A stretch of 64,000 nt of DNA from Alphaproteobacteria bacterium (GTDB lineage: Bacteria > Pseudomonadota > Alphaproteobacteria > DATDPM01), in contig JBGQJC010000008.1 in NCBI GenBank assembly GCA_041498815.1, positions 4,935 to 68,934 of the forward strand, given 5' to 3'. Below are positions 1 through 64,000 of the stretch, one piece after another. Positions within the stretch are counted from its first letter, which is position 1; the number at the start of each line of letters is the position of its first letter. The translations under genes and the position numbers were made by a program. The notes beneath the pieces were generated by a model. That model was not told the DNA's origin. It saw nothing but the letters and a program-made list of their open reading frames with translations, and made no database searches.

Positions 1-11
1 GTCGTGATCCG

Positions 12-761
12 TTAGCCCGGCTGCGCCGCATAGCCGCGGCTGGCGGCCAAAAATTGCCGCGTGAACGGTTGGCGGACGCGCCCAGCCCGAAGGTTCTCCA
101 CGGCCAACTCCTCGACGACGGCGCCCTCCCGCATCACCGCGATCCGGCCGCACATATGGGCGACGAGCGGCAGGTCGTGACTGACCAGGACATAGGTGAG
201 ATTCCGATCGGCGCGAAGCGCCGTCAGAAGATTGACGACCTCGGCTTGAATCGAAACGTCGAGGGCCGAGGTCGGCTCGTCGAGCAGCAGGATCCTCGGC
301 TCCAGCATGAGCGCGCGGGCGATCGCCACCCTCTGACGCTCGCCGCCTGAAAGCTCGTGGGGGTAACGGGCGCGGAATTTCGGACCGAGCCCGACGCGCT
401 CCAAGGCCGCATCGATCCGCTCTTCGCCGTCTTCGAGGCCGTGGATCGCGACCGCCTCGTGAAGGGCGCGGGCGACCGACTGGCGGGGATGAAGGGAGCC
501 GTAAGGGTCTTGAAACACCATCTGAAGGATTTCCGGTAACATCTTTGTTTTCCGGGGAGATCGCGCGACACCTGCGATCCCGATTTCACCCGACCACCCG
601 GAGATCAAGCCGGCTAGCGCGCGCAGCACGGTGGTCTTGCCGCAGCCCGATTCGCCCACGATCCCGAATGCTTCGCCCTCACCGACAAAGAACGACAGAT
701 CGCGCACCACGGGCCTTCGACCTTGCCCCAAGGCGACGTTCAAGTTCCGGACCTCGATCAT
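12..761 (-). CDS. Dpp/Opp-family peptide ABC transporter ATP-binding subunit (DppF-like)
   Basis: Walker A GESGCGKT, FQDP, LSGGERQR, LLLDEPT. ATG at 761 overlaps the upstream stop. Confidence 0.9.
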   Translation of the reverse strand: MIEVRNLNVALGQGRRPVVRDLSFFVGEGEAFGIVGESGCGKTTVLRALAGLISGWSGEIGIAGVARSPRKTKMLPEILQMVFQDPYGSLHPRQSVARALHEAVAIHGLEDGEERIDAALERVGLGPKFRARYPHELSGGERQRVAIARALMLEPRILLLDEPTSALDVSIQAEVVNLLTALRADRNLTYVLVSHDLPLVAHMCGRIAVMREGAVVEELAVENLRAGRVRQPFTRQFLAASRGYAAQPG

Positions 762-1582
762 GGGGAAAGCCACGCCGGATCGCGCGGCACCACGGGCAGC
801 ATCGGGCGCGGCACGTTCAGCTCCGGCTGGGCCGCCCATAAGGCGCGGGTGTAGGGATGGCGGGCGATCTCGTTCGCGGGCAGGGATTCGAGAATCCGCC
901 CGCCGTAAAGCACCAGCACCAGGTCGCAGAACGAGGCGACGAGGCGCAGATCGTGGGAGATGAACAGCAACCCCATGCCGCGCCGCCGCACGAGTTCGTC
1001 GAGCACGGAAAGCACCTGGATTCGCACGGTGACGTCGAGGGCCGAGGTCGGCTCGTCGGCGATGAGCAAATCGGGCTCGGCCACCAGCATCATGGCGATC
1101 ATGGCGCGTTGCCCCTCGCCTCCCGAAAGCTGGTGCGGGAAGGCGGCGGAGATGCGTCTCCAATCGCGCAAGCCGCAGGATTCCAGCATCGCGCGCGCGT
1201 GTTGCCGCGCCTCGGAATCCGTGCCTTGGAAATGGGCGCGCCAGGTTTCGGCCACTTGGCGGCCGACGGTCATCACGGGATTGAGCGAAAATCGCGGGTC
1301 CTGGAGAATCATGGAAATGCGCCGGCCGCGCAGCCGGCGAATTTCGGCCTCGCTGGCGCGCAAGATATCGGTTCCGGCGAATTCGAGTCTGCGCGCGGAC
1401 ACGATGCCGGGCGCGAGGCGCAGAAGGGCGCGGCCGATGGTGGATTTTCCGGAACCGGATTCGCCGACCAGGCCGACTTTTTCGCGGCCGATCTCGAAAT
1501 TCACGCCCCGCACGGCTTCGGTGACGCCACTTCGCGCCGGAAATGCGACGCGCAAATCTTCGGCGCGCAGAAGCGGGGTCAT
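758..1582 (-). CDS. Dpp/Opp-family peptide ABC transporter ATP-binding subunit (DppD-like)
   Basis: GESGSGKS, LSGGEGQR, ADEPTSALD. Start MTPLLRAEDL at 1582. Confidence 0.9.
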   Translation of the reverse strand: MTPLLRAEDLRVAFPARSGVTEAVRGVNFEIGREKVGLVGESGSGKSTIGRALLRLAPGIVSARRLEFAGTDILRASEAEIRRLRGRRISMILQDPRFSLNPVMTVGRQVAETWRAHFQGTDSEARQHARAMLESCGLRDWRRISAAFPHQLSGGEGQRAMIAMMLVAEPDLLIADEPTSALDVTVRIQVLSVLDELVRRRGMGLLFISHDLRLVASFCDLVLVLYGGRILESLPANEIARHPYTRALWAAQPELNVPRPMLPVVPRDPAWLSP

Positions 1583-2397
1583 GGCCGGCCCGCCTTCGGG
1601 TCGAGGGCGTCGCGCAGCCCGTCGCCGATGAGATTGAACCCCAGGCTTGCCATCAGGATCGCCAAGCCCGGCATGGCCGCCACCCACCATTGATCGGTCA
1701 GGTATTGGCGCCCGGCGGAGAGCATCGCGCCCCACTCCGGCAGCGGCGGCTGGGCGCCAAGCCCCAGGAACCCGAGCCCGGCGGCCGTAAGCACGATGCC
1801 GGCACAATCGAGGCTGAGCCGGACCACGACGGAAGCGGCGCAAAGCGGTGCGATATGGAGAAGGAGAATGCGCGCGTGGGAAGCGCCCAGAAGCCTTGCC
1901 GCGGCGATGAATTCGGCGTCGCGCAGAGAGAGACTCTCGGCCCGCGCCACCCGGGCATAGGCGGGCCAGGAGGTGACGGCAATCGCCAGAATCGCGTTCT
2001 CCAGGCTGGGGCCGATGGCGGAAACCAAGGCCAGCGCCAGGATCAGCTTCGGGAATGCCAGGAACACGTCGGTCACGCGCATGAGGATGGATTCGACGAG
2101 CCCGCCGAAATATCCGGCCGCGGTTCCGATCAATAGCCCGATGGGTGCGACCGTAATTGCGACCAGGCCGACGATGCGCAGCGTGATGCGCGCGCCGTAA
2201 AGGAGGCGGCTTGCGATATCGCGGCCCAACTCATCGGTGCCGAGCAGATGGGCAGGCCCGGGCGGCAGCAGGCGGTGGGCCAAATCCTGGATATCGGGCG
2301 GGTAAGATGCCAGAACCGGGGCCAGCGCCGCCGCCGCGACCAAGGCGAGGATAAGAGCCGACCCGGCCAGGGCCAGGGGATTGCGCGACAAACTCAT
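1579..2397 (-). CDS. Peptide ABC transporter permease (DppC/OppC-like)
   Basis: HLLGTDELGRD, EFIAAARLLGAS (EAA loop), LGFLGLGAQPPLPEWG. Confidence 0.9.
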   Translation of the reverse strand: MSLSRNPLALAGSALILALVAAAALAPVLASYPPDIQDLAHRLLPPGPAHLLGTDELGRDIASRLLYGARITLRIVGLVAITVAPIGLLIGTAAGYFGGLVESILMRVTDVFLAFPKLILALALVSAIGPSLENAILAIAVTSWPAYARVARAESLSLRDAEFIAAARLLGASHARILLLHIAPLCAASVVVRLSLDCAGIVLTAAGLGFLGLGAQPPLPEWGAMLSAGRQYLTDQWWVAAMPGLAILMASLGFNLIGDGLRDALDPKAGRP

Positions 2398-3422
2398 CGC
2401 AGGTTTCGCCGCGCCCGCGGGTCGAAGGCGGGATAAAGCGTTTCGGCGATGAGATTGAGGCCGACGAACACCGAGCCCACGACGAAAGTCCCGCCCAGAA
2501 CCGCGTTCATGTCGGCGTTGAGCAGCGAATGGGTGATGTAGAGCCCGAGCCCCGGCCAGGCGAACACGGTTTCGGTGAGCACCGAACCTTCGAGCAACCC
2601 GCCGTAGCTGAGGGCGATCACGGTGACGAGCGGCACCAAGATGTTGCCGAAAGCGTGGACCCAGATGACGCGGGCCTCGGACAGCCCCTTGATGCGCGCG
2701 GTGGTGATGTAGTCGCGCGCGAGCGCGTCGATCATGAAGCTGCGGGTCATGCGGCTGAGGTACGCGAGCGAGAACAGGCCGAGGATCGCGGCCGGCAGCA
2801 CCAAGTGGCTCAGCGCATTTTCGAATACCTCGAGATTCCCGGCGATCAGGCTGTCGATCAGGATCGCGCCCGTTACCGGCGCGACCACGCCTTCGAAATA
2901 AACGTCGATGCGCCCGGGACCCGCCGTCCATCCGAGTTTCGCGTAGAAGACCAGCAAGGCCATGAGGCCGAGCCAGAACACCGGCACCGAATAGCCGACG
3001 AGGCCGACAAGACGGATGGCGTAATCGGCCGCGCGCCCGCGCCAGACGGCGCTCGCGACCCCCATCGGTATGCCAAGCAGGACGCCGATCAGCGTCGCCG
3101 CCGTTGCCAACTCGAGCGTCGCCGGAAAGACGCGCCGGATATCGGCCAGCACGGGCTGGGCGGTCAGCACGGATTGGCCGAAATCGCCGAGCAAGGCATG
3201 GTCGGCATAGATCAGGAACTGGCGGTAGAGCGGCAGATCGAGGCCCATTTCGGCCCGCACGCGCGCGATCACGTCGGCGGTTGCGCGGTCGCCCACGGCG
3301 GCGAGCACCGGGTCGATCGGCAGCAGCCGGCCGATCGCAAAGGTCACGATCAAGAGCCCGAGGATGGTCGCGCCGGCTCCGACGAGATTGCGTGCCAGCG
3401 ACTGGGCAAATCGGGACGGCAT
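2394..3422 (-). CDS. Peptide ABC transporter permease (DppB/OppB-like)
   Basis: DYITTARIKGLSE EAA loop, ETVFAWPGLG, several TM segments. Confidence 0.9.
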   Translation of the reverse strand: MPSRFAQSLARNLVGAGATILGLLIVTFAIGRLLPIDPVLAAVGDRATADVIARVRAEMGLDLPLYRQFLIYADHALLGDFGQSVLTAQPVLADIRRVFPATLELATAATLIGVLLGIPMGVASAVWRGRAADYAIRLVGLVGYSVPVFWLGLMALLVFYAKLGWTAGPGRIDVYFEGVVAPVTGAILIDSLIAGNLEVFENALSHLVLPAAILGLFSLAYLSRMTRSFMIDALARDYITTARIKGLSEARVIWVHAFGNILVPLVTVIALSYGGLLEGSVLTETVFAWPGLGLYITHSLLNADMNAVLGGTFVVGSVFVGLNLIAETLYPAFDPRARRNLR

Positions 3423-5035
3423 CAGTTCTTGGTCACGCCGCGGTAGGAGACGGTATCGAAGCTGGGGCCCAAGACGAAGTTGTGGACGTTGGCGCGCTCC
3501 ACCGCCATGTCGACTTCTTGGAAGAGGATCACGAAGGGCGAATCGTCGAGCATGCGGCGTTGAATCTCTTGATAACGGGCGATGCGCCGGCCGCGGTCGC
3601 GTTCCTTGACCGCCTCGCCCGTAAGATTCGTCAAATCCGGAATATCCCAGGCGTTGCGCCACGCCAGCGTTTTCGTCTGTCCCTGGTCCGAATTATCGGG
3701 GTTGCTGGCGAACCCCTGGGCGTTGGTATGGGGGTCCTGATAATCGGGGCCCCAGCGTCCGAAATAGAGATCGTGGTTGCGGGCGCGGTATTTGGTGAGC
3801 ACCTGCTTGCCGTCGCCGGGAAGTATCTGGACCTCGATTCCGGCCTCGGCGAAGCTCGCCTGGATCGATTGCGCGATATCGAGATCGGGACGGACGTTGC
3901 GAACATCGAGAGAGACGACGCCGCCTTCGACGCCCGCCGCGCGGAGCCAATTCTTGGCCGCCCCCGGATCGAAAGCGAACGGGCGGTCGTCCAAGGCGCC
4001 CAAGAAGCCGCCCGGGATGATGGTTTCGTGGACCTGCGCCTTGCCGCGAAGAAGCGTGTTCGCGATGCCGTCGTAGTCGACGAGATATTTGAGCGCCTTG
4101 CGGACCGCGGGCCGGCGCAAGAATTCGTTTTTCTGGTTGAGGCCGAGGTAATAGAGCGCGCCCTTGCGGGCATAGCGCACCCTCATGTCGTCGCGGCCCG
4201 CCATGCCCAGAACCTGATCGGGCCCGAGATTGCGGGCGACATCGATGTCGCCCCGTTCGATCAGCAGGCGCTGCACGCCCGGCTCGGCGATGTGGCGGAT
4301 GAAGACGGAGCGCATCGCGGGCCTACCTTGCCAATACGTCTCGAAGCGGTCGAGGATGATGAGTTCGTTCGGCTTCCACAGGCGCAGGCGAAACGCGCCC
4401 GAGCCCGCCGAGCGGGTGCGGAGCCACCGGTTGCCGTAATCGCCGTTTTCCTCGTGCGACTTGACCAGCTTGCCGTCCACGATGCTCGCAACCGCCGAGG
4501 TGAGGCAGGCATAGACAAACGACGGCGCATAGGGCCGCCCGGTCTCCATCACCAGGGTTTCGGAATCGGCGGCGAAGATGGTTGCCGCCGCGTTTTCCGG
4601 CGTGAAGCCCAGTTGGGCGAGAATGAAGGCCGGCGCCTTGTTGAGCCAGATAACGCGGCGTAAAGAATAGGCGGCATCCTCCGCCGTCACCGGGTTGCCC
4701 GACTGGAACGTCATGCCGGGACGGATGTGAAAGCGGAAGGTCTTTCCGTCCGCGGACACGCGCCACTCGTCGGCGACGCCGCCGATGATCTTTTCGACGT
4801 CGTCGTTGTCATAGAACAGGAGCCGGTCGTAGATATTGGCCGCGATTTCGGCCCCGGTGAATTCGAACAGCTCGGCGGGATCGAGCGAGATCACGTCGTC
4901 GATCTGGAACGCCATCACGAAAACATCGGACGGGACTTCGGCCCGGGCGGTGCCGGCGATGCCGATCAAGGCCAGGGCCAGCGCGGCGCACCGCACCCTT
5001 CCCTTCAGACCCTGCCTCGACAAATAATCGCCCAT
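3422..5035 (-). CDS. Peptide ABC transporter substrate-binding protein (family 5)
   Basis: Signal peptide ending TARA, SLDPAE, FHIRPGMTFQSGNPVTAEDAAYS, GSGAFRL. Confidence 0.9.
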   Translation of the reverse strand: MGDYLSRQGLKGRVRCAALALALIGIAGTARAEVPSDVFVMAFQIDDVISLDPAELFEFTGAEIAANIYDRLLFYDNDDVEKIIGGVADEWRVSADGKTFRFHIRPGMTFQSGNPVTAEDAAYSLRRVIWLNKAPAFILAQLGFTPENAAATIFAADSETLVMETGRPYAPSFVYACLTSAVASIVDGKLVKSHEENGDYGNRWLRTRSAGSGAFRLRLWKPNELIILDRFETYWQGRPAMRSVFIRHIAEPGVQRLLIERGDIDVARNLGPDQVLGMAGRDDMRVRYARKGALYYLGLNQKNEFLRRPAVRKALKYLVDYDGIANTLLRGKAQVHETIIPGGFLGALDDRPFAFDPGAAKNWLRAAGVEGGVVSLDVRNVRPDLDIAQSIQASFAEAGIEVQILPGDGKQVLTKYRARNHDLYFGRWGPDYQDPHTNAQGFASNPDNSDQGQTKTLAWRNAWDIPDLTNLTGEAVKERDRGRRIARYQEIQRRMLDDSPFVILFQEVDMAVERANVHNFVLGPSFDTVSYRGVTKN

Positions 5036-5157
5036 GAAGGCGGGGCGGATGATCGAAGGGGCGCTGGAAACTGTCAAGCAAGCCGTCCCTTGATCGCCCG
5101 TTTGGGGACCGTTAGTCTCCACAACCTGCGCGCAAATTCCAATCTATCGCTGTAGAA

Positions 5158-6174
5158 ATGGACATCCGGGACGGCTTCACGGACGCCATCGGCAACACGC
5201 CGCTCATCCGCTTGCGGCGCGTCTCGGAGGAAACGGGTTGCGACATCCTGGGCAAGGCGGAGTTCTTGAACCCCGGCGGATCGGTCAAGGATCGCGCGGC
5301 CCTCTATATCGTGCGCGACGCCGAGGCGCGCGGGACGTTGAAGCCCGGCGGGACCATCGTCGAAGGGACCGCCGGCAATACCGGAATCGGCCTTGCCTTG
5401 GTCGCCAATGCGCTGGGCTACCGCACCGTGATCGTGATGCCCGACACCCAAAGCGAAGAGAAACGCGACATGCTGCGCCTCTGCCGCGCGGATCTGCGCC
5501 TGGTGCCGGCGGTCCCGTACAAGGACCCCATGAACTACGTGCGCTATTCGGGAAGGCTTGCCGAGGAACTCGCCAAGACCGAGCCCAACGGTGCGATCTG
5601 GGCCAACCAGTTCGACAATGTCGCAAACCGCCGCGCCCATTACGAAACTACCGGCCCCGAGATCTGGGACCAATGCGGCGGCAAGATCGATGCCTTCACC
5701 TGCGCGGTCGGCACCGGGGGGACATTGGCGGGCGTCGGCATGGCGCTCAAGGAGCGCAATCCGAAGATCAGGATCGTGCTCTCCGATCCCATGGGTGCCG
5801 CACTATATAACTATTACAAGCACGGCGAGCTGAAGGCCGAGGGCAACTCGATCACCGAGGGCATCGGCCAGGGCCGCGTGACCAAAAACCTGGAAGGAGC
5901 AGCAATCGACGATGCGCTGCAGATCACCGACGAAGAGGCGATTCCCATGGTTTTCGATCTTTTGAAATACGAGGGGCTAGTGATGGGAGGCTCCACGGGA
6001 ATCAACGTGGTGGGGGCGGTGAAGCTGGCGAAAATGCTGGGCCCCGGCCATAGGATTGTCACAATCCTGTGCGATTACGGCACCCGCTACCAGAGCAAAC
6101 TGTTCAATCCCAAGTTCTTGCGCGCACGCAACCTGCCGGTCCCGGACTGGCTGGAGGAGGATGCCAAAAAGTGA
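5158..6174 (+). CDS. cysK: Cysteine synthase (O-acetylserine sulfhydrylase, PLP fold type II)
   Basis: IGNTPL, NPGGSVKDR (PLP Lys), TAGNTG, GTGGT, EGIG. Confidence 0.88.
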   Translation: MDIRDGFTDAIGNTPLIRLRRVSEETGCDILGKAEFLNPGGSVKDRAALYIVRDAEARGTLKPGGTIVEGTAGNTGIGLALVANALGYRTVIVMPDTQSEEKRDMLRLCRADLRLVPAVPYKDPMNYVRYSGRLAEELAKTEPNGAIWANQFDNVANRRAHYETTGPEIWDQCGGKIDAFTCAVGTGGTLAGVGMALKERNPKIRIVLSDPMGAALYNYYKHGELKAEGNSITEGIGQGRVTKNLEGAAIDDALQITDEEAIPMVFDLLKYEGLVMGGSTGINVVGAVKLAKMLGPGHRIVTILCDYGTRYQSKLFNPKFLRARNLPVPDWLEEDAKK

Positions 6175-6221
6175 CGAAGGCCGAGGTCAATGTATTGCCG
6201 TTCCAGCGTAGAATGGCGCCG

Positions 6222-7073
6222 ATGAACTACAAGCACCCGGAAGCCCTGGTGGAAACGGGCTGGCTTGCCCAGCACCTTCAAGCCCCGGACGTGCGGGTGG
6301 TGGATGCCTCGTGGCATATGCCCGGTTCCGGCCGCGACGCCTGGGCCGAGTTCCAAGAGGCACATATTCCCGGCGCGATGTTCTTCGACATCGACGACAT
6401 CGCGGACACCGATTCTTCCCTGCCCCACATGCTTCCCAAACCGGAGAAATTCTCCGCGCGGGTGCGCAAGCTTGGCCTTGGGGACGGCAGCAAGATCGTG
6501 GTCTACGACAGCGCGGGATTGTTCAGCGCCGCGCGCGCATGGTGGATGTTTCGCGTGTTCGGCCACGAGGACGTCGCGATCTTGAATGGCGGCCTGCCGA
6601 AATGGCGGGCCGAAAACCGCCCGCTCGATTCCGGCGCCGAGATGCACCAGGCGCGGCATTTCTCGTCGCGCATGAACCATCTTCTGGTGCGCGACTTCGA
6701 TCAGATGCGCGACAACGAGAAGACGCGCGCCGAACAAGTGGTGGACGCGCGCTCGGCCAAACGCTTTGCCGGCCAAGAGCCGGAGCCGCGGGCCGGTTTG
6801 CGCTCCGGCCATATCCCGGGAAGCGTCAACGTTCCCTATGCCGAGATCGTCGATCCCGCGACCAAAACGGTGCTTCCGGCGGACCAGCTGGCCGCGCGCT
6901 TCGCCAACGCCGGGCTCGATCTCGGCCATCCGATCGTGGCCACTTGCGGCTCGGGCGTGACGGCGGCGGCATTGGCCTTCGGCCTGTTCCTGCTCGGCCA
7001 TGCCGATGCCGCGGTTTATGACGGTTCCTGGGCCGATTGGGGAGCACGGCCCGATACGCCCGTCGAAACGTGA
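6222..7073 (+). CDS. sseA: 3-mercaptopyruvate sulfurtransferase (double rhodanese)
   Basis: HIPGA, DSSLPHMLP, GHIPGS, catalytic CGSGVTA, YDGSW. Confidence 0.92.
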   Translation: MNYKHPEALVETGWLAQHLQAPDVRVVDASWHMPGSGRDAWAEFQEAHIPGAMFFDIDDIADTDSSLPHMLPKPEKFSARVRKLGLGDGSKIVVYDSAGLFSAARAWWMFRVFGHEDVAILNGGLPKWRAENRPLDSGAEMHQARHFSSRMNHLLVRDFDQMRDNEKTRAEQVVDARSAKRFAGQEPEPRAGLRSGHIPGSVNVPYAEIVDPATKTVLPADQLAARFANAGLDLGHPIVATCGSGVTAAALAFGLFLLGHADAAVYDGSWADWGARPDTPVET

Positions 7074-7086
7074 CATCCGGGAGCCC

Positions 7087-8259
7087 ATGAAAAAGGACAC
7101 CGAGATCGTCGCCTCGGGGCGCTCGCCCGAGGAGCATTCGGGCACCGTCAATCCCCCCGTCTATCACGCCTCGACCGTGTTGTTCCCGACGGTTGCGGCG
7201 CTGCGCCAGGCGATCCGGACGCCCTTCGAGGGCGTCTATTACGGCCGTATCGGCACGCCCACGAGCTTTGCGTTCGAACAAGCCCTGACCCAGCTCGAAG
7301 GCGGATACCGGGCGGTTTCGCTTTCGTCCGGCTTGGCCGCGATCACGGCGGCGCTCTTGGCGGTGCTGAAATCGGGCGACCATCTGCTGATGGTGGACAC
7401 GGCCTATAACCCCACGCGCAAATTCTGCGAAGGACCGCTAGCCGCCCTCGGGATCGAGACGACGTTCTACGACCCTTTGGCCGGCGCCAAGATCGCGGAG
7501 CTGATCCGGCCCGACACCAAGCTTGTGTATCTCGAGTCGCCGGGCTCGCTCACCTTCGAGATTCAAGACGTTCCCGCAATCGCGGCGGCGGCTCGAGAAC
7601 GCGGCGTGCTCAGCATGATGGACAATACCTGGGCGACGCCGCTTTATTTCCAGCCGTTCCAGCACGGCATCGACGTTGTCATCCACGCCGCGACCAAATA
7701 CATCGCCGGCCACTCCGACGCGATGCTGGGCGCCATCGTGACGCGAGATAAGAAAACCTTCGAAGTCATCAAGACCATGGCGGTGGCGCTGGGCAATTCG
7801 GCCGGGGCCGAGGAGCTTTATTTGGGCTTGCGCGGCTTGCGCACGCTTTCGGTGCGCCTGGCGCGGCACCAGGAAACGGGATTGAAGCTGGCGCGGTGGC
7901 TTCAGCAGAGATCCGAGGTCGCCCGCGTCATCCATCCGGCCCTTCCCGGCGATCCCAACCACGGACTCTGGAAACGGGATTTTTCGGGTGCCAACGGATT
8001 ATTCGCGATGATCCTGAAGCCGTTCCCGGACGAGGCCGTGGTCGCCATGCTCAACGGCATGAAACTGTTCGGCATGGGATTCAGCTGGGGCGGATTCGAA
8101 AGCTTGATCCTTCCGGTCGACCCTTGGATTTCGCGCACCGCGACCCGTTGGGCCGGGACCGGGCCCTATATCCGCATCCACGCCGGGCTCGAGGATCCGG
8201 AGGATCTGATCGCCGATTTGGAGCGCGGATTCGAGCGCCTCAACGCGGCGCAAAAATAA
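7087..8259 (+). CDS. metC: Cystathionine beta-lyase
   Basis: VNPPVYHAST, YGRIGTPT, DNTWATP, AATKYIAGHSD, GFSWGGFESL. Confidence 0.92.
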   Translation: MKKDTEIVASGRSPEEHSGTVNPPVYHASTVLFPTVAALRQAIRTPFEGVYYGRIGTPTSFAFEQALTQLEGGYRAVSLSSGLAAITAALLAVLKSGDHLLMVDTAYNPTRKFCEGPLAALGIETTFYDPLAGAKIAELIRPDTKLVYLESPGSLTFEIQDVPAIAAAARERGVLSMMDNTWATPLYFQPFQHGIDVVIHAATKYIAGHSDAMLGAIVTRDKKTFEVIKTMAVALGNSAGAEELYLGLRGLRTLSVRLARHQETGLKLARWLQQRSEVARVIHPALPGDPNHGLWKRDFSGANGLFAMILKPFPDEAVVAMLNGMKLFGMGFSWGGFESLILPVDPWISRTATRWAGTGPYIRIHAGLEDPEDLIADLERGFERLNAAQK

Positions 8260-9037
8260 AGACGGACGCAAGCCTGGAAAGAGCAAAACCGACGAGCCCC
8301 GCCACGACGATGGACGGGCCGGACGGCGTATCCCAAATAAGCGAGCCCCACAAACCGAACGCAACCGCGACGCAACCGATGGCACCCGCCAACACCGCCA
8401 TCTGTTCCGGCGTGCGCGAAAACGGCCGGGCGGTGGCCGCCGGAATGACCAGAAGCGCCGTGATCGGAAGCAATCCCACGATCTTCATGGCGATGGCCAC
8501 GACGAGCGCGATAAGCAACATGAAAACGAGCTTGGTCCTTGCCACGGCAACACCTTCGACCCGCGCCAGTTCCTCGTGCACGGTGAGCGACAACAGCGGC
8601 CGCCAGATTCGCGAGAGCACCGCCAGGGCAAGCAGGGCCGCGGTCCAAACGAAGGCGATGTCGCGGCCGGTTACGGCCAGGACGTCGCCGAACAAATAGC
8701 CCAGCAAATCGACGCGCACGGTGCGCAGGAACGCGAGCACCACGAGGCCGAGCGCCAGCGCGCCCTGGGCGAAAATGCCGAGCAGCGTGTCGGTGGCGAG
8801 CCCTTTGCTTCCCTGGAGCGCCGCGAGTGCTACGGCCACGAGGCCGGCCACGATCAAAACAGGCCAGGTGGGATCGAGCCCGACCGCAAGGCCGAGCGCG
8901 ACGCCGAGCAGCGCGGAATGGGCGAGCGCCTCGCCGAAATAGGCCATGCGGCCCCAGACCACGAAGGCGCCGAGCGGCCCCGCGGCGACCGCGGCGCCGA
9001 GCCCCGCCGCCAGCGCCCGCAGCAGAAAATCATCCAT
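8240..9037 (-). CDS. znuB: Zinc ABC transporter permease
   Basis: [48 protein letters not shown]. Confidence 0.92.
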
Positions 9038-9803
9038 GGGGACCGCGCGGGCGATCCGGCGCGGCCAGCGGAACGACATCGCCGTGATCGTCGTGGCGGT
9101 GATCGTGGCCGTGGGTATAAAGCGCCAGGCGCTGCGCCGCGAACGGCCCGAACAGGGCGAGATATTCCGGGTGGCGGCTTACCGCCTCGGGCCGGCCGGT
9201 GCAGCAGACGTGATGGTTGATGCAGACGACCTTGTCGGTCGCCGCCATCACGATATGGAGATCGTGGGACACCATCAGGATGCCGCAACGCTTGCGGTCG
9301 CGAAGCCCGGTGATGAGATCGTAAAGCTCCGACTGGCCGACGACGTCGACCCCCTGCACCGGTTCGTCGAGCACCAGAAGCTCGGGCTCGCGCAACAGCG
9401 CGCGCGCCAGAATCACGCGCCGGAGCTCGCCGCCGGAGAGATCGTGCAACTGCGCCCCCGCCACTTCCGCCGCGCCGACCTCGCCCAGAACCTTGGCGAT
9501 GCGGGAGCGATCGCGAATTCCGGAAAGCTCGAGAAACCGGCTTGCGGTCAAGGGCAGGATTTCGTCCACGGCGAGGGACTGGGGCATGTAGCCGATGCGA
9601 AGACCGGGCTTGGCCGTGACCCGCCCCTTCGATGCCAGCAGGAGCCCGAGGACCACGCGCACCAGCGTCGTCTTTCCGGCCCCGTTGGGGCCGATCAAAC
9701 TCACGATCTCGCCGGCATGCACCGACACCGAGACGTGGGTAAGCACGATGCGCCCGTTGAAACGAACGTCGATGCCTTCCGCTTTGAGCAGCCGCTCAGC
9801 CAC
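9030..9803 (-). CDS. znuC: Zinc ABC transporter ATP-binding subunit
   Basis: [26 protein letters not shown], His-rich tail. GTG start at 9803. Confidence 0.92.
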
Positions 9804-10362
9804 GGCGGCGCAGCACCTTGCGCCGGGCCTTAGGCTGGGCCTTGGGCTGGGCCTTGGGCCGGCAGCGCGGGCATAGGCCCAGGACCTCGACCGTCTGGCG
9901 CGCAACCGCGAACCCAAGGGTTCCAGCACCCCGCGCCACGGCCTTGCGAATACGGTTGTCATCGAGCTCCGCCGCCGCCCCGCATTGGCCGCAGATCAGG
10001 AACTGGCCGGCGTGCGATCCGCCGGGATCGGCGCAACCGACATAGGCGCTCTTCGAGGCGATGCGGTGGACCAGGCCCTGGTCCAACAGAAAATCGAGGG
10101 CGCGGTAAACCGTGGCCGGGGCGGCGAGTTTCTCGCGCCGCTTCAAGCCTGCCAGGATCGCGTAGGCGCCGGCCGGCTTGTGGCTGCGCCACACCAGCTC
10201 CAGCACGCGGCGGCGAATGGCGGTCAACCTCAATTTCCGGCGCGCGCAGACGCCGGCCGCTTCTCTGACCGCCGCCTCGACGCACGAGCCGTGGTCGTGG
10301 CCGCGGCGCGGGAAGGCCCGGAGTTTACGTTTCGACCGGTGCGGGCGGCGCATCTTACGCAT
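9796..10362 (-). CDS. zur: Zinc uptake regulator (Fur family)
   Basis: [19 protein letters not shown] and CPRC zinc sites. Heads znuCB; exact start uncertain. Confidence 0.88.
9825..9860. repeat. 3 x 12-bp tandem repeat encoding the Zur PKAQ tail
   Basis: gggccttaggct / gggccttgggct / gggccttgggcc. Confidence 0.7.
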
Positions 10363-10404
10363 GTTATGTTATAATATAGCATATAATATGTTATAACATA
10401 ACAT
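10361..10404. promoter_or_regulatory. Putative double Zur box between divergent zur-znuCB and znuA
   Basis: 18-bp arms ATGTTATGTTATAATATA (10361-10378) and TATGTTATAACATAACAT (10387-10404) are reverse complements at 17/18 positions. They resemble the proteobacterial Zur ATGTTATA...TATAACAT motif. Confidence 0.8.
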
Positions 10405-10450
10405 ATTATCGGCCGTGGCCGCCGAGACGAGCCGTTGGGATTCGCCAGAA

Positions 10451-11377
10451 ATGCCGGTCTGCCCCTTTCGTTCTGTTTTTGTGCTGGCGCTCCTATTTCC
10501 GCCGGCAGCGTTCTCCGCTCCCGCGGATCCGCCCCGGGTCGCGGTCACCATCAAACCGATCCACGGCCTGGTCGCCGCGGTCATGGACGGGGTGGCGAGC
10601 CCGCAGCTTTTGATCACGGGTGCCGATTCGCCCCACACCCATGCGCTGCGCCCCTCCGAGGCCCGCGTCCTCGAATCCGCCGATCTGGTGTTCTGGATCG
10701 GGCCGACGATGGAGACTTCGTTTGCCAAGCCCATCGCCGCCCTTGCCCGCGGCAAGGCCGCGAGCTTGATTGAATCTCCGGGGCTTCGTCTTTTGCCGGT
10801 GCGTGCCGCCGGAGACCAAGCGCCCCGGCCCGCGGGCGAGCCTCCGGGTTCGCTCGATCCCCATATCTGGCTCGATCCCGATAACGCCAAGGCGATCGCC
10901 CGGGCGGTGGCAAGCGCGCTCTCGGCCGTCGATCCGGGCCGCGGCGCGATTTATGCCGCGAATGCGGCCAAGGTCGAAGACCGCCTTGCCGCCCTCGATG
11001 CCGAAATCGAGGCGGAGCTCGCGTCCGTGCGCGACGTCCCCTTCATCACCTATCACGACGCCTACCAATATTTCGGCCGCCGCTATGGCTTTGCCTTCAC
11101 CGCCGCGGTGACGATTTCGCCCGAGCAGGCACCGGGCGCCCGGCGCATCCGGGAGCTGCGCGCCTTGATCGCTTCGCGGCACATCGCCTGCGTCTTCACC
11201 GAGCCGGAGTTCGAGCCGGCCCTGGCCCAGACCCTGGTGGCGGGAACGGCTGCTAAGATCGCGACACTCGATGCCGAACTCCGTCCCGATCTTCCCGCCG
11301 GACCCGATTTCTATTTCGATCTGATGCGGGGCATCGCCGACGATCTCCGCACCTGTCTTGCCCCACCGGGGCGTTGA
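10451..11377 (+). CDS. znuA: Zinc ABC transporter substrate-binding protein
   Basis: VTIKPIHGLV, SPHTHALRPS, DPHIWLDP, YHDAYQYF, VFTEPEF. Signal peptide. Confidence 0.9.
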   Translation: MPVCPFRSVFVLALLFPPAAFSAPADPPRVAVTIKPIHGLVAAVMDGVASPQLLITGADSPHTHALRPSEARVLESADLVFWIGPTMETSFAKPIAALARGKAASLIESPGLRLLPVRAAGDQAPRPAGEPPGSLDPHIWLDPDNAKAIARAVASALSAVDPGRGAIYAANAAKVEDRLAALDAEIEAELASVRDVPFITYHDAYQYFGRRYGFAFTAAVTISPEQAPGARRIRELRALIASRHIACVFTEPEFEPALAQTLVAGTAAKIATLDAELRPDLPAGPDFYFDLMRGIADDLRTCLAPPGR

Positions 11378-11405
11378 CAGGACGCGCCCAAACGGCGATC
11401 TAGCA
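11374..11405 (+). promoter_or_regulatory. Candidate sigma70 promoter upstream of hisI
   Basis: Perfect TTGACA at 11374-11379, 60 nt before the hisI ATG. The -10 element is weak. Confidence 0.4.
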
Positions 11406-11439
11406 GGCAAGGCCCGCGCGAGGCGGGCGGGAGACGGCC

Positions 11440-11853
11440 ATGACCCAAGAGACGGCCCGCGCCGCGGATGAAGTCGTGCGAGCCCTTGCCTTCGACGCCG
11501 ATGGCTTGGTGGCGGCGGTTGCCCAGCAGCACGACACCGCCGAGGTGCTGATGCTGGCCTGGATGAACCGCGAGGCGGTGACGCGCACGCTCGAGAGCGG
11601 CGAGGTCTGGTATTGGTCGCGGTCCCGCGGAAAGCTTTGGCGCAAGGGCGAAACCTCCGGCCAGACGCAAAAATTGGTGGAGCTGCGGGTCGATTGCGAC
11701 GGCGATGCGGTCCTGCTTCTGGTCGAACAAAAGGGCGTCGCCTGCCACACCGGAAGACGGAGCTGTTTCTTCCGGGCGCTTCGAGACGGGCGGCTTACCG
11801 AGATCGCCGAGGTCGAGGCCGATCCCAAGACGCTTTACGGAGACGATCGCTGA
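11440..11853 (+). CDS. hisI: Phosphoribosyl-AMP cyclohydrolase
   Basis: VLMLAWMN, YWSRSRGKLWRKGETSG, DCDGD, ACHTGRRSCF. Confidence 0.95.
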   Translation: MTQETARAADEVVRALAFDADGLVAAVAQQHDTAEVLMLAWMNREAVTRTLESGEVWYWSRSRGKLWRKGETSGQTQKLVELRVDCDGDAVLLLVEQKGVACHTGRRSCFFRALRDGRLTEIAEVEADPKTLYGDDR

Positions 11854-11873
11854 CATTGCGATTGCGGGGGCGC

Positions 11874-13538
11874 ATGGGACGGAACAAGCATCGAATGCGG
11901 TCATCTCATTCCCCGAACGGCCAGATCGAGCGGCGGCTTGGCGCCGCCTTCGTCTTGACCATCGTCTTCATGGCGATCGAGGCCGTGGGCGGGTGGTTTG
12001 CCGGCTCGCTCGCGCTTATGGCCGATGCCGGTCACATGCTGACCGATGCCCTGGCCCTGGCCCTGGCCTTCGCCGGATTCTGGTTCGGGCGGCGCCCGCC
12101 CGACCAGCGTCGCTCCTACGGTTACCGGCGCTTCGAAGTTTTGGCGGCCTGGATCAACGGACTGCTGCTGTCCGGCATTGCCCTGCTGATCATGGGTGAG
12201 GCGGCGCTCCGCCTGTTGACCCCGGTCGCGGTCAAGGCCCTGCCCATGCTGAGCATCGCCACCGCCGGTCTTGGCGTTAATCTGGTCACCCTGTGGTGGC
12301 TGAAGCGCGAGCCCTCCGACCACATCAATCTGCGCGGCGCGATCTTTCACGTGGTCGGCGATGTTTTGGGCTCGGCCGCGGCGATGCTGGCCGCGATCGT
12401 GATTCTGGCGACCGGTTGGATGCCGATCGACCCGTTGCTGTCGCTCGTCATCGCTTTGCTGATCCTGCGCAGCGCCTTCGCGCTGGTGCGCGGCGCCACC
12501 CACATCCTGCTCGAAGGAACCCACGACGACATCGACCTCGAGCGCATGCGCGAGGACGTCGCCAACAGCGTTCCAGAAATCACCGGGATACATCATATCC
12601 ATGCTTGGTCGTTGACCTCGGGCCACCCGATGCTGACGCTCCACGTCCAGCTCGCCGAAGGGGCCGACCGCGACACCGCCTTGCACGCGATCAAGGAGCG
12701 ACTGGCCACGGCGTTTCACATTTCTCATTCCGTGGTGCAGCTCGAATGCGGCCTCTGCCCCGACGCCAAGACTTCACTCCGTAACCATGCGGGCGCGGCG
12801 ATCCTGGTTGCGGCTGCCTTGCTGACGGGCTCTGCCGCAGCGGACGAGCGCCCCGTCACGGTGTTCGCGGCGGCGAGCCTGAACGGCGCATTGGACGCGG
12901 TATCAGTGGCCTATGCCGAAAGCGGAGGCGGCAAAGCGATCGCGTCCTATGCGGCATCGTCCGCGTTGGCCCGCCAGATCGAGAACGGCGCGCCGGCGGA
13001 CATCTTCATTTCGGCGAATGAAGAATGGATGGACTATGTGCAAACGCGAGGGCTTGTCGAAACCGGCAGCCGCGCCGATCTGCTGCGCAACCGCTTGGTG
13101 CTGATCGCACCCTTGGGCAAACCGCTCGATATTGCGATCGGCCCCGGATTTCCCTTGGCCAAGGCGTTGGGCGACGGCAGGCTTGCCATCGGCGATCCCG
13201 CGGGCGTACCAGCCGGAATCTACGCCAAGGCGGCGCTTGAACATCTGGGCGTCTGGAACGAGGTGGCGGACAAGCTGGCGCCCATGGCCGACGTACGCGC
13301 GGCACTTACCCTGGTCGAGCGCGGCGAAGTTCCGGCCGGAATCGTCTATGCGACCGACGCAGCCGCCAGCCGCGGGGTGACCGTGGCCGGCATTTTTCCG
13401 GACGGCACGCATCCGCCGATTATCTATCCGGCGGCGCTTCTGCCGGGCGCGGGTGCTGCGGCCCGTGATTTCTACGGGTTCCTGCGCGGCCCCGCCGCGC
13501 GCGCAATTTTCGAGCGATTCGGATTCGAGGGTATGTGA
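11874..13538 (+). CDS. In-frame fusion of a Zn-type CDF exporter (ZitB/CzcD-like) and the molybdate-binding protein ModA
   Basis: One 554-aa frame. CDF part: SLALMADAGHMLTD, SYGYRRFEVLAA, AIFHVVGD, HHIHAWSLT, HSVVQLE. Then a hydrophobic segment ending GSAAA. ModA part: VTVFAAASL, ASSALARQIENGAPADIFISA, VPAGIYAKAAL, DVRAAL, YATDA. Confidence 0.85.
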   Translation: MGRNKHRMRSSHSPNGQIERRLGAAFVLTIVFMAIEAVGGWFAGSLALMADAGHMLTDALALALAFAGFWFGRRPPDQRRSYGYRRFEVLAAWINGLLLSGIALLIMGEAALRLLTPVAVKALPMLSIATAGLGVNLVTLWWLKREPSDHINLRGAIFHVVGDVLGSAAAMLAAIVILATGWMPIDPLLSLVIALLILRSAFALVRGATHILLEGTHDDIDLERMREDVANSVPEITGIHHIHAWSLTSGHPMLTLHVQLAEGADRDTALHAIKERLATAFHISHSVVQLECGLCPDAKTSLRNHAGAAILVAAALLTGSAAADERPVTVFAAASLNGALDAVSVAYAESGGGKAIASYAASSALARQIENGAPADIFISANEEWMDYVQTRGLVETGSRADLLRNRLVLIAPLGKPLDIAIGPGFPLAKALGDGRLAIGDPAGVPAGIYAKAALEHLGVWNEVADKLAPMADVRAALTLVERGEVPAGIVYATDAAASRGVTVAGIFPDGTHPPIIYPAALLPGAGAAARDFYGFLRGPAARAIFERFGFEGM

Positions 13539-13542
13539 TCCC

Positions 13543-14247
13543 TTGTTTGCGCTGACACCCCTGGAGACGGAGGCGCTGCGCCTTAGTCTTCGCGTCGGCA
13601 TCTGGAGCGTGGCCGCGAGCCTCCCGCTCGGGATTATCGTTGCTTGGCTGCTGGCGCGCCGCGAGTTTCCCGGCAAGACCCTGGTCAACGGAATCGTCCA
13701 TCTGCCGCTTGTCCTGCCGCCCGTTGTCGTGGGCTACGCCCTATTGGTTTTGTTCGGAAGGCACGGCGCGATCGGCGCCTGGCTTTACGATACTTTCGGG
13801 ATCACGATCGCCTTCACCTGGCGGGGCGCCGCGATCGCCGCCGGAGTGATGGCGTTTCCCCTCATGGTGCGGGCGATCCGGCTTTCCATCGAATCGGTCG
13901 ACCGCAAGCTTGAAGCCGCCGCGCGGACGCTGGGTGCCGGTCCGCTCGACGTGTTTGCGACCATTACCCTGCCCTTGATCGTGCCCGGCATCATCACCGG
14001 CGTCATCCTGGCTTTTATCCGCGGCATCGGCGAATTCGGCGCGACCATCACCTTCGTCTCGAACATTCCCGGCCAGACGCGGACCCTTCCGCTCGCCCTG
14101 TACAGCCTGACGCAAACGCCGGGCGGCGATGCGGGCGCGATCCGGCTGGCGCTGATCGCGGTGGCGTTGGCGATGGCGGCGCTGGTTGCGTCCGAAGTGA
14201 TTGCCCGGCGTTTCAGCCGCCGCATTTCCGGCACGCCCCATGCTTGA
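13543..14247 (+). CDS. modB: Molybdate ABC transporter permease
   Basis: LPLVLPPVVVGY, LEAAARTLGA, GEFGATITFVSNIPG. TTG start inferred. Confidence 0.92.
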   Translation: MFALTPLETEALRLSLRVGIWSVAASLPLGIIVAWLLARREFPGKTLVNGIVHLPLVLPPVVVGYALLVLFGRHGAIGAWLYDTFGITIAFTWRGAAIAAGVMAFPLMVRAIRLSIESVDRKLEAAARTLGAGPLDVFATITLPLIVPGIITGVILAFIRGIGEFGATITFVSNIPGQTRTLPLALYSLTQTPGGDAGAIRLALIAVALAMAALVASEVIARRFSRRISGTPHA

Positions 14248-15349
14248 GATCGCGGCCAAGCGCGTGTTCGGAAATTTCGCGCTCGATGTCGCCTTCGCGG
14301 TCGAGCAAGGCGGCATCACGGCCTTGTTCGGCCGCTCGGGATCGGGCAAGACCTCCACCGTCAACCTGATCGCCGGCTTGGCCCGCCCCGATTGGGGTAC
14401 GGTCCGCCTCGACGGCCGGATCCTGTTCGATTCCGCCGCCCGAATCAACATGCCGCCGGAGCGGCGGCGTATCGGCTATGTGTTCCAGGAAGGGCGCCTG
14501 TTTCCGCATTTGTCGGTCGCGGGAAATCTCGCCTACGGCATGCGGCGCGCAGCGTCGGCGGCCCGCGCCGTTTCCTTCGACCACGTGGTGGAGCTTTTGG
14601 GGCTCGGCGTTTTCTTGCGCCGGCACGTGGCCGGTCTTTCCGGGGGCGAGAAGCAGCGGGTCGCGATCGGCCGCGCGCTTCTTTCCAGCCCGCGTCTGTT
14701 GCTGATGGACGAGCCCCTCGCCTCGCTCGACGCGCCGCGCAAGGCGGAGATCCTTCCCTTCATCGAACGGTTGCGGGACGAGCTCAAGATCCCGGTCGTT
14801 TATGTCAGCCACGCCATGGAAGAGATCGTGCGTCTCGCCGATCGTGTGGTTTTGCTGTCCGACGGCCGCATCGCCGCCACCGGCACGCTCGACGACGTCA
14901 TGGGCCGGCTCGATCTTCGCCCGCTCACGGGGCGCTACGAGGCGGGCGCGGTGATCACGGCAACCGTCACCGGCCATGACGAGGCCTTCGGCCTGACCCG
15001 ACTTTCGTTCCCGGGCGGCGTGCTTCAGGTTCCGGGACTGACGGTGGAAACGGGGGGACAGTTGCGGCTGCGCATCCGCGCCCGCGACGTCGCGTTGTCC
15101 GTGCAACAGCCGGTGGAAATCAGCATTCTCAACGTTTTTCCGGGCGTCGTTGCCGAAATTGCAACGGACGGCGTTTTTGCCGACGTGATCGTCAACATGG
15201 GCACGCCGATCTGGGCGCGCATCACCGCGCGCTCGCTCCATGATTTGAAGCTTCGTCAGGGGTCCCGGGTCTTCGCCCTCATCAAGGCGGTCGCGATCGA
15301 CGGGCACAGCCTGGGGCGCCGCGGCCGGCCGGCCGAACGCGACACCTAA
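14240..15349 (+). CDS. modC: Molybdate ABC transporter ATP-binding subunit with C-terminal TOBE region
   Basis: GRSGSGKT, VFQEGRLFPHLSV, LSGGEKQRVAIGRAL, ISILN, VFALIKAVAI. Confidence 0.92.
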   Translation: MLEIAAKRVFGNFALDVAFAVEQGGITALFGRSGSGKTSTVNLIAGLARPDWGTVRLDGRILFDSAARINMPPERRRIGYVFQEGRLFPHLSVAGNLAYGMRRAASAARAVSFDHVVELLGLGVFLRRHVAGLSGGEKQRVAIGRALLSSPRLLLMDEPLASLDAPRKAEILPFIERLRDELKIPVVYVSHAMEEIVRLADRVVLLSDGRIAATGTLDDVMGRLDLRPLTGRYEAGAVITATVTGHDEAFGLTRLSFPGGVLQVPGLTVETGGQLRLRIRARDVALSVQQPVEISILNVFPGVVAEIATDGVFADVIVNMGTPIWARITARSLHDLKLRQGSRVFALIKAVAIDGHSLGRRGRPAERDT

Positions 15350-15576
15350 GCGTTCCAAGGGCTTGCGGTTTGTAACGTAACCGCCATCAAACTTTTGAAC
15401 ATCAACGGTTTGTGTTATTTATGCCTGGAATCGCCGGATCGAAGCCCTTAGGCCGGGCGGGGTAACACCAACGGCGAAAGCGACATTTACAGGGGAACGG
15501 CCGCCGCCCGGGGCGGCCGCAAAGGGGCATGGCGGCATCAGGATCGCGGCGCACCGGGCCGAGTTGTTTTGCGGCA

Positions 15577-16815
15577 ATGAGCAGGCTCGGCTTCGCCGCC
15601 GCCTTCATGGCCACGTTGCTTGCCGCCACCGATGCGCGCGCCGGCAAGGACTTCGGCCCGGTGTCATATTTTCGCATGGCGCTCGGGCGCGAGCTGTTCG
15701 TCAGTCCCGGCGGTTCGCCCGGCCTCGAGCTTCAGAACCCTTCGGGGCAGCCGGACGTCGACCTGCTGTTCGGAGTCGATCTCAGCAAATACTGGGGACT
15801 CGAGTTCGCGGTCAATTACGTCAAGACCGATCTTCGGGCGACGGGCGACGGCAAGCTCGGCGATTTCTCGACCATCTCCGGAATCCTCCAGGCGCGCCTG
15901 CGCTATCCGATGCACAACGACCGTTTCGTTCCCTACGCCTTGTTCGGCGCGGGATACGGGTTCGGCGATTTCAGCGGACGCACGGATCCCATGACCTTTC
16001 CGATCGGCGGGCGCAGTTGGTCCAGCCAAGGCATTCTCGGCGGCGGCGCCGAATACTTCATCTACCGCAACCTCGCCTTCGGCCTCGAACTCCGGGACAC
16101 CTTCCTGTTCCGCCCCGAATTGACCGTCAACGGGCAGCAGCAGGCGATCAATGCGGATTCGGTCGCACTCACCGCCGGCCTGCGGGTCTATTTCGACAGC
16201 CCGCGCAGCGGCAAGCCGGGCGTGAACGCGCATCTGCCGCCGGCGGTGGATACCGCCAAGTTCCGTCCTTACATCATGGTGCGCGGCGGCCAGGCGCTGT
16301 TCACCGATACCAATGCGCTCAAATCCTCGAATATCGTGATCGACAGCACCTCGGGCCCGCTGTTGTCGGGCGGGTTCGGCGCGAACTTCAGCCGCTATTG
16401 GGGCGCCGAGTTTGCTTTTGAATACGCGCGCGCGCAAATACGAAACCCGACGAACAACGTAAAGATCAGCGGTTATCCGGTGTGGACGATGCTGGGTTTT
16501 GCCCGGCTGCGCTACCCGACGGAACACGACAAGGTGGTGCCATATCTGAGCTTGGGCGCCGGCCTGGGCTGGGCCGAAAAAGGCGACCCCGACATCCCGG
16601 AAACCGTGTCCGGTTTCCACAGCCCGCAGCAGACCACTTTCGTCGGTGCCGCAGCCGTGGGCGTCGATTACTTCGTCCAGGACGACGTGGCCCTGACGCT
16701 CGAGGCGCGCGACACCTTCAACTTTGCCACCGACGTGTCGCTGAACGGCGTGCCGCTCAAGCTCCATCCGGATTTCGTCTCGTTTTCCGCCGGCATCCGC
16801 GTCTTTTTCCAGTAG
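15577..16815 (+). CDS. Outer-membrane protein with two tandem OmpW/OmpA-type beta-barrel domains
   Basis: Signal peptide ending ARA. Internal duplication: YWGLEFA/YWGAEFA, ARLRYP..VPY twice, RDTF twice, AGLRVYF/AGIRVFF. Confidence 0.75.
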   Translation: MSRLGFAAAFMATLLAATDARAGKDFGPVSYFRMALGRELFVSPGGSPGLELQNPSGQPDVDLLFGVDLSKYWGLEFAVNYVKTDLRATGDGKLGDFSTISGILQARLRYPMHNDRFVPYALFGAGYGFGDFSGRTDPMTFPIGGRSWSSQGILGGGAEYFIYRNLAFGLELRDTFLFRPELTVNGQQQAINADSVALTAGLRVYFDSPRSGKPGVNAHLPPAVDTAKFRPYIMVRGGQALFTDTNALKSSNIVIDSTSGPLLSGGFGANFSRYWGAEFAFEYARAQIRNPTNNVKISGYPVWTMLGFARLRYPTEHDKVVPYLSLGAGLGWAEKGDPDIPETVSGFHSPQQTTFVGAAAVGVDYFVQDDVALTLEARDTFNFATDVSLNGVPLKLHPDFVSFSAGIRVFFQ

Positions 16816-16822
16816 CGGACCC

Positions 16823-17221
16823 TTACATCCCGCTCTTGAGCATCGATGCCGCCTCTTGCGCGGCCGACTTGGCCTCCGCCAGGCCGCTAGCCGCCAAACC
16901 GGTGTTCGCCCGCTCCAGCGCGTCTTGCAGGATCTTCTTCTTTCCGGTGTCGGCGGTATCGGGGATCGCACCGTTGCCCATGCCGTTGCACGGGTTCATC
17001 GAATTGGCGTCGAACCCCGGCCCGTTCGGCCCCGCCAGGCAATTGGCGGTGTGATGGAGGTGGGCGCGCGCCGTGTCCAACACCGTCGCCGATGCCGCGT
17101 AGTTCGCGTGCTGGGCGGCAACCGCCACTTCCTTGGCCGCGTCGCCGGCCGATGCGGGCCCCGATGCAGCTAAAAAGACCGCCAACGCCGCAACGCAAAG
17201 CTGTCTGTCGAGCTTGTTCAC
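16823..17221 (-). CDS. Secreted hypothetical protein (HLHH..NC..NPC motif)
   Basis: GTG at 17221 with GGAGG RBS, signal peptide ending ASA, 132 aa. Confidence 0.75.
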   Translation of the reverse strand: MNKLDRQLCVAALAVFLAASGPASAGDAAKEVAVAAQHANYAASATVLDTARAHLHHTANCLAGPNGPGFDANSMNPCNGMGNGAIPDTADTGKKKILQDALERANTGLAASGLAEAKSAAQEAASMLKSGM

Positions 17222-17478
17222 GATTGCGCCTCCCGAGTTGAATCGCCGGAACCCGTTCTCAGCGCGGCGTTCCGCCTTTGAGATGTGGGGCCTGGACCGC
17301 GTTGCGTGCAAGTGCATTCTTCCGCTGGGTGCGCGGCGCCAATATCCCAAGTCAGTCAATGTTGAGTCGCTTGGGCGACAGATGTCCGGGAAAGACGATT
17401 TGCTTCGGCCGCGCAATCCCCTAGAATTTGCGGCCGCGGCCGTTGCAGCCAACAAACGCCGCCAGAGGAGTTCCCGGG

Positions 17479-18048
17479 ATGTCCACCGAGATGCTTGTCG
17501 TGCTTGGCATCATCGCCGTCGCCGCGTTCATCGTCATCGCCGTTTACAACGGCTTGGTGTCCGGCCGCCAGGAAGTGCGCAATGCCTGGGCGCAGATCGA
17601 CGTCCAGCTCAAGCGACGCCACGATCTTATTCCCAATCTCATCAATGCGGTCAAGGACGCCATGCAAGTCGAGAAGGCGCAGATCACGGCGGTGGTCGAG
17701 GCGCGCAATAAGGCGCTCGGGGCGCGCACGCCGGACGAGGCGATGAAGGCGGAAAACAATCTGAGCGGGGCGCTGCGGGGCCTGCTTGCGCTGGTCGAAT
17801 CCTATCCCCAGTTCCGCTCGCAGCAGAACGTCTCCGGCTTGATGGAAGAGCTGGCGACGACGGAAAACAAGATTGCGTTCGCGCGGCAGCATTACAACGA
17901 TGCGGTCCAGGCGCAAAACACCCGCGTTGCCGCGTTTCCGGGCATTCTGTTCGCCCGCAGATTCGGCTTCGGCTCCGAGACGCTGTTCCAGGTTCCCGAG
18001 GGCGAGCGCGCCGCCGTCGAAGCCGTGCCCGAGGTCCGCCTTTCGTAA
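17479..18048 (+). CDS. lemA: LemA family protein
   Basis: N-terminal TM, YNGLV, NAWAQIDVQLKRRHDLIPNL, ENKIAFARQHYND. Confidence 0.92.
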   Translation: MSTEMLVVLGIIAVAAFIVIAVYNGLVSGRQEVRNAWAQIDVQLKRRHDLIPNLINAVKDAMQVEKAQITAVVEARNKALGARTPDEAMKAENNLSGALRGLLALVESYPQFRSQQNVSGLMEELATTENKIAFARQHYNDAVQAQNTRVAAFPGILFARRFGFGSETLFQVPEGERAAVEAVPEVRLS

Positions 18049-18053
18049 GGCCG

Positions 18054-19145
18054 ATGACCGCTTCGGCTCTTTACAACACGGATTTCGCGGGCGCGATCGC
18101 GCGCAACAAGCGCAACACGCTGCTGCTCTTTGCCGTGCTGATCATGATCGGCGCCGCGGCCGGCTACGTGCTCGGCTGGGGCATGGCCGTCATCGGCGAG
18201 ATTTCGCGCCTGCCGCCCGAAGCGGTGGAAAGGCTGACGGCAGGCGCGGTGCTTCTCGATCTCATCGGGCCGCCGCGGCCGGGCGCCCTGACCGGCGCCG
18301 CCATCGTCGCCGGCGGAGGATTTATTTGGGGTCTCATCACGCTTTTTGCGGGCGCCAGGATTCTCGCGGCCTTTGCCGGGGCCCGGCCCGCCAATCCGGA
18401 CAATCCCGCCGAAAAGCGATTCATCGACGTCGTCGAGGAAATGGCGCTGGCCGCCGGCGTGCCGCCGCCCCGCTCCATGGTCATCGAGACGCCGGCGCTC
18501 AATGCTTTCGCCACCGGATTTTCCCCGGACAGCGCGATGATCACGGCGACCACCGGACTCATCGAGGCTTGCCCGCGCGAGGAGTTGCAAGGCGTCGTCG
18601 GCCATGAAATGGGGCACGTCGCCGATTACGACGTGCGGTACACGACGGTGGTGGCGGCGATGGCGGGAATCATCGTGCTGGTGGCGCACGGGCTGCGCAA
18701 CATGGCCCGCTGGTCTCTTTACGGCGGCCGCTCGCGGTCGCGCGAGGGCGGCAAAGGCGGCGGATTGATTCTGCTGGTGATGCTGGTCGTTCTTGCCGTC
18801 GTCGGCATCTTGGCGCCGCTTGCCGCCCGCCTCGTGCAGATGGCGATCTCGCGTCAGCGGGAATATCTGGCGGATGCGAGCTCCGCCAAGCTCACCCGCA
18901 ACCCGATCGGGCTGATCCGCGCGCTCGAGCGCCTCGGGCGCGGCGATACGGCGATCGCGCACGACGATTCGCCGGTTGCGGCGCTCTGCATTGCCGAAGG
19001 CGAAGGCGCGGCCTTGAGCGGCATTTTTTCAACCCATCCGCCGATGGCCGACCGCATCGCGCGGCTGCGGAATCTGGGCGGCGACGTCGCCCAACCGGCC
19101 GACCGTCATCGACAACTCGCGGCTGGCGACCCCGGCAGGAATTGA
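18054..19145 (+). CDS. htpX: M48 family zinc metalloprotease (HtpX-like)
   Basis: NAFATG, HEMGH zinc motif, SRQREYLADA, FSTHPP. Follows lemA. Confidence 0.85.
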   Translation: MTASALYNTDFAGAIARNKRNTLLLFAVLIMIGAAAGYVLGWGMAVIGEISRLPPEAVERLTAGAVLLDLIGPPRPGALTGAAIVAGGGFIWGLITLFAGARILAAFAGARPANPDNPAEKRFIDVVEEMALAAGVPPPRSMVIETPALNAFATGFSPDSAMITATTGLIEACPREELQGVVGHEMGHVADYDVRYTTVVAAMAGIIVLVAHGLRNMARWSLYGGRSRSREGGKGGGLILLVMLVVLAVVGILAPLAARLVQMAISRQREYLADASSAKLTRNPIGLIRALERLGRGDTAIAHDDSPVAALCIAEGEGAALSGIFSTHPPMADRIARLRNLGGDVAQPADRHRQLAAGDPGRN

Positions 19146-19200
19146 ACCTGCGACCTAGTGCTTAGAAGGCACTCGCTCTATCCGACTGAGCTACGGGGTC
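19124..19200 (-). tRNA. tRNA-Arg (anticodon TCT)
   Basis: 77 nt, GACCCCG...CGGGGTC-GCCA. Anticodon arm AGTGC-CTTCTAA-GCACT, GGTTCAATTCC T-arm. Confidence 0.95.
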
Positions 19201-19232
19201 GTGCCCTTGCCGACAAATATGTTGGCGCAGCC

Positions 19233-19793
19233 TTAGACGGCGATCTTATCCGCGGCTCCGTCCAGCGCCATGAGATAGGCCTCGAGCGGGAGACTTGGGC
19301 TGCGATCCCGGACGAGCTTGGCGAATGAACGCAAGGTCGCGGCATGGGCGGCCGTTTCGTCGCCGGGCGCGGCGACGGCGGCTTCGCCCAGCGCCAGCTT
19401 GTAAGCGCCGCAATCGCGATGATCGATCACGATGAGTTCGTGAACCTTGTGCAATTTGATCGCGATGTCGAGGTGCTCCCAAAAGACGTCGTGCCATGAC
19501 TCGAACTTGTCGCTGACGACGCCCAGCGACGCGCCGGCTAATACGACCTGATCGTATTTCCCTTCCAGTCCCTTTGTTTTCATGAAGGCGGCCATGTGAT
19601 CGATGACCCGGTAGTCCATGCAACTGAGCAGGATCGCCTCCGCTTCGCCGCCGAACGCGAGCCTCGGCGCCCAACAGACGAACAGACCGACGCCGGCGGC
19701 AAGCGTCGCCAGCTTCACGAAGCCGCGGCGGTCGAGTGCTAAAGCCTCGCCGCGCGCCGGGGCCGCGCCAAGAATGTCATGGCAGGATTGCAT
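19233..19793 (-). CDS. Beta-class carbonic anhydrase-like protein with Tat-type signal
   Basis: CMDYR and HRDCG zinc-ligand motifs. DRRGFVK twin-arginine motif followed by a hydrophobic stretch. Confidence 0.75.
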   Translation of the reverse strand: MQSCHDILGAAPARGEALALDRRGFVKLATLAAGVGLFVCWAPRLAFGGEAEAILLSCMDYRVIDHMAAFMKTKGLEGKYDQVVLAGASLGVVSDKFESWHDVFWEHLDIAIKLHKVHELIVIDHRDCGAYKLALGEAAVAAPGDETAAHAATLRSFAKLVRDRSPSLPLEAYLMALDGAADKIAV

Positions 19794-19860
19794 CGGTATC
19801 TCCGGAAAATTACCCGTTCGCACGGTCCCGGCGGTTCGCAAACCGTGACGCGACCGGCGG

Positions 19861-20154
19861 TCAGGCCGGGCGCTGAAAGCGAAAATTGTCGGCATAGCTT
19901 TTGGCGCGGCGCTTGGCCCGGTGCGGTACCTGGACCGTATAGGTAAAGCCCTGGCGGTCGGAATAGGCGATCGCCTCTTCGAGCGTCTCGAAGCTGAGCC
20001 GCACCTGACCGCGGGTGTCGGCGGAGCTGGTCCAGCCGGTCAGCGGGTTTCGCGAGCGCGCCGCCGCCGGCTCGAATTCCAGCAGCCATTTTTCGGTGCG
20101 CGCCTGGCCCGACTGCATCGCCGTCTTGGCCGGCCGGTAAATCCGGACCTTCAT
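19861..20154 (-). CDS. ETC complex I subunit (NDUFS4-like)
   Basis: RIYRPAKTAMQSG, NPLTGWTSSADT, QVRLSFET, KSYADNF. Confidence 0.88.
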   Translation of the reverse strand: MKVRIYRPAKTAMQSGQARTEKWLLEFEPAAARSRNPLTGWTSSADTRGQVRLSFETLEEAIAYSDRQGFTYTVQVPHRAKRRAKSYADNFRFQRPA

Positions 20155-20208
20155 CGCCTCGATTTCCTTGTTGGCCTTTCGCCGATATCGCGCGATTGCG
20201 CCCGAAAC

Positions 20209-20285
<77 letters not shown>

Positions 20286-20459
20286 GTATTTCGGATACGC
20301 TCGCGCGCAAGACTAGGGGCTATCGGAATCCCGCGCAAGAACCGATAGCCGCGCCGTACCCGTCGGTTGCGGGCCATGCCAAGGCGAATGCGCGGCGGCA
20401 AGGGACGGCTGCGGCGCGCACGCGGTATAAGACCGGAAACGCGTTTTGGAGTTGTCCCG

Positions 20460-21119
20460 ATGTCGAGCCGGACCATCCCTCTGGTCGATCCCCTTTACGA
20501 GTACTTCCTCGCCAATTCGCTGCGCGAACCCGAGGTCTTGCGCCGCTTGCGCGCCGAAACCTCGCGCCTGCCCGGGGCCAATATGCAGATCGCCCCGGAA
20601 CAGGGCCAATTCATGAGTTTTCTGGTCGAAATCCTGGGGGCGAAGCGGGCGCTCGAGATCGGCACTTTCACCGGCTACAGCGCGCTGTGCGTCGCCCGCG
20701 CCATGGGCCCGGAGGGGCGCTTGATCGCCTGCGACGTGAGCGACGAGTGGACCGCGATCGCTCGGCGCTATTGGGCCGAGGCCGGCGTTGCGGAGCGCGT
20801 TGAACTGCGCCTCGGCCCCGCCCTTTTGACGCTCGACGCCCTCCGATCCGAGCGGCGCAGCTTTGACTTCGCCTTTATTGACGCCGACAAGACCAGTTAC
20901 GACGCCTATTACGAGGGGGTTTTGGCCCTATTGCGGGTGGGCGGCGTGGTCGCGATCGACAATGTGCTATGGGGCGGACAGGTCGCCGATCCCCGTCAAA
21001 AAGACGAGGATACTCAAGCAATTAGGGCGCTCAACGCCAAGATTTTGAAGGACGAGCGAGTGAGCCTGACGCTGGTTCCCATCGGCGATGGACTGACGCT
21101 GGCGCGAAAAAGGGCGTGA
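20460..21119 (+). CDS. Class I SAM-dependent O-methyltransferase (caffeoyl-CoA OMT-like)
   Basis: MQIAPEQGQF, LEIGTFTGYS, DFAFIDADK, AIDNVLWGG. Confidence 0.88.
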   Translation: MSSRTIPLVDPLYEYFLANSLREPEVLRRLRAETSRLPGANMQIAPEQGQFMSFLVEILGAKRALEIGTFTGYSALCVARAMGPEGRLIACDVSDEWTAIARRYWAEAGVAERVELRLGPALLTLDALRSERRSFDFAFIDADKTSYDAYYEGVLALLRVGGVVAIDNVLWGGQVADPRQKDEDTQAIRALNAKILKDERVSLTLVPIGDGLTLARKRA

Positions 21120-21158
21120 CCCGGGCGCTCGCAGCGCCCACGGCGAATACTTGGAAAA

Positions 21159-21185
21159 TTAAGCGCGGGTTAAACAATTATTAAC
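21159..21185 (+). promoter_or_regulatory. Two overlapping CtrA-type boxes
   Basis: TTAA-gcgcggg-TTAA-acaatta-TTAAC, i.e. TTAA-N7-TTAA-N7-TTAAC. Confidence 0.6.
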
Positions 21186-21247
21186 AAGACAGCCGTAACA
21201 ATTCGGCCATATAAAAGACCCCTGGTCCCGAACGACCGGAGAGGCAA

Positions 21248-21562
21248 ATGTTCCGCCCGGCCCTGGCTTTGGCTCTGGTTTCCGCCTTCGCGCTTTCGGC
21301 TTCCGCGGCCGAGAATGCGGCGCCGGGTCAATCCTGTGCGACCCGCGCCAAAGTGCTTCAGCACTTGTCGCACAAGTATTCGGAGGCGCCGATTGCGATC
21401 GGGCTGGCCGAAAACGGTGGCGTGATTGAAGTCTTGACCTCCGGCCAAGGCGGAACCTGGACCATCATCATCACCATGCCGGACGGCACCAGCTGCATGG
21501 TGGCGGCGGGCGAGGACTGGGAGCAATTGCCCAAGTTCGCCGCCAAGAGCCCCGGCCTCTAA
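21248..21562 (+). CDS. Small secreted hypothetical protein (two Cys, GTWTIIIT motif)
   Basis: GGAGAGG RBS, signal peptide ending ASA, 104 aa. Confidence 0.8.
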   Translation: MFRPALALALVSAFALSASAAENAAPGQSCATRAKVLQHLSHKYSEAPIAIGLAENGGVIEVLTSGQGGTWTIIITMPDGTSCMVAAGEDWEQLPKFAAKSPGL

Positions 21563-21629
21563 GCTTACGCCCGGCGCCGCCGCGATCGCGGCTCCCGCCA
21601 AATCGAAATCCGGATTTGCGGACATCTCC

Positions 21630-22112
21630 TTACCGCGCGAAGGCCTTGTAAATCACCCGGTCTCCGGCCGCGATCCCGAGGCGCGCGGCGGTGCCGCCGG
21701 GAACTTCGAGGATCGCGCGCACCGGCACCGCCGATGAAACGATGTCGGTCGAAAGCGGAACCGTGTTGGCGGCGATGCCGGCGATGCGCCCGTTATTATC
21801 GATGAACAGCATGTCGAGCGGGACAAAAGTGTTCTTCATCCACATCAGCACCGTGGCGTCGCGGTCGTAGAGAAACAGCATGCCCTGGTCCGGATCGAGC
21901 CGGTGCCGGAACATGAGCCCATGGGCGTGTTGCAGCTGCGTCGTTGCGACTTCGATCTCGATTCGGAACGTTTTCTTGGAGGTTGCAATCGTGAGCACAT
22001 CGGCGGGATAGATGACCCGCTCGGCTTCTTCCGCACGCAGCACCGGGGCCGCGAACATTGCGGCAAAGAGGAAAACGGCCGCGGCAATCGAGGGCAACCG
22101 TGCCGCCGTCAT
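21630..22112 (-). CDS. DUF192 family protein
   Basis: GLMFR, GMLF, MWMKNTFVPLDMLFID, LEVPGG. Confidence 0.88.
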   Translation of the reverse strand: MTAARLPSIAAAVFLFAAMFAAPVLRAEEAERVIYPADVLTIATSKKTFRIEIEVATTQLQHAHGLMFRHRLDPDQGMLFLYDRDATVLMWMKNTFVPLDMLFIDNNGRIAGIAANTVPLSTDIVSSAVPVRAILEVPGGTAARLGIAAGDRVIYKAFAR

Positions 22113-23554
22113 GGGAAGAACACGAGGGTCACGATCGCGAACACGGGAATCAGAATAGTCACGGACCACGCCATGTAACCGAAGAAGCTCGGCATCTTGA
22201 GGCCGTGCTCTTCCGCGATCGAGCGAACCATGAAATTGGGCGCGTTGCCGATATAGGTCATGGCACCCATGAACACGGCCCCGGCCGAAATCGCCAGAAG
22301 CGTTTGCGCCAACCCCCCCATGAGATGGTCGGGATCGCCGCTCGCGGTGTTGAAAAACACGAGATAGGTCGGCGCATTATCGAGGAAACTCGAAAGCAGA
22401 CCCGTGGCCCAGAAGTAAAGCGCGTTGACCGGTTGGCCATTCTCGGAGAGCGCCCGCACCAGGAAGCCCAAGGCCCCCCCCTCGCCCGCCCGTAAAATCG
22501 CGATCGCCGGAACGATGGTCACGAAGATGGCGGCGAACAGCTTCGCCACCTCGACGATGGGAAACCAGCTGAAATAGTTGGCGGCGCGGGCTTTAGCCGG
22601 CGTCCAGACGAGCGAAATGCCGGCGATGATCAGCAACAGCACGTCGCGGACCAAATTCTGAAGCGCGATCTCGACGTGATAGACGGTGAAACTCGTTCCC
22701 GGCCGCCAGAACCCGCTCATAAGCACCGCGGCCGCGATCGCGCCCAAGAGAACGATGTTATGGATGCCCTCCAGGCCGAAGTCCGGGGTCGGCGGGTGCG
22801 GGACATGGCCGTCCCTGGCGAAATAGTAACGGTCGATAAAATAAAACAAAGCGAGCACGAGGCCCGCCGTGAGCAAGAACGGCGCCGCCATGTGCCGCGT
22901 CGTCCAGAAGAACGCGACGCCCTTGAGAAACCCGAGAAACAGGGGCGGATCGCCGAGCGGGGTCAGCGAGCCGCCGATATTGGCAACCAGGAAAATGAAG
23001 AACACCACGACGTGAATGCCATGCTTGCGCCCCGCATTCGAATGCAACAGCGGCCGAATCAGGAGCATCGCCGCCCCGGTTGTCCCCATCACGTTCGCCA
23101 ATAAGGTTCCCCCGGCGAGCAAGCCGGTGTTGGTGGCGGGTGACGGCCGGATCCTCCCCGTCAGACGGACGCCGCCGGAAACCGTGTAAAGCGCATACAG
23201 CAGGACGATGAACGGCAGATATTCGAGGACCAGGGTGTGGACGATCTCGAATAGCGCGGCTTCGATTCCGAATATGGCCGCGAACGGGACCAGCAAGGCG
23301 AGCGCCCAGGCGGCCGCGATCTTGCCGTAGTGGCGGTGCCACAGGCCGTGCGCCACGAGCGGCAAGATCGCAATCGACAGCAGAAGCCCGGCGAAGGGAA
23401 TGACCCAGGCAAGCCCCAGCAACGAGCCGTCCAATTGGAACCCGGATTCGGCCACGCCGGATTCGGCCATGCCGCTTTCGGCCGCGAACGCGCCGCCGGC
23501 GCCGGCCAGCAGCACCGCCAGGACCGGAAGCGCGAGCCAGCGGCAGCGGCTCAT
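22109..23554 (-). CDS. Ion-transporter-superfamily membrane protein (putative Na+/H+ antiporter)
   Basis: LTPLGDPPLFLGFLKG, SSFLDNAPTY, GAMTYIGNAPN, many TMs. N-terminal AESG x3 repeat. Confidence 0.8.
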   Translation of the reverse strand: MSRCRWLALPVLAVLLAGAGGAFAAESGMAESGVAESGFQLDGSLLGLAWVIPFAGLLLSIAILPLVAHGLWHRHYGKIAAAWALALLVPFAAIFGIEAALFEIVHTLVLEYLPFIVLLYALYTVSGGVRLTGRIRPSPATNTGLLAGGTLLANVMGTTGAAMLLIRPLLHSNAGRKHGIHVVVFFIFLVANIGGSLTPLGDPPLFLGFLKGVAFFWTTRHMAAPFLLTAGLVLALFYFIDRYYFARDGHVPHPPTPDFGLEGIHNIVLLGAIAAAVLMSGFWRPGTSFTVYHVEIALQNLVRDVLLLIIAGISLVWTPAKARAANYFSWFPIVEVAKLFAAIFVTIVPAIAILRAGEGGALGFLVRALSENGQPVNALYFWATGLLSSFLDNAPTYLVFFNTASGDPDHLMGGLAQTLLAISAGAVFMGAMTYIGNAPNFMVRSIAEEHGLKMPSFFGYMAWSVTILIPVFAIVTLVFFP

Positions 23555-23700
23555 GCCCGGTGGCACCCGATTGCCGTTCGCCGCAGGCGACGGCCGGGTG
23601 CTCTTTGAACTTGCTTCACGATTCCATCCGATCGAGCGCGGCGGAGTATGGCCGACCCCAAAGGCAAATCCAAGATCGCGATGACCGGGAAAGCGGGCAA

Positions 23701-24489
23701 TCAGTTTTCAGGCGTGGACATAACCGGAAACTCGTCGATCCCCTTCTCCATCAGGATCGCCTGAACCAGCTCGAGCGCATGGTACCGGGACATGCCGGCG
23801 GTGAGCCTGGAGTCGAAGAGCAGTTGGACCAGGAGGATGTCCTGGGCGGTGAGCTCGATGTCCGGGCTGTGGTCGTTGAAGACGGACGGGAACACGTCAT
23901 CGGAATCGTTCGGCAGGCCCAACACCTGGGTCAATTCTTCGATCACGCAGGCCTTGAGCCGTCCGCGCGCCATCACCCGGTCGATCGGGATGACGACGAC
24001 CGCCTTGATGATCTCGAAATGCGCGTTGGATTGATACTGGCCGATGCAGAGATTCGTTTGCATCACGGTGCGAATGTCGAAGCTGGGCGGGAAATAGTCG
24101 GCTTTGACGGTATCGAGCATGTTTTCCCGCTCGAAGACCACGTTGGTATTCGCGGCTCCGGGGTCGTCGGTGAGCTCGATGTCGTAGCCCGAGATATCCA
24201 CGAGATGCGCCACGTGGCTTGCGACCGTGTCCCGGATCAGCTTGGGGTCGCCGGTGCGGATATCGAGGTAGATGCGGACCGGCGCCACCCATTTCCGCAG
24301 CTTCTGGTCGACATGACTATCAAACTCGTTGTGGAACACGATGGTGTCGAAGTCGTGCACCAGTTGTTCGCGCGTGAGCTTGATTTCGAGATTGAGCCGG
24401 TCGTGGGCGTCGCCGCCGTTGCCCAGCAGCCAGGCGGCCGCGAGCCCAATCAATATCCCGGGAAGCGAATCCCTAACAGTGCCCAGCAT
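23701..24489 (-). CDS. DUF2927-like exported protein
   Basis: KLRKW..PVRI, CVIEELTQVLGLPND, PSVFND, DILLVQLLFDSRL. Confidence 0.7.
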   Translation of the reverse strand: MLGTVRDSLPGILIGLAAAWLLGNGGDAHDRLNLEIKLTREQLVHDFDTIVFHNEFDSHVDQKLRKWVAPVRIYLDIRTGDPKLIRDTVASHVAHLVDISGYDIELTDDPGAANTNVVFERENMLDTVKADYFPPSFDIRTVMQTNLCIGQYQSNAHFEIIKAVVVIPIDRVMARGRLKACVIEELTQVLGLPNDSDDVFPSVFNDHSPDIELTAQDILLVQLLFDSRLTAGMSRYHALELVQAILMEKGIDEFPVMSTPEN

Positions 24490-24712
24490 GTGGCCCCGCG
24501 ACGCCCGTGTCATGACCGTTAGTTTAGGGGGGGTACTTCGGCCCAGCCAAGGCAAACGTGCATGGGCCGGCTCAAAACCGCGGAAACATTGGAAATTCCG
24601 CGGCGCTTTCCGTGGGTCTGGAATGCTCAAACTAACGCTTTTTTCACGCTTTTGATTTGAAATGAAGGATTGAGCGCCGTGGCGGCGGTCTCGCGCCTTT
24701 AGGGAGCAGAAA

Positions 24713-25432
24713 ATGGCCCAGGGCAAGCCCAGGAAACCCTTCGTCGCCGAACTGATGCGGGCCCAAGGCAAGCTGGCCGATCACACCGGATTCCGGGATG
24801 ACGGGGCCCTTGCCCGGCACGAGGAGGTTATGGCTGCGATCGGCGAACTCAAGACTTTCATCTGCGCGGTCGGCCGCCAGCCGCAGCCGGCGATGCCCGC
24901 CGATGGCCTGCCCGATCCGCTGGTCTTGCGCCGCGAATTGGAAGCGGTGCGGGATTCCATCCTCAATACCAAGAAGGAAATTGCGGCGGTGCGGCATCCG
25001 GGTGCCGATTCCGACCGGCTGGTGGTCGCGACCGACGAGCTCGACGCCGTGGTTGCGGCGACCGAACAGGCCACGCATGTCATCCTGGAATCGGCTGAAA
25101 CTCTCGATGAAATGGCCGCGCGCGTGAAACAGGCGTCGAACGACGCGTTCATTGCCCAGACCGTGGATGAAATGCGCGAGCTGATCGTTAAAGTCTTCGA
25201 AGCCTGCAATTTCCAGGACATCACGGGCCAACGCATCACCAAGGTGGTCACCACGGTCAAATTCATCGAAGATCGTGTCAACGCCATGATCGACATCTGG
25301 GGCAAAGAATCCTTTACCGGAATCGAGGTGCCGAAGCCGGTGGCGACCGACCCAGACCACGACCTTTTGAGCGGGCCGCAGCTCCCCAAAGCCGGCGTTT
25401 CGCAAGCAGACATCGACAAATTATTCGGCTGA
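24713..25432 (+). CDS. cheZ: Alphaproteobacterial CheZ-family phosphatase
   Basis: ELDAVVAATEQAT, FEACNFQDITGQRITKVV, LLSGPQ, VSQADIDKLF. Confidence 0.82.
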   Translation: MAQGKPRKPFVAELMRAQGKLADHTGFRDDGALARHEEVMAAIGELKTFICAVGRQPQPAMPADGLPDPLVLRRELEAVRDSILNTKKEIAAVRHPGADSDRLVVATDELDAVVAATEQATHVILESAETLDEMAARVKQASNDAFIAQTVDEMRELIVKVFEACNFQDITGQRITKVVTTVKFIEDRVNAMIDIWGKESFTGIEVPKPVATDPDHDLLSGPQLPKAGVSQADIDKLFG

Positions 25433-25667
25433 TACAGGGCCTTGGCTACGGCCCGCAATTCGACCTTGCCAGACAGACTAAGTCTTTGCGATAAATGTGA
25501 ATAAAGGTTCAGGGGGATTCGACGGTCCTGATTAAACCGCATCCCAAATCGGAAGTACTGGCGCCAAGCCGCTGCCGGCCATAGGTTTTTGGTCACGGTA
25601 ATAATTCCGAAAGAGACTTTCCGTAAGGTCTCGGGGCCGTTGGAGCACTTACACAGGGGGCACAACA

Positions 25668-26162
25668 ATGAAAAAAAACCGTGTCGCACGCGTGGCGCTC
25701 GTGGTTGCCGCCGCGCAACTCGCCATTGCCAATCCAGTCTGGGCCGGAACCTGCGCCTCGGCGGTTGAGAAGGCCGCTATCGACACGCGGCTCCTGCAAA
25801 ACGAGCTGATGGTCAGGGCCCTCACCTGCGGGGCGAACGCCCAATACAACTCCTTCGTCGAGAAATTCTCGCCGGATCTGGTCGCGGACGGCAAGATGCT
25901 GCGCGGCTATTTCGCCCGGGCCTACGGCAGGGGCGGCGAAAGCGAGCTTAACGGTTTCATCACCCGGATCGCGAACGGCGCCGCCACCCGCCGCATGCAG
26001 CAGGATATGGACAATTACTGCGCTTCGGCACTCAATCTCTTCAACGCGGTGCTGAGCGTGGACAGCACGGGGCTTCGCACCTACGCGGGCCATACGCCCT
26101 TCGCCCAAGAATCCGGCGTCGAGTCCTGCCCGCTCCAGGCCGCCCGCGAGCCCAGCGAATAG
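25668..26162 (+). CDS. Secreted hypothetical protein
   Basis: Signal peptide ending VWA, LQNELMVRALTC, four Cys, followed by a terminator. Confidence 0.75.
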   Translation: MKKNRVARVALVVAAAQLAIANPVWAGTCASAVEKAAIDTRLLQNELMVRALTCGANAQYNSFVEKFSPDLVADGKMLRGYFARAYGRGGESELNGFITRIANGAATRRMQQDMDNYCASALNLFNAVLSVDSTGLRTYAGHTPFAQESGVESCPLQAAREPSE

Positions 26163-26187
26163 ACGCGCATGCCATAAAGGTCTTCGA

Positions 26188-26215
26188 GGGGCGCCTTCGG
26201 GCGCCCCTTTCGTTT
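26188..26215 (+). terminator. Rho-independent terminator
   Basis: GGGGCGCC-TTCG-GGCGCCCC followed by TTTCGTTT. Confidence 0.75.
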
Positions 26216-26329
26216 GGCCTGGTCGTCCCGTTCCTACTCGCTTTGACCGTCTGAGGTGCTGCGCCGCCCGGGGCAGGCCCAGCCGGCAGCCAGCCGGCCG
26301 ACGCGCCATGAGCCCAGAGCGGGATTAGG

Positions 26330-26364
26330 AAAAGAAAAAAGGGCGCCGCATTTCTGCGGCGCCC
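26330..26364 (-). terminator. Rho-independent terminator of the OmpA-family gene
   Basis: GGGCGCCGCA-TTTC-TGCGGCGCCC preceded on the + strand by an A-run. Confidence 0.8.
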
Positions 26365-26391
26365 CGGTTCTCGGTACCCCTTTAGGGGGTT

Positions 26392-27345
26392 CTACTTACC
26401 CATAACGTGGATGACGATCCGAGCGCGACGATTCTGCGGCTCGCGCACCCCATCGGGTGTCGGAACCAGCAGTTCGGTCTCGCCCTTTCCGATCGTCGTG
26501 ACGTTCTTGCCCGCAACGCCCTGTTTGACAAGCTCGGCCTTGACCGCGTCGGCGCGGCGGCGCGAGAGCCTCTGGTTGTAATCGGGCGAGCCCGACGTGT
26601 CGGCGTAGCCCGTCACCTCGACCCGGGCGCTCCCGGACTTCTTGGCGTTGGCCGCGGCCGTGCGCACGATGCCAAGGGCCTCCGGCGTCAGATCCGCCTT
26701 GTTCCAATCGAAGAACACCAGATAGGTGTCAGGCGCACCCGCCATTGCCGGCTGCGGTGGCCCGCCTTGATCCGGCATCAGATTGAACATATGCAGGCGC
26801 TCGGGCATGGCGAGAGGCGGCAGGAACGGCTCGACTTTCGCCATCGCCGCATTGAAGTTGCCCTTGCACGCGGCGACATGGGCGGGTTCCAAGACGCCGC
26901 CCCGGGCGTTCCGTTCCGAAGCCTCTTCCTTCCAGCAATCGAAGGCGACCTGGGCCCTGGCGGTCCAAGTTGGCCGGATTTCCCGTGCCCCGCGATCCAT
27001 GAAGCCCATGAGCCTACCGCGCGCGTCGGTGAGGCCGGCAAGCTCGGACTCGTGCACCGCCTTATGTCCCCCGAGCGGCGTCGAATCCACCTCTTCCGGC
27101 AGAACCGTCGCCCCGCTGTTCGCGGCCTTCCCTTTCTTCGCGTGCAAGTCCGAGGCGAAGTTGTCATCCTCGCCCGATTCGTCCGCGGCGTCCGGCCAAT
27201 ACTCGCTGTAAAGCGCCTGATCGAACGCCGAAACTTGGCTGCTGGCGGCCGGATGAGACCGAATTTCGAAACCATCCGGATGAGCGCAGGCGGCAACGAA
27301 CACCAGCAGCAGCGCACCCAGGAGGATTTTCAGTGACCTGAACAT
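26392..27345 (-). CDS. OmpA-family lipoprotein with N-terminal helical domain
   Basis: Lipobox VAAC. C-terminal VFFDWNKA, VTGYADTSG, NQRLSRRRA, NRRA. Confidence 0.85.
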   Translation of the reverse strand: MFRSLKILLGALLLVFVAACAHPDGFEIRSHPAASSQVSAFDQALYSEYWPDAADESGEDDNFASDLHAKKGKAANSGATVLPEEVDSTPLGGHKAVHESELAGLTDARGRLMGFMDRGAREIRPTWTARAQVAFDCWKEEASERNARGGVLEPAHVAACKGNFNAAMAKVEPFLPPLAMPERLHMFNLMPDQGGPPQPAMAGAPDTYLVFFDWNKADLTPEALGIVRTAAANAKKSGSARVEVTGYADTSGSPDYNQRLSRRRADAVKAELVKQGVAGKNVTTIGKGETELLVPTPDGVREPQNRRARIVIHVMGK

Positions 27346-28085
27346 TTTTTCTAACCCCTGTTTAAAGACCGAGAAACCTTGAATTCGCGCCCCCGGCCAT
27401 CGTTTTAACCTAGCTTAAGGCCGACGACAACGGATAAACACACGGGCACGGCCGCACGTTCCGGCCGTGATTGTGTGCTCTCATTTACGACGGCGATCTT
27501 CATGAGCCCCCAAGAAGATCCCCCGACCCTCGAAGCGACAATGACGGAGCGACTTTACCGAAATAATCGCCAGCACGCCACGCCCGGTGGGCGGTAAATC
27601 GGGACAATATCAGCAGAAAATTGCCATCGGGTGAAGTGAAACTTTGAAATCCTCTGGTGCAAAGAAGCAACAGTGCCGGTCCGCCGCGGAAAACTGCGGA
27701 AAGCCCGCGTCGGATTCCCGGCCCGGACCTTCCCTTGCCACCCGGACCTAGGGTTCGACCGGCCGCCGCCCTCTACCCGCGGATCATCCCACCGTAACAG
27801 CGTAAACGGTTCGTTAATCGCTCCCGTGCTTTGGTGGCGAACCTAACCTTTTGAGTAAGGTGTGGCGGGCGCGCCGAAGTATTCGCGGCCGGTTTTTGCC
27901 CAAGATTATTTGGGTTTCCGCCGCACTGGCCGGAAAGAACGGAAAACACCGGGTATTCCATTTGGATTTCTTCTCATGAATCCCGTATACACCAGCATCA
28001 TTTCTTGTTGCTGCGGGGCATCACTAGGCTCGCGGCGCTCTTTTTCCGCCCTTTGTTTTGGCCGCACGCGGCACGGTTTTGCGCG

Positions 28086-29909
28086 ATGAGCGGGAGCACT
28101 TCCGGAACGTCTCCGAAAACGAATTCCAAGCCGAGCTTGTGGTCGCGCATTGGGCTTCGGGCAAAACTTTTCGCCGTGTTCGGCGCGGTCGCGGCAACCA
28201 CGGTGGTTGCGAGCGGCAATGCCTGGATTTCATACACCGGTCTCGGCCGTACACTCACCGAAGTGACCGCGCGCCGCGTGCCGGCCGTGACCTTGGCGCT
28301 TCGGCTTGACGCCGCAACGGCGAACATGGCCGCGACCGCCGCAAATCTGGCGGCGGCCAAGAGCGATTCCGAGCGCACCGAATCTCTTTCCGCCCTCGAT
28401 GGCGAGCGCGCGCAAGCGCGCACGCTGACCCAGGGACTAGCCGAAATCCTGGGTTCGCCGCAGCCCGTCATAACCGACGCCGCCACCGACCCGGGACGCC
28501 GGGCGCTTGCCGCCATAGAACTTGGAATCGACATCCTTGAGCGCAACCATCATGCCATCGACGATGCGGTCAAGCTGCGCCTGGCGGGATCGCAAGGGCA
28601 AGCCGATGCCGGTGTTTCGGAGCCCAGCGCCCAAGAACTCGCGGCGGATAAAGCCGCCCAGGCCCTGCTGGAAGAGAACCGCAAGGTTTCAGGCAGCCTC
28701 GATCGGGCGATCGGCGAGATCGTCTCGACCGCCCAGTCGGGCGTCGACGCCATCGAAAACGAGGCCGCGGCCGCCATCGAGAACGGAATAATTTTGCTGC
28801 CCGCCATCGCCGCCGTAAGCCTGGGTACGGCGCTTCTTGCCTGGCTGTTCGTCGGCCGCACGATCGTGGGGCGAATCACGGCGCTGGGGACCAGCATGAC
28901 CGAGATCGTCAAAGGCAATTTGAGCGCCCCGATCGAGCGGGAAGGCAATGATGAAATTTCCAAGATGGCGGAGGCCCTGATGTTTTTCCGCGACACCACC
29001 GCCGAGGTCGAGGCCGCCAAGAAGCGTGCCGACGCCGAGCAAACCCGCGCCGCAGAGGAGCGCCGGCGCGACATGATAAAGCTCGCCGACGACTTCGAGC
29101 TGTCGGTCAAGGAAGTGGTGGACCAAGTCGCCGCCTCGGCCACGAAAATGCACACCACCGCGCGGTCCATGTCCGGCGTTGCCGAAGAAACCAAGCGGCG
29201 CTCCGGGATCGTCGCCACCGCATCCGGCCAGGCCACGCAAAACGTCGAAACGGTGGCGGTCGCCGCCGAGGAACTGGCGGCCTCGATCGGCGAGATCGGC
29301 CGGCAAGCGGCGCAATCCTCCGGCATTTCGAGCGCGGCGGTCCATGAGGCCGAGCGGGCGAATGCCGCCATGTCGGGCTTGGCCGAGCGGGTGGCGCGAA
29401 TCGGCGAGGTCGTGCGACTCATCAATGACATCGCGAGCCTGACGAATCTCCTCGCCCTCAACGCCACGATCGAGGCCGCCCGCGCCGGCGAGGCGGGCAA
29501 GGGATTCGCCGTGGTGGCGAGCGAGGTCAAGGAGCTTGCGACCCAGACCGCCAAGGCGACCGAGGACATCACGGCCCAGATCGCGGCCATCCAAGAAGCC
29601 TCGCAAGGCGCCGTCGAGGTCATCACGAGCATCACCGCGACCATCGCCAAAATCAACGGCATCGCCGGCGGGATTGCCGCCGCGGTCGAGGAGCAGACGG
29701 CGGCAACCGGCAACATCGCGCGCAACGTTCACCAGGCCGCCGAGGGCACCCAGCAGGTGTCCGCCAATATCGGCGGCGTAACCGAAGCCGCGAGCGAAAC
29801 CGGGCGCTCCGCCCAATCGGTCCTGGCGGCGGCGGACGAACTGTCGCAGCAGTCCGGCATGCTGCGCGTCCAGGTCAACACCTTCATCGCGGAAATCCGG
29901 GCAGGTTGA
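28086..29909 (+). CDS. Methyl-accepting chemotaxis protein (2 TM, HAMP, MA domain)
   Basis: [48 protein letters not shown]. Confidence 0.92.
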
Positions 29910-29918
29910 GCCCGCGGC

Positions 29919-30173
29919 CTACAAGTCTTCCTTGTTCCAGATATCCACAGTTGTCCCGCTATTTTTTTTCGTTATTCTCGGAAGCTCCATCGCCTCGGTC
30001 GTTCCGTCGTTGAAGATCTTCACATAGGCCATGACCGCAAGCTGATCCGGGACATTCGCCGAGCCACCGGCTTCGCCGACGTAATAGAGAATTCCCCAAT
30101 GCGGTCGCGCATCTGCGGGTAAGACTGACGTGGAGAACTTGTGAGGAACGAAGGCGGTGTTTGGTGCGGCTAT
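29919..30173 (-). pseudogene. Start-less 84-codon reading frame, possibly a remnant of a second islet gene
   Basis: IAAPNTAFVPHKF...WGILYYVGE...MAYVKIFNDG...IWNKEDL*. No canonical start at the 5' end. Confidence 0.3.
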
Positions 30174-31021
30174 TTAATCAGCCGCGTATCAAGTTCCGCA
30201 AGATCGCTGTAGTGCAGAAGCAGGACGCCGTTCATTGAGGCGAGTTGTTGAGCCGCCGTCGTGTAGCGGCTGTTTGTGACGACTGCCGCATGCTGTGCTT
30301 TCTCGTAGCCCTTGCCAGCAACAGCCTCTTGAACCGCCTTATTCCCCACCGGCTGGTTCCAGAGCTTACATTGGAGAACTACGCGAACGTCGTTTTTCTC
30401 CGCAATGACGTCAACGCCCTGGTCTCTGGCCCTCTTGGTCACCTGTGCTTGCCAGCCGGCGCGGCGAAGCTCGTCCGCACAGAACGCCTCAAACTCGGTT
30501 GCTGTCATCCGGTCCGAGAAGCCCTGGAACGTGGTTGCGGTCTTCGAGGCATCTTCAACACGCCTTCCGATCAATAGCGAGAGGCTCTCGCGTTCGTCTT
30601 CGAGAATGGTCCGCTCCCGATCCGTCAGGTGCGGGGCGATCTGACTGTCGATGAAGTAGGCTATCTCTTTCCTCCAGCCTTCCAACTGAAGCTTGCTGTA
30701 GGCGTCGTATCTGACGAGCTGCGCACGTCTCTTTAACAGCGAAGTCATGTGTCGCTCAACAACGGTCTTGGCCAACTGTGTTAAGCTGCGCCGCGCTTTA
30801 GCTCGACTAAAGACACGGTATAAGCGGACAGAGACGCGATAGAGGTGGTAGATGGTTGCTACCACGACAGCACTAACCAAAAGATTGACGAGCACGCCAC
30901 CCATGTCCAGGGATTGCCGCTGAATGCTCCCGAGCACGGCGAACACAGCGAACACGGCCATGCCCATTAACCCAAATAAAACGTCGTCCGGTGTCGGGAT
31001 GTGTCGTCTGCGGCGAGTCAT
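30170..31021 (-). CDS. Membrane-anchored Mrr-family (type IV-like) restriction endonuclease
   Basis: Two N-terminal hydrophobic helices. Mrr_cat motifs EFEAFC, DQGVD, QCK, VGNKAVQEA, VVTNSRYT. Confidence 0.82.
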   Translation of the reverse strand: MTRRRRHIPTPDDVLFGLMGMAVFAVFAVLGSIQRQSLDMGGVLVNLLVSAVVVATIYHLYRVSVRLYRVFSRAKARRSLTQLAKTVVERHMTSLLKRRAQLVRYDAYSKLQLEGWRKEIAYFIDSQIAPHLTDRERTILEDERESLSLLIGRRVEDASKTATTFQGFSDRMTATEFEAFCADELRRAGWQAQVTKRARDQGVDVIAEKNDVRVVLQCKLWNQPVGNKAVQEAVAGKGYEKAQHAAVVTNSRYTTAAQQLASMNGVLLLHYSDLAELDTRLIK

Positions 31022-31086
31022 CGTCTACCTCACCTCCACATATCCGCTCCACTTACTCCCGCGTCTTCTGTGACTACCGGAAGCGG

Positions 31087-31161
31087 TGGCGACCCCAACG
31101 GGATTCGAACCCGTGTTGCCGGCTTGAAAAGCCGGAGTCCTAACCACTAGACGATGGGGTC
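31087..31161 (-). tRNA. tRNA-Glu (anticodon TTC)
   Basis: 75 nt, GACCCCA...TGGGGTC-GCCA. Anticodon arm CCGGC-TTTTCAA-GCCGG. Confidence 0.95.
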
Positions 31162-31215
31162 CTGAGCCCTGATTAAAGACGCCGGCCCGCAAAATCAAGC
31201 GGGGTTTCCAGGCCT

Positions 31216-33009
31216 TCAGGCGGGGCGCACCGCGGCCGCGTCGTCAATATACAACTGAACGCGCTCACGCCCCTGCCAGTCGTCGCGCGCGATCCGGCCG
31301 GCGACGTGAACGGCGGCGCCGCGCAGGCGCAAAAGCTCTTTGCCGAGGTCGGAGTTGCCGGCGCGGAACGCGATGCCGCGGAGCGTGCCGTGAGCCCCCG
31401 TCAGTCCGCAGCGCAGGTGCTCGCCCGCGACTTCGGCATAGGAGAGGCGCACGGCGGGAAAGACGAATCTCGGTTCGGCATTGCCCGCGCCGAAGGGGCC
31501 GATGCGATCGAGCTCCGCCACCAGCTCGCGGGTCGCGGCTTCCGGTGCCAGCGCACCGTCGAGCCCGAGACTGGGCCCCAAGTCGATGGAACTCGAGAGA
31601 CCGGCGACACGCTCCGCCAAGAAATCGCGGAACGGTTCGATCTTGCCGCGCTCGACGGTCAAGCCCGCCGCCATGGCATGGCCGCCGCCATTGAGCAGCA
31701 GCCCTCCCTTGCGCGCGGCGATCACGGCGCTTCCGAGATCGATGCCGGGCACCGAACGGGCGGAGCCTTTGCCGATTCCATTCTCGATTCCGATGACGCA
31801 GGCGGGGCGGCCGAATCGCTCCTTGAGGCGGGAGGCGACGATGCCGATCACGCCCACATGCCAGCCCTCGCCCGCTGCGAGCACGATGGGCGAGGCACCG
31901 GTTGAACCCGCCTGCGCCTCGGCGCTGGCCAGAACCTCGGATTCGATCAGCCGGCGCTCGGCGTTGAGCGCGCCCAAGACGGCGGCGATGCGGCGGGCCT
32001 CATCGGCGTCATCCGCGGTCAGAAGCCGGAAACCGAGATCCGATTGCCCGACTCTGCCGCCGGCGTTGATTCGCGGCCCCAGGATGAAGGCCGCGTGATA
32101 GGCGCCGGGCCTGGACTCGAGCCGTGCGCTGTCGGCGAGCGCCGCCAAGCCCAAATTGCCGCGCCCCGCCATCACCTTAAGCCCTTGCGCGACCAAGGCC
32201 CGGTTGAGACCGGTCAAGGGCACCACGTCGCAAATGGTCCCGAGTGCGACGAGGTCGAGAAGCGCCATGAGATCGGGCTCGGGAATCCGATTGGCCGCAT
32301 ACCAGCCGGAATCGCGGAGGAGTCTATTTACCGCAACCGCCACCAGGAACGAGAGGCCGACGGCGGCAAGCTGCTTATGCGGGCTTTGCTCATCCAGCCG
32401 GTTGGGATTGACGACCGCGACAGCCTGCGGCAATCGCTCCTCCGCTTCGTGGTGATCGACCACGATGACATCGAGGCCGAGATCGCGCGCATGAGAGAGC
32501 GCGTCGAATGCCAAGGTCCCGCAATCGACCGTGACCGCGAGCGAGACGCCTTGGGCATGAAGCATTTCCAGCGCCGGCGCGTTCGGCCCGTAACCTTCGC
32601 GCCTGCGGTCGGGGATGTAGGCGCGCGCCTTGGCACCGACGGCGCTTAAGAATCGAACGAGCAAAGCCGACGAGGTGGCGCCGTCCACGTCGTAGTCGCC
32701 GAAGATGGCGATGGATTCGCCCGACCGCACGGCGCGCGCGATCCGCGCCGCGGCCGCGTCCATGTCGAGCAAATGGGACGGGTCCGGCAAATAAGCGCGC
32801 AGCGTCGGATTTAGGAACGACTCCGCTTGCTCCGCCGTGATGCCGCGGGCGGCAAGCACCCGGCCGACGATTTCGGAAACGCCGAGGCGCTGGGTGAGGG
32901 CGAGCGCCGCGCGCTCGTCGCCGCCGCGCAGGCGCCAGCGCTTGCCGCTAAAAGAACGCTCGACTCCAAGGACGGATGAATTCGGCGCCGCGGCGTGAAC
33001 CGCCAGCAT
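31216..33009 (-). CDS. recJ: Single-stranded-DNA exonuclease RecJ
   Basis: GDYDVDG, TVDCG, DHH, ALGTICDVVPL, GPRINAGGR, GSARS, GGHAMAAG. Confidence 0.95.
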   Translation of the reverse strand: MLAVHAAAPNSSVLGVERSFSGKRWRLRGGDERAALALTQRLGVSEIVGRVLAARGITAEQAESFLNPTLRAYLPDPSHLLDMDAAAARIARAVRSGESIAIFGDYDVDGATSSALLVRFLSAVGAKARAYIPDRRREGYGPNAPALEMLHAQGVSLAVTVDCGTLAFDALSHARDLGLDVIVVDHHEAEERLPQAVAVVNPNRLDEQSPHKQLAAVGLSFLVAVAVNRLLRDSGWYAANRIPEPDLMALLDLVALGTICDVVPLTGLNRALVAQGLKVMAGRGNLGLAALADSARLESRPGAYHAAFILGPRINAGGRVGQSDLGFRLLTADDADEARRIAAVLGALNAERRLIESEVLASAEAQAGSTGASPIVLAAGEGWHVGVIGIVASRLKERFGRPACVIGIENGIGKGSARSVPGIDLGSAVIAARKGGLLLNGGGHAMAAGLTVERGKIEPFRDFLAERVAGLSSSIDLGPSLGLDGALAPEAATRELVAELDRIGPFGAGNAEPRFVFPAVRLSYAEVAGEHLRCGLTGAHGTLRGIAFRAGNSDLGKELLRLRGAAVHVAGRIARDDWQGRERVQLYIDDAAAVRPA

Positions 33010-33012
33010 TGC

Positions 33013-34305
33013 CTAGAGCGGCTCGACGCGGATCATGCGCGGCGGCTCGAACACGGCCTTGAGCGCGCCGATGCGTGTCAAGGCTTGGGTCATCGCCGCT
33101 TCTTCGGTGGCGTGGGTCGTCATTACCACGGGCACGGCGCCGGCGGGCGCGCGGCCGTGCTGGAGCATCGATTCCATCGAGATCCCGGCATCGCGCAGCG
33201 CCGCCGCGATGTCGGCGATGACGCCGGGTTGATCCCTGACCATGAGCCGAATGTAATACGCCCCGCGATGGCGTTCCATCGGCGATGCGGGAATCCGGGC
33301 CAGTTTGTCCGCGGGCACGGCGAAGGTTGGAATGTTGACGCCACGCGCGATGTCGATGATGTCGGCGACGACGGCCGACGCCGTCGGTCCGGCCCCGGCG
33401 CCCCGCCCCTGGAACATGATGTTGCCGACAAAATCGCCTTCGACCATCACCGCGTTATTCACGTCTTCGACGGTGGCGATCGCGGAGCGCGCCGGCACCA
33501 GGCAGGGATGCACCCGCTGCTCGACGCCGTGCTCGGTCATCCGGGTAATGCCGAGCAGCTTGATCCGGAAACCGAGCTCTTCGGCAAACGCGATATCGCG
33601 GGCCGAGACATGGCGGATGCCTTCGACGTGGATGCCGCCGAAATTGGTCTCGCAGCCGAAGGCGACGCTGGTCAGGATCGCGAGCTTGTGGGCGGTATCG
33701 ATGCCGTCGATGTCGAAACTGGGATCGGCCTCGGCGTAACCCAATTTTCGCGCCTCTTCGAGCACCTCGGCGAATTCCTTTCCGGATTCGCGCATGCTGG
33801 TCAGGATGTAATTGCAGGTGCCGTTCAGGATTCCGGTGACGCGCGAGATGCCGTTTCCGGCGAGCCCTTCGCGCAGGCCCTTGATGACCGGCACGCCGCC
33901 CGCAACCGCCGCCTCGAAATGGAGCGACACGCCTTTCGATTCCGCCGCCCTGGCGAGCGCCACGCCATGGTGCGCCAGGAGCGCCTTGTTCGCCGTCACC
34001 ACATGCTTGCCGGACGAAATCGCGGTCTCGCACACTTGCTTGGCGATCCCTTCCGAGCCGCCGATGAGTTCCACCACGACCTCGGCCAGCGCCTCTCGCG
34101 CCATGCCGACGGCGTCGTCGAACCAGGCTGCTCCGGACAGATCGAGCTTGCGGTCGCGTTTCTTGTCACGGGCCGAGACCGCGGCCACGCGCACCTTGCG
34201 TCCGCAGCGCTGTTCGATCAAATCGGCGTGGCGTTCGAGCAGGCTTAGCGTGCCGCCGCCCACCGTGCCGAGGCCGGCCACCGCGATGGACAGAGGCTTG
34301 ATCAA
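33013..34305 (-). CDS. hom: Homoserine dehydrogenase with ACT domain
   Basis: GLGTVGGG, VVTANKAL, FEAAVAGGVP, LNGTCNYIL, GAGAGPTASAV. TTG start. Confidence 0.95.
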   Translation of the reverse strand: MIKPLSIAVAGLGTVGGGTLSLLERHADLIEQRCGRKVRVAAVSARDKKRDRKLDLSGAAWFDDAVGMAREALAEVVVELIGGSEGIAKQVCETAISSGKHVVTANKALLAHHGVALARAAESKGVSLHFEAAVAGGVPVIKGLREGLAGNGISRVTGILNGTCNYILTSMRESGKEFAEVLEEARKLGYAEADPSFDIDGIDTAHKLAILTSVAFGCETNFGGIHVEGIRHVSARDIAFAEELGFRIKLLGITRMTEHGVEQRVHPCLVPARSAIATVEDVNNAVMVEGDFVGNIMFQGRGAGAGPTASAVVADIIDIARGVNIPTFAVPADKLARIPASPMERHRGAYYIRLMVRDQPGVIADIAAALRDAGISMESMLQHGRAPAGAVPVVMTTHATEEAAMTQALTRIGALKAVFEPPRMIRVEPL

Positions 34306-35516
34306 GAGGCCATCGCCGCCTTTCTCTCGAGGATCTTTTCGGTCGCGGCGAACATGGCCTTGATGCTGCGCACCGCCTGGCGAATCCGATGCGGGTTTTC
34401 GACCAGCGCGATGCGCACGAATCCTTCCCCGTACTCGCCGAAGCCGATGCCGGGCGCAACCGCCACCTTGGCTTCTTGCAGCAGGAGCTTGGAGAACTCG
34501 AGCGATCCGAGATGGGCGAAGGCCGGCGGAATCGGCGCCCAGGCGAACATGCTCGCGGGCGGGCTTGGCACCTGCCAGCCCGCGGCGGCCAATCCTTGGA
34601 TCAGCACGTCGCGGCGCTGGCGGTAGGTATCGCGGATTTCGGCGACGCAATCCTGCGGCCCGTTCAACGCCGCGGTCGCCGCGACCTGGATCGGCGTGAA
34701 GGCGCCGTAATCGGTGTAGGATTTGATGCGCGCGAGCGCCGCGATGATGCGCTTGTTGCCGGCGGCGAATCCGATGCGCCAGCCGGGCATCGAATAGGTC
34801 TTGCTGACCGAGGTGAACTCGACCGCGACGTCCCTGGCGCCCGGAACTTGAAACACGGAGGGCGGCGGCTTGCCGTCGAAATAGATTTCGCAGTAGGCAA
34901 GATCGGAGATCAGCAATACCTCGTGGCGGCGGCAGAAATCCACGGCGCGGGAGTAGAAATCGAGATCGACGACGCGCGCGGTCGGGTTCGAGGGAAAATT
35001 CACCACCACGGCGATCGGCGTCGGCACGCTGTATTTCACCGCGCGCTCGAATTCGAGCATGAAGTCGCTCTCGGATCCGATCGGCATGTGGCGAATCGAG
35101 GCGCCGGCCAAAATGAATCCGAAGGCGTGGATCGGATAGGTCGGATTGGGAACCAGCACCACGTCGCCCGGGCTCGTGATCGCCTGGGCGAGACTGGTGA
35201 GCCCCTCTTTCGAACCGATCGAAGCGATGACCTCGGTTTCGGGATCGAGCGTGACGTCGAAGCGGCGCTGGTAATAGGCCGCGACCGCCCTGCGCAATCC
35301 CGTGATGCCGCGCGAATTAGAATAGCGGTGCGTGTGCGGATCGCGCACCGTTTCGATGAGCTTGGCGATGATGTGGGGCGGCGTGGCGGAATCGGGATTG
35401 CCCATCCCGAAATCGATGATGTCGTGCCCTTGCGCGCGGGCCGCCGCCTTCATGGCGTTGACCTCCGCAAACACGTAGGGCGGCAGCCGCTTGATCCGGT
35501 AAAATTCCTGGGACAT
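34302..35516 (-). CDS. Class I/II PLP aminotransferase (AlaC / LL-DAP-aminotransferase-like)
   Basis: RLPPYVFA, GMGNPD, SKTYSMPGWRIG, GFGEYGEGFVR. Confidence 0.88.
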   Translation of the reverse strand: MSQEFYRIKRLPPYVFAEVNAMKAAARAQGHDIIDFGMGNPDSATPPHIIAKLIETVRDPHTHRYSNSRGITGLRRAVAAYYQRRFDVTLDPETEVIASIGSKEGLTSLAQAITSPGDVVLVPNPTYPIHAFGFILAGASIRHMPIGSESDFMLEFERAVKYSVPTPIAVVVNFPSNPTARVVDLDFYSRAVDFCRRHEVLLISDLAYCEIYFDGKPPPSVFQVPGARDVAVEFTSVSKTYSMPGWRIGFAAGNKRIIAALARIKSYTDYGAFTPIQVAATAALNGPQDCVAEIRDTYRQRRDVLIQGLAAAGWQVPSPPASMFAWAPIPPAFAHLGSLEFSKLLLQEAKVAVAPGIGFGEYGEGFVRIALVENPHRIRQAVRSIKAMFAATEKILERKAAMAS

Positions 35517-35600
35517 GCGGTTACTCCGGACGGCACCGGACGCCCCGGCCCGCGTCAGGCGGACGGCTCCGGCTCCGGCGGGTTTGTAGCTTGGAGCCCG

Positions 35601-36860
35601 CTAATAATCGATGAAAATCTCCACCCGCCGGTTCCCGGCCTCGCCTGCCGGCATGACTTCGTAATAGATGGGTTCGGCGTCGGACAACGCGGTCGTGTTA
35701 ATGTCGGTCGACTTCACGCCGCGCTTGATGAGTTCGCGGGCCACGGTATCGGCACGCTTCGCCGACACGGCGAAATTGGCCATCTGATGGCGCACCGGAT
35801 CCATGTCGCCGGTGCGGCTGCTGGCATAGCCCACGACGTGGATCTTGCCGCCGTGTTCTTTGTAGAACGCGGCGATGTTGTCGAATTTCTCCTGCTCGCC
35901 GTCCAGGATATCGGCCGATCCATCGCCGAAATAGACGGTGCCGACTTGCGAGGACAGGCCGCGCACGGGCATGGGCGCCGCCTCGAGCGGAGCCGGCTCA
36001 AGGGCGGCCATTTGCTCCGGCGCCTTCGATTTTGAGGCCGGTTTTGCGGCATTGGCCTTGCGCGAAGCGGGCACCGCTTCCTCGCCGTCGGGGGGCTCGG
36101 CCACCGCGCCCTTGGCGGTGGAGGCGCCCGGCACCGCGCCGGTCGGCCCGGCCACGGCCGTGGTCACGGTCGGGGCCGATTCCTTCAGCTTTGCCTCGTA
36201 GACCCGGTTGAGCTCGCTCGAGCCGGGTGCCGGCGGCGTCACGGCGTTTGCCGGTGCCGGCGGGGGCCCGGCCGGCGGAGCGGCGCCTTGCGGCGGCGGG
36301 GCCGTTTCCTCGCCGGCCATGTAGGACTTGCGCCCCGGCGTTGAGGCCGGCGGCGGGGCGGGCGGAGTCTGGGCCGCAGGAGCGGGGGGGGGTGGCGGGG
36401 CGGCCCCGGCCGCAGGGGCAGCCGGGGTCGGCGGGGCGGCACCGGCCGCAGGGGCAGCCGCGGTCGCAGGCGCCTGGGCCGGGGCTCCGGACGTAGAGGG
36501 ATTGGCACCGGTATCCGAGGCTCTTGCCGCCTCATCGGAGTACTGGGCATTGGTCTTGTCGGCGGCCAGCCCCTGCATGACCTGCTTGCGGTCCTCGACC
36601 GTCGTGCCGGCCGCCGGCTTATCCGGAACGTCCTGAATCGCGGGATAGGGCTGATCGGCCCCGGGCGTCTCCTTGGGCTTGGCGGCCTGGGCTTGGGACT
36701 GGGTCTTTTTCGCGGGCGGAGACGCCTGATCCTCGTCGTCGCCGAACACCCCGTTCCACCAAGAAACTGGGTTGACCGCGTCCGGCACGTCCGAACAGGC
36801 GGCCATGAAGGTCCCCATGGCCAACAAGGACACCCCCGCCAAAGCCGCCCGGAGGACCAT
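35601..36860 (-). CDS. OmpA-family lipoprotein with long Pro/Ala-rich linker
   Basis: Lipobox MAAC, low-complexity middle, C-terminal VYFGDGSA, VVGYASS, NRRVEIF. Confidence 0.8.
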   Translation of the reverse strand: MVLRAALAGVSLLAMGTFMAACSDVPDAVNPVSWWNGVFGDDEDQASPPAKKTQSQAQAAKPKETPGADQPYPAIQDVPDKPAAGTTVEDRKQVMQGLAADKTNAQYSDEAARASDTGANPSTSGAPAQAPATAAAPAAGAAPPTPAAPAAGAAPPPPPAPAAQTPPAPPPASTPGRKSYMAGEETAPPPQGAAPPAGPPPAPANAVTPPAPGSSELNRVYEAKLKESAPTVTTAVAGPTGAVPGASTAKGAVAEPPDGEEAVPASRKANAAKPASKSKAPEQMAALEPAPLEAAPMPVRGLSSQVGTVYFGDGSADILDGEQEKFDNIAAFYKEHGGKIHVVGYASSRTGDMDPVRHQMANFAVSAKRADTVARELIKRGVKSTDINTTALSDAEPIYYEVMPAGEAGNRRVEIFIDY

Positions 36861-37074
36861 TCTTTTCTGCGCCTGTTGACTGAAATTTAACCTAGACGAA
36901 ATAGATATCTTGTGTCCCATGATCCGCCCTGCCTACCGGCCATATTTGCAATGAATTCCATGCTCCCATCGTGTAAGAGATCGCCGGGCGTAGACCGGAG
37001 CAAAGGTCGGCCGACGACACCCACGGCCCCGCTCGCGGCGCCCGCTGCCGGGGATCATCATAAAGGATGACGCC

Positions 37075-38871
37075 ATGACCGATCAACATGGGCCCGACGC
37101 CGAGATGCCGGATTCCGCAGAGATTTCCAAGACGATGGCAAGCATCGCCGAGCGCACCCAGCGCATCGTCACGGGCTTTCTGACCCGGCAGGCGGCGAAC
37201 GGGTCTTTTGCCCATGCCGATCCGCTCAACATCGGTCAGGCGTTTCTGGAACTGACGGTCAAGATGATGAGCGATCCGGCGCTCCTGGTGCGCGCCCAAA
37301 TGTCGCTGTGGGAAGACTACATGAACCTTTGGCAGACGACGGCGCGCCGCATGATGGGCGAGCAGGCGCCGCCGGTCATCGCCGCCGGCGACGGCGACCG
37401 CCGTTTCAAGGACTCGGCGTGGGAAGACAGCACCGTCTTCGACTTCATCAAGCAATCGTATCTGCTGTCGTCGCGCTGGATGCAATCCACGGTGCGGGAG
37501 GTTGAAGGACTGGACGAAAAGACCGCGCGCAAGATCGATTTCTACACCCGCCAATTCGTCGACGCGCTCTCCCCCAGCAATTTCGTCATGACCAACCCCG
37601 AGGTGTTGCGCACGACCATCGAAAGCGGCGGCGAGAATCTTCTCAAAGGTCTCGGCAACCTCCTGGACGACCTTGAGCGCGGCGAGGGAAGTCTGCGCAT
37701 CAAAATGACCGACCCCAACGCTTTCAAGGTCGGCGAGAACCTCGCCACCACGCCGGGAAAGGTGATCTATCAGAACGAGCTGATGCAGCTCATCCAATAC
37801 ACGCCGTCGACGAAACAGGTGTCCGAGCGGCCGATTCTCATCGTGCCGCCGTGGATCAACAAGTTTTACATCCTCGACATGCGCGAGAAAAATTCGCTCA
37901 TCCGCTGGATCGTCGAGCAGGGGCACACCGTATTCGTGATCTCGTGGGTCAATCCCGATGAGCGTCTCGCGGCCAAAACCTTCGACGATTACATGCTGCA
38001 GGGCCCGGTCAAGGCGCTCGACGTCATCGAGAAGGCGACCGGGCAACGCCAAGCCAATGCCATCGGCTACTGCCTGGGCGGCACGCTCTTGGCTGCCACG
38101 CTCGCCTATCTCGCCGCCAAGGGCAACGAGCGCGTCGTGAGCGCCACATTTCTCACCACCATGATCGATTTTGCCGAGGCCGGCGAGCTGTCGGTATTCA
38201 TCGACGAGGAGCAACTGAGCGTCCTCGAGGACAAGATGCGGGAGAAGGGCTACCTCGAAGGCCATGAAATGGCCACGACCTTCAACATGCTGCGCGCGAA
38301 CGATTTGATCTGGTCGTTCGTGGTCAACAATTACCTGCTGGGCAAGGACCCCTTCCCGTTCGATCTCTTGTATTGGAACGGCGATTCGACGCGGATGCCC
38401 GCCGCCATGCACATCTTCTACCTGCGCAAGATGTACCAGGAAAACAAGCTGGCCGAGCCGGGCGGAATCACGCTGGACAAGGTGCCGATCGACATCCGCA
38501 AGATCGATATCCCGTGCTATTTCCTGTCCACGCGCGAGGACCATATCGCGCCGTGGAAGTCCACCTATGCCGCGACCCAACTGATTACCGGGCCGGTGCG
38601 CTTCGCGCTTACCGCCTCGGGGCATATCGCCGGCGTCGTCAACCCACCCGCCGCCAACAAATACAGCTTTTGGACCAATCCCAAGACGCCGAAAGATCCC
38701 GATGCCTGGGTCAACGGCGCGCAGCAGACGCCGGGCTCGTGGTGGGACGATTGGGCGAAGTGGGTCGCGCAATACGGCGGCAAAAAGATTCCGGCGAGGC
38801 TACCCGGCGGCGACGCCTTCAAGCCGATCGAGGACGCGCCGGGCTCTTACGTCAAGTTGCAGCCGAGCTGA
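37075..38871 (+). CDS. phaC: Class I poly(3-hydroxyalkanoate) synthase
   Basis: PPWINKFYILD, lipase box GYCLGG, YWNGD, DHIAPW, SGHIAG. Confidence 0.95.
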   Translation: MTDQHGPDAEMPDSAEISKTMASIAERTQRIVTGFLTRQAANGSFAHADPLNIGQAFLELTVKMMSDPALLVRAQMSLWEDYMNLWQTTARRMMGEQAPPVIAAGDGDRRFKDSAWEDSTVFDFIKQSYLLSSRWMQSTVREVEGLDEKTARKIDFYTRQFVDALSPSNFVMTNPEVLRTTIESGGENLLKGLGNLLDDLERGEGSLRIKMTDPNAFKVGENLATTPGKVIYQNELMQLIQYTPSTKQVSERPILIVPPWINKFYILDMREKNSLIRWIVEQGHTVFVISWVNPDERLAAKTFDDYMLQGPVKALDVIEKATGQRQANAIGYCLGGTLLAATLAYLAAKGNERVVSATFLTTMIDFAEAGELSVFIDEEQLSVLEDKMREKGYLEGHEMATTFNMLRANDLIWSFVVNNYLLGKDPFPFDLLYWNGDSTRMPAAMHIFYLRKMYQENKLAEPGGITLDKVPIDIRKIDIPCYFLSTREDHIAPWKSTYAATQLITGPVRFALTASGHIAGVVNPPAANKYSFWTNPKTPKDPDAWVNGAQQTPGSWWDDWAKWVAQYGGKKIPARLPGGDAFKPIEDAPGSYVKLQPS

Positions 38872-39418
38872 GCCTGGTCCGGTATTCCTGGGCCAAGCGC
38901 GCGTAAGTATTGGCCGACGTCGCGATCTGAGCGATTTCATCCTCGCTAAGGTTCCGTAGACAGCGGGCCGGGCTTCCCGCCCAAAGTTCCCCGGATTTGA
39001 CGCGTTTGTTGAAGGTGACCAAGGCACCCGCCGCCACCATCGCGCCCTTCTCCACCACCACGCCGTCCATCACGACAGCCCCCATGCCGATCAGGCAGCC
39101 GTCTTCAAGCGTGCAGGCGTGCAACACCGCCTTGTGCCCGACGGTGACGTCCGACCCGATGTAGGAGCCGAACCCATCGCTGGTCACGTGCACCACCGTG
39201 CCGTCCTGCAAATTGCTGCGTTCGCCGATGCGGATTTCGTTGACGTCGCCGCGCACCACCGTGTTGAACCACACGCTGCTCCCGGCCCCAATCACGACGT
39301 TGCCGATGACGGCGCAACCGGGCGCCAAAAACACGTCATCCGCGAGGGCCGGAACGTAATTGCGATACGGGATAACCAACCCTCGCACGATCGCTCCCCT
39401 GCCCTCGCCGCCCATCAT
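38852..39418 (-). CDS. Gamma carbonic anhydrase family protein
   Basis: Hexapeptide repeats, VRGDVN, SNLQDG, HVT, GHKAVLHAC. GTG at 39388 is an alternative start. Confidence 0.9.
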   Translation of the reverse strand: MMGGEGRGAIVRGLVIPYRNYVPALADDVFLAPGCAVIGNVVIGAGSSVWFNTVVRGDVNEIRIGERSNLQDGTVVHVTSDGFGSYIGSDVTVGHKAVLHACTLEDGCLIGMGAVVMDGVVVEKGAMVAAGALVTFNKRVKSGELWAGSPARCLRNLSEDEIAQIATSANTYARLAQEYRTRLSSAAT

Positions 39419-40461
39419 GGGAACAGCGGCTCCGCCTCGAGGCCCGATGTTTCGGGCAGGCCGAACATGAGATTCATGTTCTGCACCGCCTGGCCCGACG
39501 CGCCCTTGACCAGATTATCGAGCGCCGAGATCAAAATCGCGCGGCCCTTAACGCGGTCGGCGAAGACGCCGATGTGGCACTGATTCGAGCCGCGGACAAA
39601 CCGGGTCGCGGGCGCCCCCTCCACGACCTTTACGAAAGGTTCGCCGTGGAAGCGGCGCTGAAGCGTTTTGCGCAGGTCTTCGGCCTGCACGCCCTCGGCA
39701 AGCCGCACATAGATCGTCGCCAGGATGCCGCGGTTCATCGGCACGAGATGGGGCGTGAAGGTGACGGTGATGGAACGGCCCGCCGCGAGCGAAAGCTCCT
39801 GCTCGATCTCCGGGGCGTGGCGATGATTGGCGACGCCGTAGGCATGAATGCCTTCGGCCACTTCGGCGAACAAATTCGCCTCGTTGGCGGTCCGCCCCGC
39901 CCCGGTCACGCCCGATTTGGCGTCGATGATGATGTCGTCCGCCGCGATTTGGCCGTCTTCCAGCAAGGGCACGAGAGGAAGCGCCGCCGCGGTCGGATAG
40001 CAGCCGGGGTTGGCCACCAGGCGCGCCTTCGAAACTTGCGGCCGCGCAAATTCGGTCAGGCCGTAAACGGCCTCTTTCTGGAGGCCCTCGGCGCGATGAG
40101 GATGCCCGTACCACTGGGCATAGGTTTTCGTATCCCTGAGCCGGAAATCGGCCGATAGATCGATGACCTTGAGGGCGCGCGGCAAGTTCGCCACGACCTG
40201 CTGCGCCGTGCCGTGGGGCAGGCAGCAGAACACGGCATCCAGCGTGTCGAGCTTCGCATCGGCCAAGCCGACAAGGTCGGGCAGTTCGAGGTCCGCGAAA
40301 TGGGGAAACACCGATTGCAGCGGCTTGCCGGCGTTGCGATCCGCGGTCAGCGTCCTAAGCTTGACGCCGGAATGGCGCGCCAAGATCCGCACGAGCTCGG
40401 CCCCGGTATAGCCGCTCGCCCCGATCACGCCGACGTCGATGGTATTCGATGAGGCCTTCAT
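39415..40461 (-). CDS. argC: N-acetyl-gamma-glutamyl-phosphate reductase
   Basis: GASGYTG, CLPHG, DLSADFR, NPGCYPT, LDNLVKGASGQA. Confidence 0.95.
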   Translation of the reverse strand: MKASSNTIDVGVIGASGYTGAELVRILARHSGVKLRTLTADRNAGKPLQSVFPHFADLELPDLVGLADAKLDTLDAVFCCLPHGTAQQVVANLPRALKVIDLSADFRLRDTKTYAQWYGHPHRAEGLQKEAVYGLTEFARPQVSKARLVANPGCYPTAAALPLVPLLEDGQIAADDIIIDAKSGVTGAGRTANEANLFAEVAEGIHAYGVANHRHAPEIEQELSLAAGRSITVTFTPHLVPMNRGILATIYVRLAEGVQAEDLRKTLQRRFHGEPFVKVVEGAPATRFVRGSNQCHIGVFADRVKGRAILISALDNLVKGASGQAVQNMNLMFGLPETSGLEAEPLFP

Positions 40462-40590
40462 CAGAGGGTCCGTTCCCAGGATACGGGGACGCAATTCCAT
40501 GCCGCAAGCATTCGGTTGCCACCCATCGTGGTAAACGAAAGGGACGCCGGGGCGTCCCTTAGGCCTGCCGCGCGAGCTTTCCGGTTCAAC

Positions 40591-41076
40591 TCATCGCTTG
40601 GAGAATTGGAAGCTCCGGCGGGCCTTGCGGCGGCCGTATTTCTTGCGCTCGACGACGCGGGCATCGCGAGTGAGGAAGCCGCCGGACTTGAGCGTCTTGC
40701 GCAGATCCGGCTCGAAATAGGAGAGCGCCTTGCTGATGCCGTGGCGAACCGCACCTGCCTGGCCGGACAGGCCGCCGCCGCTCACCGTACAGGTCGTGTC
40801 GTATTGCGAGGCCCGGTTGACCGCCTGGAAGGGCTGATCGATCAGCATGCGGAGCACGGGCCGCGCGAAATAAACCTCGCCCACGCGGCCGTTGATCAGC
40901 AATTTTCCGGTTCCACGCTTGAGCCAGACGCGCGCGACCGCATTTTTGCGCTTGCCGGTGGCGTAGGCCCGGCCGAACCGGTCGATTTGCGGCTCCGGCT
41001 TTTCGGCCGGCATGGGGGGCGCCTCGGACTTGGGCATGATGTCGGCCAAGGTCGGCTGGTCGTCGGCCATCATCAC
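40591..41076 (-). CDS. rpsI: 30S ribosomal protein S9
   Basis: [41 protein letters not shown]. Confidence 0.97.
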
Positions 41077-41537
41077 GCGATCCTCCGGTTCTTCGCATTC
41101 ATCGCCCCGACGTCGAGGGGTTCCGGATTCTGGGCGCCGTGCGGGTGGTCGGAACCGGCATAGACGCGCAGGTTGCGCATCTGGACCCGGCCCAGGGGCC
41201 CGCGCGGAATCATCCGCTCCACCGCCTTGACGAAGACGCGTTCGGGATGGGCCCCGCTCAGAGTGCTGCCCGCGGTGCGCGTTTTGATCCCGCCCGGATA
41301 GCCGCTGTGCCAGTGATAGACCTTATCGCTCAGCTTCTTGCCGGTGAGCCGCACCTTGGCGGCGTTGATGACGATGATGTTGTCGCCGCAGTCCACATGA
41401 GGCGTGTAGCCCGGCTTGTGCTTGCCGCGCAACCGCAAGGCCACGATCGAGGCCAGCCGGCCCAGGACCAAGCCATCGGCGTCGATCACGACCCATTTTT
41501 TCTCCACGTCGGAGGGCTTGAGGGAAATGGTCTTCAT
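41073..41537 (-). CDS. rplM: 50S ribosomal protein L13
   Basis: [39 protein letters not shown]. Confidence 0.97.
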
Positions 41538-41788
41538 GGCTGCCCGATTGGCTCGATATTTATTTGATATTGGCCGGTCAAAGGGCGCGCAGTATGCCAT
41601 GAAAAATCAGGGCGTCAATGGCGGAAAGCGGCTTTATTCAAGGGCTTTGCGGGTGCGGTACTATGGTAACGCGGCTTACCGCGGGGAGCAAAAATCACCC
41701 TTTCGCCATATTTCGGTCCATCCGGCGCCCCATTGCTTCGGTATTCGTATAGGCAACGAAAAAACGCAACCCGGGAGCAACCGGAGAA

Positions 41789-41974
41789 ATGGATACCCAA
41801 GACCTCGTCTCGGCGCCGTCACGCCCGGCCAAATCCGGCCGATCCGACCCCGCGGCGCCGGCGGCAGATACGGAGATCGACTGGGAGCGGGTGGTCTACG
41901 ACCCCGCCTACCGCCGTTCCGTCCGGGACCAGCTCAATCGCGCCAAGGCGCGCAAGACGGCCGATCCAGAGTGA
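41789..41974 (+). CDS. Small hypothetical protein, 61 aa
   Basis: GGAGA RBS, ordered core IDWERVVYDPAYRRSV, divergent from rplM. Confidence 0.55.
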   Translation: MDTQDLVSAPSRPAKSGRSDPAAPAADTEIDWERVVYDPAYRRSVRDQLNRAKARKTADPE

Positions 41975-42070
41975 GGGCCCTTCGGGCCCGCCGCAGTTTT
42001 CGGGTTTCCGGCGCCATCGCCGCACCGGCCGTCTTTAGTCCCGGCCGCTGAAACATGCCTGGACGGCGCT

Positions 42071-42391
42071 TCACGCCGGTCTGGTTTCGCGCCCAATCCA
42101 AGCCAGGAAATCCGGATTGCCTTGGGTCAGCGGCAGCGCCACGACGCAAGGCACGGAGTAGCTGTGCAGTTCTTTGACGCGGGTGACGAGCATTGGGACC
42201 AAGTCCTGCCTGGTCTTGGCAATCAGCACCGCTTCGCTCGCCTGATCGATCTTGCCCTCCCACCAATAGAACGACGTCATGGAATCGAAAATGTTGACGC
42301 AGGCGGCCAGCCGCTCTTCGACCAGGCGCCGCCCGATGTCGCGCGCCTGATCGGGGGACGCGGCGGTGACGTAAACGAACTCGAAGGACAT
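42071..42391 (-). CDS. cutA: Divalent-cation tolerance protein CutA
   Basis: ERLAACVNI, SFYWWEGKI, LHSYSVPCVVALP. Confidence 0.93.
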   Translation of the reverse strand: MSFEFVYVTAASPDQARDIGRRLVEERLAACVNIFDSMTSFYWWEGKIDQASEAVLIAKTRQDLVPMLVTRVKELHSYSVPCVVALPLTQGNPDFLAWIGRETRPA

Positions 42392-42529
42392 GATAAATTT
42401 CTCCCTTGAAGCCGCGGCCGGTTTTGCAACGCGCGCGTCTTGGCGCCGCGCTCAATCTCGCTTAGGCTAGCGCCGCCCGGTGCGCCCGTCACCTCGAAGA
42501 GCGCATGCCGCATCCGGCAAGGAGCGCCA

Positions 42530-42922
42530 GTGGCCCGGACCGCATTGATCGTCGATGACGACCCGCCGACGCTCCGTTTGTACCGGCTGCTGCTGGAACA
42601 GGCCGGAATGAATGTGATGGCGGCCAACAACGGGCTCGAAGCCATCCGGCTTGCGGTCGAGCACGGGCCCGACCTCATCATCACCGACGTGCGCCTGCCA
42701 TTGGTCTCCGGGCTCGAGGTGGTGCGCCAGATTCGCCGCCACCCATTGCTCCGCCGTACCGCGACCGTCGTGATCACGGCGGTCGCAACCCCGGAAAACG
42801 AGCAATTGAGCCTGGACGCCGGCTGCGACGCTTATCTCGTCAAGCCGGTGCCGGTGCTGACGTTTTTGGCCGCGGTGCGCCGATGCCTGGCCCAGGAAGA
42901 GTTACGGCGCAAGCAGGCTTGA
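42530..42922 (+). CDS. Single-domain response regulator (DivK/CheY-like)
   Basis: AAGGAG RBS with GTG start. IVDD, TDVRLP, SGLEV, ITA, KP. Confidence 0.85.
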   Translation: MARTALIVDDDPPTLRLYRLLLEQAGMNVMAANNGLEAIRLAVEHGPDLIITDVRLPLVSGLEVVRQIRRHPLLRRTATVVITAVATPENEQLSLDAGCDAYLVKPVPVLTFLAAVRRCLAQEELRRKQA

Positions 42923-42947
42923 GGATGGGTTCCGGGACCATAAAATG

Positions 42948-42979
42948 AAACGGGCGGGACCCATGGCCCCGCCCGTTTT
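42948..42979. terminator. Bidirectional rho-independent terminator between the response regulator and pqqA
   Basis: 11-bp stem AAACGGGCGGG / CCCGCCCGTTT with T-rich tails on both strands. Confidence 0.7.
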
Positions 42980-43008
42980 CCGAATTCTCTGTCGACAGAA
43001 ACCTCGGA

Positions 43009-43086
43009 TTAGACCTCGGCGCAAGCGTAGCTGTTGATCTCGAGGCCGACGCAGATTTCAACGATCTTCGGTGTGGTCCAGGTCAT
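43009..43086 (-). CDS. pqqA: PQQ precursor peptide PqqA (25 aa, orphan, not in ORF track)
   Basis: MTWTTPKIVEICVGLEINSYACAEV*, with E-x-x-x-Y core (EINSY) and W-x-x-P leader. AAAGGAG RBS 8 nt upstream. Confidence 0.88.
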   Translation of the reverse strand: MTWTTPKIVEICVGLEINSYACAEV

Positions 43087-43258
43087 TGCGGTGCTCCTTT
43101 TAGGATACATCGGATTAACGATGGTGCCGATAATGCCCCACCGCCGCTGAACCGATACTGAGCGGCCCGTTCATCTGGCATTCAGGATTCGAACCCCGAT
43201 GGCATGGCGGAAGTTCCCGAAGACTCCGAAAGAACGGTCGCCGATGCGGATATGTATC

Positions 43259-43294
43259 TCGATATAGATCAATAAGTTGATTGATCTATCTCAG
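43259..43294. promoter_or_regulatory. Dyad upstream of pqqA overlapping FNR/FixK-like boxes
   Basis: Perfect 10-bp inverted repeat ATAGATCAAT-N6-ATTGATCTAT (43264-43289). TCGAT-N4-ATCAA at 43259-43272. Confidence 0.45.
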
Positions 43295-43335
43295 ATCATT
43301 TCTGAACCAGACGGGGGTGGGATCCGATCCCGCGG

Positions 43336-45807
43336 CTAAGCGGCTTCGGTCACGAGTTCGCGCAGGCGCCGCGCCAGTTCGTCCTTGCGGAACGGCTTTC
43401 CGATCAGATTGACGGTACGGTCGAAAGTGGTGTTCCGGCCCGTGACATCCTCGGCGTAACCGGACATAAAAAGAATCTTGGCCTCCGGGAATAGGCTCTC
43501 GACCATCTTCGCCACGTCGATCCCACTCATACCTTTCGGCATGATGACATCGGTGAGCAGGAAATCGAGCCGGGCCAAGCCGCGGAGGGCGGCTTTTGCG
43601 GACGGGCCGTCGATCGCGGCGATAACCTGGTATCCGAGCGTGGTCAAATAGCGCACCGCCAGATCGCGCACGTCTGCGTCATCCTCCACCACCAAAACCA
43701 CCTCGCCCTGGCCCTGGTAGGAGACGTGCGGGGCCGAAGTCTCGGCCTTTTTGATCTCGGCCACTTCCGCCTTCGGGAAGTAGAGATGGAAGGTCGTGCC
43801 CCGGCCCAACTCGCTCGTCACCCGGATGTGACCGCCGGATTGTTTTACGAAGCCGTAAACCATGCTGAGGCCGAGCCCGCTCCCCTTGCCGATCTCTTTG
43901 GTCGTGAAGAAAGGCTCGAAGATTCGCTCCATGACGGCTTGGCTCATGCCCACTCCCGTGTCGGTCGCGGTCAGCCTGACGTAGGGCCCCGGCCTGATAT
44001 CCGCATTCGGGCCGCGGGCTTCGTCGCCAAGCACAATATTGGCGGTTTCGACCTGAAGCCGGCCGCCGCATTCCATCGCGTCGCGCGCGTTGACTGCCAG
44101 ATTGATCAACGCCGATTCCATTTGCGCCCGGTCGAGCGCGGCGGGCCACAGATCGGGGCTCAAAACCGCGCGGATTTCAATCGACTCTCCCAGGGTGCGC
44201 CGCAACAGCTGGACCGTGCCTTCAACCAGGCGGTTGAGATCGGTTGGCTCCGGCTGCAGCACCTGTTGCCGGGCGAACGCGACCAGATGAGCCACCAGTT
44301 CCGCCCCGCGTCTCGCCGATTTGAGGGCGGCCGCTAGCATCTCGCGCAACACCTTGTTGTCTTTAACGCCATCCAGAATCATTTCCAGATTCATCTGAAT
44401 GACCGTGAGAAGGTTGTTGAAGTCGTGGGCGATGCCCCCGGTCAATTGCCCGACGACCTCGAGCCGCTGCGCCTCGCGAATCCGTTCCTCCACCAGCCGC
44501 CGCTCGGTGACGTCGCGGGCATTGAAGACGATTGCCGCGACGCCCGGATCGTCCAGGAGGTTCCGCGCGACGGATTCGAGAATGCGCCACGAGCCATCGC
44601 TTCGCCGCAGGCGCAGAACGAGCGCATGGGTTTGCCCCGGCGAAACAGAGAGGCGTGCCAGGGTTTCGCGCGCATGCGACAGATCGTCGGGATGCACGAG
44701 GCCGATAAGATCCGTTCCCATAACGGCGGCGGGCTTTTGTCCGAGCACGCTTTCCAGAGACGGGCTTGCGAAGGTGACCCGTCCGCCGCCGTCGAACAGC
44801 AGAATCACGTCAAGCGCGTTTTCGATGAGGGCGCGGAAACGCCGCTCGCGCCGTTCCAGTACCTGCGCGGCTTGTTGGCGTTCGGAAAGCATGGAGGCGA
44901 CCGCCAAGACCGAAAACACGGTCATGCCGAGGAACACCTGGACCAGCAGGACACGATCCGCCAACTCGTGGCCCGGGAGCGCCGCGATCGGGCCGTCGCC
45001 GGAGATCGTGCGCCATACGGCGATTCCGGAAATTGCCATGCCCGCCGCCGAAGCGCCGAAGACGCCGAAACGGTAGGCCGCCCAAAGCAGAACCGGAAAC
45101 GCGAGGAACAGCGGGAAGAAACTAGGCTGGTAAAAGGCGAACTCGGCGATCGCCGCGGTAACCACCAGCACCGCCGCCCCTTCCGCCGCGCGCGCCCACG
45201 AAGCGGCGGCACGGAAATACGAGCCGGTTGCGGTCAGGAAAGCGGGCGCAATGATCAGCATGCCCATGACATGGGCGATCCACCAGGTTCGCCACACCGC
45301 ATCGAAAGCGGCGCCGGTGAAGAGAGCCAAGAGGCTGGCCGCGATCGTGGCGCCGAGCGCCGGGGCGACTATCCCGGCCAGCGATACGAAGCGCACGCTT
45401 TGGCCGAGATCGGCCAAAGTGACGGCGGGCCCGATGAAGCGCCTGACCAACGCCGCGCCGACGACAACCTCAATCATATCGATCGCGGGCAGCCCAAACA
45501 TGCGGATCAGGCTTTGACCCTCGGAGAGATCGACCGCCGCCTGGGCAACTAGCGCGATGACAACGAAAAGGGTCCAGCGTCGCGGGTTGCTACGCAAAAG
45601 GACCGCAATCAGAAGGGCGTTTGGAGGCCAGAAGGCGGCGACATTCCCCGCCTCCTCGCTGAGCATGTCCCCGCCCCATGCGGCCGCGAATATTCCGAGG
45701 AACAGCAAGCCGCACGGAACGAGCAGCGAGCGCCAAATCCCTCGCTCGGCGTCCGCCGCGGGAAGCTCCGCCGCGCCGCCGTTCTGCGGCATCGCGGTCA
45801 GAAACAT
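43336..45807 (-). CDS. Hybrid sensor kinase MASE1-PAS-HisKA-HATPase-REC
   Basis: N-terminal multi-TM (FWPPNA, WWIAHVMG), PAS, GGIAHDFNNLL, NLAVNARDAM, GSGLGL, C-terminal REC. Confidence 0.88.
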   Translation of the reverse strand: MFLTAMPQNGGAAELPAADAERGIWRSLLVPCGLLFLGIFAAAWGGDMLSEEAGNVAAFWPPNALLIAVLLRSNPRRWTLFVVIALVAQAAVDLSEGQSLIRMFGLPAIDMIEVVVGAALVRRFIGPAVTLADLGQSVRFVSLAGIVAPALGATIAASLLALFTGAAFDAVWRTWWIAHVMGMLIIAPAFLTATGSYFRAAASWARAAEGAAVLVVTAAIAEFAFYQPSFFPLFLAFPVLLWAAYRFGVFGASAAGMAISGIAVWRTISGDGPIAALPGHELADRVLLVQVFLGMTVFSVLAVASMLSERQQAAQVLERRERRFRALIENALDVILLFDGGGRVTFASPSLESVLGQKPAAVMGTDLIGLVHPDDLSHARETLARLSVSPGQTHALVLRLRRSDGSWRILESVARNLLDDPGVAAIVFNARDVTERRLVEERIREAQRLEVVGQLTGGIAHDFNNLLTVIQMNLEMILDGVKDNKVLREMLAAALKSARRGAELVAHLVAFARQQVLQPEPTDLNRLVEGTVQLLRRTLGESIEIRAVLSPDLWPAALDRAQMESALINLAVNARDAMECGGRLQVETANIVLGDEARGPNADIRPGPYVRLTATDTGVGMSQAVMERIFEPFFTTKEIGKGSGLGLSMVYGFVKQSGGHIRVTSELGRGTTFHLYFPKAEVAEIKKAETSAPHVSYQGQGEVVLVVEDDADVRDLAVRYLTTLGYQVIAAIDGPSAKAALRGLARLDFLLTDVIMPKGMSGIDVAKMVESLFPEAKILFMSGYAEDVTGRNTTFDRTVNLIGKPFRKDELARRLRELVTEAA

Positions 45808-45872
45808 GGCGCCTCCTGCCGCCGACGCCGCCCCAAACGCGTCATGGACCGGTCAAACCGCCGCGACATGCG

Positions 45873-47570
45873 TCACATTGCCTGCGGCTGAAACAGGAAA
45901 TCTTCCCATTTGTATTTGTGAATGTGCATCGGCACCTCGGCGAGCGGTCCAACCCGGTCGCCGGCGACATAGCGCACGCCCGCGGCAACCGCCGCCATGA
46001 CCATGCTGGTGGTCTGCACGCCGTGGAGGAAGGCCCAAAGCCTGTGGCGGTTCGCCTCGATAACGAATTGATTGATGCGGGCGATCGCCTCCGCTTCGGG
46101 CATCGGTTCGCGCCGCAAATCGGTGCCGATGGCGTGCAGACCGGTATCGATGAAATTCGCGGGCGTCTTGCCCCGCAAGGCGGTGTTCGCCAACACCGCG
46201 CTGCAGAACGGCTTGAGGGAGTTGACGAGTTCCGACAACCGGCTTTGCGGAACGCCGTCCGGCAGATTCACGAGCTCGATCACCAGGTATTTCCGCATGC
46301 GCTCGGGCAAGCGCTGCGCGATTTCGATGTACACCTCACGATACTTAAGCGTGGCTATGGTTTCGAACTGGACGGAGACCGCCATGAAAATTTGAAAGCG
46401 GTTGCGCTGCAGCTCGTCCAGCATGCACAGCGCAGCTTTGAAGGTTTCAAGATCGAGGCGCGCGACCGCATAGGAATCGGACCGGTCGTCCAGGACCGCA
46501 TAGCCGTAGCGCCGCCCGAATCCGGGAAAGAGGCGCATGGGAACGCAGTAATAGGTGGATAGAAGCTTGTTGGCGACGTCCCATACCGGCCGGTAAACAT
46601 AGGTCATCAAGGCGTTGTCGCGCTCGGCATCCCCGAAAGAGGGTAAATCGTCGACGATCCCCCATAGATCCGTGTCGTCGTGCACAGCCGTCGGCCCCGG
46701 CCGCCGCCGCACCGCAGGGGCCTCGAGAGGGCGCGTCGGCAGATTGGGGGGCATCACATAAGGAGCAGGCGTCGGATTCCCGCCGGCGGCTTTTGCAACG
46801 CGCGCCGAATTTTTGACATGCGCCGGGCGTTGCGGCGGCACGTCGGGCCCGGGCCGAGACGTGCCGGCAGGCACGGCCGCCCGCGCAGCAACCGCCCCGT
46901 CGGCGCCGTCACCCTTGATCGCGCGCGGCGCGGGCGCGCCGGCGGTCGATGGAGTCTTTGCGGGTTCGGGGCTTGGCTTCCCGGGCGTGGCTTCGACCTT
47001 ATCGGCCCGGCTTGCGAGATCGTTCAACAGATTCGGAATCGAGATGTCTTCGAAGACAAGCTGGTCATTCACCCTTCCGACCGCGGTCTTGACGGAAATC
47101 GCCCCGGTTTCCGGGGTTCCCAGGAAATAGGCGCATATGTCGTCGGCAATCTTGGCGCATTTCAGACGAGCGGCATCGGTAGACATCGTCGCAAAGACGA
47201 TCAGGTAGTCGCTTTCCGAATACCGCACATGGACGTCGAGCGCCGTCATGTGCTCGTGAATGATTTTCTCCGCGGCCGAATGCACTTTGTCTTTCATTTT
47301 TGGCCAGCGTGCTCCCATCCGCTCCTGAAGCTTGTCGAGACCGATGATGTTGATCTGACCGTAGGGAAGCGTGCCTTTCTTGGCGACGAGCTCTTGCAGC
47401 CTCTTGCCGAAGCGATCGAACGCCGCCTGATTGGGAATCGCATAAGAGCTAAGCGCAGCTTCCGGCGATGCGGCGGCGCTGCGCCCGGCGCCGCTTTCCG
47501 GGGGCGAATCTCGTTCCTTGTCGGGCGCGCCGTAAAGCCAGCCCCGGATTCGCGAACCGAGCGATGCCAC
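45873..47570 (-). CDS. Degenerate GGDEF-like + Pro/Ala linker + degenerate EAL-like protein
   Basis: GGDEF position reads RYSESDYLIVF. C-terminal YRPVWDV...LVIEL...LHGV...YVAG resembles the EAL fold without EAL/DDFGTG. Confidence 0.6.
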   Translation of the reverse strand: MASLGSRIRGWLYGAPDKERDSPPESGAGRSAAASPEAALSSYAIPNQAAFDRFGKRLQELVAKKGTLPYGQINIIGLDKLQERMGARWPKMKDKVHSAAEKIIHEHMTALDVHVRYSESDYLIVFATMSTDAARLKCAKIADDICAYFLGTPETGAISVKTAVGRVNDQLVFEDISIPNLLNDLASRADKVEATPGKPSPEPAKTPSTAGAPAPRAIKGDGADGAVAARAAVPAGTSRPGPDVPPQRPAHVKNSARVAKAAGGNPTPAPYVMPPNLPTRPLEAPAVRRRPGPTAVHDDTDLWGIVDDLPSFGDAERDNALMTYVYRPVWDVANKLLSTYYCVPMRLFPGFGRRYGYAVLDDRSDSYAVARLDLETFKAALCMLDELQRNRFQIFMAVSVQFETIATLKYREVYIEIAQRLPERMRKYLVIELVNLPDGVPQSRLSELVNSLKPFCSAVLANTALRGKTPANFIDTGLHAIGTDLRREPMPEAEAIARINQFVIEANRHRLWAFLHGVQTTSMVMAAVAAGVRYVAGDRVGPLAEVPMHIHKYKWEDFLFQPQAM

Positions 47571-47668
47571 GCCCTACCCCTCTTTCATCCGATTGGCGCG
47601 GAACGACATGCCGAAACCGATTCCCGCGGCGAGAAAAAGCGGACGCGATGCTATGATGGTGACCGCAC

Positions 47669-47685
47669 GGTTAATGATTCGCTAA
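47669..47685 (-). promoter_or_regulatory. CtrA-like box between divergent signalling genes
   Basis: Minus strand TTAG-N7-TTAACC, one mismatch to consensus. Confidence 0.4.
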
Positions 47686-47811
47686 ATGGTTTGCGCGACA
47701 ATTGAATCGCGTGCGGCAACGTCACCCTAAACTTTCGGATAGGATCGCCACAAGATTTGCAGCACGATCTTCGCGCCGTGGACACGCCTGCGTTTTACGG
47801 AGCCGACGAAA

Positions 47812-48195
47812 TTGGCCGAAATTCTGATCGTTGATGACGACGATTTGGTGCGCCGCGCTTTACGCCACGCGCTCGAAGCGGTCGGTCACACGGTGACCGA
47901 GGCCACGAACGGATTGGAGGCCCTGGCGGAACTCGCGCGGCACCGTCCGGCGCTTGTGGTCACCGATATCTTGATGCCGGAAAAGGAAGGGATCGGGACG
48001 ATCATGGAAATCCGCCGTATTCACGGCGACCTCAAGATCATCGCCATTTCCGGCGGCGGCCGCACCGGTCAAGTCGAATTCCTGACCTACGCCCAACAGG
48101 TCGGTGCCGACCGCGTGATCAAGAAGCCCTTCTCCCGCGAGGAGCTGCTGGGCACGGTCACCGATCTGATCGGCCCCCGCCCCGACCAATCTTGA
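47812..48195 (+). CDS. Single-domain response regulator
   Basis: IVDDD, TDILMP, ISGGG, KPF. TTG start. Confidence 0.88.
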   Translation: MAEILIVDDDDLVRRALRHALEAVGHTVTEATNGLEALAELARHRPALVVTDILMPEKEGIGTIMEIRRIHGDLKIIAISGGGRTGQVEFLTYAQQVGADRVIKKPFSREELLGTVTDLIGPRPDQS

Positions 48196-48605
48196 CCCCG
48201 GCCAAAAATCTTAGCCGTGTATCGTCCGCGACGATGACGTGCGCCGGTATTTGCCTGACCCATCGAATACGTTCGTTCGAATGGTGCCGCTCACGCGGCG
48301 TAAATACATATCCGGGAATGCGACGACCGATGCCAGCGAATCGAAACCTCGGCTCATTCTCTTTTTTTTAACCAAAACAATTTCTAATTCATCTGCACGG
48401 GGGAGAAACGGCGGCGCTGCCGCCGACGTATTGCGGCCCATTTGGCCGGCACCGTGCAGAGCCCGAAGCGCAACCGCGCAATGCCGAACCGCTCCATGCG
48501 GCGGCCGCAAACGGTCCATCGGAATGTTTGCGGCCCAACATCGGCCATGGCGGACCGTTTCAAGAATACGGCGCCGGCGACCGCGAACCGCGGAGCGCCT
48601 GACAT

Positions 48606-50051
48606 ATGCCTATCGCCTTAAAATACGGTGTCGTATATGCGGTCGCGATCGGCCTGCTCGTGCTGTTGGCGCTGGTCGCGCATGACGGCACCGCCCGATT
48701 TAGGCAAGCGTCCGACGCCGCCGATCGCTCGCAAGAGCTGATTAACCAACTCGACGGTCTGCGCGGCGGTTTGATCGATATTGAAACCGGAAGCCGCGGT
48801 TTCGTCATTACCGGCGATCCCAAGTTTCTCGAGCCCTATCAAACCGCTCTTGCCGTGGTTCCCGGACGCTTGGCTGCCATCGATGGCCTGATCGACCGAA
48901 ACACGGTGCAAGGCCAGTACTTCGATGACCTTCGCGACATTGTCCGGCAGCGATTGGACCAGTCGGCCAAAACCATTGCGCTGCGTGGCAGCGCTGGTTT
49001 CGAAGCTGCGGCTGAAGCCGTCAAGAGCGGCGTCGGCAAGCGGCTCATGGACCAAATTCGCGACGCGATCGCGACGATGATCGCGTCCGAAAGGGCTCAT
49101 CTCGTTCAGCGCGACGCGCAAACCGTGGAGTCCTTCAATTACATTAAACGCGTTTCGATCTCCGGCGCAGGTGTTGTATCGGCGTTCATCCTCATCTGCG
49201 GCGGTCTTCTGGTGCGCGGCATGAATCGGCGAATCGGCCAACTTGTCGATGCCGCCGGCAAACTCGGCGCCGGCAAATTCGATCACAGACTCGTTGTGAA
49301 GGGGCAAGATGAAATCGCGGTTTTAGGTCGCGCCTTCAACCAAATGGCGGATCAGTTGCTGGAGCATAAGGATGCTCTCGATTCCTTTGCCTATACCGTG
49401 GCCCACGACCTGCGTGCGCCGCTTCGCTCCATGCAGGGATTCTCCCAGGCCTTGATCGAGGATTGTGCGGAGCAACTGGATGATCAAGGCCGCGATTACG
49501 CCACTCGCGTGATCGCAGCCGCGAGGAAAATGGACGGGCTGATTCAAGATCTTCTTGCGTATAGCCGGATCGGGCGCACGCAGATGGACGTTCAGCGCGT
49601 GCCTCTCGATCGAGTCGTGAACGGCGCCTTGGCGTCGCTTGCCGCGATCATCGACGACACCGGCGCCGAGGTGCACGTCGAGCGGCCGTTGCCTTCCGTG
49701 CGCGCCTTCGGTCCGATGCTGGAACAGGTCGTCACGAACCTTGTGGGCAATGCGGTCAAATTCGCAAAGGCCGGCATGAAGGCCGACGTCCGGGTGTCGG
49801 CGGAGACACGGAACGGCGCAGTGCGCTTGTGGGTCGCGGACAACGGCATCGGCATCGAACCCGACCACCATCAGCGCATCTTCAAGGTATTCGAGCGGCT
49901 ACACGGCACCGAATCCTATCCCGGAACCGGCATCGGGCTCGCCATCGTCCGCAAAGGGATGGAACGCATGGGCGGGCGCAGCGGCGTCGAATCTTCGCCG
50001 GGCCAAGGAAGCCGCTTTTGGATCGAACTGCCGCGGGGAGAAATATCATGA
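48606..50051 (+). CDS. Sensor histidine kinase CHASE3-HAMP-HisKA-HATPase
   Basis: ETGSRGFVITGDPKFLEPY and MDQIR (CHASE3), DEIAVL (HAMP), VAHDLRAPL, GTGIGL. Confidence 0.9.
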   Translation: MPIALKYGVVYAVAIGLLVLLALVAHDGTARFRQASDAADRSQELINQLDGLRGGLIDIETGSRGFVITGDPKFLEPYQTALAVVPGRLAAIDGLIDRNTVQGQYFDDLRDIVRQRLDQSAKTIALRGSAGFEAAAEAVKSGVGKRLMDQIRDAIATMIASERAHLVQRDAQTVESFNYIKRVSISGAGVVSAFILICGGLLVRGMNRRIGQLVDAAGKLGAGKFDHRLVVKGQDEIAVLGRAFNQMADQLLEHKDALDSFAYTVAHDLRAPLRSMQGFSQALIEDCAEQLDDQGRDYATRVIAAARKMDGLIQDLLAYSRIGRTQMDVQRVPLDRVVNGALASLAAIIDDTGAEVHVERPLPSVRAFGPMLEQVVTNLVGNAVKFAKAGMKADVRVSAETRNGAVRLWVADNGIGIEPDHHQRIFKVFERLHGTESYPGTGIGLAIVRKGMERMGGRSGVESSPGQGSRFWIELPRGEIS

Positions 50052-50500
50052 ATCCGGCCGACTGCACCGTCCTGCTCGTTGAAGACAATCCCGACGATGT
50101 TTTATTGACCAACCGGGCGTTCAAACGCGCCAATCTCATCAACCCGATCCAGGTCGTGGACGACGGGGACCGGGCAGTCGCCTATCTTTCCGGCGCGCCG
50201 CCCTTCGACGACCGCGGCCGCTTTCCCCTTCCCGTTCTGATCTTGCTCGATCTCAAGCTTCCGCGCCGCTCGGGATTGGAGGTTCTGAAATGGCTGCGCG
50301 CCGTCCCCGGGTTGAGGCGGCTGCCCGTGGTGGTGCTGACCTCATCCGCCGATTCGGGCGATGTCAACAATGCCTACGACATGGGTGCGAACTCGTATCT
50401 CGTGAAGCCGGTCGGGTTCGACGCGCTCTTCGACATGGTCAAGGTTTTGCAGCCCTATTGGCTCATCTTGAATCAGCAGCCGGCGGTTGTGGGGGCGTGA
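50048..50500 (+). CDS. Single-domain response regulator, Rcp1-like
   Basis: VEDNPDD, LLDLKLP, VVLTSS, GANSYLVKP, YWLILN tail. ATGA overlap with the kinase. Confidence 0.9.
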   Translation: MNPADCTVLLVEDNPDDVLLTNRAFKRANLINPIQVVDDGDRAVAYLSGAPPFDDRGRFPLPVLILLDLKLPRRSGLEVLKWLRAVPGLRRLPVVVLTSSADSGDVNNAYDMGANSYLVKPVGFDALFDMVKVLQPYWLILNQQPAVVGA

Positions 50501-50531
50501 GCATGCCCTGGCCGGATTTGGGGAGGAACCC

Positions 50532-52454
50532 ATGCACGCGCTGCTGATCGACGATAATCCCGACGACCGCGCCTTGGTGAAGCGCGAACTGGCGCATGCC
50601 TTCGATAAGGTCGAGGCGACGGATGTCTTTGACGCGGACGGGCTGAACAAATCGCTGATGCGCGGCGATTTCGATCTGGTCGTCACGGACTATTGCCTTA
50701 TGTGGACCGACGGACTCGAGGTCTTGAAGGCCGTGCGCCGGAAATATCCCCTGCATCCGGTCATCATGTACACGGGAACGGGGAGCGAAGAGATCGCGGT
50801 CGCCGCCATGCAGGCGGGGCTCGACGAATACGTCGTGAAATCACCCGCCAACGTTGCCCAGATTCGGGTGGCGGCGGCCTCCGCGATGCAAAAAGCGGCA
50901 CAGCGGCAGGCCTTGAAAGAGCAGGAAGACCGAACCCGAACAATCCTCGATATCATGGTGGACGCCATCATCACCATCGACGAGCGCGGCCTCGTTCAAT
51001 CCTTCAATCCCGGCGCCGAGCGCATGTTCGGATATGCCGCGGCCGAGGTGATCGGCGAGAACATAAAACTCCTGATGCCGGAGCCCCATTTCAGCCAGCA
51101 TGAACGCTACCTTGCCGATTATCTGAGGACCGGGGAGCGCAAGATCATCGGGATGCGGCGCGAGTTGGAAGGCCGCGCCAAGGACGGCCGTGTTTTCCCG
51201 CTCGAACTTGCCGTCGGCAAAGTGCGCCTCAGTTCGGGCAAGCGCCATTTCATCGGTTCGCTCCGCGATTTGAGCGAACGCACGCGATTGGAGGAGCAGC
51301 TGCGCCGCAGCCAGAAGATGGACGCGCTCGGCCAGCTCACCGGGGGCATCGCCCACGATTTCAACAATCTGCTTACCGTCATCCTCGGAAATCTCGAATT
51401 AGTTGGAGGTAAAGCCGGCGCGGACGCCGAATTGCGCCGCGCCGTCGAGATCGCCATGAGCGCGGCCGACCGGGCGGCAGCCTTGACCGGGCGGCTTCTT
51501 GGCTTTTCCCGGCGTCAGGTGCTGCAGCCCCAATCTCTCGATCTCGCAAGCGTGGTCAACGACATGTCCGAAATGCTCGCACGCACATTGGGCGAGAACG
51601 TCCGAGTGGAAACCGTATGCCCGGCGGACTTGTGGCATGTCATGGCCGACAAGCACGAAATTGAGAATGCCGTCCTCAACCTCGCCATCAACGGCCGGGA
51701 TGCGATGTCGCGCGGCGGTATGATCACGATCGAAACCCAGAACGTGCGCATCGACGCGGACTACGCACGGGAGAATCCCGACGCCGTTGCCGGCGAACAC
51801 GTGATGATTTCGGTCGCCGATACCGGAACCGGCATGCCGCCCGCGGTGTTGGCCCGCGCCTTCGAGCCGTTTTTCACGACCAAGGAAGTCGGCAAGGGGA
51901 CGGGGCTTGGGCTCAGCATGGTGTACGGTTTTGCCCGCCAATCCTCGGGACATGTCAAAATAGAAAGCGAGATCGACAAGGGCACCACGGTCAAATTGTA
52001 TCTTCCCCGCTGCGAGCTGGACCGGTCCCGCGCCGTGCCGGACACTGTAAGCACGGTGGCGAAGCGCAGCGGCGAGACCATTCTGGTGGTCGAGGATGAC
52101 GAGCTCGTGCGCGGCACGGTGATTGCGCAACTGGAACGCCTGGGATACCGGGTGATGGCGGCCAAGGACGGGCCATCGGCCCTGATTATCCTGAACGGCG
52201 GCACGCCGATCGACCTGTTATTCACCGATGTCGTGATGCCGGGCGGGATTAGCGGACGGGAGTTGGCCTGCGAGGCCGTCAGACTACGCCCGCGGCTCAA
52301 GGTCGTGTTCACCTCCGGTTACGACCAGATGCGCAGCAACAGCAAGGAACCCTTGGTCGAACGCGCCGATTTCCTGCCGAAGCCATTCAAGCAGCAGGAA
52401 CTCGCGTGCAAAATCCGCGAGGCCTTAGGCGCCGCGGCCGGCGCCGCGGCATAG
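50532..52454 (+). CDS. Hybrid kinase REC-PAS(FixL-like)-HisKA-HATPase-REC
   Basis: GGAGG RBS. PAS LMPEPHFSQHERY...KIIGMRRELEG...FPLELAVG, GIAHDFNNLL, GTGLGL. Confidence 0.88.
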   Translation: MHALLIDDNPDDRALVKRELAHAFDKVEATDVFDADGLNKSLMRGDFDLVVTDYCLMWTDGLEVLKAVRRKYPLHPVIMYTGTGSEEIAVAAMQAGLDEYVVKSPANVAQIRVAAASAMQKAAQRQALKEQEDRTRTILDIMVDAIITIDERGLVQSFNPGAERMFGYAAAEVIGENIKLLMPEPHFSQHERYLADYLRTGERKIIGMRRELEGRAKDGRVFPLELAVGKVRLSSGKRHFIGSLRDLSERTRLEEQLRRSQKMDALGQLTGGIAHDFNNLLTVILGNLELVGGKAGADAELRRAVEIAMSAADRAAALTGRLLGFSRRQVLQPQSLDLASVVNDMSEMLARTLGENVRVETVCPADLWHVMADKHEIENAVLNLAINGRDAMSRGGMITIETQNVRIDADYARENPDAVAGEHVMISVADTGTGMPPAVLARAFEPFFTTKEVGKGTGLGLSMVYGFARQSSGHVKIESEIDKGTTVKLYLPRCELDRSRAVPDTVSTVAKRSGETILVVEDDELVRGTVIAQLERLGYRVMAAKDGPSALIILNGGTPIDLLFTDVVMPGGISGRELACEAVRLRPRLKVVFTSGYDQMRSNSKEPLVERADFLPKPFKQQELACKIREALGAAAGAAA

Positions 52455-52507
52455 TAGGCGCGGTTGGGCTAAGCACTTCCCGGCGAGCGAATCCGGTCCA
52501 GCGCGCC

Positions 52508-52945
52508 CTATTCGACGGCAAAGACCTTCGGCACGCCGCCGGAAATCACGTAGATCGTGAGCGGAGCGGTCTTTTCCCCGGCCATTCCCGGTGAACCCGC
52601 CGGCATACCCGGTAAGGCAATGCCCTTGATCTCGGGCTTCTGCGCCAGCAACCGGTGGATGACGCCCACCGGAACATGCCCTTCGACCACGTATCCGCCG
52701 ATCAGCACGGTGTGACAGGCGGCAAGGGCATCGGGAACGCCGTATTTCGCCTTGACCGCGGCAAGGTCATCGGTGTCGACGACCGTGACCTGGAACCCGT
52801 TCTTTTTCAGATATTCCACGTAATTTGCGCAGCAGCCGCAGGCGGGGTCCTTGTAGACCGTGGCTTGCCGGGACTCGGCCGTAAACCCGTTGATCGGGGT
52901 CAGTGCCGCGACCAGAAGAATGAACGCCACAATAATTTTCTTCAT
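52508..52945 (-). CDS. DUF411 / CopG-like periplasmic metal-binding protein
   Basis: Signal peptide, YKDPACGCC, ACHT, EGHVP, PGMPAGSPGM. Confidence 0.85.
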   Translation of the reverse strand: MKKIIVAFILLVAALTPINGFTAESRQATVYKDPACGCCANYVEYLKKNGFQVTVVDTDDLAAVKAKYGVPDALAACHTVLIGGYVVEGHVPVGVIHRLLAQKPEIKGIALPGMPAGSPGMAGEKTAPLTIYVISGGVPKVFAVE

Positions 52946-52980
52946 ATTGAACTCCTTCCGAATGCGACGGAATTTTGGCG

Positions 52981-53433
52981 TCATGAGGCGGGCGGCCAGC
53001 CGTGCGTTTCGCGGCGCGCCTCTTTCAGCCAAGCATACAGTGCATCATAGGCCACCATGCCGTGGCGCAACATCTCGTGATCGTCCCGGAATAACACCGA
53101 CAGTCCGAGCGACAGCGCCAAAAGCCCCGCCGCCTCGGGCGCCAAGTCGAGCCGGCCGGTGTCGGCCCCGCGCACGATCACCGCAAGGTCGCGGAGTGCG
53201 GCGTCGTCGATCCGGTATTTTTTGAGAAAGGTATCGAAGCTGCACAGCGCCCCATCGTGGGACAACTCGACACCCGGAATGTCGAAGGGGATGGCGCCGG
53301 CCTCTTCCGCGACCGCCAGGACTCGGTCCGGGGGCACGAACAAAAACTCGGGCGCATCGTCGATGAATCGGGCGATCAGCCAGGGGCAGGCGATGCGGTC
53401 GATCTTCGGACGTTCGCGTGTAACCCACTTCAA
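52981..53433 (-). CDS. Chromate-resistance ChrB-C/ChrF-like protein (no HTH)
   Basis: KWVTRERPKIDRIACPWLIARFID, PFDIPG, CSFD, YDALY. TTG start. Confidence 0.8.
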   Translation of the reverse strand: MKWVTRERPKIDRIACPWLIARFIDDAPEFLFVPPDRVLAVAEEAGAIPFDIPGVELSHDGALCSFDTFLKKYRIDDAALRDLAVIVRGADTGRLDLAPEAAGLLALSLGLSVLFRDDHEMLRHGMVAYDALYAWLKEARRETHGWPPAS

Positions 53434-53445
53434 GGGGCCGACTCT

Positions 53446-53483
53446 CTAACGGTATGAGGTTTGGCTAACGGCATGAGGTTTGG
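53446..53483. repeat. 19-bp tandem direct repeat upstream of the ChrF-like gene
   Basis: ctaacggtatgaggtttgg (53446-53464) and ctaacggcatgaggtttgg (53465-53483), one mismatch. Confidence 0.85.
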
Positions 53484-53532
53484 CGTCCCGGAAATACCGG
53501 GGGCCGCGACGCCCAATTCCCGTTTCCGCAAT

Positions 53533-53609
53533 TGGTCGGAGCGGCGGGATTTGAACCCGCGACCCCCAGACCCCCAGTCTGATGCGCTACCAGGCTGCGC
53601 TACGCTCCG
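53533..53609 (-). tRNA. tRNA-Pro (anticodon GGG)
   Basis: 77 nt, CGGAGCG...CGCTCCG-ACCA. Anticodon loop CT-GGG-GG. Confidence 0.95.
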
Positions 53610-53670
53610 ACCTTGCGGAAATTTTACAGGTTAGACCGGGCCGCGCCTATATGGCCCGTGGGCGCCGGTC

Positions 53671-54138
53671 TTAATCCTCGCGCAGACGCGTGGAGGCGCG
53701 AAGAATCTCCCGGATTTCCAGGAGATCGCGCAGTACGGATTCGAGTGCGGCGCGCTTGGACCCGGGAAGGGTCCCGGCGACGCCGTCGATCACGGAGGCC
53801 ACATGGGGCGCGACCTCGGCCAAGGCCGGGCGCAACGGCGGATCGGCGGTGGGTTGCCCTTTGGGACCATCGCTGCGGAACAGGCGCTGGACCCCTTTGA
53901 TGGTGTAGCCGTCGCGATAGAGAAGCTCGCGAATGCGATTGAGAAGCTGAACGTCCTCCGGCCGGTAATAGCGGCGCCCGCCGCCCCGTTTTAGCGGGCG
54001 AATCTGGGCGAATTTGGTTTCCCAGAACCGCAGCACATGCTGAGGCACATCGAGCTCGGCCGACACTTCGCTGATGGTGCGGAAAGCCGACGGCGACTTT
54101 TGCAGCCGGGGCGCGGTCACGCGGTCGAGATGGCCCAT
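53671..54138 (-). CDS. MerR-family HTH regulator (ihfA-linked)
   Basis: [39 protein letters not shown]. Confidence 0.9.
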
Positions 54139-54140
54139 GA

Positions 54141-54461
54141 TCAGGACGTGCCGCGGCCGGCGCCCGAAAGCGCCCGGTTGATCCGGTCCTTGAGCACGTG
54201 CGAGGCCCGGAAGACCAGCACGCGGCGCGGCAGGATGGGAACTTCCTCGCCGGTTTTGGGATTGCGCCCGACGCGGCGGCCCTTCTGGCGGACCGAGAAG
54301 CTTCCAAAGGACGATATCTTCACCATCTCGCCCCGGCTCAAGGCATCCGCGATCTGTTGCAGGACCGATTCGACCAGCTCCGCCGATTCGTTGCGCGACA
54401 ACCCGACTTCCTCGTATACCGCCTCGCTCAGGTCCGATCGGGTAATCGTTTTTGCGCTCAT
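54141..54461 (-). CDS. ihfA: Integration host factor alpha
   Basis: [36 protein letters not shown]. Confidence 0.95.
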
Positions 54462-54544
54462 GCTCCTGCCACTCCCTTTATGCAAAGGCTAACCGCGGGG
54501 CGGTAGCGCGTCAATTGCGAACGAAGGATTTTTTCGGACCGCGT

Positions 54545-55519
54545 TTACCATCTGAGCAAGCATGAACCCCAGGTGAGCCCGCCGCCGATTGCCTCCAAAA
54601 GGATAAGGTGGCCCGGCTTGATGCGGCCGTCGCGCTTGGCTTCGGCAAGCGCCAGCGGAATCGAAGCGGCCGAGGTGTTGGCGTGGCGGTCGATGGTGAC
54701 GACGAGGCGCTCCTCCGGCAAGCCCAGCCTCTCAGCGGTGCCGGTCATGATGCGCCGGTTCGCCTGGTGCGGCACCAGCCAGTCGATGTCGGAGATTTGC
54801 AGCCCGTTTGCCGCGAGCGCCTCGTTGACCACCTCGGCGAGCTTGACCACGGCGTGGCGGAATATTTCTTTTCCTTGCATGCGGAGATGACCCGCGGTTT
54901 GCGTCGAAGACGGGCCGCCGTCCACGTATAGAAGGTCGTGGTATCGGCCGTCGGAATGGAGATGAGTCGAGAGAATGCCCCGGTCGCGAACCGTGCCCTC
55001 GCCTTCGCCGCGCCGTAAGACCACCGCCCCCGCCCCGTCCCCGAACAGCACGCAGGTGCCGCGGTCGGTCCAGTCCAGAATGCGCGAAAAGGTTTCGGCG
55101 CCGATGACGAGCACCGTGTTGGCGCCGCCGGTCCGGATCATGCTGTCCGCAACCCCAAAGGCGTAGACGAATCCGGTGCATACCGCCTGGAGGTCGAAGG
55201 CGGCGCCCTGCGTGATGCCAAGCGCCGCCTGAACCTTGGTCGCCGTCGCCGGAAAGGTTTCATCGGGGGTGCTGGTGGCGACGATCACGAGATCGACCCC
55301 GCCGGGCGGGATCCCGGCATCGGCGAGGGCGCCTGCTGCGGCGCGGGTGGCCAAATCCGAGGTCAGTTCGCCTTCGGCCGCAATATGGCGCTGGCGGATG
55401 CCGGTGCGCTCGGCGATCCACATATCCGTGGTGTCGAGCCGGCGCGAAAGCTCTTCATTGGTGACGATGCGCGCGGGCAGATACGATCCGCAGCCCGCGA
55501 CCTGGGAACGCGGCACCAT
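54545..55519 (-). CDS. fabH: Beta-ketoacyl-ACP synthase III
   Basis: [36 protein letters not shown]. Confidence 0.95.
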
Positions 55520-56568
55520 TAAACCGCCGCCGCCTGCGCCGCCAGATCCTGTTCGCCGCCGAGGCGTTCCAACTCGTCTTTAATCGTGGTGCTGTAGTCG
55601 TTGACGATCATGTCCGCGGCAACGCCGATCGCGTTCGCGAATCCGATGGCGTCGGTCCCGCCGTGGCTTTTCACGACGATGCCGTTGAGCCCCAGCAGGA
55701 TCGCGCCGTTGTAGCGCCGCGGGTCGAGCCGGACGCGCAGTTTCTCGAGCGCCGGCCGGCACAAAAGATAGCCGAGCCGGGCGGCGAGCGAGCTGCGGAA
55801 CGACTCGCGCAGGAAAACCGAGAACAGCCGCGCCGTTCCCTCGACCGTTTTGAGGGCGATGTTTCCCGTGAAACCGTCGGTGACGATCACATCCACGGTG
55901 CCGGCGCCGATATCGTCGCCCTCGATGAAGCCGTGAAACCGGATGGGCAATTTGGTCGCGCGCAGGATTGCCGCCGCCTGGCGCACCGCCTCGTGGCCTT
56001 TCAATTCTTCGGCGCCGACATTCAAAATGCCGATCGTGGGCTGCGAAAGGCCCAATGCCGCCCGCGCGAACACCTCGCCCATGACCGCGAATTGAACCAG
56101 GTTATTGGCGTCGCATTCGACGTTCGCGCCGAGGTCCAGCATCACGCTTTCTCCCCGCAGGGTGGGGAAGAAGGTGGCGATGGCCGGGCGGTCGATCTGG
56201 GGATGGGTCCTGAGGACGAATTTGGCGATGGCCATCAAGGCCCCGGTGTTTCCCGCCGACACCACCGCGCCGGCCTCGCCGCTTTGGACCGCATCGATGG
56301 CCAGCCCCATGCTGGAGGTTCGCCCGCTGCGCAGGGCCTGCGCCGGCTTTGCATCCCCGGTAATGATCTCCTCGGTATGGCGGATGGTGGTGACCCGGGC
56401 GAGTTCCGGGAAGCGGCCGATGAGGGGCGAAAGCTTCGATTCGGCGCCGAACATGAGATAGCGCACGGCCGGCAGCCGCTGGCGCGCGAGCTCGGCCCCG
56501 TGCACCACCATGTCGGGCGCACGGTCGCCGCCCATGGCGTCGAGCGCGATCGTAATCTTATGGGCCAC
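55519..56568 (-). CDS. plsX: Phosphate acyltransferase PlsX
   Basis: [32 protein letters not shown]. Confidence 0.95.
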
Positions 56569-56601
56569 CGAATCCCCCCAGGAATGGCCGGATATGGGGC
56601 C

Positions 56602-56784
56602 TCAGGCCCCTTCGGCCGGGACCACTTCGCGTTCGTTGTAATAGCCGCAGGACCCGCAGACGTGGTGGGGCCGCTTGGTCTCGCCGCAGTTCGGGCATTC
56701 GACCGTGGCCGCCGGTTTCAGGGCGTGATGGGACCGGCGCATGTCGCGGCGCGACTTCGATGTCTTCTTTTTCGGAACTGCCAT
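56602..56784 (-). CDS. rpmF: 50S ribosomal protein L32 (zinc-ribbon form)
   Basis: [34 protein letters not shown]. Confidence 0.96.
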
Positions 56785-56880
56785 GGCTATCCTTCGCTTC
56801 GCCCCCTCGCGGGGCTTATCGACCTCGCGGGGCGGGCGCTTAGTTAATCGAAAAGCCGGGACCAAGCAACCCGCTTGCCC

Positions 56881-57441
56881 TTATCGCCCTTGATCCTGCC
56901 CGTTTTTCCGCAATGAGGCGAGAGCGGCAAAGGGGCCGTTTTCCGGCCGTTCCGGGGCCAATCCCGAATAATTTTCGGCGGCGAAGGTGACGCCCGCGGC
57001 CCTCGGGTAGGGATCCAAGGCGACGGCCAATTGCTGGGCCACCGCCTCCCCGATGTCGAGGACGCCGCCCGTCAAAGGCTCCGGCAGGTCTTGGGCCCAG
57101 GGGGACAGGTCGAGCTCGGCGCCGTCGTCGAGCTCAACCGCGGGCGTGAACGTGATCGAAAATGCATCGGCGATGCGGGATTTTACCGGCTCGAGCGTCA
57201 CCACGCAGGACTGGACCACGTCGGCGGCGAATTCGCCTTCGACCCTGACCTGGGACCCGCGCAGTTTTTTGAGGCGCACCGTCGCCTTCAAGCTATCGAG
57301 TGCCAGGAGTCCGAAGCGCGCGGCGAGCGCGGCCCGCTCCCCCGGCCCGGCCTCGATTTCCCGGCGGAGATCTTCGGCCGCCAGGGCTTCGATGTTGACG
57401 ATGCGCGAGAATTCCACCGGGGCGGGTCCGGAATCGATCAT
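56881..57441 (-). CDS. YceD/DUF177 family protein
   Basis: QSCVVTLEP, LDIGE, LDPYPR, PFAALASL. Directly upstream of rpmF. Confidence 0.88.
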   Translation of the reverse strand: MIDSGPAPVEFSRIVNIEALAAEDLRREIEAGPGERAALAARFGLLALDSLKATVRLKKLRGSQVRVEGEFAADVVQSCVVTLEPVKSRIADAFSITFTPAVELDDGAELDLSPWAQDLPEPLTGGVLDIGEAVAQQLAVALDPYPRAAGVTFAAENYSGLAPERPENGPFAALASLRKNGQDQGR

Positions 57442-57623
57442 GTCGCCCTCCCTCGATCGGCGCGCCCCAAGGGATCGCGCCGCAGGACCGTGGCGCGAAA
57501 GTTAGGGCGCGATGCGCCGCTTGGTCAACCGTGTGGGCCGAACAGGCCCGGTTCCGGCGCCGCCGGCGTTATCGCTCCGCCGTGTTGACAGGAGGCAAGC
57601 CGCGGTGCCAACGTCATCCCGAG

Positions 57624-58136
57624 ATGGGGAAGAAATCGGGCAATTTGAAGGGGTTGGCCTTGGCCGCGTGCCTAGGCGGGCTGTTTCTTGGCGCCTGCTC
57701 GTCCATGGTCCATACCGACGGGGTGGTTCTGGACGACACGAAGGTCGGCTCGATCCAGCCCGGCGTGCAGTCCGAAGACGACATCAAGAGGCTGATCGGA
57801 ACGCCGTCGAGCAAATCCATCTACGGCGAAAAGACCTGGTACTACATCACCCGGCGCACAAGCCGGGTGGCCTTTTTCGATCCGTCGGTCCAAGAGCAGA
57901 AGGTGATCGCGATCACCTTCGACGACTCCGGCAAGGTAAGCGGTGTCCGCCAATACGGGCTTAACGATTCCCAGGATGTGTCGCCGGTTGCGCGCACCAC
58001 GCCCACCAAGGGCAAGCACCTAACCTTCCTCGACCAGATGATGGGCAATCTCAACCGCTATGGGCCGAGCGCCGGCAGCCGGCCGGGCGGCGGCGGACCA
58101 GGCGGCGGCGGACCGGGCGGCGGCGGTAGCCACTGA
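57624..58136 (+). CDS. bamE: Outer-membrane assembly lipoprotein BamE
   Basis: Lipobox LGAC, LIGTPS, WYYI, Gly-rich GGGGP tail. Confidence 0.85.
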   Translation: MGKKSGNLKGLALAACLGGLFLGACSSMVHTDGVVLDDTKVGSIQPGVQSEDDIKRLIGTPSSKSIYGEKTWYYITRRTSRVAFFDPSVQEQKVIAITFDDSGKVSGVRQYGLNDSQDVSPVARTTPTKGKHLTFLDQMMGNLNRYGPSAGSRPGGGGPGGGGPGGGGSH

Positions 58137-58201
58137 ACGGCCGGCGGTTCGGCTCGCGCGGGCTCGCGCGGGCCGGCTCTAGGCAATAATTCGATTTCTT
58201 A

Positions 58202-60283
58202 TCAGGCCGCGAGAATCGCGAGCAGCAGGATCGCCACGATATTGGTGATCTTGATCATCGGATTGACCGCGGGGCCGGCGGTGTCCTTATAGGGATCTCC
58301 CACCGTATCCCCGGTGACCGCGGCGCGGTGGGTGTCCGAGCCCTTGCCGCCGAAGTGCCCATCCTCGATGTATTTCTTGGCGTTGTCCCAGGCCCCTCCC
58401 CCGGAGGTCATGGAGATGGCGACGAAAATGCCGGTGACGATGGTCCCCAGCAGCATGGCGCCCAAAGCGGTGAACGCCGCGGCGCGGCCGGCGGCAAGCG
58501 TTATCACGGCGTAAAGCACGACCGGCGCCAAGACGGGCAGGAGCGACGGCACGATCATTTCCTTGATCGCGGCCTTGGTCAGCAAATCCACCAAGCGCCC
58601 GTATTCGGGCCGCGCCTTGCCCTCCATGATTCCCGGAATTTCGCGGAACTGGCGCCGCACTTCGACCACCACGCTTCCGGCGGCGCGTCCGACCGCGCGC
58701 ATGCCGAGCGAGCCGAAGAGATAAGGAAGGAGCCCGCCCAGGAAGAGCCCGATCACCACGAACGGATCCTGGAGCCGGAAAGTGACGGATAGATCGGGAA
58801 AGTAGTAGCTAAGGTCCTCGGTGTAGGCGGCAAAGAGCACGAGCGCCGCCAGCCCCGCCGAGCCGATGGCATAGCCCTTGGTCACGGCTTTGGTGGTGTT
58901 GCCGACGGCGTCGAGCGCATCGGTCGTCTTGCGCACCTCGGGCGGCAAATCCGCCATTTCGGCGATGCCACCCGCGTTATCGGTGACGGGACCGTAGGCA
59001 TCGAGCGCCACCACGATGCCGGCCAGCGCCAGCATGGTGGTCGCCGCAATCGCTACTCCGAACAGCCCGGCCTGCGAAAACGCGACCACAATTCCGGTGC
59101 AGATCACCAGCACCGGCAGCGCGGTCGATTCCATCGAAACCGCCAAGCCCTGGATGATGTTGGTGGCATGGCCGGTCTGCGAAGCGCTGGCGATCGAGCG
59201 GACCGGCCGGAAATCGGTGCCGGTGTAGTATTCGGTGATCCAAACGAGCCCGCCGGTCACGACCAGTCCGACCACCGCGCAGTAAAGCAGATTGCGGCCG
59301 CTGATGGTGGCGTCCCCGAGCGGGATCGGATCGGAAATACCGAGATAGCAGTACGTGACCACGGCAATCAGAACAGCCGAGATCACCGCCGCCGCGATCA
59401 ATCCCTTATACAGCGCCTGCATGATTCGACCGCTCTGGCCGAGGCGCACGAAGAAGGTCCCGATCACGGAACCGATGATGCACACGGCGCCGATCAACAG
59501 CGGATAGGTCATCATGCGGGCCTGAACCTCGCCCGAAAAGAAGATGGCGGCGAGCAGCATGGTGGCGACGATGGTGACCGCGTAGGTTTCGAACAGGTCC
59601 GCCGCCATGCCGGCGCAATCGCCGACATTGTCGCCGACGTTGTCGGCGATCACGGCCGGGTTGCGCGGATCGTCTTCCGGAATTCCGGCCTCGATCTTGC
59701 CGACAAGATCGGCCCCGACATCGGCGCCCTTGGTGAAAATGCCGCCGCCCAGGCGCGCAAAAATCGAAATGAGGGACGCGCCGAAGGAGAGCGCGACCAA
59801 GCCCTCGAGAATCTGGCGCTGCGCCAAGCCGCTGTCGCGCAGCACGAAGTAATAGATGGAAACCCCCAGAAGCCCCAGGCCCACCACCAACATGCCGGTG
59901 ATCGCCCCCGACTTGAAGGCGATGTCGAGGGCCGGCTTCAGGCCGCCGGTGCGCGCCGCATCGGCCGTGCGCACATTCGCGCGCACCGACACGTTCATTC
60001 CGATATAGCCGGCGGCGCCCGAAAGAATCGCGCCGATCGCATAGCCGATCGCGACATGGATTCCGAGGAACCATCCCAGGATCAGGCCCATCACGACGCC
60101 GACCATGGCGACCGTCTGGTATTGGCGATTGAGATAGGCCCGTGCGCCTTCCTGGATCGCGGCCGCGATTTCACGCATGCGGTCCGTGCCGGTGCTGGCG
60201 GCGAGCACGACGCGCGCGGCATAGCCGCCGTAAAGAAGCGCCAGCACCCCGCAGGCGACGATCAACAAATCGGCTTGGTTCAT
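58202..60283 (-). CDS. hppA: Membrane H+-translocating pyrophosphatase, K+-independent type
   Basis: [48 protein letters not shown] has Lys at the K+-dependence position. Confidence 0.93.
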
Positions 60284-60429
60284 CGATGGAGATTCCCGTC
60301 GTCTCGAATGGAAGATGCGCGCCCTTGTCGCGACCCCCCTTCGGCGCCAGGAGGCGGCGCCCCAATCGGGCGCGAACATGCCAGATCGGCGGGGCTTAGG
60401 CAACGGGCCGGGAACGGCGGCGGCAGCCG

Positions 60430-60876
60430 CTACGGCGGATTCACCTTTTCGACCGCATTCTCGATCAGGACATCTTTCACGACGCCCGGGCCGACCACCT
60501 TTTCGCATTCGGCCAGCAATTGCCGCTTGAGCTTGGAAGCGTCGTAATTCTGGTTCACGTCGTTCCGAGATAAGGCGGTATGGAGCTTGGTCAAGAAGGC
60601 ATCCCGGATATAGGGCAGAAATTCCTTCACCTTCTGCTCGGCGGCGGGTCCCGCGACCTCAAGCTTGACCGCGAGGCTCATGTGCTTGACCACCCGGTCC
60701 TCTTGAATGACCGGGATGATGAATGGCTCCATGGCGACGAATATGGCGCCCGCCGCGTGCTCGCCTTCTGGCGCGGGCGCTTCCGCTTCGCCCCCGCCTT
60801 TGAAATAGAAATACCAGGCCGCAAAACCGCCGCCCGCGAGCACCAGGAGCACAACCACGATGATGATTTTCTTCAT
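60430..60876 (-). CDS. fliL: Flagellar basal-body-associated FliL-like protein
   Basis: Single N-terminal [18 protein letters not shown]. Confidence 0.7.
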
Positions 60877-60879
60877 CGC

Positions 60880-61863
60880 CTAGAAGTGCTGATAACCGAA
60901 CGAGTCCAGGACCATTGCCGTTCCGTCCACGTCTTTGACCAAGACCCCGCTGCCGCGGTCGATCCGTCCAATCATGGTCACGGGCACGCCGCATTTTTGC
61001 GCCGCAGCCTGGATGGCATCGGCCGAGCCGGATTCGGCGGTGAACAGAAGCTCATAGTCGTCGCCGCCCGCAAGCACGGATTTTCGCGCGTCCGGGTCAA
61101 GGGCCAGGATCTGCTCCGCCGCTTCCGACAGCGGCATGCGCGTCCATTCGACAATCGCGCCGACATGCGAAGTTTCGCAGATGTGGGCTAGATCTGCGGC
61201 GAAGCCATCCGAAATATCGATGGCGGCGTGGGCGATCCCGCGCAGCGCCATGCCGAGGGTGACCCGGGGCTGGGGCAGGTGATAGCGGGACAACAGGAAG
61301 TTGCGAAGTTGGGGCGCCAGATCCGGAAACTCTCCGCGCATCACGCGAAGGCCGAGGGCTCCGTCTCCGATCGTGCCGGAAACGAATATCGCATCGCCCG
61401 CCTTGGCACCCGAGCGCAGCAACGCTTGACCTTCCGGCACCTCCCCCAGCGCCGTGACCGTGAACACGGCGGGGCCCGCCGTGGCGACGGTGTCGCCGCC
61501 GATCAACGCGAGTTTGAATCGTTCCTGATCTTCGCGCAGGCCCTCGCAAAACTTGGCCAGCCAGGGTTCATTGAGGGGTTTCGGCAAGGCCACCGAGAGA
61601 AGGTAGGCTGCCGGCGTAGCGCCCATCGCGGCCAGGTCCGAGAGATTGACGCGGAGCAGTTTGCGCGCGATCAGCTCCGGCGGGGTGCCGCCGGGAAAAT
61701 GCACGCCCGCAATCAGGGTGTCGGTGGTGGCGACCAGCGCATGCCCGGCCGCGGGCGCAATAAGCGCTCCGTCGTCGGCAAGCCCGAGCGCGCCCGCCCG
61801 GCCTTCCGTGAGGGGCCGGAAATAGCGCGCGATGATCTCGAACTCACCGCGCTCTTGCGCCAC
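60880..61863 (-). CDS. thiL: Thiamine-monophosphate kinase
   Basis: GEFEIIARYF, DDGA, NLSDLAAMGA, GGDT, DISDG, GGDDYELLFT. GTG start. Confidence 0.93.
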   Translation of the reverse strand: MAQERGEFEIIARYFRPLTEGRAGALGLADDGALIAPAAGHALVATTDTLIAGVHFPGGTPPELIARKLLRVNLSDLAAMGATPAAYLLSVALPKPLNEPWLAKFCEGLREDQERFKLALIGGDTVATAGPAVFTVTALGEVPEGQALLRSGAKAGDAIFVSGTIGDGALGLRVMRGEFPDLAPQLRNFLLSRYHLPQPRVTLGMALRGIAHAAIDISDGFAADLAHICETSHVGAIVEWTRMPLSEAAEQILALDPDARKSVLAGGDDYELLFTAESGSADAIQAAAQKCGVPVTMIGRIDRGSGVLVKDVDGTAMVLDSFGYQHF

Positions 61864-62362
61864 CCTCTGCCGCCTCCGTACCGCCCGCCCGAACTCCGTG
61901 CGCCAGACGGTCGAGAACACCGTTCACGAAGGCCGGCTCCTTGTCCGCGAAAAAGGCGTGGGCGGCATTCATATATTCGTTGATGACGACTTCGAGCGGA
62001 ATATCGGGACGCGCGAGCAGTTCGTAGGCGCCCGCCCACAACACGGCGCGAAGCAACGTCTCGAGCCGATCGAGCGGCCAGTCTTCGGCCAAGACCTGCA
62101 CGAGATGCGAGTCGATCTCGGACTTTCGCGCCACCGCGCCGCGCACGATGTCGCAAAAAAGCGCAACGTCCGCCCCGCCGAGCGCGCAGGATTCCGCCTC
62201 GCCGCTCTGCCGGTAGGTCTTGAATTCCGCGACCACGTCTTCGGCCGACGCCGCGGTGACCAGGATTTGATAGAGCGCCTGGATCGCGGCGAGCCTTGCC
62301 GCAGTGCGCGGAGTTGTGCCCGCCCCAACGGATGACGCATCTGTTGGTTCGGCGCGCATCAT
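61844..62362 (-). CDS. nusB: Transcription antitermination factor NusB
   Basis: RTAARLAAIQALYQ, INEY, FVNGVLD. ATGA overlap with ribH. Confidence 0.93.
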   Translation of the reverse strand: MMRAEPTDASSVGAGTTPRTAARLAAIQALYQILVTAASAEDVVAEFKTYRQSGEAESCALGGADVALFCDIVRGAVARKSEIDSHLVQVLAEDWPLDRLETLLRAVLWAGAYELLARPDIPLEVVINEYMNAAHAFFADKEPAFVNGVLDRLAHGVRAGGTEAAEGGARAR

Positions 62363-62823
62363 CGCGGAAACAGCAGGAGTTGCCGCTTCACATCCAGCAT
62401 CTGCAAACAAGCGCGCGCGGCCGCCCCGCCCCGGTTGCGCTTTTGCGGGGCGGCGCGTTCCACGGCCTGCTCGCGGTTGTCGGCGGTGACGATGCCGAAT
62501 CCGAGCGCCAAGGTGTATTTCCGGACCAAATTTTGAAGGGCGTGGGCGGCTTCTCTGCCGACGAGATCGTGATGGCTGGTTTCGCCGCGGATGACACAAC
62601 CCAAGACGACATAACCGTCGAAGCGGCCGCGCAGCGTCGAGAAATCGAGCGAGCGTATCGCCATCTGGATCGCGGCCGGAATTTCGAACACGCCGGGCAC
62701 CGCGTAGCGCTCGTAGGTCGCCCCCACCGCGTCCAAGGCGGCGATGGCCCCACGGGCGAGTTCGTCGGCGATGTCTTCGTAATATCGCGATTCCACGATC
62801 ATGATCTGGGGTTGGGTCGCCAC
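62359..62823 (-). CDS. ribH: 6,7-dimethyl-8-ribityllumazine synthase
   Basis: VPGVFEIP, LGCVIRGETSHHD, GFGIVT. Confidence 0.93.
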   Translation of the reverse strand: MATQPQIMIVESRYYEDIADELARGAIAALDAVGATYERYAVPGVFEIPAAIQMAIRSLDFSTLRGRFDGYVVLGCVIRGETSHHDLVGREAAHALQNLVRKYTLALGFGIVTADNREQAVERAAPQKRNRGGAAARACLQMLDVKRQLLLFPR

Positions 62824-63984
62824 TCAGCTCTCCCGCACGGTTAAGGGCTTTTGATCGACGACACTGAGGCCGTAGCCCTCGAGCCCGACGATCGTGCGTT
62901 TGGTATTGGAAAGAAGGATCATATCCTTGATCCCGAGATCGAGCAAAATCTGCGCGCCCACGCCGTAGTCGCGAAGCTCGGGCGGCTTGGGGCGCGACGC
63001 TTCGTGGCGCGCTTTCACGCGGTTGGACAGGGTCTTGGGCCGCGGCTCGCGGATCAGCACCACCACGCCCCGCTCCTCGGCGCCGATGATTTCCATGGCG
63101 CGCTGGAGCTCGCCGTGATGCGCGCCTTGCGTATCGCCCAAAACATCGTCCAACACGTTCAGCGCATGCATGCGCACGAGAACGGGGCCGGGCCGCGCAA
63201 GGTCGCCTTTGACGAGCGCCAAATGCTCGGCGTAGTCCACGGTATTGGCGTAAACGATCATGCGGAAGCCGCCGCCGTACCGGCTATCGAAATCGGTTTC
63301 GGCGACGCGCTCGATGATCCGCTCGACGCGCAGGCGATGGGCGATGAGATCGGCGATCGCCGCCATCTTCAAACCGTGGGCGCGGGCGAAATCCATGAGG
63401 TCCGGCAGCCGCGCCATGGTTCCGTCGTCCTTCATGATCTCGCACAAGACGCCGGCCGGCGTGAGCCCGGAAAGGCGCGCCAAATCGACCGCGGCTTCGG
63501 TATGGCCGGCGCGCACCAACACCCCGCCGTCGCGCGCCACCAGCGGAAACACGTGGCCGGGACTGACGATATCGCCCTTGCCGCGCGTGGGGTCGATGGC
63601 AACCGCGACGGTGCGCGCACGGTCGGGGGCCGAGATGCCGGTGGTGACGCCCTCGCGCGCCTCGATCGAAACGGTGAAGGCGGTCTGGTGGCGCGAAAGA
63701 TTGTCGCGCGCCATGAGCGGCAGGCCCAGCTCTTCGACGCGCCGGCGGGTGAGCGCGAGGCAAATGAGGCCGCGCCCGAACCGCGCCATGAAATTGATCG
63801 ACTCCGGGGTCGCCATCTGGGCGGCGATGATGAGATCGCCTTCGTTTTCCCGGTCCTCGTCGTCGACGAGCACGATCATCCGGCCATTGCGGATCTCCTC
63901 GAGGATCTCCGGAATCGGCGAGAGATGCGCGCGATTCGCAGCCAGGGCCGCGGAATCCCGGCGCTCTAGACTTCGGCGCGCCAT
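62824..63984 (-). CDS. ribB: DHBP synthase fused to a degenerate GTP cyclohydrolase II-like domain (RibBX type)
   Basis: DDEDRENEGD, TAFTVSI, PGHVFPL, RAGHTEA, CEIM. The C-terminal domain has no cysteines. Confidence 0.9.
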   Translation of the reverse strand: MARRSLERRDSAALAANRAHLSPIPEILEEIRNGRMIVLVDDEDRENEGDLIIAAQMATPESINFMARFGRGLICLALTRRRVEELGLPLMARDNLSRHQTAFTVSIEAREGVTTGISAPDRARTVAVAIDPTRGKGDIVSPGHVFPLVARDGGVLVRAGHTEAAVDLARLSGLTPAGVLCEIMKDDGTMARLPDLMDFARAHGLKMAAIADLIAHRLRVERIIERVAETDFDSRYGGGFRMIVYANTVDYAEHLALVKGDLARPGPVLVRMHALNVLDDVLGDTQGAHHGELQRAMEIIGAEERGVVVLIREPRPKTLSNRVKARHEASRPKPPELRDYGVGAQILLDLGIKDMILLSNTKRTIVGLEGYGLSVVDQKPLTVRES

Positions 63985-64000
63985 TGCACAAGCCTTTCAA

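Follow-up and report, generated by a model that had tools for sequence, protein, structure and literature searches.

In the window, by which we mean the whole 64-kb stretch of alphaproteobacterial DNA that was analysed, a single gene joins a predicted metal exporter of the CDF type to the molybdate-binding protein ModA, and this fusion is genuine, inherited and conserved among a few related sediment bacteria that have not been cultured. We found no description of a CDF-ModA fusion in the literature. By homology, the linker between the two halves is the ancestral N-terminal Sec signal peptide of ModA, now internal. The product is probably a polyprotein, in which the internal signal peptide would export ModA and signal peptidase I would set it free; we infer cleavage, topology and translocation from the sequence.

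Results

The gene reads without a stop from the ATG at 11874 to the TGA at 13536-13538, as the ORF listing and the translation both give it, and its 554 residues divide into the CDF, a linker of 26 residues and a full ModA, with the codon for D324 beginning at 12843 and no ATG in frame from M252 to M386 (Table 1). The preliminary description of this DNA had noted the stop-free frame, the intact ModA and the lack of an in-frame ATG near the junction, and was right on each. The three Pfam families that it had named were all matched in the one protein: Cation_efflux at aa 24-213 (E 1e-38; PF01545, 1.2e-38), ZT_dimer at aa 218-291 (E 4e-09; PF16916, 4.4e-09) and SBP_bac_11 at aa 328-552 (E 5e-54). 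The CDF part ends in ...HSVVQLECGLCPD, where C295-P296-D297 is invariant, and the chain then continues as AKTSLRNH-AGAAILVAAALLTGSAAA-DERPVTVFAAASL.

Table 1. Features of the fused gene and its neighbourhood (positions in the window).
Feature	Position	Strand	Description
Zur-box-like AT-rich palindromes	10355..10410		ATGTTATAATAT at 10366, ATGTTATAACAT at 10388, between zur-znuCB and znuA
znuA-like zinc-binding protein gene	10415..11377	+	Pfam ZnuA 1.6e-62
hisI (phosphoribosyl-AMP cyclohydrolase)	11440..11853	+	20 nt 5' of fused gene; Pfam PRA-CH, NCBIfam equivalog
TTGC-N2-TTGC direct repeat	11856..11865	+	hisI-to-CDF spacer; TTGCCGGTTGC in relatives
Fused gene CDF::ModA	11874..13538	+	554 codons plus TGA; single open frame; four Pfam domains
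CDF moiety	11874..12764	+	aa 1-297; six TM helices, cytoplasmic ZT_dimer domain (predicted); HMLTD aa 54-58, HVVGD aa 159-163, terminal CPD aa 295-297
Linker	12765..12842	+	aa 298-323; n-region AKTSLRNH, h-region AGAAILVAAALLTG, c-region SAAA
Mature ModA moiety (predicted)	12843..13535	+	aa 324-554 (DERPVTVFAAASL...)
modB	13543..14247	+	TTG start 5 nt past modA stop; GAGGG Shine-Dalgarno 12-16 nt upstream
modC	14240..15349	+	ABC_tran + TOBE (Pfam); ATG overlaps modB end by 8 nt

The CDF half passed the CDF superfamily model TIGR01297 (260 bits vs 82), and its best NCBIfam match was ZitB (NF002923), at 294.3 bits against a cut-off of 408; we class it as a relative of ZitB and not as an equivalog. 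The HMLTD motif of TM2 (H54/D58) and the HVVGD motif of TM5 (H159/D163) were invariant in 23 of 23 aligned relatives, in keeping with the earlier assignment to the HxxxD/HxxxD (Zn/Co/Cd) type. AF2 modelled six helices (14-43, 46-71, 81-115, 122-143, 151-180 and 185-213) followed by an alpha-beta-beta-alpha-beta C-terminal domain, the membrane orientation being taken from the family, and the nearest solved structures were those of the ZnT/SLC30 family (best ZnT8, ZnT3/4 and SLC30A10). We regard this half as ZitB/CzcD-like, with its metal specificity and antiport predicted from that type.

The ModA half passed two NCBIfam equivalog models (NF007958, 268.7 vs 253; TIGR01256, 181.2 vs 62.5) and matched E. 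coli ModA with an E of 2e-68 across the whole fold, signal peptide included, while its AF2 pLDDT was mostly above 90. VFAAAS, ASS, VPAGIYAK and IVY.TDA, the motifs that we take to supply the ligands for the oxyanion in the E. coli protein, were invariant in the alignment of relatives. These matches identify the half as the molybdate-binding protein ModA, for which binding of molybdate or tungstate is predicted. The genes directly 3', already read as modB and modC, passed the corresponding NCBIfam equivalogs (ModB, 356 vs a cut-off of 262; TIGR02142 for ModC, 451 vs 285); alignments to relatives begin at residue 1 for ModB and at query residue 12-14 for ModC.

The order znuA-hisI-[CDF::modA]-modB-modC is shared among the fused loci, with identical synteny in L001, L002, L081, L082, L084 and L087, and the position of hisI is identical in all relatives. 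A zinc cluster (zur, znuABC and hisI) adjoins the fused gene, and the Zur-box-like motif has two matches only in the window and recurs upstream of znuA in most relatives. The TTGC-N2-TTGC repeat, which is the sole match or among very few per locus in L001, L081, L086, L087 and L171 and lies in the hisI-CDF spacer, is possibly a promoter or operator of the fused gene. Promoter and terminator scans from 9500 to 16000 gave the same counts as shuffled sequence, and Rfam found four tRNAs only in the whole window, and near the fused gene neither a Moco riboswitch nor one of another class.

The same architecture, for which the preliminary description had pointed to related genomes, was found in 17 protein clusters (at 90% identity) that are 59-99% identical, each with all four domains in one protein of 544-561 aa; at 50% identity they collapse into one cluster, the only fused one in 1.84 billion representatives. 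The region 12500-13100 is spanned in four independent sediment assemblies of different samples, each of which differs by 2-18 substitutions and by 0 indels, and none carries the indel or stop at the junction that was looked for. Synonymous changes in the fused frame account for 15 of the 22 variant sites, which lie on either side of the linker and within it, and both halves are under purifying selection. Because the assemblies lack indels, the variation is mostly synonymous in one frame and 17 clusters are fused, we conclude that the fusion is genuine and that selection acts on it. Database names give one half only: NCBI has "molybdate ABC transporter substrate-binding protein" and IMG "cobalt-zinc-cadmium efflux system protein".

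We then turn to the linker, which HMMER aligned, as NHAGAAILVAAALLTGSAAA/DERPVTVFAAASL, with NLFAGAALSFAVAGNALA/DEGKITVFAAASL of the E. coli precursor (4xxu_A). Residue 1 of the mature crystallised chain 1amf_A aligns to D324, so that AAA/DERPVTVF matches the E. coli maturation point. All 17 fused linkers have a net-positive or His-rich n-region and a short hydrophobic core, usually with a Pro or Gly 4-6 residues ahead of the site, then a small-x-small motif and, after it, acidic residues. In uncharged length, beta-1 distance, n-region charge and hydropathy these linkers do not leave the range spanned by the signal peptides of 73 free ModA proteins, these being simple measures, and Ala-rich high-GC sequence readily giving small-x-small motifs. 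Linker length varies among the fused clusters, always in frame, and the linker is the least conserved segment of the fused protein apart from its c-region, which keeps the signal-peptidase pattern. For a lipoprotein or Tat route, neither a conserved lipobox Cys nor a conserved twin-arginine motif was found across the 17 linkers. The hydrophobic in-to-out segment with an AxA site, first described as a seventh TM, is therefore retained here in a sharper form, since the alignment with E. coli, homologous position by position, identifies it as the ancestral N-terminal signal of ModA.

The pattern of a polyprotein, in which a membrane protein, an n-h-c signal segment with a small-x-small site and a periplasmic protein follow one another, is present in one frame, and by sequence criteria no independent initiation of ModA was found in eight fused DNAs. 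In such a polyprotein, one chain would leave the ribosome and the CDF would insert in the inner membrane with its C-terminal domain cytoplasmic. The basic n-region of the linker would stay inside while the h-region of ~14 residues would go into SecYEG from the inside outwards, the ModA domain being translocated. Signal peptidase I would cut after SAAA (aa 323), giving a soluble ModA that starts DERPV... and serves the ModB2C2 encoded directly 3', and the CDF would be left with the signal peptide at its C-terminus, as a seventh helix that it does not need. From then on each product would act independently of the other, and the fusion would have a single effect, that of forcing equimolar synthesis and tying ModA translation to the CDF start site. 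Equimolar synthesis follows from the fusion, and nothing points to equimolarity as its purpose. As a counterpoint, substrate-binding proteins normally exceed membrane components, and an equimolar output looks suboptimal. The h-region would also have to reach the membrane from the C-terminal domain of the CDF over the ~14 residues that separate it from the last CDF strand (aa 292).

The preliminary description had left the choice between a cleaved polyprotein and a tethered ModA. If the chain were not cleaved, the linker would be a permanent seventh TM and ModA, anchored to the CDF on the periplasmic side, would deliver molybdate to ModBC, an arrangement like that of Gram-positive and archaeal binding proteins held by a lipid or helix anchor. 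The uncharged stretch, 20-32 residues across the 17 linkers, could span the membrane with the c-region counted. Among variants of the locus from which the ModA part has been deleted, three (L086, L092 and L093) retain the helix; two others (L085 and L169), however, dropped it, which argues that the CDF does not need it. Also against a tether, only 0-9 residues lie between the signal-peptidase site and the first buried beta-strand, a very short distance, and the AF2 model, in which the CDF and ModA are separate confident domains, leaves aa 295-324 unstructured (pLDDT <50) and unpacked against the CDF, not placed as its seventh helix. Moreover, the one part of a poorly conserved linker that keeps its pattern does so exactly at the known E. 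coli ModA maturation site, and free-ModA descendants share this c-region. We favour cleavage because the linker is homologous to the E. coli ModA signal peptide and, on the simple measures above, indistinguishable from the 73 free ones, and we consider an uncleaved tether rather unlikely. Quite improbable, in our estimate, is a seven-helix bifunctional protein that would hold periplasmic ModA on the CDF dimer and either form a CDF-ModBC supercomplex or let oxyanion binding gate cation efflux; if true, such an arrangement would tie a primary importer physically to a secondary exporter in a way not seen before.

The relation between the two halves can also be judged from relatives that lack one of them. 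The ModA part was deleted at least four times independently at the same syntenic locus, with CDF-modB-modC kept, and one such form was found on 12 or more contigs, which reach 51 kb. Repeated deletion may reflect a slight cost of the fusion, or a ModA that these organisms can do without. Two further lineages hold a free modA with modBC and no CDF, and a distance-based tree nests them within the fused lineages (bootstrap support 190/200 and 169/200; monophyly of fused proteins only, 0/200). Their free ModA has a canonical N-terminal signal peptide with the same c-region, and on this phylogeny the AxA-type site has evidently persisted through the fused state. When the spacer downstream of hisI was compared with that of fused loci for L171, L172 and L174, homology was clear for L171 only. 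CDF and modA as adjacent separate genes, the state expected before fusion, were seen in none of 80 GTDB loci, 80 metagenome loci and the context look-ups.

Since relatives lost either part and kept the other, each half survives on its own, and we take the two to be independent. This bears on whether the fusion was selected for a stoichiometric or physical link between efflux of Zn (or Co/Cd) and uptake of molybdate or tungstate, as in the 1:1 functional coupling originally suggested. Such a link would fit the persistence of the fusion over divergence down to 59% identity and the adjoining zinc cluster with its Zur-box-like sites. It is not supported, however, because the ModA part was lost at least four times (one of the resulting forms being that on at least 12 contigs) and the CDF part is missing from two nested lineages, the other half being kept in each case. 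The restriction of fused proteins to one 50%-identity cluster likewise speaks against it, as do ~150 outgroup loci, among which no (0) mod gene lies beside a CDF outside the clade. No biochemical connection of Zn efflux with Mo uptake is known to us, and we judge a coupling of this kind to be very unlikely.

Separate production of ModA by internal initiation, with the fusion protein as a by-product, is less probable again. In-frame GTG codons do occur at 12732 and 12735, and the first had been named beforehand as a possible ModA start. In eight fused genes, however, none of the candidates, in the linker or before it, is preceded within 20 nt by a Shine-Dalgarno-like motif, and no ATG, GTG or TTG is conserved in position; clear Shine-Dalgarno motifs, by comparison, precede modB in the window and the free modA genes of related loci. 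The GTG at 12732 is the codon of Val287, a conserved residue in the HSV(V/I)Q motif of the CDF, and L082 and L087 have no GTG there; the full-length chain would be made regardless, as there is no stop codon. Taken together, these observations leave internal initiation extremely unlikely. An out-of-frame ATG at 12787 (MRARRS...) was considered as a frameshifted start of ModA and rejected, the relatives having a basic n-region in the fused frame and the assemblies no indel. That ATG, which opens a reading of MRARRSWLRLPC up to a stop, and the out-of-frame TAA at 12782 might hint at a lost boundary, but the idea that two normal genes were joined by an error of sequencing or assembly, or by a recent frameshift that left a pseudogene, is refuted by the four assemblies without an indel (three of which alter the TAA by a substitution synonymous in the fused frame), by 17 diverged clusters fused at the same point, and by halves that are both under purifying selection and pass curated family cut-offs.

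Discussion

The clade offers a compact natural experiment in gene fusion and fission, in which one syntenic slot is occupied by the fusion, by four or more forms that lost ModA and by two that lost the CDF, and it indicates that a fusion can persist for long without functional coupling. With the fused protein one could also readily examine what SecYEG and signal peptidase I do when the signal peptide comes behind a large cytoplasmic domain. On the practical side, metal-transport inventories of such genomes will miss one function under either annotation pipeline because of the one-sided names.

Taken as a CDF, the N-terminal half shares with the ZitB/CzcD proteins (Zn/Co/Cd-H+ antiporters with eukaryotic relatives in the ZnT/SLC30 family) the Cation_efflux and ZT_dimer domains and the HxxxD sites in TM2 and TM5, together with six helices and an alpha-beta C-terminal domain in the AF2 model, the latter predicted to be cytoplasmic. 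It differs from them in scoring below the ZitB equivalog cut-off and in a tail that has no stop and runs into another protein, by which it would gain an in-to-out helix at its end. The C-terminal half, like E. coli ModA (PDB 1AMF/1WOD/4XXU), passes the equivalog models and has modB and modC immediately 3'. Unlike E. coli ModA, it lacks its own start codon and ribosome-binding site, and whereas the class is one of separate polypeptides with an N-terminal cleavable Sec signal peptide, the homologous signal here is internal (aa 298-323), behind a membrane protein of 297 residues.

Covalent attachment of a binding protein to a membrane transporter, by way of a hydrophobic segment, is familiar from OpuA and GlnPQ, in which the substrate-binding domain is fused to its cognate ABC permease, stays attached and feeds the permease. 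The partner here is instead a secondary exporter of a different family (CDF), while the cognate ModB is encoded by a separate gene 5 nt 3'. A nearer parallel to the proposed polyprotein is FbcH of Bradyrhizobium japonicum, the cytochrome b/c1 precursor (Thony-Meyer, James & Hennecke 1991, PNAS 88:5001). Its processing into two proteins has reportedly been shown by experiment. In FbcH, also alphaproteobacterial, as in the fusion, one frame runs from a polytopic inner-membrane protein through an internal signal peptide to a protein exposed in the periplasm. The products of FbcH, however, are subunits of one complex, for which equimolarity is sensible, whereas the halves described here belong to unrelated transport systems and their cleavage is predicted. 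The CDF-ModA protein would be a second natural example, this time with unrelated partners, of a bacterial membrane/periplasmic polyprotein joined by an internal signal peptide.

A single frame joins a cation exporter to ModA

Positions 11874-13538 of the window form one frame without a stop, 554 codons long (ORF listing and translation), in which a CDF exporter (aa 1-297) continues through a linker (aa 298-323) into mature ModA (aa 324-554). Everything observed in the preliminary description, namely the fused frame, the motifs, the junction and modB/modC downstream, was borne out in detail, including the HxxxD sites HMLTD (aa 54-58) and HVVGD (aa 159-163), which are invariant across all relatives aligned. 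The CDF part ends ...HSVVQLECGLCPD and is followed by AKTSLRNH-AGAAILVAAALLTGSAAA and then, from 12843, by DERPVTVFAAASL, with no in-frame ATG from M252 to M386 of the fused protein. The CDF half is ZitB/CzcD-like, yet scores 294 bits against the 408-bit NCBIfam cut-off for the ZitB equivalog, and its closest solved structures are ZnT/SLC30 proteins. By curated models the ModA half reads as a bona fide ModA, apart from the absence of its own start.

The window derives from a sediment metagenome, and we checked it with Logan contigs from four samples and as many studies. An indel or stop at the junction had been raised earlier as a concern; contigs from all four samples span 12500-13100 with substitutions only (2-18 each) and no indels, and 15 of the 22 variant sites, spread alike over CDF end, linker and ModA, are synonymous in the fused frame. 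The same architecture recurs in relatives, with 17 clusters among 5.8 billion proteins searched (P0001-P0017; 59-99% identity; 544-561 aa) each having all four domains on one polypeptide. Their alignment is least conserved at the linker, which varies in length, in frame every time. Thus, we conclude that the fusion is inherited and under selection; the indel-free independent contigs and the diverged fused clusters rule out an assembly artefact or a fresh pseudogene.

Two codons out of frame with the fusion, TAA at 12782 and ATG at 12787 (the ATG reading MRARRSWLRLPC to a stop; window 12782-12825), resemble a stop/start gene boundary. We judged the pair to be chance and not a lost boundary, since the TAA is absent from three population variants, through a substitution synonymous in the fused frame, and since the basic n-region of relatives lies in the fused frame.

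When 1.84 billion 50%-identity representatives were scanned exhaustively with HMMER, a single fused cluster (P0015) emerged; the other strong matches were to CDF or ModA singly, never both. In GTDB, the fusion is confined among species representatives to two MAGs of uncultured Alphaproteobacteria (L001 and L002), and the next-best CDFs (at most 56% identity) adjoin no mod gene; a metagenome scan agrees with this picture. Such rarity points to a single origin of the fusion, in one uncultured alphaproteobacterial clade. Public annotations of the fused proteins name one half only, and we found no description of a CDF-ModA fusion in the literature searched.

Coordinates of features in the fused protein, the window and related loci (helix, hydrophobic linker segment; CPD, invariant end of the CDF part, aa 295-297)
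Feature	Position	Strand	Remarks
Cation_efflux	aa 24-213 of fused protein		Pfam
ZT_dimer	aa 218-291 of fused protein		Pfam
SBP_bac_11	aa 328-552 of fused protein		Pfam
znuA-like gene	10415-11377	+	Pfam; upstream of hisI
hisI	11440-11853	+	Pfam; upstream of fused gene
modB	TTG 13543 start	+	GAGGG upstream; NCBIfam equivalog cut-off passed
modC	ATG 14240 start	+	overlaps modB end; NCBIfam equivalog cut-off passed
tRNA genes (four)	19127-19200, 20212-20285, 31090-31161, 53536-53609	minus	sole Rfam matches in window
TTGC repeat in relatives	L001 1093, L081 5946, L086 4124, L087 4944, L171 303		usually sole occurrence per locus
CDF without ModA, L085	1247-2186		deletion from just past CPD; helix gone
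CDF without ModA, L086	4181-5212		helix retained, tail frameshifted
CDF without ModA, L092	3001-4005		helix retained, tail frameshifted
CDF without ModA, L093	2085-2961		in-frame deletion; helix and final ModA residues retained
CDF without ModA, L169	394-1386		helix gone
Free modA, no CDF, L171	359-1168
Free modA, no CDF, L172	6001-6780		L173 grouped with L172
Free modA, no CDF, L174	6001-6795

The linker as the signal peptide of ModA

When the linker and ModA of the window are aligned (HMMER) with the complete precursor of E. coli ModA (4xxu_A), ...NHAGAAILVAAALLTGSAAA/DERPVTVFAAASL lies over ...NLFAGAALSFAVAGNALA/DEGKITVFAAASL, and the first residue of the crystallised mature chain (1amf_A) aligns with D324. 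On this basis, the segment proposed earlier as a seventh TM with an AxA site keeps its hydrophobicity and its AxA, but its identity is sharpened: it is the ancestral Sec signal peptide of ModA, with AxA at the position equivalent to the E. coli maturation site. In each of the 17 fused linkers, an n-region that is basic or rich in His precedes a short hydrophobic core and a small-x-small site with acidic residues behind it, usually with Pro/Gly 4-6 residues ahead of the site; neither a lipobox nor a twin-arginine motif is conserved among them. We compared them with the N-terminal signal peptides of 73 free ModA homologues in uncharged length, n-region charge, peak hydropathy and distance to strand beta-1; on none of these four simple measures do they lie outside the range of the free proteins. 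AlphaFold2, given the 17-sequence alignment (mean pLDDT 78.7), predicted six TM helices and the C-terminal domain of the CDF, and modelled ModA with pLDDT >90; the linker (aa 295-324) was disordered (pLDDT <50) and not packed on the CDF.

In clusters P0005 and P0009, a His-rich run (HRAHHH and HPAHPHVH) extends from CPD to the hydrophobic core (alignment A1 columns 301-312) and doubles as the n-region of the internal signal peptide, Lys/Arg being few or absent. CDF termini often have His-rich tails.

Loss of either half

Relatives with hisI-CDF-modB-modC but no ModA show four different breakpoints, L086 and L092 counting as one. Against their fused sisters, their DNA has clean deletions of ~0.65-0.77 kb (L086 versus L087, 88% identity; L085 versus L081, 82%). 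One such form, P0020, turned up on no fewer than 12 contigs, the longest 51 kb, and is therefore no assembly accident. In the CDF tree the ModA-loss forms nest within fused ones. Since modB and modC look intact in them, these genomes would have either another binding protein elsewhere or an orphan ModBC.

In other relatives the same syntenic block reads hisI-modA-modB-modC; there ModA is a free protein with a canonical N-terminal signal peptide, and its gene starts with ATG behind a Shine-Dalgarno. One of these relatives, L171, is ~82% identical to the fused L001 across hisI, the spacer with its Shine-Dalgarno/start context, and mature modA, the ~0.86 kb CDF body being the sole difference. The shared spacer and start context suggest that in L171 the CDF body was deleted in frame and the CDF start site reused; the CDF-loss cluster P0121 may have a hybrid signal peptide, part CDF TM1 and part linker. 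In a ModA-domain tree rooted on other free ModAs (200 bootstraps), CDF-loss lineages fall at two places inside the fused ones: P0121 with fused P0012-14 (190/200) and P0270-74 with fused P0002-6/P0009 (169/200). Fused-only monophyly was recovered in 0/200, and trees of flanking genes are consistent with this one. Adjacent but separate CDF and modA genes occur in none of the relatives examined. The data are explained most economically by one fusion and then repeated fission by deletion in both directions.

Neighbourhood and control elements

Loci L081, L082, L084 and L087 share the window's gene order, in which znuB-znuC-zur and znuA-hisI-[CDF::modA]-modB-modC lie on opposite strands. The divergent zur-znuCB and znuA are separated by a stretch (10355-10410) that is strikingly AT-rich against the GC-rich genome and contains two AT-rich Zur-box-like palindromes, ATGTTATAATAT at 10366 and ATGTTATAACAT at 10388; the motif matches nowhere else in the 64-kb window, and it also occurs 5' of znuA in most relatives. 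In all relatives hisI, encoding a Zn-dependent enzyme, lies between znuA and the fused gene. Zur regulons are known to include hisI paralogues (PMC2770081). The short hisI-CDF spacer has a direct repeat, TTGC-N2/3-TTGC (window 11856-11865; TTGCCGGTTGC in relatives), and its conservation there means that it may be a promoter/operator driving the fused gene apart from znuA-hisI. Rfam found no riboswitch or rRNA in the window.

Directly 3' of modC is a gene for a 428-aa OMP_b-brl outer-membrane beta-barrel (15529-16815). It occupies that slot in L081, L084 and L085 and not in L087, L172 or L174; its product is conceivably an outer-membrane channel for the oxyanion.

Mechanism and comparison with known systems

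Judging from sequence, we consider it likely that the gene encodes a polyprotein with an internal signal peptide. The CDF would enter the membrane first, the internal signal peptide would then take ModA out through SecYEG, and signal peptidase I would cleave after aa 323, releasing ModA to supply ModBC. The CDF would be left with an extra helix, presumably dispensable since two ModA-loss forms are without it. That ModA stays uncleaved, as a tether, seems to us rather unlikely. The preliminary description had proposed that cation efflux is coupled to molybdate uptake; we found no support for this, and Zn/Mo coupling is very unlikely to be the selective reason for the fusion because relatives keep either half without the other.

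Internal initiation of ModA is extremely unlikely: in eight fused DNAs, none of the in-frame ATG/GTG/TTG codons between CDF end and ModA has a Shine-Dalgarno-like motif within 20 nt, and none is positionally conserved. The GTG at 12732, considered earlier as a possible ModA start, has no Shine-Dalgarno and encodes the invariant CDF Val287, for which L082 and L087 use another codon. In contrast, a Shine-Dalgarno is clear at the window modB and at the free modA of related loci. The probability of an artefact is practically nil.

The fusion is rare and real, and provides a useful system for membrane-protein biogenesis and gene fusion/fission; it probably does not represent a new mechanism of transport. 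The Bradyrhizobium japonicum fbcH cytochrome b/c1 precursor is reportedly a precedent for such a polyprotein. CDF::ModA would resemble FbcH in its mode of working, but differs in that it joins unrelated systems. It is also unlike fusions of the OpuA/GlnPQ type, because there the partner is the cognate permease, whereas in CDF::ModA it is not.

What the first reader, a model, noticed from the sequence alone, without database searches (positions are those of the whole stretch)
29910..31086. Low-GC islet at tRNA-Glu encoding a solitary membrane-tethered Mrr nuclease
Seen: GC drops here (31/60 at 30661-30720 versus 48/60 at 31261-31320 in recJ). The gene lies just downstream of tRNA-Glu on the same strand, with two N-terminal TM helices, a helical middle and an Mrr_cat domain (D..QCK). 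No methyltransferase, integrase or att duplication is present. Known: Mrr-type enzymes cut modified DNA without a partner methylase, and tRNA 3' ends are defence-island hotspots. Membrane-bound anti-phage nucleases have a precedent (SNIPE, a different nuclease fold). Inference: a candidate single-gene defence system acting on incoming DNA at the inner membrane.
Basis: partly seen in the sequence, partly recalled or inferred. Interest (0 to 1): 0.65.

Follow-up and report, generated by a model that had tools for sequence, protein, structure and literature searches.

The report
Solitary membrane-tethered Mrr-type nuclease gene
A foreign single gene inserted next to a tRNA gene encodes a DNA-cutting enzyme anchored to the inside of the cell membrane. 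It belongs to a large, unnamed family that also rides on phages and plasmids and is probably a one-gene weapon against invading DNA, though this has not been tested.

Summary
Window 30170-31021 (-) is an intact 283-aa gene, 65 bp downstream of tRNA-Glu(UUC) on the same strand. Its GC is 0.567 against 0.64 for the genome. The protein has two N-terminal TM helices, a helical middle and an Mrr_cat domain with invariant E178, D204 and Q217-C218-K219. No integrase, DNA methylase or att repeat lies nearby.

Two corrections:
- Five relatives have recJ-tRNA-Glu-OmpA with only a short spacer. The real indel is about 3.45 kb (27638-31085) and also holds a chemoreceptor gene of host-like composition.
Neighbours of about 40 homologues are housekeeping genes, not defence islands.

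The family is nevertheless patchy, solitary, lower in GC than its flanks in 74 of 80 loci, and mixed across phyla. It occurs on plasmids and as morons inside phage structural operons. An invariant middle module (QL..D.YG..W..E..F) joins the nuclease to interchangeable N-termini: a TM hairpin, sensor-like ectodomains plus one TM, or soluble heads.

Best reading (0.55): a one-protein nuclease held at the membrane, probably gated, that acts against incoming DNA. The closest analogues are Epona and SNIPE. It is not an Mrr orthologue, so modification dependence is unsupported. It is a new variant of a known kind.

The parts
31087..31161 (-). tRNA-Glu(UUC). The insertion begins exactly at its 3' end.
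   Evidence: ARAGORN. Rfam tRNA 68.3 bits. Homology with relatives stops at 31086.
30170..31021 (-). 283-aa membrane-tethered Mrr_cat nuclease gene, with an SD-like GGAGGTGAGG at 31028-31037.
   Evidence: ORF and sequence. The identical protein occurs in two independent assemblies. AF2 model mean pLDDT 89.2.
30836..30982 (-). TM hairpin (about aa 14-62). Predicted N-in/C-in, with a short outside loop.
   Evidence: Hydropathy segments at aa 14-30 and 41-57. In 78 two-TM relatives the mean K+R count is 4.5 before TM1, 0.7 in the loop and 4.5 after TM2. Helices 11-36 and 42-90 in the model.
30527..30748 (-). Conserved middle 'DxYG' adaptor module (aa 92-165): helix, beta-hairpin, two helices.
   Evidence: L95, Q101, L102, D106, Y108, W116, E119 and F123 are invariant in 120/120 relatives; G109 in 119/120. 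hhalign extends the match through this module to TM-less plasmid proteins (E=3.9e-24 and 5.5e-30). No Pfam or PDB match.
30191..30514 (-). Mrr_cat PD-(D/E)xK nuclease domain (aa 170-277) with E178, D204, Q217-x-K219.
   Evidence: Pfam PF04471, E=2.6e-25. Foldseek hits: AF1548 (1y88), MspJI, EndoMS, Hjc, Can2. Invariant residues.
29910..30169 (.). Low-GC spacer (0.554) between the convergent nuclease and MCP genes.
   Evidence: Composition. It holds an 82-codon open frame with no significant family hit (best Pfam E=0.042, below cut-off) and is unique in the genome.
28005..29909 (+). Methyl-accepting chemotaxis protein gene (JGI start 28086). It lies in the same indel but has host-like composition.
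   Evidence: HAMP + MCPsignal. GC 0.662, codon usage at the 74th percentile. The N-terminal sensor part has no orthologue in five relatives.
27638..31085 (.). Whole segment present here and absent from the nearest relative (about 3.45 kb in place of about 60 bp).
   Evidence: blastn of the tRNA-Glu-to-OmpA interval of G001. Its positions 1-122 match window 31196-31086 and positions 183-580 match 27637-27257. The same gene order is seen in G002-G005.

Best explanation
A horizontally acquired, stand-alone gene encodes a PD-(D/E)xK (Mrr_cat) DNase. A two-helix hairpin holds it on the cytoplasmic face of the inner membrane.

The protein belongs to a large unnamed family. An invariant juxtamembrane adaptor (L-x5-QL-x3-D-x-YG-x6-W-x2-E-x3-F) couples interchangeable N-terminal anchor or sensor parts to the nuclease.

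Most likely function: a one-protein defence or exclusion nuclease against incoming phage or plasmid DNA.

Most likely mechanism: the nuclease is kept at the membrane and gated through the adaptor. It fires on an envelope or membrane event that accompanies DNA entry, so DNA near the entry site is cut first.

Shown: gene, architecture, intact catalytic residues, foreign origin, solitary and mobile family, carriage by phages and plasmids.

Inferred: topology, nuclease activity, defence role, gating.
For: - Architecture and active site.
- Topology by the positive-inside rule. Long relatives have signal peptide + LprI, PG_binding_1 or Sel1 ectodomain + one TM + the same adaptor + Mrr_cat, which places the nuclease inside the cell and suggests transmembrane signalling.
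- Accessory and foreign: absent from all five relatives that keep the locus. Carried by 1 of 150 other sampled genomes in the family of the Granulicella carrier and by 20 of 121 genomes (the query genome included) in the family of the Bombella carrier. Lower GC than flanks in 74/80 loci. Phylum labels are mixed on the tree.
- Solitary: no conserved neighbour gene or flank DNA.
- Mobile-element carriage:
  - the same 2TM-adaptor-Mrr_cat proteins sit as morons inside phage head and baseplate operons;
  - TM-less relatives sit among toxin-antitoxin genes on Acinetobacter plasmids and on E. coli plasmids;
  - a shorter open frame holding only the nuclease domain sits beside relBE on a 4.5-kb Zymomonas plasmid.
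- Conservation gradient: nuclease 70%, adaptor 48%, N-terminus 26%. This mirrors SNIPE.
- Precedents: Epona (Mrr_cat + 2 TM, reported as anti-phage) and SNIPE (PMC13190303).
Against: - No experiment exists for any family member.
- Neighbours (+-2 genes and +-7-8 genes) of the closest homologues are housekeeping genes with only sporadic PADLOC hits, so there is no defence-island association.
- Some copies sit inside core operons (mraY|X|murD, ispA|X|xseB). Some are kept across related species (Bombella, Methylocystis).
- PADLOC models match only the nuclease domain.
- GC3 and codon usage of the window gene are only mildly atypical.
- TM-less relatives show that membrane tethering is not essential to the family.
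Confidence: 0.55

Rival explanations
1. SNIPE-like constitutive spatial discrimination. The nuclease is always active but can reach only DNA that crosses the inner membrane, so phage or plasmid DNA is cut during entry. No gating or sensing is involved, and the hairpin is purely an anchor.
For: - Predicted N-in/C-in hairpin with a very short outside loop, which leaves little room for a sensor.
- SNIPE precedent, with the same pattern of a conserved nuclease and a variable N-terminus.
- No partner or immunity gene.
Against: - Relatives with the same adaptor and nuclease but no TM segment exist on plasmids.
- Other relatives carry large sensor-like ectodomains.
- The adaptor is invariant, which suggests regulation rather than a passive linker.
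- A tethered, constitutively active DNase would still meet membrane-proximal chromosomal DNA.
Confidence: 0.2
2. Type IV modification-dependent restriction enzyme, the first reader's Mrr analogy. It cuts methylated, hydroxymethylated or otherwise modified incoming DNA and spares unmodified host DNA.
For: - Mrr_cat domain with the D...QxK signature.
- Foldseek hits include MspJI and AspBHI.
- Weak PADLOC mREase_IV match, E=6.4e-6.
- Solitary, with no cognate methylase.
Against: - No Mrr_N, SRA or other recognised modified-base reader domain. The N-terminus is a TM hairpin plus an adaptor that matches no known family.
- Mrr_cat is also the effector in ZorD and LmuA, which are not modification-dependent. 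The best PADLOC hit is in fact ZorD.
Confidence: 0.1
3. Not immunity. Either a selfish or addictive nuclease gene that persists through horizontal transfer, or a domesticated membrane nuclease used in host DNA transactions such as uptake, repair or segregation.
For: - Neighbourhoods are housekeeping, not defence islands.
- Insertion inside core operons.
- Conservation at a fixed locus in Bombella and Methylocystis species.
- Plasmid copies lie beside toxin-antitoxin stabilisation genes.
Against: - Very patchy distribution even within families.
- Phage moron positions.
- No conserved partner that would link it to a DNA uptake or repair pathway.
- No antitoxin-like neighbour, which an addiction module would need.
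Confidence: 0.12

Closest known systems
Epona (single-gene anti-phage cassette of the Vibrio cholerae sedentary chromosomal integron; bioRxiv 10.1101/2024.07.02.601686)
   Same: A single protein described as an Mrr_cat nuclease fused to a two-TM (holin-like) part. It is solitary and reported to protect against phage when expressed in E. coli.
   Different: - Epona is an integron cassette, and its blastp homologues are almost confined to V. cholerae.
- This family lives mainly in Acidobacteriota and Alphaproteobacteria, is not in an integron, and has no holin Pfam hit.
- Whether Epona has the DxYG adaptor is unknown, because its sequence could not be obtained here.
SNIPE (membrane-bound nuclease that cleaves phage DNA during injection; PMC13190303)
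   Same: A single protein with an N-terminal membrane anchor, a middle domain and a C-terminal nuclease. The nuclease is the most conserved part and the N-terminus is highly variable, with 0-2 TM segments.
   Different: SNIPE has DUF4041 and a GIY-YIG nuclease. Here the middle is an unrelated helical adaptor and the nuclease is PD-(D/E)xK. No tape-measure or ManYZ link is known for this family.
EcoKMrr and other type IV restriction enzymes of the Mrr_cat / MspJI group
   Same: Catalytic domain family PF04471 with the D...QxK active site, and no methylase partner.
   Different: There is no Mrr_N winged-helix or SRA-type reader. The protein is membrane-anchored, and its specificity for modified DNA is unsupported.
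PADLOC candidate PDC-S02 and ZorD / LmuA Mrr-like effector domains
   Same: The nuclease domain matches these profiles: ZorD 5.5e-17 and PDC-S02 2.7e-14.
   Different: Matches cover only profile positions 173-305 of 334 (PDC-S02) or the C-terminal end of ZorD. The TM hairpin and adaptor are not covered, and there are no Zorya or Lamassu partner genes.

Membership tests
Mrr / type IV restriction endonuclease (EcoKMrr type) | Mrr_cat PD-(D/E)xK catalytic domain with D...QxK | tested here: met
   PF04471 E=2.6e-25, aa 170-277. D204, Q217 and K219 invariant in 120/120.
Mrr / type IV restriction endonuclease (EcoKMrr type) | N-terminal modified-DNA reader (Mrr_N winged helix or equivalent) | tested here: not met
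   No such Pfam hit at E<=1. The N-terminus is a TM hairpin plus a helical module with no PDB match.
Mrr / type IV restriction endonuclease (EcoKMrr type) | Cleavage dependent on DNA modification | not testable with these tools
   Needs biochemistry.
Epona | One protein with two TM helices plus Mrr_cat | tested here: met
   Description of Epona.
Epona | Sequence homology to the V. cholerae cassette protein / holin-like N-terminal domain | not testable with these tools
   The Epona sequence and locus tag are not in the held text or supplement. No holin family hit for the window protein. The paper reports homologues almost only in V. cholerae.
SNIPE | DUF4041 middle domain and GIY-YIG nuclease | tested here: not met
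   Neither family appears in the Pfam scan. The nuclease fold is PD-(D/E)xK.
SNIPE | N-terminal membrane anchor with a cytoplasmic nuclease | tested here: met
   Prediction only: hydropathy and the positive-inside rule, and long relatives with signal peptide + ectodomain + TM.
PADLOC PDC-S02 | Full-length match to the PDC-S02 profile | tested here: not met
   Only profile positions 173-305 of 334 are matched by aa 151-277. The same holds for four relatives.
Unnamed 'DxYG adaptor + Mrr_cat' family (noted by earlier agents of this scan) | Invariant L..QL...D.YG......W..E...F module directly upstream of Mrr_cat | tested here: met
   Invariant columns in 120 relatives. hhalign to the E. coli and Acinetobacter plasmid proteins spans the module. 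2024 clusters at E<=1e-30.
Integrase-mediated tRNA-targeting genomic island | Integrase gene and direct repeat of the tRNA 3' end | tested here: not met
   No integrase within +-10 kb. The best repeat is 13/15 and not significant. The insertion does start exactly at the tRNA 3' end.
Defence-island resident gene | Neighbours enriched in known defence genes | tested here: not met
   In 150 neighbours at +-2 genes, 7 PADLOC families were hit at E<=1e-10, mostly generic ones (ABC ATPase, radical SAM). The top Pfam families are housekeeping. The +-7-8 gene set is similar.

The most novel reading that the evidence does not exclude
The window protein is the minimal (hairpin-only) member of a large, undescribed class of one-component transmembrane 'receptor-nucleases'. 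An invariant juxtamembrane DxYG adaptor transmits an envelope signal to a cytoplasmic Mrr_cat DNase. The signal is sensed by interchangeable heads: peptidoglycan-binding, LprI lysozyme-inhibitor-like or Sel1 ectodomains, or the membrane hairpin itself. Phage-inflicted envelope damage at injection would then directly switch on DNA cleavage. This would be a defence logic distinct from both restriction-modification and SNIPE.
Probability: 0.25. Interest if true: 0.78.

Novelty: new variant of a known kind. Interest (0 to 1): 0.5.

Why it matters
If the family is an anti-phage or anti-plasmid nuclease, it would be a second, very widespread fold solution to defence by a nuclease at the membrane. 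It spans 2,024 clusters at 50% identity with E<=1e-30. It would also have been missed by guilt-by-association screens, because it travels alone and lands among housekeeping genes.

The modular series gives a ready-made set of natural variants for asking how a solitary nuclease spares self DNA: hairpin anchor, ectodomain receptors and soluble heads, all on one invariant adaptor.

For this genome it is one more example of small, integrase-less insertions at tRNA genes.

Tried and rejected
- att site: looked for a duplicated tRNA 3' end in the island. The only candidate (27833-47) is at chance level.
- Conserved partner gene or mobile-element termini: all-vs-all blastp of +-4 neighbours and blastn of 400-bp flanks in 80 loci found nothing beyond close relatives.
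- Defence-island enrichment: negative at +-2 and +-7-8 genes.
- PADLOC and NCBIfam membership: domain-level hits only.
- Fold or sequence match for the middle module: none.
- Epona sequence or locus tag: not in the main text or the held supplement, so homology to Epona is untested.
- Spacer 29910-30169: no homology found.
- Treating the low GC as proof of recent transfer: rejected as sole evidence, because GC3 is near the genome norm.

Full report
**Observation**

The gene is window 30170-31021 on the minus strand and encodes 283 aa. It starts 65 bp downstream of tRNA-Glu(UUC), which lies at 31087-31161 on the same strand. An SD-like GGAGGTGAGG precedes the ATG.

| Segment | GC |
|---|---|
| Nuclease gene | 0.567 |
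| Spacer 29910-30169 | 0.554 |
| recJ | 0.686 |
| MCP gene | 0.662 |
| Whole genome | 0.64 |

The gene's GC is at the 3.8th percentile of 1606 long ORFs in the genome. Its GC3 (0.671, 31st percentile) and codon usage (15th percentile) are only mildly unusual. The dip is therefore real, but part of it comes from amino-acid composition.

Pfam finds Mrr_cat at aa 170-277 (E=2.6e-25) and nothing credible in front of it. Two hydrophobic segments lie at aa 14-30 and 41-57. The AlphaFold model (mean pLDDT 89.2) shows helices 11-36 and 42-90. A helix / beta-hairpin / two-helix module follows at aa 92-161, and then an alpha-beta-beta-beta-alpha-beta nuclease core.

**The locus in relatives**

The protein has no homologue in three genomes of the same genus or two of the same family. 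All five keep recJ, tRNA-Glu and the OmpA-like gene in the same order. The tRNA and OmpA are separated by about 0.4-1 kb in them, against 3.7 kb here.

Against the nearest relative, homology runs to window 31086 (one base past the tRNA) and resumes at 27637. The segment 27638-31085 (about 3.45 kb) therefore replaces about 60 bp. It contains two convergent genes:
- the nuclease;
- a methyl-accepting chemotaxis protein (28005/28086-29909). Its sensor part has no orthologue in the relatives, but its composition is host-like.

The two genes may have arrived separately.

No integrase or DNA methyltransferase is called within +-10 kb. The best tRNA-end-like repeat is at chance level.

**The family**

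- A word-indexed search gave 951 relatives. The best are 45-60% identical, mostly 260-300 aa, with the same layout.
- A full profile search of 1.84 billion cluster representatives gave 2,024 clusters at E<=1e-30 and 13,491 at E<=1e-10.
- Among 185,579 species genomes, 375 stretches encode a relative, mainly in Acidobacteriota and Alphaproteobacteria.
- Carriage is patchy. In the family of the Granulicella carrier, 1 of 150 other sampled genomes has a match. In the family of the Bombella carrier, 20 of 121 genomes do, the query genome included.
- The gene is lower in GC than its flanks in 74 of 80 loci (median -6.5 points).
- A tRNA lies within 500 bp in 9 of 80 loci, usually just upstream on the same strand.
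- On a tree of 79 proteins, phylum labels need 9 changes where 4 is the minimum. One well-supported clade mixes an Acidobacterium with three Pseudomonadota. The window protein sits alone on a long branch.

**Solitary, and not in defence islands**

No neighbouring gene is shared by unrelated loci, and no flanking DNA is shared either.

The 150 genes at +-2 positions around about 40 of the closest homologues are ordinary metabolic and housekeeping genes. At E<=1e-10 only 7 PADLOC families are hit, mostly generic ones such as ABC ATPases and radical SAM enzymes. A set at +-7-8 genes gives the same picture, with one restriction-modification locus.

Individual contexts:
- between mraY and murD in the cell-division cluster;
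- between ispA and xseB;
- 5-6 kb from cas1;
- 5-6 kb from druA plus an IS66.

That lowers the defence reading but does not remove it, because mobile elements do carry the family.

**Mobile-element carriage**

- Two IMG/VR phage contigs hold 2TM-adaptor-Mrr_cat genes as morons. One lies between head morphogenesis and prohead protease genes, the other between baseplate hub and wedge genes.
- In all, about a dozen viral contigs carry relatives that include the middle module.
- On plasmids, TM-less relatives lie among toxin-antitoxin modules in Acinetobacter, and on E. coli plasmids. Earlier notes of this scan call the E. coli ones SSU5-type phage-plasmids.
- A 4.5-kb mobilisable Zymomonas plasmid carries a shorter open frame holding only the nuclease domain, next to relBE.

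**Modular anatomy**

| Region | Mean pairwise identity among 120 relatives |
|---|---|
| N-terminus / TM part | 26% |
| Juxtamembrane helix | 30% |
| Middle module | 48% |
| Mrr_cat | 70% |

L95, Q101, L102, D106, Y108, W116, E119 and F123 are invariant in the middle module, and G109 is kept in 119 of 120. E178, D200, D204, Q217, C218, K219 and N227 are invariant in the nuclease.

Profile-profile alignment carries the match through the middle module into the TM-less plasmid proteins (E=3.9e-24 and 5.5e-30). The conserved unit is therefore adaptor plus nuclease.

Longer relatives have a signal peptide, an LprI-like, PG_binding_1, Sel1 or unknown ectodomain, one TM helix, a basic stretch, and then the same adaptor and nuclease.

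The positive-inside pattern is K+R 4.5 before TM1, 0.7 in the loop and 4.5 after TM2. Together with the long relatives, this places the nuclease in the cytoplasm.

Foldseek matches only the nuclease domain: AF1548, MspJI, EndoMS, Hjc and Can2/Cdn1. The middle module has no PDB or Pfam relative.

**Mechanism**

What is shown:
- an intact, foreign, solitary gene;
- a predicted N-in/C-in hairpin;
- an invariant adaptor;
- an Mrr_cat domain with all catalytic residues.

What is inferred: DNase activity, and a role against incoming DNA.

I favour a gated nuclease (a sensor or anchor, then the adaptor, then the effector) over a purely spatial SNIPE-like mechanism, for three reasons:
- the adaptor is invariant;
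- sensor-like ectodomains occur in relatives;
- TM-less versions exist.

In the window protein the outside loop is only about six residues. The hairpin itself would have to be the sensor, or else serve only as an anchor.

The type IV (modified-DNA) idea rests only on the name of the catalytic domain. No reader domain is present, and the best PADLOC hit is in fact ZorD.

A non-immune role cannot be excluded, given the housekeeping neighbourhoods and the fixed loci in Bombella and Methylocystis.

**Comparison with known systems**

- Epona is a V. cholerae integron cassette described as Mrr_cat fused to a two-TM holin-like part and reported to protect E. coli. It is the nearest described architecture. 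Its sequence was not obtainable, so homology is untested.
- SNIPE (PMC13190303) is the nearest mechanistic analogue, but it has different middle and nuclease folds.
- Four literature searches found no description of this family.
- Earlier AI notes of this scan had independently flagged the same 'DDYG-Mrr_cat' module from the E. coli phage-plasmid member. I reached the link separately through. I treat their wider claims as leads only.

**Verdict**

This is an uncharacterised variant of the known kind 'single-protein membrane-bound defence nuclease', and its function is untested.

Noticed in passing
window 28005-29909 (+): The chemoreceptor (HAMP + MCPsignal) gene lies in the same 3.45-kb indel as the nuclease and is absent at this locus in five relatives. 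It has host-like GC and codon usage, and its N-terminal sensor part has no orthologue in those relatives.
   Followed up: partly
L093 3705-4118 (-), relative G005: In this same-family genome the tRNA-Glu/OmpA spacer is about 1 kb and holds a different small ORF whose later part looks like a signal peptide followed by a Cys-rich region. The spot behind tRNA-Glu is therefore variable across the clade.
   Followed up: no
L098-L103 (JGI metagenome contigs): One family member (P0060) is inserted inside the cell-division/cell-wall cluster between mraY and murD, with two small unknown ORFs. The arrangement was shown at six places on separate contigs.
   Followed up: no
L113 5749-6612 and L112 5950-6777 (IMG/VR contigs): 2TM-adaptor-Mrr_cat genes sit as morons in the middle of phage structural operons. 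One lies between head morphogenesis and prohead protease genes, the other between baseplate hub and wedge genes.
   Followed up: partly
P0198, P0200, P0135, P0180, P0127 (cluster representatives): Long relatives carry a signal peptide, an LprI-like, PG_binding_1, Sel1 or unknown ectodomain and one TM helix in front of the same adaptor and nuclease. This is a receptor-like architecture.
   Followed up: partly
window 29910-30169 (-): The low-GC spacer after the nuclease gene holds an 82-codon open frame (JGI calls a 37-aa ORF). It has no significant family hit (best Pfam E=0.042, below cut-off) and no copy elsewhere in the genome. It may be a gene remnant.
   Followed up: partly
L108 (Zymomonas plasmid pZA1003, 4551 bp): The annotated 130-aa 'restriction endonuclease' covers only the nuclease domain, while the tblastn match starts about 230 bp upstream of it. 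The copy may be truncated or frameshifted.
   Followed up: no

Follow-up and report, generated by a model that had tools for sequence, protein, structure and literature searches.

In PQQ synthesis, the glutamate and tyrosine of an E-x3-Y motif are cross-linked, and their atoms end up in PQQ. The locus described here raises the question of what a gene for such a precursor peptide does when it stands by itself: in an uncultured alphaproteobacterium of sediment and groundwater, we find a 25-codon pqqA alone in a stretch of 64,000 nucleotides (the window, by which we mean the whole stretch of DNA that was analysed). The initial annotation took it for a monocistronic precursor gene whose supply may be regulated separately by the surrounding sensor cluster. 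Our analysis supports a monocistronic precursor as probable and does not support the separate regulation. We propose that this orphan gene is likely a working extra copy of pqqA, expressed as a short RNA of its own, that supplies precursor for PQQ.

A 25-codon pqqA and its surroundings

The window has a G+C content of 64% and is the reverse complement of part of Ga0534154_0000103 (85,027 bp), a contig of a JGI sediment metagenome; the same species is also represented by a fragmented NCBI MAG (GCA_041495085.1) and in many sediment runs. The open reading frame takes up 78 nt of the minus strand, from an ATG at 43086-43084 to a TAA at 43011-43009, and its coordinates and its 25-aa sequence proved to be as first given (Table 1). 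Its product had been called PqqA, and profile searches agree, with 36.7 bits against Pfam PF08042 (cut-off 21.1) and 42.3 bits against the NCBIfam equivalog TIGR02107 (cut-off 20). The translation contains E16-I-N-S-Y20, an E-x-x-x-Y motif that is unvarying in 62 of 62 related copies fetched, both search patterns having demanded these residues, and at 25 codons with its own translation start signal the frame lies within the size range of the family (about 20-40 codons). By these measures of sequence the ORF is a bona fide PqqA, and Glu16 and Tyr20 are the predicted cross-link pair.

The start site is equally well marked. The AAAGGAG ribosome-binding site (RBS) was correctly identified, and a GGAG or GGGAG core stands at the equivalent position in every aligned pqqA copy. 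An alternative ORF of 33 codons, from an in-frame ATG at 43110, was rejected: it is without an RBS and is not kept in relatives. A spacer of 249 bp separates pqqA from the kinase gene upstream, whose stop is at 43336, in keeping with the roughly 250 bp of upstream DNA of its own that the gene had been credited with. Gene callers have left this spot empty in the gene tables of public records, and where a 78-nt gene of this kind is skipped, the cofactor supply for a methanol/ethanol-family dehydrogenase could be misjudged.

At its other end, the gene had been described as running into an immediate terminator (42948-42979). The terminator itself stands, with a hairpin (42978-42948) of 14 pairs, 10 of them G-C, and a T-rich run after it; it is not immediate, in that another hairpin (43008-42979) intervenes after the stop codon. 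Lying between the convergent pqqA and receiver genes, the terminator can be used by both. Taken as a whole, the picture of a stand-alone gene with its own upstream region, RBS and terminator is supported: the upstream region is conserved and the next gene is convergent.

Table 1. Features of the orphan pqqA locus and its immediate neighbours (window coordinates)
Feature	Position	Strand	Remarks
Single-domain response-regulator receiver, 130 aa	42530..42922	+	Convergent; conserved neighbour of orphan pqqA; genomic context
Intrinsic terminator	42940..42978	-	14-bp G+C-rich stem, 3-nt loop, then CATTTTAT
3' UTR hairpin 1 (TCCGAGGTTTCTGTC/GACAGAGAATTCGGA)	42979..43008	-	15+15 nt, begins right after the stop codon
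pqqA coding sequence	43009..43086	-	25 codons + TAA, product MTWTTPKIVEICVGLEINSYACAEV
RBS AAAGGAG	43094..43100	-	7 nt before the ATG, read from sequence
-10-like hexamer CATTAT	43130..43135	-	Putative, from alignments
Upstream element CCTGAATG-ccaga-TGAACGGGCCGCTCAGTATCGGTTCAGCG	43145..43186	-	About 60-100 nt before the ATG
A+T-rich palindrome GATATAGATCAAT-N6-ATTGATCTATCTC	43261..43292	.	13-nt inverted repeat, about 75 nt upstream of the element, in an otherwise G+C-rich spacer
MASE1-PAS-HisKA-HATPase-REC hybrid histidine kinase	43336..45807	-	Upstream; at this place only in the window's lineage; context, not part of the unit

That no other pqq gene is present in the window was borne out by gene tables and Pfam scans of every base: in the whole window and about 10 kb past its right end, neither PqqB, PqqC, PqqD or PqqE nor a PQQ-repeat dehydrogenase was found. 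Beyond the receiver gene follow cutA, rplM, rpsI, argC, a hexapeptide transferase gene and phaC. On the other side of pqqA, and on its strand, come the MASE1-PAS hybrid kinase and, next to it, a protein of 565 aa; further on in this direction lie a receiver, a CHASE3 kinase, another receiver, a PAS hybrid kinase, DUF411, ChrB-C and tRNA-Pro(GGG). The 565-aa protein (45873-47570, minus strand) matches nothing in Pfam or NCBIfam and is 50% identical to the proteins at the same position in two related loci (L031 and L011); by eye it looks like a degenerate signalling protein in which a Pro/Ala-rich linker joins a GGDEF-like N-terminal to an EAL-like C-terminal part. In Rfam searches of the whole window only tRNAs reach gathering scores, and positions 42900-43340 give a single match at chance level (Chloroflexi-1, 20 bits against a cut-off of 80).

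Two further observations concern these surroundings. Inside the MASE1 kinase gene, the depth of DNA runs rises to about 60-70x (44340-44506 and 43920-44411) against about 12x around it, and several of the short contigs that these runs give in the gene skip 146-319 nt; both the depth peak and the skips most likely reflect conserved HisKA/HATPase words common to the kinases of other organisms, and not a rearrangement. Elsewhere in the window, a gene for an Mrr-type restriction endonuclease (Mrr_cat and NA-iREase1 domains; 30170-31021, minus strand) adjoins tRNA-Glu(TTC) and may form a small island.

Conservation of the orphan locus and the search for its expression

Relatives were collected with a degenerate DNA pattern for the peptide core, which returned 45 loci in species-representative genomes, nearly all of them MAGs of uncultured Alphaproteobacteria, and with a stricter pattern, which returned 17 metagenome contigs from a set scanned without the window's own sample. 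The orphan synteny, consisting of pqqA, the convergent receiver, cutA, rplM, rpsI and argC, recurs in at least nine related loci of other assemblies (L031, L011, L037, L060, L066, L069, L070 and L071, with L063 and L068 partial). Operon copies, which have pqqB within about 50-120 nt, are found in L020, L056-L059, L061, L067 and L072 and in more distant Rhizomicrobium and Dongiaceae loci; L067 has a complete pqqABCDE, and all four of its enzymes score over the NCBIfam equivalog cut-offs. A third type of copy, with a peptide beginning MTWNTPK, stands alone elsewhere (L027, L062, L065). Related MAGs carry two or three pqqA copies each, and three pairs of loci (L031 with L020, L069 with L058, and L070 with L072) each combine an orphan with an operon copy from a single MAG or sample.

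Across this clade, 23-24 of the 25 residues of the orphan peptide are unchanged in L031, L011, L037, L060, L066, L069, L063, L070 and L071, while the neighbouring proteins of orphan loci are only 68-86% identical to those of the window. A 32-nt core of pqqA is invariant in 17 of 17 copies compared, none of which contains a frameshift or stop, and even in loci with another gene upstream the leader, RBS and two 3' hairpins persist. Hairpin 1 is kept in all nine orphan loci (9/9), its sole changes being compatible with pairing (G-U to A-U), and the terminator shows one compensatory change of a G-C to an A-U pair among relatives.

This pattern of conservation bears directly on whether the gene is still in use. 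Disuse, whether of a decaying leftover from a duplication or of an ORF that arose by chance, might be expected where no pqq enzyme gene lies near pqqA in the window, where gene finders missed it and where the metatranscriptomes examined show no unambiguous transcript; yet the peptide, RBS, leader and terminator have been kept while housekeeping proteins diverged by 14-32%, the reading frame is intact in every copy compared, and the HMM scores are about twice their cut-offs. Because the peptide, leader, RBS and hairpins are conserved across diverged genomes, the orphan peptide, by this comparison, is under purifying selection and is not a relic, and we regard disuse as close to excluded.

Conservation extends to silent sites. 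At identical residues with degenerate codons, the same codon is used in about 85% of cases in pqqA, against 50-62% in rplM, rpsI, cutA, argC and the receiver gene, a difference that could come from strong codon bias, from gene conversion between copies or from RNA-level constraint. Since both this codon identity and the almost invariant 3' UTR go beyond protein-coding need, they might point to a job other than PQQ supply, in which the peptide would be the substrate of a different maturase or a regulatory peptide, or the transcript would double as a small RNA. We consider such a job very improbable. Gene tables and family scans reveal no radical-SAM enzyme or other maturase nearby, the 565-aa neighbour has by eye the look of a signalling protein and not of a peptide enzyme, and no Rfam family matches at the locus; codon bias from high expression, or gene conversion, would also explain the silent sites; and the orphan peptide is near-identical to those of operon copies, so that PqqD and PqqE should accept it.

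Evidence of expression was sought in metatranscriptomes. Four of these contain pqqA-like contigs, with flanks that belong to other organisms' copies, one of them an operon flank of the L020 type. In a groundwater metatranscriptome (run X25), an exact contig of 164 nt lies over 42835-42997 at a low depth of 4.2; it runs from the last 88 nt of the receiver gene across the terminator into part of hairpin 1, and ends 12 nt short of the pqqA stop codon, where the conserved 3' UTR would branch the assembly graph. It is the only long exact piece among the 43.6 kb of the window compared with that run, and no pieces of rplM or rpsI were found there. The contig is suggestive of transcription at the pqqA locus and, being strandless, is explained equally well by receiver mRNA or by carry-over of DNA.

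A pqqABCDE operon in the same assembly and the proposed role of the orphan

Genes for the processing enzymes were found outside the window. A search with the PqqB of L067, followed by cluster members of its closest matches, led to a PqqB (P0125) that is encoded on Ga0534154_0000154 (70,412 bp), a contig from the JGI assembly that also contains the window; the Logan run in which the window's locus occurs has a contig encoding it too. Two other PqqB candidates (P0003 and P0011) were set aside as coming from other MAGs. Ga0534154_0000154 carries pqqB, pqqC, pqqD and pqqE, and upstream of pqqB a second pqqA (L075; product MAWTTPRIVEICVGLEINSYACAEV) whose peptide differs from that of the orphan at two positions (T2/A2 and K7/R7, orphan/operon). 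On the strand opposite to the pqq genes it encodes a MoxJ-like binding protein, a cytochrome c of the methanol-metabolism type and a PQQ-dependent dehydrogenase of 626 aa in the methanol/ethanol family, which scores 684 bits with TIGR03075 (cut-off 480). At 13221-17047 of L075, pqqABCDE is arranged back to back with this xoxF/mxaF-type dehydrogenase gene, the cytochrome c gene and the MoxJ-like gene. The pqqBCDE genes, further pqqA copy and PQQ dehydrogenase that the initial annotation had proposed to look for in the genome are all on this second contig, which matches the window in composition and depth; and as to its proviso that a genome without pqqE or pqqD would make the orphan a relic or the precursor of another RiPP, both genes are there.

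The link between the two contigs draws on three kinds of evidence. Besides their co-assembly, the tetranucleotide composition of Ga0534154_0000154 correlates with that of the window at r = 0.988, compared with 0.991-0.992 for parts of the window among themselves and 0.90-0.96 for most relatives. Depth had to be compared indirectly: the copies have the pqqA core in common, so that contigs of the Logan assembly graph end within it, and we took the depth of the operon from contigs that overlap the shared core and have the operon flank as a loose end. Such contigs have depths of 12.2 in run X1 (orphan flanks 16.3 and 11.1), 13.8 in X3 (13.4 and 13.4), 29.3 in X7 (32.9 and 34.7) and 13.6 in X6 (orphan flank 9.8). 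Together these data make a link of binning grade, statistical rather than physical, by which the window and Ga0534154_0000154 very probably belong to the same genome; it would hold more than one pqqA, the orphan in the window and the operon copy in L075, with a single enzyme set. Run X1 also contains a 688-nt DNA contig (depth 12.1) that overlaps the pqqA core (43007-43054) with three mismatches and has a different flank; its depth equals that of the orphan and operon contigs, from which the genome may have a third pqqA copy, comparable to L027, L062 and L065.

We propose the following role for the orphan. Its transcript would comprise a leader that starts downstream of CTGAAC-N16-GTTCAG, the 78-nt ORF and a 3' UTR of two hairpins, of which the second is the terminator. 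The translated peptide would be bound by PqqD, and PqqE would cross-link Glu16 to Tyr20, as expected from its family; PqqB, PqqC and a protease would then finish PQQ, with the processing enzymes supplied from Ga0534154_0000154. Because each PQQ molecule uses up one peptide, the extra copy would most plausibly raise or buffer the supply of precursor.

Extra pqqA copies unlinked to the enzyme genes are already well documented, and the orphan belongs to that kind. Methylophilaceae have 3-12 copies with one enzyme set (PMC4109929). In M. extorquens AM1, two further homologues beside pqqABC/DE are offered, in the account that PMC6520949 gives with reference to Toyama and Lidstrom 1998, as the reason why disruption of pqqA spares PQQ synthesis, and the pqqA copies of Methylovorus sp. 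MP688 respond differently to conditions, as far as the work is described there (Ge et al. 2015, cited in PMC6520949). The three copies of Beijerinckiaceae bacterium RH AL1 change in expression together, to differing degrees (PMC10848612).

The orphan resembles the extra copies of these methylotrophs (Methylorubrum extorquens AM1, Methylophilaceae, Methylovorus sp. MP688 and RH AL1) in being a short pqqA apart from pqqBCDE, in a genome that has, here by way of a statistically linked contig, an operon copy, PQQ-dependent alcohol dehydrogenases and a single enzyme set. Unlike them, it stands at a fixed place across an uncultured clade (tRNA-Pro(GGG)...pqqA, receiver, cutA, rplM, rpsI, argC), and carries the upstream element of the operon copy; judged by the loci compared, this fixed position, the element in common with the operon copy and a very conserved 3' UTR are what is specific to the orphan. 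With the operon pqqA of pqqABCDE(F), as in Klebsiella pneumoniae and M. extorquens, it shares the peptide family, the E-x3-Y residues and a hairpin after the gene; it differs in having no pqqB after it, and in having a full terminator that faces a convergent gene in place of an inter-cistronic hairpin. M. extorquens is said to make an abundant short transcript of pqqA only, a result attributed to Ramamoorthi and Lidstrom in 1995. As a dispersed precursor gene that is both clear-cut and conserved, the locus leaves the knowledge of PQQ biosynthesis unchanged; the element that it has in common with the operon copy might serve in a search for the regulator of PQQ synthesis.

Control of the orphan and operon copies

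The element upstream of the orphan consists, in most copies, of a 6-bp inverted repeat, CTGAAC-N16-GTTCAG, with a direct copy, CTGAAYG, just upstream; in the window the left arm reads aTGAAC. Its pattern has one match in the window, where 0 are expected by chance; each of the 19 loci fetched, with orphan and operon copies among them, likewise has a single match, directly before pqqA in every case. In the operon contig from the window's assembly, the core of the element is nearly letter for letter that of the window, and the element was not found elsewhere in 18.8 kb of that contig, including before the dehydrogenase gene. From this distribution we infer an operator or promoter common to all pqqA copies of the clade, which may act as an activator site, a repressor site or an ECF-type promoter. 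Because orphan and operon copies have the element in common, they would probably be switched together, which suggests that they are under common rather than separate control.

Details of the candidate promoter vary between copies. The -10-like hexamer reads CATATT, CATAGT or TAAATT in the other orphan copies and CAAGAT, TAGTAT or TAGGAT in operon copies, and begins 11 nt after GTTCAG, or 12 nt in a few copies that include the window's. An ECF-type promoter would agree with the GAAC-N16-GTT spacing, and less well with a -10 part that reads GGTT or AGTT instead of CGTT. Two other candidates were rejected. A sigma-54 promoter (GG-N10-GC-like, 43126-43141) fits the window, L031, L069 and L065 and fails in L037, L060, L066 and all operon copies; as for a structured RNA leader, its arms never vary, which makes covariation uninformative.

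The sensor cluster, by contrast, is not a constant companion of the orphan. tRNA-Pro(GGG) is separated from the orphan pqqA by about 0.2-0.3 kb in both L069 and L066, by 1 kb in L037 and by 6.5 kb in L011; in the window the gap is 10.4 kb, and signalling genes account for the differences. The variable block spans 43336-53609, from the MASE1 hybrid kinase to ChrB-C, and from a comparison of these loci it looks like a stepwise insertion of about 10 kb beside the tRNA gene. The MASE1 kinase next to pqqA is absent at this position in all syntenic relatives, and the sole conserved signalling neighbour of the orphan is the convergent single-domain receiver.

According to the initial annotation, the surrounding sensor cluster may regulate the orphan separately; the neighbouring two-component genes (MASE1, receiver, CHASE3, PAS) would then control it apart from the operon copy, and precursor supply would answer signals of its own. 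The position of pqqA within a dense block of sensor genes invites this reading, as does the receiver that adjoins it in all syntenic relatives; the -10-like box and A+T-rich upstream patch of orphan copies also differ from those of operon copies, and in Methylovorus the pqqA copies respond to different stimuli, by the description in a later paper (Ge et al. 2015, cited in PMC6520949). We nevertheless judge separate control unlikely: the sensor block ranges from 0 to about 10 kb among relatives, in which the MASE1 kinase is missing at pqqA, family searches detect no DNA-binding output domain in the adjacent signalling proteins, the conserved receiver included, and the main conserved upstream element is identical in kind in orphan and operon copies.

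Common control could be taken a step further. In a more speculative version, a single undescribed element (CTGAAC-N16-GTTCAG with the upstream direct repeat) would drive every pqqA of the clade, and the orphan would be the high-output copy, its 3' UTR and silent sites being under RNA-level selection for stability or processing; we hold this version to be possible and, on balance, doubtful. If it were true, the regulator of PQQ supply in these bacteria could be sought by way of this element.

The A+T-rich palindrome in the spacer is a minor feature of the same region. Its AATCAACTTATTG is a candidate match to the IHF consensus WATCAANNNNTTR, and L031 and L037 have perfect matches to that consensus at the same relative place. 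Other relatives have only A+T-rich patches there; ATCAA/TTGAT words occur in the A+T-rich patch of relatives.
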